From an uncultured Fusobacteriaceae bacterium (GTDB lineage: Bacteria > Fusobacteriota > Fusobacteriia > Fusobacteriales > Fusobacteriaceae), in the NCBI GenBank assembly GCA_964517235.1, contig CAZFBB010000023.1, forward strand, positions 1 to 25,668: DNA of 25,668 bases, in the 5' to 3' direction. Shown here piece after piece: positions 1-25,668 of this stretch. Each line of letters begins with the position of its first letter. Position 1 is the stretch's first letter. The notes under the pieces are model-generated. The model had not been told where the DNA came from and did not search any database. It saw only the letters and a list, made by a program, of their open reading frames with translations. The position numbers were made by a program, and so were the translations under genes.

Positions 1-44
1 GTTACCGATTCTGAAGTAAAAAATACTCTTCCTTTTTCTATCAT
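1..44 (-). CDS. 5' end (about 14 codons, MIEKGRVFFTSESV...) of a gene continuing beyond the window start, immediately downstream of speE. Product unknown, possibly a third polyamine-pathway gene.
   Basis: On the minus strand, ATG at 44 is preceded by GAGGAG (about 8 nt spacer). The frame stays open to position 1. Only 14 codons are visible, so no product call is possible. Confidence 0.3.
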   Translation of the reverse strand, partial: MIEKGRVFFTSESV

Positions 45-80
45 TATTTTCTCCTCAATAATTTTATCATTAATAATAAG

Positions 81-950
81 TTATTTAGCTTCTTTTAACA
101 TCTTTTTGACATATGTAGGTAAAGCAAATGCACCTTTATGTATATCACTATTATAATACTTAGTATCTATAGAAAAATCTTCCCATATATCCTTTTTGTG
201 ATCTTTTATAGGGTGATATTTTTTTGAAGCAAATCCAAATAACCAATGACCTGACGCATATGTAGGCATATGAAATTGATAAACTTCTGCAATAGGAAAG
301 ATTTTATCTATTTTATTATGAGCTTTTTTCATTTCCTCTTTAAATACTTCATAATAAGGACTTTCATGTTGATTTACAAGTATACCTTCATCTGTTAATA
401 CTTTAAAGCAATTATTATAAAAATCTTCAGTAAAAAGTCCCTCTCCTACTGATATTGGATCTGTAGAATCTACTAAAATAAGATCGTATTGTCCACTTTT
501 ACATTCTTTAACAAACTGTAAACCATCTTTAAAATATAAAGTAACTCTTGGGTCTTCTAGTTTGTTTGATGTTAATGGAAGATATTTTTGAGAAAGTCTA
601 ACTACCCTTTCATCTATTTCTACCATATCTATTTTTTCTATATGTTTATATCGAGTAAGTTCTCTTACTGTACCACCGTCTCCACCACCAATTACTAATA
701 CTCTTTTTATATTAGGATTTGTTGCTAGAGGCACATGAGTAATCATATCATGGTATATAAATTCATCCTTTTCATTTACCATCATATATCCATCTAAAGT
801 AAAAAATATACCATATTCATTACTTTTAAAAAATTGTATCTCTTGAAATTCAGATTTTTCTGAATGTATTTGTTCCTTGACTTTTATAGAAAATCTTGTT
901 TCTTCACTCCATTTTTCAGTGAACCATAAATTTAACATTTTTACCTCCAA
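81..950 (-). CDS. speE: Spermidine synthase / polyamine aminopropyltransferase
   Basis: 289 aa. It carries the canonical aminopropyltransferase glycine-rich motif VLVIGGGDGG and a DSTDP acidic pocket, with an overall SpeE-like layout. A GGAGGT RBS lies 7 nt upstream of the ATG. It sits 22 bp downstream of speH in a typical speH-speE arrangement. Confidence 0.9.
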   Translation of the reverse strand: MEVKMLNLWFTEKWSEETRFSIKVKEQIHSEKSEFQEIQFFKSNEYGIFFTLDGYMMVNEKDEFIYHDMITHVPLATNPNIKRVLVIGGGDGGTVRELTRYKHIEKIDMVEIDERVVRLSQKYLPLTSNKLEDPRVTLYFKDGLQFVKECKSGQYDLILVDSTDPISVGEGLFTEDFYNNCFKVLTDEGILVNQHESPYYEVFKEEMKKAHNKIDKIFPIAEVYQFHMPTYASGHWLFGFASKKYHPIKDHKKDIWEDFSIDTKYYNSDIHKGAFALPTYVKKMLKEAK

Positions 951-972
951 TTGTAATTATTTTAAAATATAA

Positions 973-1389
973 TTATGCATTCTCAGGTTTAAAAGTTACT
1001 TTTCCCAATTTTTTTGGTGAAAATTTTTTAATTTTTTCTACCATTCCCCTTGGTATTTCAACAGACTCACTTCTATCTGCCTCAAATACTTTTTCTAAAT
1101 AATCAAATGCTATCCAAGGATTTATCTTGTCTCCACATGTAAAGACGTCAACTGCAGCATAACCATACTCTGGCCATGTATGTATAGCAAGGTGAGATTC
1201 TGATATAATTACTGCTCCGCTAACTCCATAGGGGTTAAAATGATGAAAAACCGAATCTACTATAGTTGCATTTGCAATTCTAGCAGCCTCATTCATGTGT
1301 TTTTCAATTAATTCTGGACTTGCCATTGTTTCTTCATTACAGTTGTAAAATTCAATTAAAATATGTCTTCCTAAAGTTTCTAATTTCAT
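973..1389 (-). CDS. speH: S-adenosylmethionine decarboxylase proenzyme, small pyruvoyl-dependent SpeH type
   Basis: The internal Met (MKLETLGRH...) gives 138 aa and is preceded by GGAGGAAAAA-ATG. Conserved motifs include ISESHLAIHTWPE, which holds the Glu-Ser self-cleavage site that forms the pyruvoyl group, and FTCG. The upstream 47 codons of the ORF-track ORF are AT-rich leader with no RBS. Confidence 0.85.
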   Translation of the reverse strand: MKLETLGRHILIEFYNCNEETMASPELIEKHMNEAARIANATIVDSVFHHFNPYGVSGAVIISESHLAIHTWPEYGYAAVDVFTCGDKINPWIAFDYLEKVFEADRSESVEIPRGMVEKIKKFSPKKLGKVTFKPENA

Positions 1390-2118
1390 TTTTTCCTCCA
1401 ATATTTTTATTAAACAAAAAGAAATTTTCTTTTTAAAAAAAATACTTACTATTACTAAACTTTCTTTACAGTTATTATATATAGTTAAATTAAAAATTTT
1501 TTGATAAACCCATTTCTTAAATTGTAACAAGTGTCTTTTAAAGAAAAACCTCTAAAATTCCTTTTAAATAAAGATAATAATTTACTAATAGTAATTATTA
1601 AGTTTACTTATGATAAACTTACCAAATAAATATATAATATTTCTAGTATATTGTCAACGATAATTTTGATGTTTTTTATAGATATTAACTTTTAAATTTA
1701 CTAATACTAAACTTTTTATTTCTAAATAAGAATAATTTAAATTATTTGTTTATAGTAAATAATCTTTATTATATATATTACCTTCTACTTTTTATTTCCT
1801 AAATCAATTATATACCTATATTTTTCAAAAAAAATTTTTTTTATTTATTTTTAGAGTTTTATAGGTAGATAAAATTGCTTTAATCTATAAAAAATTCTAA
1901 ATGTTTTTAAGAAGTTAAAATAATTTAAAAATATTTAATATAATCATAACTTTTAATGTGTAAATTAAGTTAATTGTCATTATTTTGTGTGCAAAGTTCA
2001 TCTCTTTTTAAGTTGGTTTTTGGAATTTTTTCTCATATAATTATATTAGAACAGGGGTATAAATATTGATATATTTATTTTTTATTTAAATTTTATTTAT
2101 CATTAGCTGGAGGTTATT

Positions 2119-2769
2119 ATGCTATTGCAAGATCATTTTAAAATAGGAGATAGGGTCAAGATAGGTTTGCATATAAATAAACATGATATGACTTTTTTTG
2201 ATACTAAAATTATGGATATCTCTTCTGATACAAAAGAACTATTTTTATATGATATTAATTCAAAGAAGGAAAGTTTTAAAATTGATGAAGGAGAAATCAT
2301 ATCTGTAATTAAAGAAGAAGGTACTTTAGTTTTTCTTTTTAATACAATCTTTTTAAATAGAGTAGAAGATAATTTTAATTTAATAGTCCTTCGAATTCCA
2401 AGTGAAATTGAAAGGATGCAAAGAAGAGAGTTTTATAGACTTCCAATATCAGTAAAAATATCTCTCAGAAAACCACAGAGTAATAAAATTTCCCTAGGTG
2501 AAACTCTTGACATTAGTGGTAGTGGTTTAAGTGTTGATTTAGATACTGATTTAGATTTAAATGATGAAGTTATTATTGATCTTCCTTTAACTGATGAGAT
2601 TTATATAAGTGATATTTATGGAAAAGTCTCAAGGAAAGATGAGGGGCAACTATTACCTTTTAGATATGGTATAGAGTTTAATAATATTGAAAAGAATAAA
2701 AGAGAAAGAATTGTTTCTTATATATTTCAAATTCAAAGAATGAGAATAAAATTAGCTAAAGATTTATAA
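2119..2769 (+). CDS. PilZ-domain c-di-GMP-binding protein (YcgR-like architecture)
   Basis: 216 aa. Both PilZ signature motifs are present in the correct order and spacing: RxxxR (QRREFYR) and D/NxSxxG (DISGSGLS). A GGAGG RBS lies 6 nt upstream of the ATG. The N-terminal half resembles a YcgR-N/PilZN-like beta domain. Confidence 0.75.
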   Translation: MLLQDHFKIGDRVKIGLHINKHDMTFFDTKIMDISSDTKELFLYDINSKKESFKIDEGEIISVIKEEGTLVFLFNTIFLNRVEDNFNLIVLRIPSEIERMQRREFYRLPISVKISLRKPQSNKISLGETLDISGSGLSVDLDTDLDLNDEVIIDLPLTDEIYISDIYGKVSRKDEGQLLPFRYGIEFNNIEKNKRERIVSYIFQIQRMRIKLAKDL

Positions 2770-3102
2770 AAAAAACTAGGAATAAGGTAGTTTTAGGTAG
2801 AAGGTTTGCAACTTGATTTATAATATTTTTGTTATTAATTTAATGTAAAATAATAGAAGGCTTCTTTTAAATACGATTAAATCTACCTTAAATAAATCTT
2901 ACTTAAAAAATCAAGTGCTCACAAAAAAATAAGAGTAAATAATATCCATAACCATTAATTTTAAAATCTACTCTTAGAAGAAAAAATATTTATAATTTTT
3001 AGTGTTTATTGTGAACTTATTTAGTTTTATTTTTTATATGAGCACATTTGGGTAGAAGTTCAATAAAATTTTCCATTTGTAGTATAAAAGTACATGTTAA
3101 GT

Positions 3103-3918
3103 TTATTTTAGATACATTTTAATTTCTTTTTTTATATACTCAAGTTGACTAGTAGTATAGTTTATTGCATTTCTATAGTTATAACCTTTATAAAATTGAC
3201 CTTTTCTGTATTCTTCTACTATTATTATACCATCAATATCTGAAAAGATTAGTTTTTCTAATTTGTCACTATAATAATGAGCTGTGTAAAACTCATTAGT
3301 ACGATAGTTCATTATAGATATATTATATTCACCTATATTTGAATATTTTATTGCCACTTCTTTATTGTCAACTTCATTATAAATATATTCTTTTACTAAA
3401 CGATTTTTCATATATAATTTGGTTATATTTCCAATAGTTTTTTTTCCTTTTTTTACATTAACAAATTCAAAGTAATTTTGAAGAACATTGTATGAGTACT
3501 TATCAAAAAATTCTATGTGAGGATGTTTACTTATTAAAGTATATCTACCTTTTTTTTCCCTTCCAGAGTAAAAAATATTGTCTTTCCACTCTTCAGAAAA
3601 ATTTTTACCCTCTACTCCAATTATATCTCCATTATCATATAATATCTCCAACTTGCCCAATTTTTGATGGTACATGATACCTTTGCCATTAAATGAGTTA
3701 TTATTCACTTCTACTTCAAATATTTTTTGACCATCTTTTAAAAATGTAAAACTTGTAATAACTCCTAGTTCAACATTTGATTCCATATTATCCTTTGATA
3801 TAGTTCCTGAATAAAATCCTTTTTCATCTAATATGAGACTATGTTCAATTCTTAAATCTTCTAATTTAACAGCAAATATACTTAAATTTATTAAAATAAA
3901 TATTAATATTTTTTTCAT
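3103..3918 (-). CDS. Secreted hypothetical protein with N-terminal signal peptide. Tyr/Asn/Gly-rich repeats are reminiscent of MORN/YwqK-like beta repeats.
   Basis: 271 aa. It has an AAGGAGG RBS and an N-terminal hydrophobic signal sequence (MKKILIFILINLSIFAV). Repeated Y-x-x-G/K-G-K-K segments are present. I recognise no catalytic motif. Confidence 0.6.
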   Translation of the reverse strand: MKKILIFILINLSIFAVKLEDLRIEHSLILDEKGFYSGTISKDNMESNVELGVITSFTFLKDGQKIFEVEVNNNSFNGKGIMYHQKLGKLEILYDNGDIIGVEGKNFSEEWKDNIFYSGREKKGRYTLISKHPHIEFFDKYSYNVLQNYFEFVNVKKGKKTIGNITKLYMKNRLVKEYIYNEVDNKEVAIKYSNIGEYNISIMNYRTNEFYTAHYYSDKLEKLIFSDIDGIIIVEEYRKGQFYKGYNYRNAINYTTSQLEYIKKEIKMYLK

Positions 3919-3973
3919 TTTTCCTCCTTATACCTGCTTAGTATCGACATGAATTATATAAACCTTAAATTAA

Positions 3974-3993
3974 AAAAGCTCCAAAGAGCTTTT
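3974..3993 (-). terminator. Rho-independent terminator hairpin (AAAAGCTC-CAAA-GAGCTTTT) downstream of the 4026..4349 gene
   Basis: A perfect 8-bp stem with a 4-nt loop. On the minus strand it is followed by a T-run (the aaaaa on plus at 3973-3977 extends into tttttt on the minus strand). It lies 30 nt after the stop codon. Confidence 0.5.
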
Positions 3994-4025
3994 GTACAGT
4001 AATTGTATGCCAATTCAATCTTTTT

Positions 4026-4349
4026 TTAAACACTTACATAAGAAGAAAATTTTGCGTCTATCTTTTCTTTTGGAAAATAAAAGAGATACTCTTCAATTTC
4101 TTTATAATTTGATTTCATTAACAAACTCAAATCCAAATTAAATCTTTCATGTATTTTTACCATAGCTTCATAGACTGCTTTTTTGTCTTTACTTAAACCA
4201 CTAATAGCATATTTTCTAATTTCTCCGTCGATATTAATTGGTTTTGTTTGAAATTCAATATAATATATACGTCCTAACCCCGCTAATCTTCTTACTAAAC
4301 CGTATTCCTTCATAATACTGGCTACTTCTTTAAAAAATACTTCTTCCAT
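4026..4349 (-). CDS. Hypothetical small cytoplasmic protein (107 aa)
   Basis: Start re-anchored to MEEVFF..., which is preceded by GAGGGG plus 6 nt. It is co-directional with and 63 bp downstream of the 4413..5111 gene. I recognise no domain. Confidence 0.5.
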   Translation of the reverse strand: MEEVFFKEVASIMKEYGLVRRLAGLGRIYYIEFQTKPINIDGEIRKYAISGLSKDKKAVYEAMVKIHERFNLDLSLLMKSNYKEIEEYLFYFPKEKIDAKFSSYVSV

Positions 4350-4412
4350 AATACCCCTCATTTATTCATGTGTACTAAAATTATACCATAGTTCAATATA
4401 AGATTAAAGAGT

Positions 4413-5111
4413 TTATTTTTTACTATGTATAAGTTTTTGTTTTTCTATTTCTTTTGTAGCTAATTTGAAACTTTTACTATAAACACTAGTAACTTCCTCT
4501 CCTACAATATTAATTATAAGTACTCCAAAACTTCTTAGAGTTGCTTCCATACTAGCTCTGAGAGCTATCTTTTTTACCCAATAAACTGGATTGGCAATAT
4601 TGTAAATCATCCATCCACTACGGACTATATCTACTATTTTGTATTTATTTAATCTTGCTATAAAATCTTTTTCCATTATATTTTTTTTTGTATTATTCAA
4701 ATATAAAATTTGAGATATTCTAAGTTCTCTAAAGAGTTTATATCTTTTTTTCTTTAATTCCTCCAATAATCTTTTAGAAATATGTATATTAAGTTCAAGA
4801 GTTTCTTCAATTGTTAGTTCATATTTTGGATATTTTGATTGGGGAAAGTATGATTTAGCAATTTCAGCTGTTAGATTTTTAACCTCTTCTTCTACTCTAG
4901 CATAATTACTTCTGAATCCAATACTTTTTCCCCTTATTATTATATCTCTTTTTTCTTTAATAAGTTTTTTTATATACTCCTCTTCTACTTCTACCCTGCT
5001 TATCTCTTCCTTTTCTAATATAGTTTTTTGTTTTTTACTTATTATTATTAAAAAAATAAGTATAGTAAGTATGCTTATACTTATTCCACTCAAAACTCCC
5101 AATAAAAACAT
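4413..5111 (-). CDS. Membrane-anchored hypothetical protein with an N-terminal transmembrane helix and a charged coiled-coil-like soluble domain
   Basis: 232 aa. AAAGGAGG RBS. A single N-terminal hydrophobic segment (LLGVLSGISISILTILIFLIII) is followed by a K/E-rich region. Function unknown. Confidence 0.6.
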   Translation of the reverse strand: MFLLGVLSGISISILTILIFLIIISKKQKTILEKEEISRVEVEEEYIKKLIKEKRDIIIRGKSIGFRSNYARVEEEVKNLTAEIAKSYFPQSKYPKYELTIEETLELNIHISKRLLEELKKKRYKLFRELRISQILYLNNTKKNIMEKDFIARLNKYKIVDIVRSGWMIYNIANPVYWVKKIALRASMEATLRSFGVLIINIVGEEVTSVYSKSFKLATKEIEKQKLIHSKK

Positions 5112-5256
5112 AATGCCTCCTTTATAGATTCTATGATTACCTCTATTATATTCTACTAGTTTTTTTCAAAAAATCAAAAAGCTATTAATATTCTTTTAGA
5201 AATTTTTTAGATTCTCTCTCTTTTTTATATAAAAGAAAAAAAGACTTAAGAAAGTC

Positions 5257-5555
5257 CTTACAGGTCAAAGACAAATAATTAGTTTTTAAAAAAAACATCA
5301 TTACTTTTGTCTTGATACAAAAGTAATAGAATGTCTTGGGAGACATAACTGAATCTACGTCGGATAAATCTTCCTTATTCAGTAAAAATTAAATACTCAT
5401 ATAAAAAATTTCAAAACTCGCTCTTAAGGAGCTCAAACAGCTCACAATTATTAAGGTTCCTTTCGTTAACTTAATCTAAATTTCTTATATAAGTACATTT
5501 AAAATTAAAGACAAATAAAACTTCTTTTTAAGAAAATTTTATTTGTCTTCATTCT
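5257..5555. repeat. Copy 1 of a dispersed intergenic repeat family. Other copies are at 14384-14700 (same orientation), 23418-23540 (inverted) and a diverged copy at 8897-9115.
   Basis: Direct reading shows long near-identical blocks. One example: aaaaaacatcattacttttgtcttgatacaaaagtaatagaatgtcttgggagacataactgaatcta at 5290-5356 aligns with aaaaaacattactactttatcttttaatacaaaattaatacaagattttaggagatatacttgaatcta at 14386-14451. A second shared block is tcaaaactcgctcttaaggagctcaaacagctc...ttttatttgtc (5411-5547), matching 14541-14690. The element carries an 11-bp perfect inverted repeat ATTACTTTTGT-cttgat-ACAAAAGTAAT at 5300-5327. Confidence 0.7.
5510..5547 (-). terminator. AT-rich hairpin (GACAAATAAAA-loop-TTTTATTTGTC) 44 nt downstream of the permease stop. 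Candidate terminator, and part of the repeat element.
   Basis: Perfect 11-bp stem with a 16-nt loop. A T-rich stretch follows on the minus strand. The structure is conserved in repeat copy 2, although the sequence is not (AAATAAAAA...TTTTTATTT at about 14636-14668). Confidence 0.35.
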
Positions 5556-5590
5556 CAATGGATTTAAGAAAGTCTCTAAGTTCCTAGTAA

Positions 5591-6793
5591 TTATAAACCA
5601 AATAAATATAAACTAGTTCCCACAATTAGAGCGGGTATGAGATTATATATTGTAGCAAATAGAGCACTTTTTTTGTTAATAGCCAATAGTGGAAACAAAG
5701 CATCTCCATCATTACATATTGCATTTGCAGCTAAGGCTGAAAATGGAATAGTTCCTTGTAAATATAAAGTTGCTAGTATAATTTGAGGTCCACAACCGGG
5801 GATTAACCCTACCAAAACAGCTATTAGTACTGTTATATATCCACTTCCACTTATAAATTCTGTTAAAACAGCTTCACCACCCATAAAATAAATAAAAAGG
5901 TTATAAACTAACATTGCCATAAATACCCAACTGATTACAAAGGATGTTTCTTCTGCATTGTGTATAATAGTTTCTCTTAAAGAATTTATCTTACTTTCTG
6001 TTTCGGGATGATTGTCATCTGCCAATATTTTTTTACTAATTAAAGTATAAACTATACTAAAGATAGTTCCAAAAAATCCTATATAATTAAGATTTTTTAT
6101 GGGAATTATACTGTTATAGTCTATTTGTATAAGATTCATTATTCCCAGAGGTAAAGCAATTAAAGAAAATCCCCAAAATATTTTATATCCTAAAGAGTGT
6201 CTAAATTTATGAAGCATACCTTTTGTAGTTACACTATGATGAAGAGCCATATCTATAATATCTCCCTCTTCATGTCCAAAGTGTCTAAAATCAACATTAA
6301 TATTTTCATTATTAAGTTCAAATTCTGTAGGTTCATCTCTGAACATAGCGTGAGCTTCTTCTAATTCATATTTACTTTTTCCTTTTCCAAGTAAACTTTT
6401 TCCTATTTTAAAATAATCTATTATATACCCTGTAATAATAGCTACTATAAGAGAGATAAGAGATATAAAACCAAAGGTTTTAGGAGATTGAGTTAGCAGT
6501 ACAAAACTAGCATCACCCATAGTAGCAATAAGTGTAGCTACAACGGTACCAAAGGAAACTTTTCCTAATAAATAAAGTGGCATGACCATAATTGCCCCAC
6601 CACAACCTGGAGTCAAACCAAGTAAAGAACCAACTAATACTTGATATTTTTTATTTTTTTCTAATAAATCTATTAATTTCCCATCAAATTTATAATTGAT
6701 AAAACCAAATAATAATAATGTTACACCTACAAAAGCTCCAACATTTATAAAAGCATCTATTGATGAAGAGTATATTATATTAAATAAATACAT
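5591..6793 (-). CDS. Polytopic membrane permease with two internally homologous halves, each carrying a Gly-rich PGCG motif. Possible ArsP/DUF2899-type 10-TM putative metal or small-molecule exporter.
   Basis: Start re-anchored to MYLFNII (400 aa) on an AGGAGG RBS 6 nt upstream. The ORF-track N-terminal 18 codons lack an RBS. Duplicated motifs LLGLTPGCGGAIMVMPLYL and LVGLIPGCGPQIILATLYL each sit in a hydrophobic half, separated by a central cytoplasmic His/Glu-rich loop (HAMFRDEPTEFE...HFGHEEGD). Confidence 0.65.
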   Translation of the reverse strand: MYLFNIIYSSSIDAFINVGAFVGVTLLLFGFINYKFDGKLIDLLEKNKKYQVLVGSLLGLTPGCGGAIMVMPLYLLGKVSFGTVVATLIATMGDASFVLLTQSPKTFGFISLISLIVAIITGYIIDYFKIGKSLLGKGKSKYELEEAHAMFRDEPTEFELNNENINVDFRHFGHEEGDIIDMALHHSVTTKGMLHKFRHSLGYKIFWGFSLIALPLGIMNLIQIDYNSIIPIKNLNYIGFFGTIFSIVYTLISKKILADDNHPETESKINSLRETIIHNAEETSFVISWVFMAMLVYNLFIYFMGGEAVLTEFISGSGYITVLIAVLVGLIPGCGPQIILATLYLQGTIPFSALAANAICNDGDALFPLLAINKKSALFATIYNLIPALIVGTSLYLFGL

Positions 6794-7405
6794 ATTTTCC
6801 TCCTGAAATTTATTTTGATTATTATAATATATAATATTTATTTTCAAAAATTGTAATGATTACAATTTTGTACTATTTTAACATTAAAAGGATAAAAATG
6901 CAACGATTTTATGATTTTTCCTTGAAATATCAATATATATTTAAAATTTTAAAATTGTATTTTTTAAATTAATTTTATTTAAAAATAAAAAAGCTGAATA
7001 AATCTAAATTCAACTTTTCAACATATAATATATTTATTTAATAATTTTTTTATATGAATTTGTAGGTTTTTATTGCTATTGTAACAAATAGTTCTCTTAA
7101 TTTCTTTTGATTAAAATTTAAATAAAAATCTTATCATATGTAGCAAAAGCAGTTGTATTAGAGATTAATAAAGTATCTAGAAAACTTTTTAAAGATTTCA
7201 TTAGCTTTTTTTTTACAGTATATAAAAGATTTTTACTAGTTAAAAGATATAATAGCTTTTTAAACTTAAGAAGAAGATTTTATCTTGTATAATTCGATTA
7301 AAAAAAAGGACTTTGATATAGTATAATTCTATATTAACAAAGTCCCAAATAAAAATGTTATCACTACTTAACAAAGGTAATAACAAATTCTTTTTACTAT
7401 TTATA

Positions 7406-8332
7406 TTATAATGTACGAGTTAATAATTTTTTAAGGTCATTATGAGAATATTGACTAATTGAAGATTCCCTACCAACTTGTATTTCCTCTTCTATGCAAT
7501 GAAAATATTTTTCAATTTTGTTTATAGTTAATTTATAAGTAAGAGTATCATCTACAGTACTAATTATAGCAACGAGTTTTGTATCTGTAATATTATCTAT
7601 AATACATTTAGTTCCATTAGGGAATAGTTTTTTAAAATCATTACTAGTCCAATTTTTAAAATAATCTTTTTCATCCTGTGTAAAAACAACTGTATTTTTA
7701 TCATAATCTATAATAAAATTATAAACAAAGTTATTTATTTCTTTGAGATTAGTAGATGAAAAATCTTTAATCAAAATATCAGATTCACGTAACTTCATAG
7801 TATATTTAGTGTCTTCTTTGTCATAAGAAACATCTAATTCATTAGAGCCAAATTGTATAAAATCTTCGTTAATAAATCCATAAAGAGATATATTTTTTAA
7901 GTTACTTTTTAATTTAGCATTTAAATCCTTTACTAAATTAACATCTTTACTACTAAATTTATTTAGTAAATCATGAAGTGATTTATTGCTTCTTTTATCT
8001 TTCTCTTTTCCATTTAGTTTTTGAAAAACTGTGTATAAAGAATCTTTTTTTTCTGTCCTAAATTCTACTTTATCTCCAGCTTTGTAATCAAAGTTACCTT
8101 CAAAAAAAACAAACTTTACTTCCATTTTATGTTTGGTAATTTCAGGAGTTACTCGAGCCACTTCTTTAAGACTAAGAGTTACCCTATCCGACCATTTTCT
8201 GAAAATTTCTTGCTCCTCAAATGTAAAAATTACATCATTAACAGGCGTATTTTTAGCAGACGCCTTATTTTTAGAACAAGAAATAAAAGTTAATAGTCCC
8301 AAAGCAAACAAAATTAATAATACATTTTTCAT
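7406..8332 (-). CDS. Lipoprotein, hypothetical
   Basis: Start re-anchored to MKNVLLILFALGLLTFISC (308 aa) on an AGAGGGA RBS. The lipobox is L-T-F-I-S-C, with Cys as the first mature residue. The rest is hydrophilic and K/D/N-rich, with no recognisable enzyme motif. Confidence 0.65.
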   Translation of the reverse strand: MKNVLLILFALGLLTFISCSKNKASAKNTPVNDVIFTFEEQEIFRKWSDRVTLSLKEVARVTPEITKHKMEVKFVFFEGNFDYKAGDKVEFRTEKKDSLYTVFQKLNGKEKDKRSNKSLHDLLNKFSSKDVNLVKDLNAKLKSNLKNISLYGFINEDFIQFGSNELDVSYDKEDTKYTMKLRESDILIKDFSSTNLKEINNFVYNFIIDYDKNTVVFTQDEKDYFKNWTSNDFKKLFPNGTKCIIDNITDTKLVAIISTVDDTLTYKLTINKIEKYFHCIEEEIQVGRESSISQYSHNDLKKLLTRTL

Positions 8333-8981
8333 CCTATCCCTCTTATTAAAATAATACTCTGTCAAAATGTTTTTGGTAAAAAAACTAACAACAATACAAC
8401 CTTTCCAATATTATTATTAAAATATTCAAATGGTGTTTCTAACAATGGAATCATATTCTTAAAGCAAATTGAAGCGGATTTTCATTAAAAAAAGCGTCGA
8501 AAATGTTAATAGTAAAATTCATAGTAAATACAAATTGATAAGTTTTTATATTACATCTAAATATTTATTTTTATTATAATATAGATTAACTTACAATATT
8601 CATTAAAATGCTAACACATTATTCTTTCAAAATCAACTGATTTTTAAATTTTGTCGTATTATATCTATACATTTTGCTTTGTTATTTTATAAAATAAACA
8701 TGTTCAAAGACCTTATTTTACTGCAGAATGAAAAAAAGGAAATTAGAAAATTTTTTAGAAGGATTTTATCTTTGTTAAAAATTTTAGTCATAATTAATTA
8801 CCTTTAATTGATTACATCTACCATAGATTATAAAAGTTCCTTTAGAAAGAAACAATGTAAAAACTGTGCCTAAAAAGATTAATGCTACTTAACAGAAGAA
8901 AAGACAAATAATTTACTAATAAAAAAAGGGTTTTTTAAGACTATAGAGTTTGAAAAGGTAAGTCAAATAGGGGAGTTTGAG

Positions 8982-9134
8982 ATGTTAAAAAGAATGAGAG
9001 CAAAATTAGCGTGTAGAATGTCAGAATTAAAAAGAAGACACAAGATAGACGAAGCATATGCCAAATGTCTAAATAGAGTGTCTCATTTTATTGTGACAAA
9101 AGTAATAGAATGTAATTTAAAAAAATGGAGCTAA
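8982..9134 (+). CDS. Candidate small basic protein (50 aa, MLKRMRAKLACRMSELKRRHKIDEAYAKCLNRVSHFIVTKVIECNLKKWS), embedded in a diverged repeat-family copy
   Basis: It falls below the ORF-track length cutoff. A strong RBS GGGGAG lies 6 nt before the ATG. Local GC is higher than the flanks. The protein is Lys/Arg-rich with 3 Cys and 2 His. It lies in a 940-bp region otherwise free of ORFs. Confidence 0.3.
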   Translation: MLKRMRAKLACRMSELKRRHKIDEAYAKCLNRVSHFIVTKVIECNLKKWS

Positions 9135-9302
9135 ATAATAAATACCTTTTAAAATATTATTAATGATTCTGCTAAACATAATTAAAAATTCCAATGTAAA
9201 AATGTAAAACTAATTTAAATAGAAAATCATTTTGAAGTGGCATCTATTATCTTAATTTCCTAATTTAACTAACAACTTAGAATGTTCAAATTAATCAATT
9301 TT

Positions 9303-10754
9303 CTAAGCTCTCATTTTGTCTCTTTTATCTTGTGAATCAGGGTTATGTTCATCATCATGCCAACATGTTATTCCCCTAACTCCCTTTAAGCTTTCACTAG
9401 AAAAGGTAGGGTCGATACCTAGCTTTAATTGATATTTATAGTCTTTCAAAGCTATAATAGCATATTTACCAAGTGGTGCTAGTGCAATAAGATTAATTGT
9501 AGCCATTATTCCCATAAATAAGTCACCTAAAGTCCATACCATATCACTTTTTGCTAATCCTCCAAATAGTATCATAACAATTACGGCAAACTTAAAGATG
9601 TTAACAGAATTTTTCTTTTTACTTAAATATTTAACATTTATTTCTCCATAAAAATAGCATCCATATATTGTACTTAAAGAAAATAAAAATATACTAATTG
9701 CTATAAACACACTGCCGAAACTACCTATTTGGCTTTTTAATGCTTCCTGTACTAAAGAAACCCCTTTTAAATTAGGATCTAGATAAAGATTTCCCGATAA
9801 TAATATCATAAAAGCAGTAGCATTACATATTAATAAGGTATCTACAAAAACTCCTAAAGATTGCATCAATCCTTGTTTTACAGGATGTGAAACATCTGCT
9901 GCAGCTGCAGCATTTGGAGCACTTCCCATTCCTGCTTCATTACTAAATAAACCTCTTTGAATACCTATCATAACAATTTTTCCTAAAGTTGCCCCAGCAA
10001 AAGCTTTCAATCCAAAAGCACTAGACAAAATTAATTTTAATACTTGTGGAATTAAAGAAATATTTTTTGCTGATACAAATAGAGCTAATAATATATATGC
10101 TGTTGCCATTATTGGCACTAAAATTTCAGATATCTTTCCAATTTTACTTCTACTCCCCCTTATTCCTAAATAAGATAGGAATATAACTAAAGCTGTCCCA
10201 TATTTTACATCGATAGAAAAAGCATTGCTAAGTGCTTCTGTTATGGAATTAGAAAGGATTGCATGAACAATTAACCCTAAAAATCCTATTGCTGATACTG
10301 CAAATATTTTTGCAAGAACTTTATTTCCTAGTCCTTTTTCAATATAGTATGCAGGTCCTCCTACAAAACCATCTTTACTCTTTATTTTAAATATTTGCGC
10401 CAAAGTTGACTCTATAAAAGCTGAACTACTTCCTAGTATAGCAAAAGTCCACATCCAAAATACTGCCCCCGGTCCTCCTGCACCTATAGCTAATGCAATA
10501 CCTATTATATTTCCTGTTCCTACTCTACTTGCAGTACTTATACAAAATGCTTGGAATGATGATAAACCTTCTTTTGCTTTTTCTTTACTCCTTATCAATC
10601 TTATCATCTCTTTAAACATTCTAATTTGTACAAATCCACTTTTTACTGAAAAATAAATTCCTGCTAATATTAACATTCCAATTACAATATAAGTCCATAA
10701 GAAAATATTGACACTTGTCAATAAATTAAAGAACTTTATCTCTAACTCTACCAT
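9303..10754 (-). CDS. Alanine (or glycine)/sodium symporter, AGCS family
   Basis: 483 aa from MVELEIKFF.... It has a typical AGCS multi-TM layout and conserved stretches (FQAFCISTASRVGTGNIIG, GGPGAVFWMW, FSNEAGMGSAPNAAAAA). The start was chosen because an AAGGATGG RBS sits about 8 nt upstream of this ATG and because the predicted promoter lies inside the longer ORF-track extension. The ATG 3 codons upstream (MVAMVELE) remains possible. Confidence 0.88.
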   Translation of the reverse strand: MVELEIKFFNLLTSVNIFLWTYIVIGMLILAGIYFSVKSGFVQIRMFKEMIRLIRSKEKAKEGLSSFQAFCISTASRVGTGNIIGIALAIGAGGPGAVFWMWTFAILGSSSAFIESTLAQIFKIKSKDGFVGGPAYYIEKGLGNKVLAKIFAVSAIGFLGLIVHAILSNSITEALSNAFSIDVKYGTALVIFLSYLGIRGSRSKIGKISEILVPIMATAYILLALFVSAKNISLIPQVLKLILSSAFGLKAFAGATLGKIVMIGIQRGLFSNEAGMGSAPNAAAAADVSHPVKQGLMQSLGVFVDTLLICNATAFMILLSGNLYLDPNLKGVSLVQEALKSQIGSFGSVFIAISIFLFSLSTIYGCYFYGEINVKYLSKKKNSVNIFKFAVIVMILFGGLAKSDMVWTLGDLFMGIMATINLIALAPLGKYAIIALKDYKYQLKLGIDPTFSSESLKGVRGITCWHDDEHNPDSQDKRDKMRA

Positions 10755-10783
10755 AGCTACCATCCTTATTAATAATTTTAAAA

Positions 10784-10812
10784 ATTGTACCACATTATTC
10801 ATTCAAGTTCAA
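10784..10812 (-). promoter_or_regulatory. Sigma70-type promoter for the AGCS symporter: -35 TTGAAC, 17-nt spacer, extended -10 TGgTACAAT
   Basis: Minus strand reads catgTTGAACttgaatgaataatgTGgTACAATttttaaa. The -35 is a near-consensus hexamer, the -10 is an extended TG plus TACAAT, and spacing is 17 nt. This places the transcription start about 20 nt before the chosen start codon. Confidence 0.45.
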
Positions 10813-10916
10813 CATGAAATTTTTTGTGTATATGTCATGTTTTATTAATACAATTTTATCTTTTTATGTTATTTAAACATAATAATTTTTATTAAATTTA
10901 ATTAATTTAAATAAAA

Positions 10917-10940
10917 AAGAGCTCTTTGAGCTCGATTTTG
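10917..10940 (-). terminator. Rho-independent terminator (GAGCTC-AAA-GAGCTC followed by TTTTTT) downstream of the small lipoprotein gene
   Basis: Minus strand reads atcGAGCTCaaaGAGCTCttttttat. The stem is short but GC-containing and sits within A/T arms, 25 nt after the stop codon. It is potentially bidirectional. Confidence 0.5.
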
Positions 10941-10964
10941 TATTTGTATTTATTTTATTAAAAA

Positions 10965-11189
10965 CTACTTATCTTCACTTACAATTTCTTCTACTACTAC
11001 ATCTTCTGCAGTAACTTCTTCTGCACTTGTATCTTCTGAAACTGTAGTTTCTTCAGTTGCAATTGCTTCATTTGTTGTTGCTTCTACTTCTTGTTCTACA
11101 ACTACATTATCAACATTTTGATTTCCCTCTACATTTTTTCCACATGCTACAACTAATAATAAAGATAATGCTATTAATATTTTTTTCAT
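10965..11189 (-). CDS. Small acidic lipoprotein (74 aa) with a low-complexity Glu/Val/Thr-rich tail
   Basis: AAGGAG RBS with 8 nt spacer. Signal peptide plus lipobox (LLLVVAC). The mature part is strongly acidic (EEVEATTNEAIATEETTVSEDTSAEEVTAEDVVVEE). Confidence 0.5.
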   Translation of the reverse strand: MKKILIALSLLLVVACGKNVEGNQNVDNVVVEQEVEATTNEAIATEETTVSEDTSAEEVTAEDVVVEEIVSEDK

Positions 11190-11504
11190 TATTTATTTCT
11201 CCTTTTCTTCCTTAAGTTTCAAGAAGATTATATTATTAAACTGTGAAATTCTTGTGTATATTTTAATTTGATTTTAATTTTTCTTTAAATTTTATTTTTT
11301 TATTTTTAATGTAAATTTTTATATATAGATAAAATGCCTATAGGTATATTTTACATAATTGAGTTAAGGGATAAAAATGAAAATATTTTTTAACCATTTT
11401 TGTACAATTGTTTTTATATATGTTTAGTTTTAGTATATTTTTTTAAAAAAATGTTAATTTTCATGAACAGCTTTTAAAAAATAGTAGAAAAAAAAATTAG
11501 AAAG

Positions 11505-11513
11505 TGATATAAT
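11505..11513 (+). promoter_or_regulatory. Extended -10 element TGATATAAT upstream of the 11544 gene
   Basis: A perfect TGnTATAAT motif lies about 30 nt upstream of the start codon. The -35 region is A-rich and weak, for which the extended -10 typically compensates. Confidence 0.35.
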
Positions 11514-11543
11514 TAACTGAAAATGAATATAAGGGGTGAAGTA

Positions 11544-11855
11544 ATGAGTAGAAGTAACGTTTTACAAATCGTAAGAGATATGAGAAGAAAAAACAAAATC
11601 AAAAGAGAAATGGCTGATTTTGATAAAAAAATAAGAGATAACCAAAAAAGAGTTGATCTACTTGATAACCTTTTAACATATATCCAAACTGACATGTCTA
11701 TTGAAGAAATATTGGAAATCATTGAAAATATGAAAGGTGATTACGAAGAAAGAGTAGATGACTACATAATTAGAAAAGCTGAAGTTTCAAAAGAAAGAAG
11801 AGCTATTAACAAAAAAATTAAAGATTTATTAAAGGAAGAAAGAACTAAACATTAA
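11544..11855 (+). CDS. Small highly charged coiled-coil protein, hypothetical (103 aa)
   Basis: Start re-anchored to [10 protein letters not shown] on an AAGGGGTGAAG RBS. It has a K/R/E/D-rich heptad-like composition. A clean terminator lies downstream. Confidence 0.55.
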
Positions 11856-11859
11856 TAAT

Positions 11860-11886
11860 AAGGCAACTTAGTTGCCTTTTTTTTAT
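11860..11886 (+). terminator. Rho-independent terminator AAGGCAAC-tta-GTTGCCTT plus T8
   Basis: An 8-bp GC-containing stem with a 3-nt loop, followed by tttttttt. It begins 5 nt after the stop codon. Confidence 0.7.
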
Positions 11887-11931
11887 TTATAGTATATTAT
11901 AGTAGATAATAAAAGTGAAAAGTGGTGTAAA

Positions 11932-12885
11932 ATGGTTTATACAATTGTTGGAGATAGTTCTAGACTTATAGAGTTTGATAAAACTTTAAAAAAAATTAGA
12001 GAAAAAAATTTGGGAATAAATGAAAAGATTTTTGATGCTTCACTGGGAGAGCAAGAAAGTTTTATTGAAAATGCTCAAGTTTTTTCCATGTTTGCTTCAA
12101 AGGAGTTATTAATATTAAAACGTGGGGAAAATGTAGATAAACTTACAGATTTTTTAAATATACTTACAAAATTTAATTTGGATCAAAAAGAAATAATTAT
12201 TGATATAGAAAAAAAAGGTAACAATTTTGGTAAAAAAGCTGAAGGAATAGCAAAAGAGTTGGGGAAATTAATTATTGTAAAAGAAAGTACTCAAGGAGAA
12301 AATGCAATTTCTTTTATTAAAGAAGAATTAAGTATCGATAATAAATTAGCATATGAATTGAAAGAAATGATAGGGACAGACATACAACTAGTCAAAAATG
12401 AATTAGACAAGATAAAAAATTATTTTGATACTAGGAAATTTGATTTGGTAGAAGCGAGAAAAATTATTAGTATTAAAGAGGAGTATAGTATATTTGAAGT
12501 TATAGATAAAGTTATAAAAGGTAACAAAAAAGAGGGACTTAATTATATAGAAAAAGAGGGAAATACACATTTATTCCTCTATAATTTAGGTCAAGAGTTC
12601 AAAAATCTTTTTAAATTAAAGTTACTTATTCAAAAAGGTAAATTAATTTCTTCTACTAATTATAATACCTTTCAAAAATCATATAACAATAATAAGGAGT
12701 ATTTTAAAAATTCTAAGGGTTTTATGCATCCCTATGGTATCTTTAAAAAATTAGAAAATCTAAAATACTTTGATTTAGCAAGATTAAAAGAGCTTATTGA
12801 ATTAAGTCATGAAACTGAATATAAAATCAAAAATGGCTATGGAGAAGATAAAAGACTAGTTGAATTAATGATTTTGAAAATTTAA
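11932..12885 (+). CDS. holA: DNA polymerase III delta subunit (clamp-loader delta)
   Basis: 317 aa. The N-terminus MVYTIVGDSS...LIEFDKTLKKIREKN resembles the HolA N-terminal RFC-like domain (consensus MIY.IYGED). The length and helical C-terminal half fit. The protein has no Walker A motif, as expected for delta. The RBS is weak (GTGGTG). Confidence 0.55.
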   Translation: MVYTIVGDSSRLIEFDKTLKKIREKNLGINEKIFDASLGEQESFIENAQVFSMFASKELLILKRGENVDKLTDFLNILTKFNLDQKEIIIDIEKKGNNFGKKAEGIAKELGKLIIVKESTQGENAISFIKEELSIDNKLAYELKEMIGTDIQLVKNELDKIKNYFDTRKFDLVEARKIISIKEEYSIFEVIDKVIKGNKKEGLNYIEKEGNTHLFLYNLGQEFKNLFKLKLLIQKGKLISSTNYNTFQKSYNNNKEYFKNSKGFMHPYGIFKKLENLKYFDLARLKELIELSHETEYKIKNGYGEDKRLVELMILKI

Positions 12886-12917
12886 AGGGACTGTATTTCT
12901 ATAAACAGTCCCTTTTT
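12885..12917 (+). terminator. Rho-independent terminator AAGGGACTGT-loop-ACAGTCCCTT plus T5, lying between the convergent holA and phoH2 genes
   Basis: A 10-bp stem with a 10-nt loop, followed by ttttt. It overlaps the holA stop codon and lies 17 nt from the phoH2 stop, so it may serve both genes. Confidence 0.65.
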
Positions 12918-12933
12918 CAACTTATAATTATTT

Positions 12934-14250
12934 TTATAATAATCTAGCTGCTAGTTCAGCTAATTCTGATCTTTCTCCCTTAACTAGAGTTATATGTCCT
13001 GCTAATTCAACATTTTTAAATCTTTCTGCAAGATATGTAAGTCCGTTACTGTTTGCATCTAAATAGGGATTATCTATTTGGTATGGATCTCCTGTAAATA
13101 CTATTTTAGTGTCTGCTCCAGCTCTAGTAACTATTGTTTTTATTTCATGTGGAGTTAAGTTTTGAGCTTCATCTATTATCAAGAATCCTTTAGGTATACT
13201 TCTACCTCTAATATATGTTAGAGCTTCTATTTTCAATAAACCCATACTTTCTAAACCTGTAATAACCTTTTCTCCACCTTTTTTATCTTCATTACCTTTA
13301 TTACTTGTTAAGAAATCAAAATTATCATAAATAGGTTGTACCCAAGGTCTTAATTTTTCCTTTTCTCCCCCTGGAAGGTAACCAATGTCTTTTCCCATGG
13401 GAATTATAGGTCTAGCAATAAAGATTTTTTTATATAAATTCCTTTCAACTACTTGTTCAAGAGCACTAGCAAGAGCCAAAAGTGTTTTTCCAGTACCTGC
13501 TTTTCCTACAAGGGTTACAACACGAATATTAGGATCCATAAGCATTTCTACAGCACATTCTTGCTCATTGTTTCTTCCTCTAATTCCCCACATTTCAATA
13601 CTAGAGAAATTAAGTTTTTCCAAACGTTTTTTATTTTTCTTATATACCCCTAAGTGAGATTTATTTTCACATTTTAAATTAAACATCTCATTTGCATAAG
13701 GTTCTTTGTCAAATACTTCTATATATTTTACTCTACCTGCTTTAATAAATTTTTTATAGGGCTCTTCTTCTACTTCTATATCACTAAATCCACTATACAA
13801 TTCTGATATATCATATGTATCAGTTTCATAATCTTCTACTTTGAGGGACATAGAGTCTGCTTTTATACGCATATTTATATCTTTTGTAACGAGTATTACT
13901 GGATCTTTTGCATTCTTTTTTACCTCTAATGCAGTAGCCAAGATTCTATTATCCATTACATCTTTTTTGATGAAAAATGGTAATTGGGTTACATCACCAT
14001 TTATTTCTACAAATAATTTCCCACCATTATTAAGGCAAACGCCTTCAACTAAACTTCCTTTTTTTCTAAGGTCGTCTATAGATCTGGCTACAACTCTGGC
14101 ATTCCTACCTCTTTCACCATCTGCTCTCTTTAATGTATCGATCTCTTCAATTACATATATTGGTATTACTACATCATTATCAGCAAAACTAAAAATTGCC
14201 TTTGGGTCATGTATAAGTACATTTGTATCTAAAACATATACTTTTTTCAT
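12934..14250 (-). CDS. PhoH-like ATPase with N-terminal PIN domain (PhoH2 / YlaK family)
   Basis: 438 aa. AAGGAGG RBS with 8 nt spacer. The N-terminal PIN signature is YVLDTNVLIHDP, with acidic residues in place. The C-terminal PhoH P-loop has Walker A GKAGTGKT and Walker B FLIIDEAQN. Confidence 0.9.
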   Translation of the reverse strand: MKKVYVLDTNVLIHDPKAIFSFADNDVVIPIYVIEEIDTLKRADGERGRNARVVARSIDDLRKKGSLVEGVCLNNGGKLFVEINGDVTQLPFFIKKDVMDNRILATALEVKKNAKDPVILVTKDINMRIKADSMSLKVEDYETDTYDISELYSGFSDIEVEEEPYKKFIKAGRVKYIEVFDKEPYANEMFNLKCENKSHLGVYKKNKKRLEKLNFSSIEMWGIRGRNNEQECAVEMLMDPNIRVVTLVGKAGTGKTLLALASALEQVVERNLYKKIFIARPIIPMGKDIGYLPGGEKEKLRPWVQPIYDNFDFLTSNKGNEDKKGGEKVITGLESMGLLKIEALTYIRGRSIPKGFLIIDEAQNLTPHEIKTIVTRAGADTKIVFTGDPYQIDNPYLDANSNGLTYLAERFKNVELAGHITLVKGERSELAELAARLL

Positions 14251-14383
14251 TATAATACCTCCTTGTACGTAGTTATTCTATACTACTATTATCCCATACT
14301 TTTTGTTACTCTTCAATTTTTTATTTATGTGAAGAATATTATAAATACTTTTTGTAGCATTCTTCATACTAAACTTTTGTAAA

Positions 14384-14700
14384 AGGTTTCTGAAAAAACA
14401 TTACTACTTTATCTTTTAATACAAAATTAATACAAGATTTTAGGAGATATACTTGAATCTATCTTAATAAATCCTTTCTTATTCGGCAAAACTCAAAAAT
14501 TTATATTAAAAAATAAGATTAAATAACCACTATAGTTATCAAAATTCAAAAGTCACTCTTGGGGAGCTCAAAGAGCTCCCAACTCTTAAGATTCCTTTTG
14601 TTAATAATCTAAATTCCTTATATAGGTACACCTAAATAAAAAGTTAATAAAGTTTTTATTTTTAGAAAATTTTATTTGTTTACAGTTTTAGTTTTACTTA
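14384..14700. repeat. Copy 2 of the dispersed intergenic repeat family, between the giant-ATPase gene and phoH2
   Basis: See copy 1. It shares both the 5' block and the 3' block, which includes the GGGAGCTC-AAA-GAGCTCCC hairpin. Confidence 0.7.
14561..14580 (-). terminator. Perfect 8-bp GC-rich hairpin GGGAGCTC-aaa-GAGCTCCC, 145 nt downstream of the giant-operon stop. Candidate terminator or RNA structural element.
   Basis: The strongest GC stem in the window. The T-tract after it on the minus strand is imperfect (cttttgaatttt). Confidence 0.35.
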
Positions 14701-14725
14701 AGCTCTTTAGCTTAGCTTCTTTTAA

Positions 14726-17700
14726 TTATTTTTTATTAAATAATTCACCTAATACCTTCAAATTGATTCCGATTTTGCTTAATTCTTCTACCACTTGCAA
14801 TACTCCCTTTTCATTTGAATTACTTTTATTTTCAAGGAATATTTTTTTAATTTCATTCCATCTAGCTAAAGAAGGATTATCTAATCTATCACTAATTTCT
14901 CTAAATTTTAATAAACTAGCTTCTGAATCACTTGCCAAAGTTTGAGCATCATTCTCATAAGCTTTTAGAATAAGATTTCTTATTTCATCCTCATTCATAA
15001 CAGGTACTATACGTTCAGCAATTTTATTCATATTTCTATATGAACCTTGTAGTTTAAATGGAGGTTCTACTCTATATTTGTCATTTTGACTAGCAGAAGT
15101 AATATACTCTATATTTACCCTTAGTATTTCATCTCTTACTTTTATCATATTAGATAAAAGTGATGAATATTCTTCTATGTCCCCTTCAGTATAATTTCCT
15201 TCTAATTCTATCTCTTCTCTATTTCCAACTTGAACAGCATTTATTAGTTTATATGTATCTTCTTGGTTTTTCATATATAATTTGTTCAAATATGGATTTG
15301 AAGTCATAGCATTTTCTAAATAAGATAGTTTAAAAGCTTCTTTATTTTCTCTAAGCATATCTCCAAGGTTGTAAACATCGGCTCTATTTGCTAGCATGTC
15401 TGGTATTTGAAACTTATCTCCACTTTCAGTATAAGGGTTTCCTGCCATTACTACTGCTACTTTCTTGCCCCTAAATTCATATGATTTACTCCTACCTTGC
15501 CATATACCTTCTATCTTACGTTGTCCATCGCATAGAGAAATAAATTTTTGTAAAAATTCAGGATTAGAATGTTGTATATCATCTAAATAGATAATTACAT
15601 TATTTCCCATTTCAAAGGCTAAATTCAATTTTTCAAGTTCCTCTTTGGCATTGGCATTTTTTGCTTCATTTGGGTCAAGACTAGTAATACCATGACCAAT
15701 AGTTGGGCAGTTAATCTTTATTAATAACATATTAAGTCTATTTGCAATATACTCCATAAGGGTAGTTTTACCATAACCGGGAGGTGAGATGAGTAGAAGC
15801 ATACCCATATTATCAGTTCTTTTATTTGCACCAGCAACACCTATTTGTTTGGCAAAATTATCTCCTATAAGAGGAAGATATACTTGATCTATAAGTTTAT
15901 TTCTAACAAAACTAGTTAAAACTTTTGGTTTTAACTCATTAAACTTAAGTTGGTATTTTCTATCTTCTATTAATTTATTCTTAAGTTTTTGGAAGTCATT
16001 AAATAATAATAAATTTTTACTTGTAAACTCTTCTAGTTTATAAAAAAAATCTACCAAATTAACTTCATATTTACCATTATCAATTAATTTATGTACTCCA
16101 ACAAGGTCATCTATCTTTATTTGACTTGATTCAGGTACTTTTCTTCTACTTTCCATATCTCCTATAAGATATAGGTTTTTCACTTCTTCAAAGTAACTAT
16201 TTTTATTTAGATTTTTATGACTTAAATAAGTATTGACCCATTCACTTATAAGTATATAGCTTCCATGTAAATCACCCCTTAATTTTTCTAGAGAGTGTTT
16301 AAAATCTTCCTTTGCATTTATACTTACTAAATAGTTGTTAAAATCTAGGTATAATTCTTCTCCTTCTTTACTAAGGATAAAGTTATTGTGTGAGCTAATT
16401 TCTAAAGCTAAATAGAGAGAAATTCTTTCTATATTAGCCCTAGGAAAAAAGTTATTATTTTCATAAAATTCTTCTACTCTATCTTTAAGATAAGGTATGA
16501 GCATATTTACAAAATTTCCACTTTTATGCCTGTTAATTATACTTAGTGTTTTAAGTCTAATTTCAATTTTACTTTTTTCTTCTTTATCTATACCAAAATT
16601 CCAAAGGTAATTAGCCATGGCTCTAACTTCAGGTTTATAAAGGGATAAACCAATTTCTTTGTTAGTTTTAACAATATTTTCAAGTATCTTTAAACTATCA
16701 ATATCATGAACTCCTTTGGTGTAGTATTCATTATAGTGACTTTCTACATATTTATCTACAAGCTTTTTAAGTCCTTCTCTACCTAAAGTATAAAGTTTAT
16801 CTAAAGAATTTTCATCTTCAAAAGATTTGAATATATTGTATGCTAAAAACTCTCCTCTATATACTTCCTGATTTTCACTTATAAGTTCTTGATTCCATAC
16901 ATATTCATATTTTGAAAGTAAACTTTCTTCTACTTTTTCAAAATAATCTGTACCACTTATATGATAATAAAATCTATCTCCTTTCCTTAAAAGAGTTAAT
17001 TCAGTTTTACCATCTGAAACTAAAAAGTTATTATTACCAAATTTAATAGTATTTCCATCAAGGAATAGTTCCTTTTTATCCTTTAATTGTTTAATACTAT
17101 TTTCTTTAAGACTTTTAAGTTTACTCTCAATCTCACTAGCTTTTGTAGCATCTCCTAATTTAATTAGGTTTTCTATAATATCTCTTATCTTTTCTACCAT
17201 TAAATCTGTAGAAAAAATTTCATTTATAGCTTTTAAGTCATCAATAGTCTTTAATCTATTACTTAAACCTTTAAAGACTCTTTCACTTGCATCAAATAAT
17301 GAATTAATTTTTTTATTCTTTTTTTCAATCAAACCTTGTTTTTTTTGAGTAAAGGCACTAACTATTTCTTCCCTTTTTTCTGTTAATTGTGGAATAAATT
17401 CTTCGAAATCACTAAATTTACTTTCTAATTCATCTATTTGAACTATTATTTTAGTCAAATAAGAATCTACTTTTTCTATAGTATCTGAAAGATTTAGATA
17501 ATTTGATATAGACTGAGTAATTAAATTTAATTTTGAGTAAAAGTCACTCTTTCTTTCTTTAGAATCCAAATTTTCAACTATATTATTCAATTTTGATTTA
17601 ATACCATTAAGTGTTGCAAATAGTGATGAAATTTTATCTATAATTTCAGAAGATTTAGTTGTGTCTTCTATCTTTAAACTATTAACAATAGTAATAAGTA

Positions 17701-19609
17701 ATTCTAGTTCTTCACTTATTCCTATTATTTTTTCTTCCAATTCTCTTCCATCAATTACTTTAGTAATATTTTCCAAGGTACCTTTACACTCTTCAACACT
17801 AGCAATATAAGGACCAAGACTTTCATCTAATAATAAGAAGTTAATGCAATCATCACTGATTTTTTCATTAGCTTCCCTAATGGCATTTGCCATTTTTTCA
17901 ACTTTTTCCAAATTCACAAATTGTAAATCTTTTAATCCTGTTATTTCTCCCCTTAATTTCCTTAATTTCCTTAGGTATAAAACAAAATCATTAATTTTTT
18001 CAAAAGTGGTGTATTTAATAGTTTTTAAGATGTTTTCACAAGCCTCTTCAACTTTTATACTTTCCTTTTTAGTTTCTTCCCTTATAAAATTTACTTTTTC
18101 ATATTCTTTTATAGCAATGGTAGCAGCCTCTTTTATTTTTAAAAGAGATTCTTTAAGACCAAAAGCTTCTTTTTTGTCAAGCCAAAAATAGTTGTTTATT
18201 ATAGTTTCAGTATCATTAACTATATCAACATAAAGTCCATAGTAACTATCTTCTCTTCTTATTAACTTGTAAAGAGTAGTAATATCAGCAATAGCTCTTA
18301 CAATGCTCTTATTACCAAGATTATATAAAAAAGAACCTTTAACTTCTTCATCTTCTACTTCTAAAGAAGCAGAAAAACTGGTTTCCCATATTTTTAAAGT
18401 ATGGTTACGTTTAGGTTCTAATTCTGCTTTGAAAACAGCCATGTGTCCATTGTCAAAGTGCGCATAACCACTGGCTATTATAGGTGGATTTGCATTTTGA
18501 TTAATTATATTATATGAATAAATATAATATTCTCCACTTTTGTGGTTATAAAAGATATACTGATAATCTTCTCCGTTTTGAGAAACTTTTTTTTCATTGA
18601 ATACTACATTTTCAAAATCAACATCAAATTTTGAAAAACCTCCACCACTTTGTCTAACTAGACCGTTTGGAACTAGGATACCATGGTTTTCAGGTAGAAG
18701 TATACATGCTTTTCCAATACTATCTATTCTATGAACTTCTTTAGTTTTTTGATTAAAAGTAAAGTATCTATAGTTTCTTTCTTGATATGGTTTAATTCTA
18801 AGAAGAATTATATTTCCTGTAATTGAGTAAGATATATCTCCATCATCAAGACTTTGATCTAAGTTTTCAACTGGTTCAGAATAGATTCCCTTTCCACTAT
18901 TTGTATTATTTTCTATTTTGAGAGTTAAATCTCCTCCAATAGTTTCAACAAATAATTTATCTTCTATACTAATGTGAGGATGTTCACCATTAACATGATC
19001 CTCTCTACTAGTTCTTTTCCATTCTATTTCTTGTTGCAAACCATAATTAACTTCATGTGATGATCTATTACCAGCATATTCTAATTTATCATCATTAACA
19101 AACCACTTAAAGGCTTTGATATTGGTAAAATCATTTCCATTTTGAAAAACCATATATAAATATCCATTTTTTTCAAAAAATTTAGTAAAAAAACTTTCTT
19201 TATAATATTTATATAAATCTTCAAATTCACTAAGAAATTTATCGTCTAATAGTAGGGAATAATCGGATTTGCTAAAACTTTCTCCATTGTATTCATAAAT
19301 ACTAAAAACGTCATTAATTTTTATTTTGCTTTTTAGTCCCATGTGAACATTGTAACCTAATATAACCTTGTTTCCTATGGGTACGATATCTCTTGGGATA
19401 CAGTTATTTTCAGTTAAGATAGCTTCTGTTTTTAGAAGTTTAGCAACTTTTTCCCCAAAAACATTAACTCTTTCTCTATTAAGTTTATCCAAACTACTTT
19501 TTAATTCACTAGATGTATCAAGTAATCTATTACGTATAACATTGTAGGCAGCAAAGGTCTCTTGACCTTTGCTACTTTTGCTTTCCTTTTTTTCTATATT
19601 ATCTTCCAT
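14726..19609 (-). CDS. Giant (1627 aa) multidomain protein with a beta-rich N-terminal region, long central coiled coil and a MoxR/McrB-type (AAA_5-like) ATPase module near the C-terminus
   Basis: AAGGGGG RBS 8 nt upstream of the ATG, which lies 11 bp after the flotillin stop. The AAA+ module has Walker A LLLISPPGYGKTT (about nt 15770-15800), Walker B NVIIYLDDIQH and a sensor region VAVVMAGNPYTESGDKFQIPDMLANRADVY. That sensor matches the NP...G...lP.al.nR pattern of AAA_5/MoxR/McrB ATPases. Residues about 480-860 are K/E/L/I-rich heptad-like coiled coil. The first about 450 aa are Tyr/Asn/Gly-rich, suggesting a beta fold. Confidence 0.8.
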   Translation of the reverse strand: MEDNIEKKESKSSKGQETFAAYNVIRNRLLDTSSELKSSLDKLNRERVNVFGEKVAKLLKTEAILTENNCIPRDIVPIGNKVILGYNVHMGLKSKIKINDVFSIYEYNGESFSKSDYSLLLDDKFLSEFEDLYKYYKESFFTKFFEKNGYLYMVFQNGNDFTNIKAFKWFVNDDKLEYAGNRSSHEVNYGLQQEIEWKRTSREDHVNGEHPHISIEDKLFVETIGGDLTLKIENNTNSGKGIYSEPVENLDQSLDDGDISYSITGNIILLRIKPYQERNYRYFTFNQKTKEVHRIDSIGKACILLPENHGILVPNGLVRQSGGGFSKFDVDFENVVFNEKKVSQNGEDYQYIFYNHKSGEYYIYSYNIINQNANPPIIASGYAHFDNGHMAVFKAELEPKRNHTLKIWETSFSASLEVEDEEVKGSFLYNLGNKSIVRAIADITTLYKLIRREDSYYGLYVDIVNDTETIINNYFWLDKKEAFGLKESLLKIKEAATIAIKEYEKVNFIREETKKESIKVEEACENILKTIKYTTFEKINDFVLYLRKLRKLRGEITGLKDLQFVNLEKVEKMANAIREANEKISDDCINFLLLDESLGPYIASVEECKGTLENITKVIDGRELEEKIIGISEELELLITIVNSLKIEDTTKSSEIIDKISSLFATLNGIKSKLNNIVENLDSKERKSDFYSKLNLITQSISNYLNLSDTIEKVDSYLTKIIVQIDELESKFSDFEEFIPQLTEKREEIVSAFTQKKQGLIEKKNKKINSLFDASERVFKGLSNRLKTIDDLKAINEIFSTDLMVEKIRDIIENLIKLGDATKASEIESKLKSLKENSIKQLKDKKELFLDGNTIKFGNNNFLVSDGKTELTLLRKGDRFYYHISGTDYFEKVEESLLSKYEYVWNQELISENQEVYRGEFLAYNIFKSFEDENSLDKLYTLGREGLKKLVDKYVESHYNEYYTKGVHDIDSLKILENIVKTNKEIGLSLYKPEVRAMANYLWNFGIDKEEKSKIEIRLKTLSIINRHKSGNFVNMLIPYLKDRVEEFYENNNFFPRANIERISLYLALEISSHNNFILSKEGEELYLDFNNYLVSINAKEDFKHSLEKLRGDLHGSYILISEWVNTYLSHKNLNKNSYFEEVKNLYLIGDMESRRKVPESSQIKIDDLVGVHKLIDNGKYEVNLVDFFYKLEEFTSKNLLLFNDFQKLKNKLIEDRKYQLKFNELKPKVLTSFVRNKLIDQVYLPLIGDNFAKQIGVAGANKRTDNMGMLLLISPPGYGKTTLMEYIANRLNMLLIKINCPTIGHGITSLDPNEAKNANAKEELEKLNLAFEMGNNVIIYLDDIQHSNPEFLQKFISLCDGQRKIEGIWQGRSKSYEFRGKKVAVVMAGNPYTESGDKFQIPDMLANRADVYNLGDMLRENKEAFKLSYLENAMTSNPYLNKLYMKNQEDTYKLINAVQVGNREEIELEGNYTEGDIEEYSSLLSNMIKVRDEILRVNIEYITSASQNDKYRVEPPFKLQGSYRNMNKIAERIVPVMNEDEIRNLILKAYENDAQTLASDSEASLLKFREISDRLDNPSLARWNEIKKIFLENKSNSNEKGVLQVVEELSKIGINLKVLGELFNKK

Positions 19610-19620
19610 TTATTTCCCCC

Positions 19621-21747
19621 TTAGTCCAATAATTCATGTACTGGGATATTTTCCATTCCTAATGACTTTATTTTTTCTATAGTTTTTAATATAAAGGGTT
19701 TCTTTTCATTACTGCTATTATCCATTAGGTTTAGTAGTGCAGAAGAGATAGTTAAATTTTTGATATCTTCTGTATTTATGCCAAATAAATCAACAAAATT
19801 TCTTAATTCTTCCTTAAATTTTCTTTGGTCTCCATTAAAAAATGTTTCTTTTACATCTTTTAAAACATGTGATTTATCAATTAAAGCATCTGCTTGTTTA
19901 CCAACAGTAATAGTTTTAATTAATTTATCAAAGAAGATACTGTCTCCACCAACAATGTCTATATTTGAGTTTTTAAGTCCTTCACTAACAACTTGAGCTT
20001 GAGCAAGGGCAATATCTTTTTGTATAGAGATTTGAGCAAGTTCAATTTCCTTCTCTTTATTAAGTCTAAGTTTAAATTCTTCATGTTCTCTACCAATAGC
20101 ATCAAATTCCTTCATAGCTTGAGCTTTTTCATTGATACCTTCAGCTTCGGCTACTGCTTTTTCTTTTATTACTTTAGCTTCAGCTACACCTTCTGCTTCT
20201 ACTCCCTTAGCAGTAGCAAGTTTTTCAGCTTCAATACCTTTTGCAATTGCAGTTGCTTCTTTTTCTATAGCTTCAGCTTTTGCATCAGCTTCAAGTTTAG
20301 TTACTTTTGCTTTTGCAATACCTTCAACTTCAATAGCTTCAGCTCTAGCTTTTATAACTCTAGCTTCTGATACTCCCTCAACAGCAGCTTCTTCTGCTCT
20401 TGCATCAGCAATAACTTTTGTTGCTTCAGCTTGCTTAAATGAAGTTTTTAAATTTGTTTCAGCAATAACTATATCCTTTTCAGCTTTTATCTCAGCTGAT
20501 TTTTTGTCAGCTTCAGCTTCTTTAATTCTATCAATTACTTTTACTTCTGCATCAGCTTCAGCAAGAGTTATACTAACTTTTTTCTTTCTATCAGCTTCAG
20601 CAAACTCTTTAGTATCTTTTATTTTTTCCTCTTCGAGTACAACTGATTTTTGTACCATTACTCTTTCTTTTATTACTTCTTGTATATTTTTATTTTCTTC
20701 CTCTACTTTTTTATTTTTTTCAATTTGTGCAAGAGTAACTATCTTTTCTCTTTCAGTCTTTTCCAATTCTCTTTGTTTTTCAACTCTTTCTGATTCGATA
20801 GCTTCAGTTGCTTCTTTTGCTTTTTGAGCAACAATAACAGATCTTTGTTTGTTTTCTTCTAAAATTGAAAGTTCTTCATCAGTTTTAATTCTTGCTTGTT
20901 CATACTTAAATCTTTCTTCTTCAGCAACAGTTTTAATTTGAGAATCTTCTCTGCTTTGTATAGTTTTAATTTCTCTTTCTTGTTTTGCTTCTGCTTCTGC
21001 TTGTTGTTTTTCAAGTTCTAGAATTGCTTCTCTAGCACTTACATCTTGTTCTTTAATAGTTTTTTCTTTGTCTCTTTGGATTTGATTTGCTTTAACCATT
21101 TCAGAGGCAGTTTTTTCTGTGATTTTTTTGATACCTTCAGAATCTAATACATTATCTGGATTTAAGAATTTAAGCTCTGTTTGTTCTAGATAATCAATGG
21201 CTGCATCTTCCAGTTTATATCCATTTAAGTCTTCACCAATAACTTGTAGTATCTCCTCTTTAAATTGAACTCTTTCAGTATAAAGTTGGACAAAATCAAA
21301 CTTTTTACCAGCTGTTTTAAGTGCTTCAGAAAATTTCGCATCAAAAAACTCCATAAGAGTGCTAGAATCAGATGCTTTTTGAGTTCCTAAAGCTTTTGCA
21401 ACTTTTAAAACATCTTCTTGATTGTCATTTACCTTTACGAAAAAGGCTACTCTAATATCAGCTCTTAAATTATCCTTACAAATTAGTCCATCCTTACCTT
21501 CTCTAGCTATTTCAACTCTCTTAACTGAAATATTCATTATTTCCCAGTTATGAAGTATAGGGACTACCCACATACCTGTAAATGATACTTTTGAACCTCC
21601 AAGCCCATTTCTCACTATAGCTTTTCCTTGTGTAACTTTTTTGTAAAATAATTTTAAAACTAGTGGAAAACCAATAAATAGTAGTCCAAAAACTCCCCAA
21701 GCTACTGTAGCTAATAATTTAAAAAGGTTTGTATCAAAATTTTCCAT
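19621..21747 (-). CDS. Flotillin-family SPFH/band-7 protein (YqiK-like) with an N-terminal membrane anchor and a long Ala/Glu/Lys-rich coiled coil
   Basis: 708 aa. AGGAGGA RBS. An N-terminal transmembrane helix (LFKLLATVAWGVFGLLFIGFPLVL) is followed by an SPFH core (AIVRNGLGG.KVSF, GLICKDNLRADIRVAFFVKV). The EA-repeat region (AEAKAEAIEKEATAIAKGIEAEKLATAKGVEAEGVAEAKVIKEKAVAEAEG) is typical of flotillin/YqiK. Confidence 0.85.
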   Translation of the reverse strand: MENFDTNLFKLLATVAWGVFGLLFIGFPLVLKLFYKKVTQGKAIVRNGLGGSKVSFTGMWVVPILHNWEIMNISVKRVEIAREGKDGLICKDNLRADIRVAFFVKVNDNQEDVLKVAKALGTQKASDSSTLMEFFDAKFSEALKTAGKKFDFVQLYTERVQFKEEILQVIGEDLNGYKLEDAAIDYLEQTELKFLNPDNVLDSEGIKKITEKTASEMVKANQIQRDKEKTIKEQDVSAREAILELEKQQAEAEAKQEREIKTIQSREDSQIKTVAEEERFKYEQARIKTDEELSILEENKQRSVIVAQKAKEATEAIESERVEKQRELEKTEREKIVTLAQIEKNKKVEEENKNIQEVIKERVMVQKSVVLEEEKIKDTKEFAEADRKKKVSITLAEADAEVKVIDRIKEAEADKKSAEIKAEKDIVIAETNLKTSFKQAEATKVIADARAEEAAVEGVSEARVIKARAEAIEVEGIAKAKVTKLEADAKAEAIEKEATAIAKGIEAEKLATAKGVEAEGVAEAKVIKEKAVAEAEGINEKAQAMKEFDAIGREHEEFKLRLNKEKEIELAQISIQKDIALAQAQVVSEGLKNSNIDIVGGDSIFFDKLIKTITVGKQADALIDKSHVLKDVKETFFNGDQRKFKEELRNFVDLFGINTEDIKNLTISSALLNLMDNSSNEKKPFILKTIEKIKSLGMENIPVHELLD

Positions 21748-21759
21748 TCAAATATCCTC

Positions 21760-22233
21760 CTAATTTTTTTTGTATAAATAATCTATAGCAATGTCTTCTA
21801 CATTAACTATATTTTTATTGATATTGTTCAATCTAACTAATATTTCTTTTTTATAATTTTTACTTCTACTCTCTAAACTTTCATAATTGTATATTTTACT
21901 AACTTCAATCAAAATACTTTCCAAATCTATAATAAGATTTCCATTGGTGTTTTTTTCGTTTATATAATTAATCCCTTGGTCTATAGTCACTTTACTATAG
22001 ACTTTTCCTTTAACCTCAAAGGGGATATTATCTTTGCTTTGTAAATTTTCAGTAAATTTAAATGGAATAACTTTGATAGTACTATCTATAATAGTTATTT
22101 TTTGAAAGATAATATTGTAAATGACAAGGGTTTCTGTAATTTTTTCTCCCAAAAGTCCTTTTACTATAATTAATTCATTTAATTTTGCTTTTTTTACTCT
22201 AAAAGTTAAAAGAATAAAAAGTATAGTTCCCAT
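21760..22233 (-). CDS. Small membrane protein with a single transmembrane helix (157 aa) and a beta-rich body. Possible truncated SPFH-like or NfeD-like fold.
   Basis: It lies 12 bp upstream of the flotillin gene. It has an N-terminal hydrophobic helix. The segment STIKVIPFKFTENLQSKDNIPFEVKGKVYSKV loosely resembles the TKDN...V.YRV strand region of SPFH domains. The RBS spacing is poor (GGGAGG is 19 nt from the ATG), so the start and even the coding status are less secure. Confidence 0.45.
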   Translation of the reverse strand: MGTILFILLTFRVKKAKLNELIIVKGLLGEKITETLVIYNIIFQKITIIDSTIKVIPFKFTENLQSKDNIPFEVKGKVYSKVTIDQGINYINEKNTNGNLIIDLESILIEVSKIYNYESLESRSKNYKKEILVRLNNINKNIVNVEDIAIDYLYKKN

Positions 22234-22247
22234 TAAAATATAAATAA

Positions 22248-22913
22248 TTATTCCTCCCTTTCATAAAGTTTTATAACTAAATAAACATCTCTTTCTTCTA
22301 CTTCTTCTATTATCTGTACTATGTCCTTTTTAAAAAGATGTTTTTCATTTGAAATTACATTTAAAAGTATTTCACTTCCATTTCCCCTTTTAATCAGGGC
22401 TTGTCCAAGTCTATTGGGTTCCAAACTAGTTTGCATAATAGCTCTTTTGCCAATAGGATTAAATGTGCAATCATCTTCTAATCCTTGAAAAAATGGTAAT
22501 AAGGGTTTAGTTAACCCCTTTGTCACTATTAAACTAGCATTCATATTAATTAATAGGAGAATGAAAGACATAAAAGACTTTGGACTAAAAGGAAAATAAT
22601 ATGTAAGCATAGTAAGTATCCATAAGATACAAATATAAATGGTAATATAAACCATAAATGGAATTGTATCCATATGAGAAAATTCCAAAAATTTTCTAAA
22701 AAATCCTGAATTATCTATTTCAACTTGCTCTGAATTATTAAAATCAAAATCTCCATCTATATCAAAATCTCTATCTATATCAAAATTAAAATCTAACATA
22801 TCTTGTGAAATAAATCCTAATATTACAAATATCCAATATAAAATTACAAAAGTTAAAAGTATTGTAACAATTGTATTTATACCAGTTATAGAAAATAATA
22901 AATATTCTTTCAT
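22248..22913 (-). CDS. YqiJ/DUF1449-like inner-membrane protein with an NfeD-type C-terminal beta-barrel. It is the first gene of the flotillin operon.
   Basis: 221 aa. AAAGGAG RBS. It has N-terminal transmembrane helices and an Asp-rich acidic loop (DFNFDIDRDFDIDGDFDFNN), then further hydrophobic segments. The C-terminus (GQALIKRGNGSEILLNVISNE...IVQIIEEVEERDVYLVIKL) fits an NfeD-like OB/beta-barrel pattern. The architecture and its position upstream of a flotillin gene match E. coli yqiJ-yqiK. Confidence 0.55.
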   Translation of the reverse strand: MKEYLLFSITGINTIVTILLTFVILYWIFVILGFISQDMLDFNFDIDRDFDIDGDFDFNNSEQVEIDNSGFFRKFLEFSHMDTIPFMVYITIYICILWILTMLTYYFPFSPKSFMSFILLLINMNASLIVTKGLTKPLLPFFQGLEDDCTFNPIGKRAIMQTSLEPNRLGQALIKRGNGSEILLNVISNEKHLFKKDIVQIIEEVEERDVYLVIKLYEREE

Positions 22914-22960
22914 AATTGACTCCTTTCAAGAATAATTTGTATAATATTTTATATAAAAAA

Positions 22961-22989
22961 ATTTTATCAAATTTATTTATAAAATGCAA
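22961..22989 (-). promoter_or_regulatory. Candidate sigma70 promoter for the yqiJ-like/flotillin/giant-ATPase operon (-35 TTGCAT, 17 nt spacer, -10 TAAAAT)
   Basis: Read on the minus strand about 45-75 nt upstream of the 22913 start codon. The region is AT-rich, so chance matches are likely. Confidence 0.25.
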
Positions 22990-23417
22990 TGTATAAATTT
23001 TTCAACTATAATTTTTGTAATAATTTAAATAAAAATGTTGAAAATAGTTAAATTTTCACTTTAGATTATTGAAATAAAGAAAAATTATTACTGTAACTGC
23101 TCTCTTACTAAACCTGTATAAGGGGGTTTGAAAAAAGTTTTAATATGTATCAACCTAGTGATTTCTATGATTGTTAAGGCTAAATCCCACCCTATTTATA
23201 TCTAATATTTTAAGAAATATTTACCTCTACTTTTTATGTTGATAATTGCTCAAATCTCTATCTATTTCTTTAAACCAAGTTAACTCTTTTTTAAAGTGTT
23301 GATTATCTTCCTTCTTTTAAAATTCAATTTTTTCATTAAGAAGACGATTATATGCAAATCTGACATAAGCAAAAGTCTTATGGATTAAAGTTAGTAGTTC
23401 TTGATTTTTAATAAATA

Positions 23418-23540
23418 AAGAAGGATTTATTCAAGGTAGATTCAGTTATGTTACTAAAACCTTGTATAATTTTTCTATCAAGATAAAAACAATGATATTT
23501 TTTAAAAGCTATCTGTTTGTCTTCAACCTGATAATGATTT
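23418..23540. repeat. Copy 3 (inverted orientation, shorter) of the dispersed intergenic repeat family, upstream of the flotillin operon
   Basis: gaaggatttattcaaggtagattcagttatgttact...tatcaagataaaaacaatgatattttttaaaagctatctgtttgtcttcaacctg matches the reverse complement of 5260-5380 (ctgaataaggaagatttatccgacgtagattcagttatgtctc...tatcaagacaaaagtaatgatgttttttttaaaaactaattatttgtctttgacctg). Confidence 0.6.
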
Positions 23541-23735
23541 TATTTTTTTAATTTAGGAAATTATTATATTTTATTATATAGTAAAATTAATTAAATAATT
23601 TTAGTAGAAGATAAGTTTTTTATGTGGAACTGTAGTTTAAAAAGGTTTTTAACTATTAATTATTTTCTATATTAAGTGTCATATATAATATAGTTTATTT
23701 GAAAGATAGCTCGACCTAAATGGTCAAGCTATATA

Positions 23736-24023
23736 CTAAGGAGTGCCAGTAGTTTCTAATTTAAGAGTATAAAATTCATCTAATAAATTTTCCATAAATT
23801 CAACTAACCTATGATATAGAGAATATTTTTTTTCATCTTTCATAATAATATCTTTAGCTTCTACTAACTCTTCTTCTAAAGCTAATATAAAATGATTTTC
23901 AAAGTATTCTATCTCATGTTTGTTATATAGATTAGGTCTAGAATGCTCTTTAATATTTTCTTCAAATAACAATAGTTTATACAAATCTTCTTCTATTTTT
24001 TCAAAGAATAGTTCATGTTTCAT
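23736..24023 (-). CDS. Hypothetical acidic protein (95 aa)
   Basis: Start re-anchored to MKHELFFEKIEE on a GGGAGG RBS 9 nt upstream. It is an isolated gene flanked by more than 300 bp of non-coding DNA on each side. I recognise no domain. Confidence 0.45.
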   Translation of the reverse strand: MKHELFFEKIEEDLYKLLLFEENIKEHSRPNLYNKHEIEYFENHFILALEEELVEAKDIIMKDEKKYSLYHRLVEFMENLLDEFYTLKLETTGTP

Positions 24024-24408
24024 ATTGGTACCTCCCAACAACTTTAGCACCCCTCTCACTTTGATTATATTTCCCAAAAGAGCTAAAAACAATCTTTATA
24101 TTAAATAAAATTTAAAGATAGATTAATATGTTAATTTAATCTTATGCGCAAAATAATCAATCGTAGTAATTTTAAAGATAAATTTTATATTTTTATCTTT
24201 GTTTTAAAAAGATAGTTATATTTTATATAAAAAAATTTTGTTTAGTGATAGAAAAAAATTAAAAAAAGAGTTTGATATAGATTTTGCATTTTTTATTTTG
24301 CTTATTGTAATAATACCAATATTATCAGAGATAAAATATATGTTGTATTGACTTATTTTGTTAGATTTGCTAGTATTAACTGATAATATTTTACTTAAGG
24401 GGGTTATT

Positions 24409-25593
24409 ATGTTTTGGAAAGAAGGAGCAAATAGTGTAAAAAATTCTTCATGGATTAGAAAGATGTTTGAAGAAGGAGAAAGATTAGCAAAAATTCATGG
24501 AGCTGAGAATGTATTTAACTTTAGTTTGGGAAATCCTTACAAGGAACCACCTGAAAAAGTTAAAGATACAGTAAATAAACTTATGGAAACAGAAGGTTTA
24601 CATAAATATATGACTAATGCAGGTTTTCCCCAAGTAAGAGAGAAGATAGCTAATCATATTAATTTAAAAACAAAAACTAAAGTAGAATTTAAAAATATTA
24701 TTATGACCAGTGGTGCTGCTGGAGGTTTAAATATTATATTAAAATCTTTACTTAATCAAGGTGAAGAAGTAATAGTTTTTGCGCCGTACTTTGTTGAATA
24801 TGGTTTTTATGCAAAAAATCATGGGGGAAATATAAGGGTAGTAGACACTACTAAAACGGATTTTATGCCGACAAAAAAAGCTTTAATGTCTGCACTTAAT
24901 GAAAAAACAAAAGCTGTAATTATAAATTCACCAAATAATCCAAGTGGTGCACTTTATGGAGTAGAAGTAATAAAAGAATTAGCTGATGGCCTAAGAGAAT
25001 GGGAAGAAAAAAGTGGAAATAAGGTATTTTTAATCTCAGATGAACCATATACTGAAATTGTATATGATGGGCATGAAGTTCCTAATATTCTTGATTATTA
25101 TGACAATAGCATTATAACTACTAGTTTTAGTAAGTCTCTTGGACTTGCAGGTCAAAGAATAGGTTATGTTATAGTTAGTCCTAAAATAGAAGATGTAAAT
25201 TTATTAATTGATATAATGGTATTTTGTAATAGAACACTAGGATTTGTAAGTGCCTCTGCTTTATGGCAAAAGGTAGTAGGTGAATGTGTTGCAGAAAAAG
25301 TAGAAATAGAAGATTATAGGGAAAAAAGAGAGATTCTTTATAATCACTTAACAAAACTAGGTTTTGAAGTAAGAAAGCCAGAAGGAACCTTCTACTTATT
25401 TCCAAAATCTCCTATTCCAGATGATTTTGAGTTTACACAAATTGCTTTAAAATACAATATACTTATAGTACCAGGAAGTGGTTTTGGAGCACCTGGATAT
25501 TTTAGAATATCATATTGTGTATCAAATGAAATGGTTGAAAGATCACTTGATGCATGGACAAAATTGGCCAATGAAGTAATTAGCAAGAAATAA
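24409..25593 (+). CDS. Pyridoxal-phosphate-dependent class I/II aminotransferase (aspartate/aromatic aminotransferase-like)
   Basis: 394 aa from MFWKEGANSV on an AAGGGGG RBS 7 nt upstream. The PLP-lysine motif is SFSKSLGLAGQRIGY. Other conserved positions are NPSGALY, the Gly-rich GAAGGLN, and the C-terminal arginine region (YFRISY). Confidence 0.85.
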   Translation: MFWKEGANSVKNSSWIRKMFEEGERLAKIHGAENVFNFSLGNPYKEPPEKVKDTVNKLMETEGLHKYMTNAGFPQVREKIANHINLKTKTKVEFKNIIMTSGAAGGLNIILKSLLNQGEEVIVFAPYFVEYGFYAKNHGGNIRVVDTTKTDFMPTKKALMSALNEKTKAVIINSPNNPSGALYGVEVIKELADGLREWEEKSGNKVFLISDEPYTEIVYDGHEVPNILDYYDNSIITTSFSKSLGLAGQRIGYVIVSPKIEDVNLLIDIMVFCNRTLGFVSASALWQKVVGECVAEKVEIEDYREKREILYNHLTKLGFEVRKPEGTFYLFPKSPIPDDFEFTQIALKYNILIVPGSGFGAPGYFRISYCVSNEMVERSLDAWTKLANEVISKK

Positions 25594-25668
25594 TTAATAA
25601 TGAGTAACTAGTAGTTATTAGTAACGGATAATGAATAAGTACTAAATTTTAAAGGGATAAAAAAAGGC

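Follow-up and report, generated by a model that had tools for sequence, protein, structure and literature searches.

The window analysed here, a stretch of 25,668 nt that represents one whole contig of an uncultured Fusobacteriaceae bacterium, has a G+C content of 26% and carries most of its genes on the minus strand. The encoded proteins are closest to those of uncultured Fusobacteriaceae; for PhoH, the best match is 97% identical, compared with ~72% for 'Fusobacteriaceae bacterium' and 68% for Hypnocyclicus. A conserved minus-strand cluster (14726-22913), found in the same order in relatives (L006), encodes a 1627-aa DUF3686/DUF7902/AAA ATPase, a 708-aa coiled-coil protein that is rich in Ala, Glu and Lys and contains internal repeats at 20123-20519, a 157-aa protein and a YqiJ-like membrane protein. 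Left of phoH (12886-12933), the gene order breaks, and the relatives continue with genes for a HAD hydrolase and an ankyrin protein. A 118-aa ORF (23736-24092), without a Pfam match, has a 55%-identical homologue that adjoins phoH in the distant relatives L011 and L019-L021; judging from this comparison, the two genes probably were neighbours before the DUF3686 cluster or a rearrangement split them.

Two other parts of the contig differ from its closest relatives. Between the genes for ArsP_2 and the alanine symporter, where the relatives have a gap of ~270 nt, the window contains a 2.35-kb stretch (6994-9343) that is missing in them; this stretch comprises a 319-aa lipoprotein-like ORF (7406-8365; no Pfam match), the remnant of an insertion sequence (IS), and fragments resembling the symporter gene and its upstream region (7145-7230 corresponding to 9810-9895, and 8603-8690 to 10781-10872). 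Farther on, at 10859-10965 and 11301-11385, a DUF2914 gene and a gene for a 639-aa dCache/HAMP/HD-GYP signalling protein, both present in relatives (L022), are missing; what remains after the two losses is an 'intergenic' region of 720 nt, which can still be aligned with the region of a 69-aa ORF in the relatives.

Three intergenic regions of the window harbor copies of a non-coding repeat, denoted c1, c2 and c3 (Table 1). In a blastn search of the window with c1, this copy aligns with c2 (5281-5594 vs 14384-14729, E 1e-39, 68% identity over 353 columns) and with c3 (5248-5397 vs 23544-23396, E 2.6e-26, 77% identity over 152 columns). An nhmmer profile of the copies detects, at E<1, exactly three family sites in the window, namely, 5254-5594 (+), 14362-14729 (+) and 23391-23537 (-), and a 22-base core pattern matches 3 of the 3 copies and none of 100 shuffled sequences. 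These searches bear out the preliminary description of a repeat family with three copies in both orientations, which is real but in part had to be corrected: the identity of 80–90% that was estimated by eye is reached in short blocks only. All copies lie, as described, in intergenic DNA, with stop codons in all six frames of every copy, and the full-length ones span 314-335 nt; a tblastn search with the IS transposase reveals no significant protein-level similarity in any of them. The neighbours of c1 are the ArsP_2 gene and a gene for a 232-aa membrane protein, and those of c2 are the genes for the DUF3686 ATPase and PhoH; these flanking genes are indeed unrelated, and the rejection of a riboswitch or a gene-specific leader was right. 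The motif AAGACAAATAA, which had been noticed near both ends of c1, occurs there at 5268 (+) and 5508 (+) and, additionally, at 5539 (-).

Table 1. Copies of the repeat, features of the best-preserved copy and its surroundings, and the insertion sequence remnant in the window.
Feature	Position	Strand	Description	Source
Copy c1	5252-5565	+	best-preserved full-length copy, 314 nt, non-coding	blastn, nhmmer
Copy c2	about 14365-14699	+	full length, more decayed than c1	blastn, nhmmer
Copy c3	23391-23541	-	inverted, truncated	blastn, nhmmer
Left terminal inverted repeat of c1	5252-5278	+	AAGTCCTTACAGGTCAAAGACAAATAA	
Right terminal inverted repeat of c1	5539-5565	-	AAATCCATTGAGAATGAAGACAAATAA on the minus strand	
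Candidate target-site duplication AAGA, left copy	5248-5251		within the direct repeat GACTTAAGAAAGTC, 5243-5256	
Candidate target-site duplication AAGA, right copy	5566-5569		within the direct repeat GATTTAAGAAAGTC, 5561-5574	
Split ArsP_2 terminator, downstream half	5235-5247	-	arm AAGTCT, then T7	
Split ArsP_2 terminator, upstream half	5570-5575	-	arm AGACTT	
Hairpin A	5300-5327	+	ATTACTTTTGT / ACAAAAGTAAT, perfect 11-bp stem in c1	
GGAGCTC hairpin	5428-5443	+		pairing by hand from the sequence
Hairpin D	5507-5549	+	long AT-rich near-palindrome overlapping the right inverted repeat	
Internally deleted IS1182-family insertion sequence	8712-9245	+	remnant, 3.2 kb from c1	

Besides the copies in the window, the count of the family includes one in a relative, located at the end of contig L007 (nhmmer 10-232, E about 1e-53). 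The copies differ in the parts they retain. Only the left ~150 nt, with the left end, hairpin A and the TGAATCTA...CTTATT block, are present in c3; a 31-nt segment that is found in c2 and L007 has been lost from c1; and the middle block is missing in L007. Because the copies have internal deletions in common and the further losses differ (31 nt in c1, the right half in c3, the middle block in L007), the shortening of the element preceded its spread. At the truncated end of c3 (23363-23390), the palindrome CATAAG-CAAAAGT-CTTATG is followed by ATGGATTAAAG, which resembles the element end CAATGGATTTAAG but has the wrong orientation for c3; possibly, a further, unrecognised fragment has its edge at this site.

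Both ends and a flanking duplication can be read in c1 only, the left end of c2 being decayed and the copies c3 and L007 incomplete. The terminal inverted repeats of c1 are imperfect, with 19 of the 27 positions complementary, and the 14-nt direct repeat around this copy matches at 13 of the 14 positions; with the limits of both set after inspection, chance support is ~1–2% each (~2% of random 30-mer pairs at the same spacing score equally, as do 1.2% of random site pairs for the direct repeat). The direct repeat can be divided into the 4-nt AAGA and element ends that resemble the arms of the target stem. When c1 is removed together with one copy of the repeat, whichever repeat length is assumed, the two halves of the split terminator join into AGACTT-TCTT-AAGTCT-TTTTTTT, 15 nt past the ArsP_2 stop codon on the transcribed strand; the predicted empty site reads AGACTTAAGAAAGTCT. 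Because its removal restores a canonical intrinsic terminator, c1 is best placed as an insertion in the loop of the ArsP_2 terminator. The hairpin GGACTT-TCTT-AAGTC, followed by T7, is re-formed at the left junction by the flank together with the duplication and the element end, and a weaker one is re-formed at the right junction. The candidate promoter of the next gene (5177-5150) lies outside c1 and is conserved in relatives. No flanking duplication was found by eye at c2. The left boundary of c1 is also that of c3 (AAATCATTATCAGGTTGAAGAC in the latter), at an unrelated locus and in the opposite orientation; more generally, no relationship is seen among the flanking sequences of c1, c2, c3 and L007.

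Comparison with relatives shows where the repeat is present and where it is absent. The spacing between the gene for ArsP_2 (89% identical) and the next gene is 188 nt in the five contigs of the closest relatives vs 479 nt here, and no trace of c1 is detectable at the ArsP_2 locus of these contigs, which have a terminator of their own there; the intergenic DNA of the relatives cannot be aligned with the flanks of c1, so that these are not clean empty sites. At the site of c2 (14323-14718, compared with 8790-9928 of L006), the relatives carry a gene for a pfkB-family kinase, with the DUF3686 gene on one side and phoH on the other; in the window, c2 abuts, with its right end, the hairpin AAGCT-CTTT-AGCTT (14700-14713), just past the DUF3686 stop codon. 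The surroundings of c3 (23099-23735) do not align with L006. The sister contigs L007 and L006 have a terminator hairpin in common, and the point at which their sequences part is exactly the foot of this hairpin, where L006 lacks a copy. Because the L007 copy and c2 have opposite orientations relative to phoH, they represent separate insertions. No match to c1 was found by blastn in plasmid and phage collections, and searches of representative genomes, JGI metagenomes and viral contigs with two conserved core patterns yielded either no matches or chance ones without further similarity to the copies. By these sequence searches, the family appears to be confined to one uncultured Fusobacteriaceae lineage.

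The IS remnant in the window belongs to the IS1182 family. Its ends match the inverted repeat of the intact element (8717-8731 on the left, 9227-9241 on the right), and it encodes transposase residues 1-19 (8768-8824), joined directly to residues 416-515 (8829-9125) in a frame interrupted by stops (tblastn E 1.4e-44). Intact elements of 1762 nt, bounded by the perfect 18-bp inverted repeat GATTCCACTGCAGAATGA, are present in contigs L027 (3-1764) and L028 (2055-3816), which come from the same samples as the closest relatives of the window, and are 80% identical to the remnant at the nucleotide level. In L028, the flanks of the element (2042-2054 and 3817-3828) are inverted repeats of each other, AAATTAAATTCTA / AAATATAGATTT, a configuration that fits insertion of the IS into a palindrome. 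For the more distant IS relatives L030 and L031, only an inverted-repeat consensus was obtained. The region 8900-9113, previously taken for a diverged fourth copy of the repeat, is not detected by the family profile and lies inside this remnant; its short matches to the repeat (23/28, and 24/28 with 18 exact) fall within a 50-aa ORF (8982-9134). This ORF has a good ribosome-binding site and shares 72% identity with residues 469-515 of the 550-aa protein P0242, which contains the domains DDE_Tnp_1_6 (PF13751), DUF772 (PF05598) and DDE_Tnp_1; a search of 1.8 billion protein representatives returned only the ORF itself and P0242. The ORF was also considered to be a genuine small gene belonging to a longer element; this reading was rejected, and the ORF is the tail of a transposase pseudogene.

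The similarity between c1 and the IS involves both the end and the left part of the repeat. By hand count, the outer 17 nt of the right end of c1 match the IS repeat at 14 of 18 positions when two gaps of 1 nt are allowed, and agree with the right end of the L029 element at 15 of 20; the right end of the L007 copy, TTCATTTATCTACAGC, resembles that of the L029 element, CTTCATTCTACAGCGGAATC, again by hand comparison. In its left part, c1 runs colinear with the 3' quarter of the transposase gene: positions 5258-5294 are similar to the codons of LTE(E/Q)KTNN... (28/40 in comparison with the remnant), the left arm of hairpin A resembles the FVLIRK codons, and the right arm together with AGAATGT (5317-5334) is identical to the remnant over 18 of 18 positions (9096-9113; TKVIEC, residues ~506-511). 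Hairpin A is located where two segments of the transposase gene were apparently joined by a deletion. The left inverted repeat of c1 resembles transposase codons ~434-449 better than it does the left end of the IS. In a long-gap alignment, c1 matches the remnant with a z of 3.5, and none of 200 shuffles scores as well. Homology of the repeat body to the 3' region of the IS was rejected for c2, c3 and L007, which have no significant similarity to the IS in either orientation, and likewise for the IS tails alone.

Among the elements found, none is a parent with exactly the ends of c1, and the left ends match the IS weakly; the copies encode no transposase, the DDE_Tnp_1_6 and DUF772 domains being limited to the full-length IS and the remnant. 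The similarity of c1 to the remnant may stem from sequence exchange between the two, and the left end of c1 could be a cryptic internal end or a product of deletion. With the link to be seen mainly on c1, the repeat probably derives from an IS of the IS1182 family, and confidence in this specific origin is somewhat below that in the reading of the repeat as a mobile element.

The repeats are likely to be decaying, non-autonomous MITE-like mobile elements of ~310-340 nt, a previously undescribed family of an ordinary, known kind. Among the options raised initially, the MITE-like one draws support from the ends of c1, its flanking duplication, the restored terminator and the absence from relatives, and from the common left end of c1 and c3 at unrelated loci and the presence, in the same lineage, of an IS1182-family element with a similar end. 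Under this interpretation, internal deletion of an IS1182-family IS would have produced a small element that kept the right end and has a left end built of sequence matching the 3' quarter of the transposase gene. The DDE transposase of a full-length element, acting in trans, would bind the two imperfect inverted ends and place the element in, or beside, short DNA hairpins, here the terminators just past stop codons, with a duplication of a few bases (in c1, putatively the four loop bases AAGA). Given the resemblance between the ends of c1 and the target stem, terminator-like hairpins would re-form at both junctions, and hairpin D would be a further possible terminator of the element's own. 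Because the junction hairpins and hairpin D offer possible terminators, insertions after a gene are probably tolerated. The copies, which carry no gene, would now be diverging and losing parts. The option of a terminator or insulator cassette, also raised initially, holds insofar as hairpin D and the junction hairpins are terminator-like, but only as a side effect of insertion. A more far-reaching version of the MITE-like interpretation appears doubtful, namely, that this is a hairpin-seeking MITE whose ends mimic terminator stems, so that insertion rebuilds terminators at both junctions, expression remains intact, and copies could be kept as 3'-UTR or terminator modules. If true, this would be a natural case of structure-directed transposition by an IS1182-type enzyme on a non-autonomous substrate.

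It is unlikely that transposition played no part and that the copies go back to the duplication or recombination of an intergenic terminator cassette or of decayed IS fragments, with the ends and the direct repeat of c1 being coincidental. The contig is much rearranged compared with its relatives, with the gene replacement at c2, the 2.35-kb insertion, the two deletions and the gene-order break, the modest statistics of the inverted and direct repeats were obtained after inspection, and chance palindromes are numerous in such hairpin-rich, AT-rich DNA, all of which speaks for this alternative. However, a perfect terminator immediately after a stop codon, as uncovered by the removal of c1, is not expected from random duplication, and the mutually unrelated flanks of the four copies, the left boundary common to c1 and c3 and the occurrence of copies in both orientations also argue for insertion of a discrete element.

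The hairpins of the repeat bear on another reading that we regard as quite improbable, namely, that the copies are sRNA genes or 3'-UTR-derived regulatory RNAs in which the hairpins are functional RNA structures. Compared with shuffled sequences, c1 is strongly structured on both strands, whether folded as DNA or RNA (z -5.3 and -5.8); the minus-strand folds of c1, c2 and L007 are more stable than the plus-strand ones, a few pair changes leave hairpin A intact, and a terminator-like hairpin with T7 follows c1 on the minus strand. Strong folding of c1 is, however, expected because this copy is a chain of palindromes. The internal perfect inverted repeats and the GGAGCTC hairpin described previously are present in c1, but they are perfect in this copy only and are degraded in c2 and c3, so that the proposed conservation of the hairpins across copies does not hold. 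Specifically, the stem of hairpin A is degraded in c2; the GGAGCTC hairpin, paired by hand, has 5 bp in c1, 8 bp in c2 and ~4 bp in L007, with no compensatory pattern; and hairpin D, which on the minus strand is followed by TTTAATTTT and is thus terminator-like, has a left arm that is degraded in c2 and replaced in L007. The RNAalifold consensus structure of the four copies consists of only 6 common pairs (-0.39 kcal/mol), that is, there is essentially no consensus structure. In Rfam, no match was found at gathering scores, nor at E<=0.5 over the whole window, and a local search at E<=10 gave nothing meaningful, its weak matches to the plastid psbA 3'-UTR and to miRNAs being far below gathering and attributable to the AT-rich hairpin D. 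The truncation of copies or loss of whole blocks, the promoter-like sites that are no more common than in shuffled sequences, with no convincing promoter common to the copies, and the absence of a copy at the same site in closely related genomes all argue against the sRNA option of the preliminary description.

The reading of the copies as hairpin elements of the IS200/IS605 type (PATEs), which a Y1 transposase moves in single-stranded form, is very improbable and was rejected: c1 does have hairpins near both ends, and the tetranucleotides TTAC (left junction) and TCAA (near the right end) recall the cleavage sites of IS608, but there is no sequence relationship between hairpins A and D, whereas in the IS200/IS605 family the hairpins of the two ends resemble each other, c1 has inverted ends and a flanking duplication that this family lacks, TTAC is found at c1 only and not at c2 or c3, and the related autonomous element is a DDE IS rather than a Y1 one.

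For annotation, the MITE-like elements account for part of the unusually long intergenic regions and of the contig breaks in assemblies of this lineage, and they should not be labelled as sRNAs or riboswitches. An IS1182-type element and its probable short derivative occur here naturally in terminator hairpins, and the filled and restorable site of c1 could help to probe the structure-dependent targeting proposed for this poorly studied IS family. Beyond annotation and targeting, the repeat is an ordinary mobile-element remnant.

Among bacterial repeats, the closest parallels are MITEs that originate from IS by internal deletion, such as RUP, derived from IS630-Spn1, in pneumococcus and the Correia elements in Neisseria. 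Like these, the repeat is small, non-coding and intergenic, occurs in several copies in both orientations and folds strongly upon itself; it has imperfect inverted ends and a putative short flanking duplication, is present or absent among close relatives, and its ends, on the right more than on the left, are similar to those of an autonomous IS found in that lineage. In contrast to typical MITEs, only four copies are known, the family seems to be restricted to a single lineage, the inverted repeats are poor (19/27), the left end resembles an internal segment of the transposase gene rather than the left end of the parent, and no exactly matching parent was found.

With regard to the IS1182 family, IS1272 of staphylococci targets inverted-repeat or stem-loop sites, and among the models proposed for it are some in which either just the loop or the entire stem-loop is duplicated; this element has been reported to replace the target stem-loop without any duplication (PMC5678879). 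In an earlier review, palindromes were noted as targets of some members of the family (via PMC5678879). The related full-length element described here encodes a transposase with the DDE_Tnp_1_6 and DUF772 domains, as in the IS1182 family; c1 is located in a terminator loop, c2 and L007 abut hairpins, and the IS of L028 lies between inverted flanks, in a pattern similar to that of IS1182 and IS1272. By analogy, c1 fits the loop duplication modelled for IS1272. Unlike IS1272 when it replaces a stem-loop, c1 retains both half-stems and apparently duplicates the loop, and unlike members of the IS1182 family, the repeat has no transposase; its assignment to the family is based on the similarity of the ends and the short colinear matches, in c1 only.

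The pneumococcal BOX and the enterobacterial ERIC/IRU repeats reach tens to hundreds of copies, and BOX consists of defined module types. The repeat described here is similar to these in that blocks are present or absent depending on the copy, the copies are highly self-complementary, and they are located after genes. It differs in that deletions from a single ancestral unit account better for the variation in blocks, and in that it shows a link to a DDE insertion sequence.

Follow-up and report, generated by a model that had tools for sequence, protein, structure and literature searches.

Organization of the locus

The window analysed here is a stretch of 25,668 nucleotides from an uncultured Fusobacteriaceae bacterium (contig CAZFBB010000023.1). 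It contains four ORFs, all on the minus strand, that encode in gene order a YqiJ-like membrane protein, a small SPFH-like protein, a flotillin, and a giant ATPase. The features of the locus are as follows.

22941..22970, minus strand: promoter-like site TTGATA-18 nt-TATTAT, just upstream of the first gene (consensus scan and sequence)
22248..22913, minus strand: YqiJ/YuaF-type (NfeD2-like) membrane protein, 221 aa (Pfam, profile, hydropathy)
21760..22233, minus strand: truncated SPFH-like paralogue, 157 aa, SPFH core without coiled coil (hhalign)
19621..21747, minus strand: YqiK/SPFH2 family flotillin, 708 aa (Band_7, YqiK homology, hydropathy)
14726..19609, minus strand: giant AAA+ ATPase of the DUF3686 family, 1627 aa (Pfam)
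18383..19441, minus strand: beta-rich, propeller-like domain of the ATPase, aa 57-409 (AlphaFold2, Foldseek)
17060..18331, minus strand: helical spacer of the ATPase, ~aa 427-850, including DUF7902 (aa 597-676)
15350..15847, minus strand: AAA+ core of the ATPase, ~aa 1255-1420
14562..14580, minus strand: GC-rich hairpin GGGAGCTC-ttt-GAGCTCCC, ~150 nt past the ATPase stop codon (read from the sequence)

An ORF check gave intergenic gaps of 14, 12, and 11 bp in gene order, and the coordinates given in a preliminary description of this DNA for four same-strand genes 11-14 bp apart were confirmed exactly. Strong Shine-Dalgarno sequences lie ahead of all four ATG codons (GGGAGG, AGGAGG, AAGGGGGA, and AAAGGAG for genes 1-4, respectively). 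A non-coding stretch of 820 bp lies 5′ of the YqiJ-like gene and has the promoter-like site at its end; this site is a consensus match only, such matches numbering 72 against 70 expected from shuffled sequence. The hairpin beyond the ATPase gene is a possible operon terminator. It was not flagged by the terminator scan because no T-run comes directly after it. PhoH2, the next gene after the ATPase gene, was considered as a fifth operon member and rejected: it is equipped with a separate promoter-like site and RBS, its adjacency to the module is not conserved, and in a close relative a PfkB gene lies between it and the module. Rfam and tRNA scans of the window were empty, and the genomic context is of the housekeeping type (speE, speD, holA, transporters, and an aminotransferase). 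The boundaries and spacing fit a four-gene transcription unit, and we infer that the four genes are co-transcribed and translationally coupled.

The first three genes of the operon

Hydropathy analysis of the YqiJ-like protein revealed two clear hydrophobic segments (~aa 5-40 and 82-106) and a probable third (110-135), together with a D-rich acidic loop and a C-terminal soluble domain. The match to Pfam YqiJ_N (E=1.2e-4, 22.6 bits) was just below the cut-off of 23, and 14 of 56 orthologues matched this model. BLASTP gave no match to E. coli YqiJ, and the relation was found by profile comparison only: the family profile aligned with E. coli YqiJ over 186 columns (hhalign probability 96.7%, E=4.7e-10), which bears out the proposal that the first gene is YqiJ/NfeD-like.

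The third gene encodes a flotillin with an N-terminal TM segment (aa 8-34), an SPFH domain (aa 38-180), a long coiled coil with an E/A-rich repeat (~aa 390-540), and a conserved C-terminal region. Pfam and PDB sequence searches with the full-length protein gave no match, probably because of the HMMER composition filter; residues 1-260 matched Band_7 (PF01145) above the cut-off (E=6.4e-9, 36.5 bits), and a PDB sequence search with the same residues gave no match. BLASTP aligned the protein with E. coli YqiK over 452 aa at 29% identity (E=1e-51), and the profile comparison extended this to positions 1-681 against 1-549 of the 553 residues of YqiK (hhalign 100%, E=5.5e-43). The protein is thus a YqiK homologue and has the E/A-rich coiled coil attributed to it earlier. 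Its anchor, SPFH domain, coiled coil, full-length YqiK homology, and upstream NfeD2/YqiJ gene are those of an SPFH2/YqiK-type flotillin.

Between these two genes lies the 157-aa ORF. Its product matched nothing in Pfam, NCBIfam, or PADLOC, and tblastn found no match to the ORF among 80 related loci. Comparison with a profile of flotillin N-termini (hhalign 91% probability, E=9e-7, 147 columns) identified it as a truncated SPFH-like paralogue. The ORF is intact in the close relative L081, with 71% aa identity and dN/dS 0.24; it is evidently a lineage-specific accessory gene under purifying selection. It had been described as a small single-TM protein. It is small; however, the single-TM label is not secure in the window because the N-terminal hydrophobic stretch is only ~11 residues long (Kyte-Doolittle 19-residue maximum 1.25). 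In L081, a longer hydrophobic stretch is encoded in frame farther upstream.

The ATPase belongs to the DUF3686 family

The preliminary description could not place the giant protein in a named family. Pfam assigned it to DUF3686 (PF12458), a family of no known function, across the whole model (positions 1-448 of 448) with E=2.8e-157 and 524 bits, far above the gathering cut-off of 25. The other Pfam matches were DUF7902 (E=1.1e-19), AAA (E=9.6e-8), and AAA_5 (E=2.2e-6). The protein has more than 2600 homologues, all ~1600-1900 aa long, and the family forms 614 clusters at 50% identity in 1.84 billion representatives, with a fixed architecture. Hydropathy analysis revealed no TM segment.

An AlphaFold2 model of aa 1-700 (pLDDT 84.3, pTM 0.70) showed a long helix (aa 17-51) ahead of the beta-rich domain. 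Foldseek searches of the PDB with this model returned beta-propellers (KLHDC3, CyRPA, Cdc20, clathrin heavy chain N-terminus, IFT-A, and Vps18) with E values of 1e-6 to 1e-4 and target-normalised TM-scores of only 0.3-0.37. The N-terminal domain is probably a divergent beta-propeller-like domain, an assignment that rests on these low TM-scores. Several of the matched proteins (clathrin heavy chain N-terminus, IFT-A, Vps18, and a nucleoporin) have both a beta-propeller and a helical region. This combination would suit a coat-like, tether, or anchoring apparatus in which the propeller and helical region are structural (protocoatomer-like) and the AAA+ module only regulates assembly; we consider such an apparatus improbable. 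The ~400-aa coiled coil described earlier is indeed a helical region; however, it is modelled as stacked helical bundles and not as one continuous coil.

The motifs quoted in the preliminary description were all found: PPGYGKTT at aa 1276-1283, YLDDIQ at aa 1341-1346, and NPYTESG...IPDMLANR at aa 1391-1409. They include Walker A GYGKTT (K1281), Walker B YLDDIQ (D1343, D1344), sensor-1 N1391, and the conserved R1409, and the three motifs are invariant among the 41 homologues compared. In structural comparison the AAA+ core was closest to CbbQ and NorQ, which are chaperone-like MoxR ATPases, and its neighbours were MoxR, midasin, and dynein, not RuvB. The MoxR/midasin/dynein-like fold and the AAA_5 match above the cut-off place the core in the MoxR/AAA_5 clade, so that the earlier label of MoxR/McrB-like ATPase holds in the form MoxR/AAA_5-like. 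Walker B differs from the canonical hhhhDE with its catalytic glutamate: D1343-D1344 is invariant in the 41 sequences, and ATP hydrolysis may be slow or regulated. A profile of 14 ATPase sequences, searched against PDB sequences, gave Walker A matches only (E about 1e-3) and no solved relative.

The Pfam title of DUF3686 and NCBI product names ("DNA repair ATPase", "Holliday junction resolvasome helicase subunit") imply a DNA-repair ATPase, and weak RuvB matches were present in the P-loop region (24 bits; PDB E about 2e-3). However, the RuvB equivalog score of 24 bits compares with cut-offs of 282-299 and covers only ~50 residues round Walker A, domain searches found no DNA-binding or nuclease domain in the ATPase, and RuvB is not among the structural neighbours listed above. 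The conserved partners of the protein are membrane proteins, and repair genes are not among its conserved neighbours. The label "DNA repair ATPase" on its homologues has no support here, and we regard a role in DNA repair as highly improbable.

Conservation of the gene set

Synteny was counted by tblastn among 62 related loci that had at least 3.2 kb of upstream sequence and were informative. Of these 62 loci, 59 had the flotillin gene directly upstream of the ATPase gene in the same orientation, and 52 had a YqiJ-like gene upstream of the flotillin gene. Three loci (L025, L033, and L072) had the ATPase gene without an adjacent flotillin gene. The syntenic loci came from seven phyla (Bacillota, Bacteroidota, Planctomycetota, Verrucomicrobiota, Desulfobacterota, Kiritimatiellota, and Omnitrophota); Fusobacteriota also hold ATPase homologues, and in all the gene set extends over at least eight bacterial phyla. 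The flotillin-ATPase link therefore reaches well beyond its own lineage, a point on which the preliminary description had made its proposal depend. No other neighbours were conserved across phyla among the related loci. Pfam found no VWA partner in the four operon proteins, and neighbour clusters across phyla included no conserved one. In 19 loci, variable small membrane proteins and lipoproteins were encoded between the flotillin and the ATPase. Cultivable carriers of the module include Flavobacterium, Bacteroides, Hymenobacter, Pontibacter, Orenia, and Clostridium intestinale.

Upstream of the YqiJ-like, flotillin, and ATPase genes, 13-17 Bacteroidota loci had genes for CesT_Tir_1 (E=4e-54) and PspA_IM30 (E=4e-41) proteins and a divergent HTH+peptidase-S24 regulator. 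Loci adding the CesT/Tir-like, PspA, and HTH-S24 genes were all from Bacteroidota (17/17). On gene content, this arrangement connects the module with the PspA system of envelope stress.

Relative to the close relative, dN/dS was 0.05-0.07 for the flotillin and the ATPase (0.07 for the ATPase), and ATPase identity across phyla was 39-62% over 1600 aa. Such strong purifying selection and cross-phylum identity fit a housekeeping-type machine. They also bear on the abortive-infection option of the preliminary description, taken here as an anti-phage defence module that would sense infection at the membrane: the family is compact and slow-evolving, unlike fast-diversifying defence genes. Defence systems often include giant ATPases and membrane effectors, the Bacteroidota versions contain PspA and a LexA-like S24 regulator, and 3 of 129 proteins in the flanks of the 80 loci matched generic PLD-type defence models (DrmC, MkoC, and DpdK). 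However, these 129 flanking proteins were not enriched for defence genes, PADLOC-DB v2 gave no convincing match to the four operon proteins (best E=0.0017, a short P-loop match), and no mobile-element genes lie near the operon in its housekeeping context. The abortive-infection option thus found no support, and a defence role appears quite improbable.

An abbreviated form of a described operon

The operon had been called undescribed. However, both a CesT/Tir-PspA-YqiJ-flotillin-AAA+ operon, with ANH61663.1 of Dokdonia donghaensis as an example, and an abbreviated form of it without PspA are described in the comparative-genomics study of Ravi, Anantharaman, ..., Aravind, Gennaro 2024 (mSystems 9:e00847-23). 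Their grouping was reached independently of the present analysis, and the ATPase was given without a Pfam family and without experiments. The Bacteroidota loci examined here reproduce the full arrangement, including the divergent HTH-protease regulator. The window has the upstream YqiJ/YuaF-type multi-TM protein, the flotillin (with Band_7, YqiK homology, and N-terminal TM), and, directly downstream on the same strand after a gap of 11 bp, the propeller/coiled-coil/AAA+ ATPase. The CesT/Tir-PspA dyad that marks the full form is absent upstream of these genes. Tblastn queries for PspA, CesT_Tir, HTH-S24, and PLD gave no match in the window or in L081, and the 820-bp upstream spacer contains no PspA or CesT remnant; the window therefore represents the abbreviated form. 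It differs from the described operon in that a truncated SPFH paralogue, unmentioned by Ravi et al. 2024, separates the YqiJ-like gene from the flotillin gene.

These findings indicate that the locus is very probably a member of a widely conserved YqiJ-flotillin-DUF3686 ATPase module, one further instance of a module already on record. In a literature search, DUF3686 was named in no paper, and searches for flotillin/YqiK with an ATPase turned up no work on the protein. The published "novel AAA+ ATPase" is now tied to a searchable family (DUF3686 with DUF7902), and its synteny is quantified.

Proposed function

To our knowledge, no energy source is known for any of the bacterial flotillin/NfeD pairs characterised so far, and the assembly, turnover, and membrane-repair coupling of bacterial flotillin microdomains form a wider question. 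The position of the ATPase gene beside a flotillin gene in at least seven phyla makes its product a strong candidate for the active component missing from flotillin systems. We propose, with a probability of about 45%, that it is an ATP-driven cytoplasmic remodeller that acts on flotillin/NfeD assemblies in membrane maintenance.

In the mechanism that we infer, the flotillin would be anchored by its N-terminal TM segment and join the YqiJ-like protein in an SPFH/NfeD oligomer at the cytoplasmic face of the membrane. Since the ATPase has no TM segment and the flotillin is otherwise soluble, both would be on the cytoplasmic side. The soluble ATPase would oligomerise through its MoxR-type AAA+ module, reach the scaffold by the helical spacer, and dock by the propeller-like domain. 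It would spend ATP on assembly, disassembly, or recycling of the scaffold, or on handing clients on or off, and the role would be membrane maintenance or an envelope-stress response. Possible analogues are Vps4 acting on ESCRT-III/PspA-type polymers and FtsH inside the HflK/C cage. SPFH/NfeD pairs such as QmcA-YbbJ form cytoplasmic cages, and FtsH-HflKC is an SPFH cage able to work with an AAA+ partner (both cited in PMC13086221). Among the options in the preliminary description, membrane remodelling or repair is favoured because of the PspA link in Bacteroidota.

The same parts could instead form a client-directed chaperone or extractor, in which the flotillin/NfeD assembly is a holdase platform and the AAA+ protein unfolds, extracts, or inserts the held client membrane proteins rather than acting on the scaffold. 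CbbQ and NorQ, to which the core is closest, are activases for other proteins, and S. aureus FloA-NfeD is reported to be an ATP-independent holdase (cited in PMC13086221). The CesT/Tir-like chaperone gene that joins the operon in Bacteroidota and the variable membrane proteins and lipoproteins in 19 loci point in the same direction. However, no client or VWA adaptor gene is conserved and the scaffold proteins are the only universal partners; the present data do not separate client-directed action from scaffold remodelling. We consider the client-directed chaperone unlikely.

A narrower form of scaffold remodelling, which we regard as doubtful, would have the DUF3686 ATPase dedicated to the ATP-driven assembly and disassembly of flotillin/NfeD cages and, where these occur, of PspA polymers. 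If true, flotillin microdomains would gain their first known regulator that consumes energy, and bacteria would have a counterpart, with a MoxR-type core, to Vps4 in its action on ESCRT-III.

Comparison with known systems

A closely related gene pair is yqiJ-yqiK of E. coli, an NfeD2-SPFH2 operon (Hinderhofer et al. 2009, PMC2636767). The gene order is shared, and the alignment of the flotillin with YqiK covers almost all of its length. The flotillin in the window is 155 aa longer, mostly in the coiled coil and E/A repeat, and the YqiJ-like protein is too diverged from YqiJ for BLASTP. In E. coli, yqiK is followed by sibD/ibsD and no ATPase gene lies downstream. Since yqiJK functions in E. coli with no such partner, flotillins in general do not need the ATPase in order to work.

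Compared with MoxR-family AAA+ proteins (CbbQ, NorQ, and RavA), the ATPase differs in size, architecture, and partners. MoxR proteins are ~250-500 aa long and usually paired with a VWA protein, whereas the ATPase has 1627 aa and no conserved VWA partner. A propeller-like domain and ~800 aa of helical domains precede its core, and its Walker B has DD where that of MoxR has DE.

FtsH-HflK/C and Vps4-ESCRT-III are functional analogies only, in that each couples an AAA+ enzyme with an SPFH cage or a membrane-remodelling polymer. FtsH and Vps4 belong to the classical clade, whereas the core of the ATPase belongs to the MoxR clade; the ATPase has no protease domain and no TM segment. PspA is a bacterial relative of ESCRT-III, and it is encoded in the Bacteroidota version of the operon. 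The ATPase may link flotillins to the PspA/ESCRT-III stress system.

Operon organization

The window has a G+C content of ~25%. The preliminary description placed four co-directional genes with gaps of 11-14 bp in it, and this arrangement was confirmed on the minus strand (gaps of 14, 12 and 11 bp in order of transcription).

Genes of the operon and the next gene downstream
22248-22913, minus strand: YqiJ-like membrane protein gene (ORF, 221 aa)
21760-22233, minus strand: small SPFH-like gene (ORF, 157 aa)
19621-21747, minus strand: flotillin gene (ORF, 708 aa)
14726-19609, minus strand: giant ATPase gene (ORF, 1627 aa)
12934-14250, minus strand: PhoH2 gene (PIN + PhoH, 438 aa), next downstream of the ATPase gene

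A strong Shine-Dalgarno sequence was found 6-9 nt 5' of all four start codons. The first gene is preceded by an AT-rich non-coding stretch of 820 bp (22914-23735) containing no ORF of at least 80 aa, no Rfam match and no tRNA match. A promoter-like site matching the consensus, TTGATA-18-TATTAT, lies at the end of this stretch; promoter-like matches in the window were not more common than in shuffled sequence. A GC-rich hairpin was located ~150 nt 3' of the ATPase stop codon, and PhoH2 has a promoter-like site and RBS of its own. The layout fits a four-gene transcription unit, whose members are probably co-transcribed and translationally coupled.

The nearest relative, locus L081 (GCA_040777765.1, contig JBEVUE011806024.1), had 84% nucleotide identity over 8.4 kb. 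Its PhoH2 was 97% identical, with a PfkB gene between PhoH2 and the operon; PhoH2 was not conserved as a neighbour in other loci. The L081 module adjoins a gene for a 510-aa ankyrin-repeat protein. Judging by its accession number (JBEVUE011806024), this contig would come from an assembly that runs to many millions of contigs; its source may live in association with a host, or may be contamination in a eukaryote genome project.

Two plus-strand ORFs (19993-20370 and 20132-20827; 125 and 231 aa) lie antisense to the E/A-rich repeat of the flotillin gene. They were rejected as genes and taken as by-products of repeat composition; high-GC flotillin homologues showed the same artefact, with antisense ORFs of 700 aa (cluster 10, a group of such ORFs from related loci).

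Flotillin and the two smaller proteins

Full-length flotillin gave no Pfam match; residues 1-260 alone matched Band_7 above cut-off (E=6.4e-9). BLASTP aligned the protein with E. coli YqiK (29% identity across 452 aa, E=1e-51), and a profile of 57 orthologues aligned with YqiK nearly end to end (E=5.5e-43). Its dN/dS relative to L081 was 0.05. BLASTP detected no resemblance between the 221-aa protein and E. coli YqiJ; a profile of its 56-member family matched YqiJ over 186 columns (96.7%, E=4.7e-10), and 14 members matched Pfam YqiJ_N.

The 157-aa protein had no database match and aligned to the flotillin profile across its SPFH core (91%, E=9e-7). Its gene was not found in the 80 related loci, and is intact in L081 (71% identity, dN/dS 0.24); a mini-SPFH gene of this kind between the YqiJ-like gene and flotillin was observed in no lineage but that of the window and L081. 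From sequence comparison, we regard it as a genuine gene that encodes a truncated SPFH paralogue specific to this lineage. In a Sphingobacteriales locus (L010, 6939-7490), the same slot holds an unrelated 183-aa SPFH-like gene, which suggests that such partners were gained repeatedly.

The giant ATPase

The ATPase, previously considered unplaceable in a named family, evidently belongs to Pfam DUF3686 (aa 35-475, E=2.8e-157), with further matches to DUF7902 (aa 597-676) and AAA/AAA_5 (aa 1271-1394). DUF3686 is a compact family, forming 614 clusters at 50% identity out of 1.84 billion representatives. The domain is always N-terminal, in proteins of ~1600-1900 aa; the shorter entries seem to be fragments. 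NCBI names the homologues "DNA repair ATPase". The sole basis that we found for this name was the Pfam title and a RuvB match of 50 residues at Walker A (24 bits vs a cut-off near 290); a role in DNA repair, for which the label is the only argument, is extremely unlikely.

A PDB sequence search with a profile found no solved structure related outside the P-loop, and hydropathy analysis found no TM segment. Two confident AlphaFold2 models, each using 40 homologues, covered aa 1-700 (pLDDT 84, pTM 0.70) and aa 850-1627 (pLDDT 84, pTM 0.67).

Architecture of the ATPase in the AlphaFold2 models
aa 17-51: long helix
aa 57-409: beta-rich domain
aa 427-699: helical bundles
about aa 854-892: small beta unit
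about aa 896-1149: helical domain
about aa 1255-1420: AAA+ core, then helical lid and tail

The Foldseek matches of the beta domain were beta-propellers (Kelch, CyRPA, Cdc20, clathrin heavy-chain N-terminus, IFT-A, Vps18) with E-values of 1e-6 to 1e-4 and TM-scores of just 0.3-0.37. Because the TM-scores are low despite the E-values, the domain was considered a divergent propeller-like fold. The predicted propeller and helical region may together resemble a protocoatomer-type layout, in architecture only, given the low TM-scores. A coat or tether role for the ATPase is suggested by such low-scoring fold matches only, and is unlikely. Aa 1-700 (17510-19609) as a whole had Foldseek matches to clathrin heavy chain, IFT-A, Vps18 and a nucleoporin.

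No variation among homologues was seen at the Walker A, sensor-1 and arginine positions. Walker B is D-D, not the canonical D-E, in 41/41 aligned homologues (aa 1343-1344; 15574-15579, minus strand). Since the catalytic glutamate is systematically replaced, ATP hydrolysis may be slow or partner-dependent.

Conservation and gene neighbourhood

When one genome per species was scanned by pattern, more than 592 ATPase loci came up, of which 80 were kept; synteny was counted in the 62 whose upstream DNA extended for 3.2 kb or more. In 59/62 loci, a flotillin homologue of full length (37-61% identity) lay directly upstream on the same strand, and 52 of these also had a YqiJ-like gene upstream of flotillin; three loci lacked an adjacent flotillin. 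The 80 loci came from Bacillota, Bacteroidota, Planctomycetota, Verrucomicrobiota, Desulfobacterota, Kiritimatiellota and Omnitrophota, and named ATPase homologues were present in Fusobacteriota as well. The association is conserved across seven phyla beyond the window lineage. Among the related loci, no further neighbour was conserved across phyla.

In 19 loci, among them L011, L017, L024, L036 and L077, one to three small ORFs of variable kind separated flotillin from the ATPase. Two products were scanned: a DUF3784 membrane protein (L024) and a DMP19-like protein with a lipoprotein signal (L017). Such products could be clients or adaptors.

A PspA_IM30 gene was found upstream of the module in 17 loci, all from Bacteroidota (17/17), with a CesT_Tir_1 protein in 13 and a divergently transcribed HTH + peptidase-S24 regulator in 15. 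Six loci carried an HKD phospholipase-D-like gene near the module (L011, 3235-3930; L071, 4332-5012; L077, 1302-1787; L041; L076; L079), the source of the sole repeated PADLOC matches in the flanks (DrmC, MkoC and DpdK models). PLD is reported in some operon versions (Ravi et al. 2024, PMC11237479).

The preliminary description had also offered abortive-infection-type defence. An anti-phage module is distinctly unlikely: PADLOC gave no convincing match for any of the four operon proteins, the 129 flanking proteins yielded scattered generic defence matches only, the gene context in the window is housekeeping, and the DUF3686 ATPase family is slow-evolving (dN/dS 0.07 between the window and L081).

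Proposed function and relation to known systems

The homologies, architecture, synteny and PspA link are established here. The flotillin would join the YqiJ-like protein in an SPFH/NfeD assembly at the cytoplasmic side of the membrane. The ATPase, which is soluble, would oligomerize through its MoxR-type core, dock through its propeller-like domain, and spend ATP on building, dismantling or recycling the scaffold, or on loading clients onto it and releasing them, and would thereby serve membrane maintenance. The weak points of this mechanism are the D-D Walker B, the lack of a VWA partner and the three loci without adjacent flotillin. A chaperone directed at clients rather than the scaffold is a tentative possibility; the present data do not separate it from scaffold remodelling.

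The membrane-system interpretation of the operon holds; the term "undescribed" does not. Ravi et al. (2024, PMC11237479; preprint 2020) described a CesT/Tir-PspA dyad with three further genes, including a 3TM YqiJ/YuaF protein, and their table entry for Dokdonia donghaensis corresponds gene for gene to our Bacteroidota loci. "DUF3686" was mentioned in no paper of the literature searched. According to the same authors, abbreviated operons without PspA are more widespread and may work with PspA encoded elsewhere. The window contains no PspA, CesT, S24 regulator or PLD gene, and therefore represents the abbreviated form; in the 820-bp stretch, the position filled by PspA/CesT genes in Bacteroidota, no remnant of these genes was found. 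The locus is a new member of a computationally defined operon type already on record, with a lineage-specific small SPFH addition. Ravi et al. (2024, PMC11237479) report that polyamine genes are repeatedly associated with PspA operons; spermidine synthase and AdoMet decarboxylase genes occur in the window (81-1530, minus strand), and given the distance of ~13 kb from the operon this is probably coincidence.

The NfeD2-SPFH2 (YqiJ-YqiK) pairing dates back to Hinderhofer et al. (2009). Unlike the window operon, E. coli yqiJK has no ATPase gene downstream. PMC13086221 and Ravi et al. between them cite four precedents: the QmcA-YbbJ cage, the FloA-NfeD holdase, FtsH within HflK/C, and Vps4 with ESCRT-III.

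Follow-up and report, generated by a model that had tools for sequence, protein, structure and literature searches.

What is the function of a 1627-aa ATPase that the databases call a DNA repair ATPase and whose gene directly follows that of a flotillin? The question is raised by a gene on the minus strand of a 25,668-nucleotide stretch of DNA (hereafter the window) from an uncultured Fusobacteriaceae bacterium. The open reading frame (positions 14726-19609, stop codon included) encodes a giant protein with the domains DUF3686 and DUF7902 and a single AAA+ module. Because the gene is always found right after a flotillin gene, its product is likely to work at the membrane rather than in DNA repair. 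Our main explanation, to which we assign a probability of roughly 60%, is that the giant ATPase remodels the flotillin/NfeD assembly encoded upstream.

The giant gene is the last of an operon on the minus strand. The first gene encodes a YqiJ/NfeD2-like membrane protein (221 aa; positions 22248-22913) and is followed by a lineage-specific ORF of 157 aa (21760-22233), the gene for a YqiK-type flotillin (SPFH2; 708 aa; 19621-21747) and the giant ATPase gene. These genes are tightly packed, with gaps of 14, 12 and 11 nt. The last gap lies between the flotillin stop codon and the giant gene, which has a strong Shine-Dalgarno sequence, GGGGG, 6 nt 5' of its ATG. A promoter-like site is located near the YqiJ-like gene (22970-22941) and the scan called no terminator on the minus strand beyond the giant gene; its promoter and terminator counts were not above chance. 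No Rfam families were matched in the window. The operon is flanked by housekeeping genes.

The pairing of flotillin and ATPase genes, which did not figure in the original prediction for this stretch of DNA, is the most informative fact about the giant protein. A flotillin gene is directly upstream of the giant gene in all 38 loci for which upstream DNA is available (31/31 close genome loci, 5/5 distant loci and 2/2 reached from the flotillin side). In 27 of the 31 close loci the flotillin gene is itself preceded by the YqiJ-like gene; no other neighbour is conserved in the close loci, and the flanking genes vary between genomes. The three-gene order is kept in five distant members (25-35% identity) and was also recovered when the search was started from a flotillin homologue. 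This strict synteny is evidence of functional linkage rather than of physical contact or direction of action. It argues for a role at a membrane scaffold and against a free-standing 'motor on a rod'.

The partner proteins can be assigned with different degrees of confidence. The flotillin aligns with E. coli YqiK over 452 aa at 29% identity (E-value: 1e-51) and is approximately 150 residues longer than this protein at the C-terminal end. Its homologues are named flotillin or YqiK and some of them match PF01145, whereas the window protein itself has no match to Pfam Band_7; a PDB sequence search with this protein likewise gave no match. One N-terminal transmembrane or hairpin segment is predicted (residues 7-36). 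The YqiJ-like protein scores just below the threshold for Pfam YqiJ_N (22.6 bits; cut-off 23), a domain matched by 6 of 24 orthologues, and its hhalign match to E. coli YqiJ is weak (E-value: 3.6e-4, probability 37%). It is similar in size to YqiJ and has three predicted transmembrane-like segments. The 157-aa ORF has no Pfam match and is otherwise seen only in a close Fusobacteriaceae MAG locus. It is collinear with flotillin residues 36-189 in a weak pairwise alignment (E-value: 0.04) and so can be described as weakly SPFH-like.

The giant protein is a real and ordinary member of a widespread family with the layout DUF3686 + DUF7902 + AAA, named 'DNA repair ATPase'. A homologue search returned more than 2,616 homologues, and the full-length proteins among those listed are about 1,610-2,020 aa long. 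Nearly all of the best 120 are full-length and have the same Pfam set. The head of the protein matches 614 representatives (50% clustering), where it is N-terminal in full-length proteins of 1,600-1,930 aa. Identity is 89% to a protein of a Fusobacteriaceae MAG and 45-62% to named members. Members with a named source come from Vibrio, Actinomycetota, Clostridia, Halanaerobiales and Fusobacteriota. Among the matches listed, the closest named relatives are from Halanaerobiales (59-62% identity). The architecture had been called unusual in the original prediction, but the same full-length layout occurs throughout this large family, from Fusobacteriota to Vibrio and Actinomycetota.

A protein of this type has been described previously. 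In a comparative genomics study from 2024 (PMC11237479), a 'Betapropeller+Coiled-coil+AAA-ATPase' protein was reported beside flotillin and YqiJ/YuaF genes, and a chaperone-like or membrane-remodelling role was proposed. We provisionally match the DUF3686 family to the Dokdonia protein of that study by its architecture and operon. The window protein agrees with this family in the order of its domains, in length (1,600-1,900 aa) and in being encoded right after a flotillin gene. Nothing essential differs, although the window adds the 157-aa ORF and has no Pfam matches to PspA or CesT/Tir among the neighbouring ORFs. The window locus is an 'abbreviated' three-gene form of this operon, in which the genes for PspA and CesT/Tir are missing. 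No paper was found in literature searches with DUF3686, PF12458, DUF7902 or 'DNA repair ATPase' together with flotillin, and searches for YqiK/AAA or flotillin/NfeD/AAA+ found, besides PMC11237479, only papers on FtsH-HflK/C or on SPFH proteins in general. The family is already described, and the window copy is new only as a further member with one lineage-specific extra ORF.

The AF2 model of the giant protein starts with a long helix (residues 17-51; positions 19457-19561), which is followed by a beta-rich head (residues 57-409; 18383-19441). The head lies inside the conserved domain DUF3686 (PF12458), which covers residues 35-475 (18185-19507) and is matched over its whole length (profile positions 1-448 of 448; E-value: 2.8e-157). 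Approximately 27 strands are modelled, with pLDDT values of mostly 83-92, and so the beta-rich half of an earlier suggestion of a beta-propeller or lectin-like head is borne out by AF2. The propeller half is less certain. The modelled strands form five clear four-strand meanders and additional composite ones, a propeller-like arrangement, and a Foldseek search with the head returned many 6-7-bladed propellers at a probability of approximately 1, with low TM-scores (0.16-0.33, target-normalised). No internal sequence or blade repeats were detected by hhalign self-comparison. Because this evidence is mixed, the assignment of the predicted fold as a beta-propeller is not solid. Enrichment of the head in Tyr, Asn, Gly and Ser had also been noted; the direction is correct and the effect only slight (fraction per 100-aa bin: 0.25-0.34 in the head, 0.16-0.25 in the helical region and 0.22-0.30 elsewhere). 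The peptide quoted as an example, YQYIFYNHKSGEYYIYSYNIINQ, is found at residues 349-371.

The head is followed by a segmented alpha-helical region (residues 427-847; positions 17069-18331), which contains the conserved domain DUF7902 (PF25472; residues 597-676, 17582-17821; E-value: 1e-19). A coiled coil of approximately 400 aa had been proposed here. The long alpha-helical region and its heptad-type pattern of hydrophobic a/d positions are both present: the mean score over residues 427-847 is 0.40, as compared to 0.256 +/- 0.023 in shuffled sequences. This register-based score with its shuffle control was more informative than a simple Fourier test, which gave moderate peaks only. The proposed single uninterrupted rod did not hold, as AF2 places about 12 helices of 14-58 aa in this region, and no heptad register runs without interruption over hundreds of residues as it would in a canonical long coiled coil. 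The modelled region appears to resemble tandem spectrin-like bundles and not one coiled coil. A marked purine skew had been reported for the same stretch, but the purine fraction of the coding strand, 0.606 at residues 476-880, does not exceed that of the neighbours. The whole giant gene has a value of 0.586, the flotillin gene 0.626 and the other genes of the window 0.51-0.63. Searched as a separate segment against Pfam, the helical region gave only a sub-threshold match to the ALIX V-domain (E-value: 3e-4; 20.6 bits, cut-off 30.8), which was taken as a similarity in helical composition.

Between the helical region and the ATPase, AF2 predicts several further elements. A small beta unit (residues 848-892; positions 16934-17068) is formed by strands at the end of the first model and the start of the second. 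It is followed by an all-alpha domain (residues 918-1149; 16163-16858) that is modelled with pLDDT values above 90 and has no Pfam match, and then by strands (residues 1163-1184) and long helices (1185-1221 and 1234-1256) that lead into the ATPase (15842-16123). A heptad-like signal is also found at residues 1184-1215. A check for a second, degenerate AAA lobe had been suggested for residues 900-1250, where the AF2 models instead show the all-alpha domain and small beta elements. When the segments were searched separately against Pfam, residues 881-1240 and 1401-1627 had no match. The protein is not tripartite as first described, since residues 848-1260 hold further domains and residues 1415-1627 an expanded lid and C-terminal region. 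The order of its main modules was read correctly: a beta-rich, binding-type head, an elongated helical spacer and a single AAA+ ATPase. No transmembrane-like segment was found in the giant protein (hydropathy maximum KD19 = 1.12), which by this measure is predicted to be soluble.

The AAA+ core (residues 1271-1414; positions 15368-15799) is recognized by Pfam, AF2, conservation and Foldseek. It has matches above the cut-offs to the conserved domains AAA (33 bits; residues 1271-1391) and AAA_5 (28.2 bits; cut-off 22), and a match to RuvB_N below threshold (24 bits; cut-off 27). The module starts approximately 356 residues before the C-terminus, in agreement with the original prediction of a single AAA_5-type ATPase about 350 aa from this end. 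The Walker A motif, SPPGYGKTT (residues 1275-1283, with GYGKT at 1279-1283), is invariant in 55 sequences. The Walker B motif, IIYLDD (residues 1338-1343, with YLDD at 1340-1343), has an invariant Asp-Asp in which Asp takes the place of the usual catalytic Glu. To judge from this substitution, the rate or mechanism of hydrolysis may be atypical. The core is the most conserved part of the giant protein (mean column identity 0.88). In the AF2 model it has five strands and a lid, and a beta-hairpin (residues 1365-1378) precedes strand 4. N1391 (putative sensor-1), R1409 (putative Arg finger) and R1525 are invariant, with roles assigned by position. Residues 1415-1627 (14729-15367), an expanded helical lid together with the C-terminal region as defined by AF2 and conservation, contain an invariant motif, PFKLQGSYRNMNK (at about residues 1517-1529), that is read as sensor-2-like; the QGSYRNM motif is invariant.

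By its Walker A motif, core fold and lid, the giant protein is a member of the AAA+ superfamily. Its position within the superfamily is harder to define. A Foldseek search with the module returned CbbQ, NorQ, RuvB and ClpA at a probability of 1.0; the best matches, to CbbQ, NorQ and RuvB, have E-values of 9e-6 to 1e-4. PDB searches by sequence, with both the single sequence and a family profile, yielded nothing beyond weak P-loop matches to RuvB (E-values: 0.002-0.03) and p97. The alignment of a PHROG clamp-loader profile extends through residue 1553, and the similarity to PHROGs is of a generic ATPase or clamp-loader kind. Placement in the AAA_5/MoxR/dynein-related subgroup was considered and rejected: generic AAA scores higher than AAA_5, there is one module, no VWA gene is nearby, and the similarity in fold to CbbQ/NorQ is real but weak.

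From this anatomy, the family and the gene order, we infer that the giant protein is probably a soluble, hexameric AAA+ remodeller of flotillin assemblies or of their clients. The proposed model is as follows. The single conserved AAA+ module, nearest in fold to CbbQ/NorQ and RuvB, would assemble into a hexameric ring. The propeller-like head would bind a substrate or partner, and the spectrin-like bundles in series would act as a spacer. The likeliest partner would be the cytoplasm-facing flotillin/NfeD assembly, with which the giant protein would make contact. ATP hydrolysis might then drive the assembly, disassembly or opening of the flotillin oligomer. Analogues of such an activity would be Vps4 with ESCRT-III and FtsH inside the HflK/C cage. 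A more specific version, in which the protein is a dedicated ATP-driven remodeller of flotillin cages and forms a hexamer of approximately 1 MDa whose six heads, on spectrin-like arms, grip the cytoplasmic cap or wall of the flotillin/NfeD assembly, is more tentative. Such an ATPase is not a general need of flotillins, as yqiJK occurs without it in many bacteria, among them E. coli.

SPFH cages house AAA+ proteases, and this precedent allows a second explanation, which we regard as possible but rather unlikely. Flotillin and NfeD might be only a membrane dock at which the ATPase unfolds or extracts other membrane-proximal clients, as FtsH might in HflK/C but without a protease domain. The same synteny would be expected as for remodelling of the flotillin itself, and the large binding head and the extra domains at residues 848-1260 could recognize clients. 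No conserved client, protease or adaptor gene is found in the neighbourhood, and the present data do not separate the dock from our main explanation.

It is improbable that the three genes serve in anti-phage defence or in conflict, as a system with a membrane sensor or effector coupled to a large NTPase. Such a system would fit a very large multidomain ATPase paired with membrane partners and variable flanking genes. The position of Halanaerobiales as the closest named relatives hints at lateral transfer, and there are weak P-loop matches to IetA, IteA and mad8. However, a PADLOC search with the four operon proteins gave only P-loop noise (E-values: 0.0017-0.005), domains of the nuclease, protease or toxin type are absent and the neighbours are housekeeping genes. 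In addition, the yqiJK core has long been known as a housekeeping-type operon (PMC2636767).

Still less credible is an autonomous mechanical motor, similar to dynein or midasin and without a dedicated membrane partner; a motor on a rod had been suggested in the original prediction. The AAA_5 match above its cut-off, the elongated helical region between head and ATPase and the presence of dynein chains among weak Foldseek matches are consistent with such a motor. However, there is one AAA+ module, the TM-scores to dynein are 0.03-0.05 (target-normalised), the rod consists of short bundles instead of a stalk-like antiparallel coiled coil, and the strict flotillin synteny would be left unexplained. 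A role as a DNA repair ATPase is the least likely of all, as it is suggested by the Pfam and PGAP names and by weak RuvB-type matches that do not extend beyond the P-loop region, whereas no DNA-binding or nuclease domain was found in the protein, no repair genes are conserved nearby, the synteny is with membrane proteins and no paper was found that supports the name.

Comparison with characterized systems shows how the remodeller that we favour would differ from them. Like the MoxR-type ATPases CbbQ and NorQ and like RuvB, the giant protein has only one AAA+ module, in which a beta-hairpin precedes strand 4. Its sequence similarity to them is weak (PDB E-values of 0.002 or above), and it differs in having no VWA partner gene, an Asp-Asp in Walker B, approximately 1,270 unrelated N-terminal residues and a lid expanded by about 100 residues. 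FtsH-HflK/C is likewise an AAA+ ATPase genetically coupled to an SPFH scaffold, and in the window there is also an NfeD-like partner. The giant protein differs from FtsH in its predicted solubility, in the lack of a protease domain and in being eight times larger than its own AAA+ core; the scaffold is of the flotillin type (SPFH2) and not HflK/C, and the coupling is at the level of genes. The NfeD2-SPFH2 operons yqiJ-yqiK of E. coli and yuaF-floT of B. subtilis correspond to the first and third genes of the window operon (YqiJ, by a weak match, and YqiK), but have no giant ATPase gene. SMC and Rad50 are also very long, helix-rich P-loop proteins. In contrast to these, the giant protein has short and broken helices, no hinge, and Walker A and Walker B motifs approximately 60 residues apart in one AAA+ domain; the original prediction was right to reject an SMC-type protein.

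The practical value of this locus is that it corrects the label 'DNA repair ATPase' and points to a link with flotillin. Members of this large family are found in several phyla, among them tractable species of Vibrio and Clostridium. A dedicated AAA+ partner would give a testable mechanism, namely ATP-dependent control of scaffold assembly or of client handling. If the more specific version of the model is true, a six-headed remodeller opens, disassembles or loads the flotillin/NfeD assembly and would be the SPFH counterpart of Vps4 for ESCRT-III or of NSF for SNAREs. Bacterial flotillins, whose function is still debated, would then gain a mechanistic handle.

The giant ATPase is encoded by a single, uninterrupted ORF (14726..19609, minus strand; 1627 aa). 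A GGGGG Shine-Dalgarno sequence lies ahead of its start codon, and 11 nt separate the gene from the upstream stop codon. The protein contains no TM-like segment. Residues 35-475 match the conserved domain PF12458 (DUF3686, "ATPase involved in DNA repair"; E-value: 2.8e-157), with the profile covered end to end, and so the N-terminal head can be classified as an already catalogued domain to which no function has been assigned. Residues 597-676 match PF25472 (DUF7902). The only P-loop module is at residues 1271-1394, where Pfam AAA (33 bits) and AAA_5 (28 bits) both exceed their cut-offs and RuvB_N and AAA_22 score below theirs. This bears out the position that the original prediction, made from the sequence alone, gave for the ATPase; a peptide quoted there is found at residues 349-371. 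Approximately 146 nt past the stop codon, in an A+T-rich spacer, lies a G+C-rich perfect hairpin (GGGAGCTC-TTT-GAGCTCCC; 14562-14580, minus strand) that was missed by the terminator scan because no T-run directly follows it. It may mark a transcript end or processing site.

Two AF2 models, built from 55-sequence alignments, cover residues 1-880 (mean pLDDT 82) and 861-1627 (mean pLDDT 84). They predict a long helix (residues 17-51), approximately 27 beta strands with five clear four-strand meanders and composite ones (57-409), twelve helices of 14-58 residues joined by loops of 1-8 residues (427-847), a small beta unit (848-892), an all-alpha domain (918-1149; pLDDT >90), strands (1163-1184), two long helices (1185-1221 and 1234-1256), an AAA+ alpha/beta core (1271-1414) and an expanded helical lid with the C-terminal region (1415-1627). 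Given this series, the modules of the protein number at least five or six, not the three originally proposed. A degenerate AAA lobe had been suspected at residues 900-1250, a stretch that is mostly alpha-helical in the models.

The head was predicted to be beta-propeller or lectin-like. Its beta-rich character is upheld by the modelled strands. Foldseek searches against the PDB return many 6-7-bladed propellers (including Ski8, CyRPA, the prolyl-oligopeptidase propeller, Rrn6, Vps18, the clathrin NTD and neuraminidase) with probabilities of 0.99-1.0, but with modest E-values (1e-5 to 1e-4) and target-normalised TM-scores (0.16-0.33), and the modelled head is for this reason termed propeller-like. 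The following region was thought to be a coiled coil of about 400 aa. It is indeed helical, and residues 427-847 show a heptad-type hydrophobic pattern (mean score 0.40 versus 0.256 +/- 0.023 for shuffles), but the twelve helices and the confinement of the signal to discrete segments (469-507, 568-599, 619-689, 701-745 and 761-791) do not fit a single coiled coil of 400 residues. Peaks in a plain Fourier heptad test are just moderate. The region is best described, from the models, as a chain of antiparallel helical bundles, which may well be elongated. Its K+E content is 24-29%, versus 13-23% elsewhere in the protein. The marked purine skew ascribed to this region is the norm for this A+T-rich genome, since its coding-strand purine fraction (0.606) is similar to those of the whole gene (0.586) and the adjoining flotillin gene (0.626).

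Conservation within the protein is highest in the AAA core (mean column identity 0.88). Walker A (SPPGYGKTT) is invariant, as are a beta-hairpin ahead of strand 4 (residues 1365-1378), N1391 at the sensor-1 position and R1409 at the Arg-finger position. Walker B (IIYLDD) ends in Asp-Asp instead of Asp-Glu across all 55 homologues (residues 1342-1343; approximately 15581-15586), so ATP hydrolysis in this family may be slow or follow an atypical mechanism. A later invariant motif, PFKLQGSYRNMNK, could be sensor-2-like by analogy with RuvB. Foldseek places the MoxR-type proteins CbbQ and NorQ nearest to this module, followed by RuvB and ClpA (E-values of approximately 1e-5, probability 1.0); PDB sequence searches gave only marginal P-loop matches. 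The protein thus has one divergent AAA+ module, of the group in which a hairpin precedes strand 4. As had been correctly anticipated, it is not SMC-like; nor is it specifically a relative of dynein or midasin.

This architecture, described as unusual in the original prediction, is the norm for a large family. A homology search returned more than 2,616 proteins at E <= 1e-5. Of the 120 best matches, almost every one is full-length (approximately 1,610-2,020 aa, 45-89% identity) and shares the Pfam set, and many carry the NCBI name "DNA repair ATPase". A search with the head alone, against 1.84 billion cluster representatives, returned 614 matches (208 with E <= 1e-30); among these, the head is N-terminal in full-length proteins of 1,600-1,930 aa, and shorter entries look like fragments. 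Named members occur in Orenia, Halanaerobacter, Haliovirga, Clostridium, Vallitalea, Vibrio and Actinomycetota. Among named relatives from beyond its own Fusobacteriaceae lineage, those closest to this protein are from Halanaerobiales (Orenia 62%, Halanaerobacter 59%), and other Fusobacteriota rank slightly lower (Haliovirga 58%). Such an order hints that the operon moved laterally between phyla.

Three genes lie upstream on the same strand, with successive gaps of 14, 12 and 11 nt. The first (22248..22913, minus strand) encodes a protein of 221 aa that has three TM-like segments and is weakly YqiJ-like: it scores 22.6 bits for YqiJ_N against a cut-off of 23, six of 24 orthologues match this domain, and hhalign with E. 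coli YqiJ gives an E-value of 3.6e-4. The third (19621..21747, minus strand) encodes a protein of 708 aa that carries a single N-terminal TM segment and shares 29% identity with E. coli YqiK over 452 aa (E-value: 1e-51). Homologues of this YqiK-type flotillin carry the names flotillin or YqiK, and some match Band_7. Between them, a 157-aa ORF (21760..22233, minus strand) occurs only here and at L030, the locus of a close Fusobacteriaceae MAG. Its alignment with the flotillin SPFH part (residues 36-189) is collinear but weak (23% identity, E-value: 0.04), and a truncated SPFH paralogue is a possible identity for the ORF.

Synteny was tested from the giant protein's relatives, from five distant members and from the flotillin side. 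A flotillin homologue is directly upstream of the giant gene in all 31 loci with upstream sequence (33 loci in total), and a YqiJ-like gene precedes it in 27; clustering all ORFs of the 33 loci revealed no other conserved neighbour. All five distant members (25-35% identity) keep the order of a gene for approximately 200-270 aa, a flotillin of 597-710 aa and the giant ATPase, and the search begun at a flotillin homologue recovered the same arrangement.

Several features of individual loci were also recorded. In metagenome contig L041 (9049-13940), the ATPase gene is broken up into four ORFs (113, 288, 690 and 344 aa) beside a flotillin identical to that of L040, which encodes an intact ATPase (1641 aa); either this copy has been disrupted or the assembly is in error. 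In L034, a distant family member, a TelA gene (PF05816, toxic-anion resistance; 11001-12221), another envelope-stress-type neighbour, is directly downstream on the same strand. In the window, a PIN-PhoH fusion (438 aa; 12934-14250, minus strand) follows the giant gene past a 475-bp spacer and is conserved beside the operon in no other locus. The approximately 820 bp upstream of the first operon gene (22914-23735) contain no ORF of at least 70 aa and no Rfam match; a promoter-like TTGATA-18-TATTAT site is present at 22970-22941 (minus strand), such sites being no commoner than chance in the region.

The NfeD2-SPFH2 gene pair has been known since 2009 (PMC2636767). A study of PSP envelope-stress systems (PMC11237479; mSystems 2024) describes operons of three proteins, including a YqiJ/YuaF-type 3TM protein, reports that abbreviated operons with just these genes are widespread, and proposes a chaperone-like or membrane-remodelling role. 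Its supplementary table lists a "Betapropeller+Coiled-coil+AAA-ATPase" protein after a flotillin gene in Dokdonia, which corresponds to the giant ATPase family by architecture and operon; the label is consistent with the propeller-like head. The same study links polyamine genes to PspA/flotillin contexts. The spermidine synthase and S-adenosylmethionine decarboxylase genes of the window (81-1530, minus strand) are probably unconnected with the operon because they are 13 kb away with unrelated genes between. A literature search found no experimental work on the giant ATPase.

On the best-supported reading, the giant protein would be the soluble AAA+ partner of the flotillin/NfeD membrane assembly. 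The domain anatomy, the family membership and the linkage of the genes are documented here, and the proposed model goes beyond them as follows. The ATPase would probably assemble as a ring, its head and helical bundles would engage the flotillin scaffold or its clients, and ATP hydrolysis would drive remodelling of either. A protein that unfolds clients and uses flotillin only as a dock is inseparable from this reading on present data. An autonomous motor and a defence system are rival readings, the latter without support from PADLOC. A DNA repair ATPase has its name as sole support.

The original observation is thus confirmed in part, and its interpretation partly supported. The locus adds one more example of a family that has been described but not explored by experiment. 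What makes it valuable is not the novelty of its own sequence but a misleading database name and the link that it provides to the debated function of bacterial flotillins.
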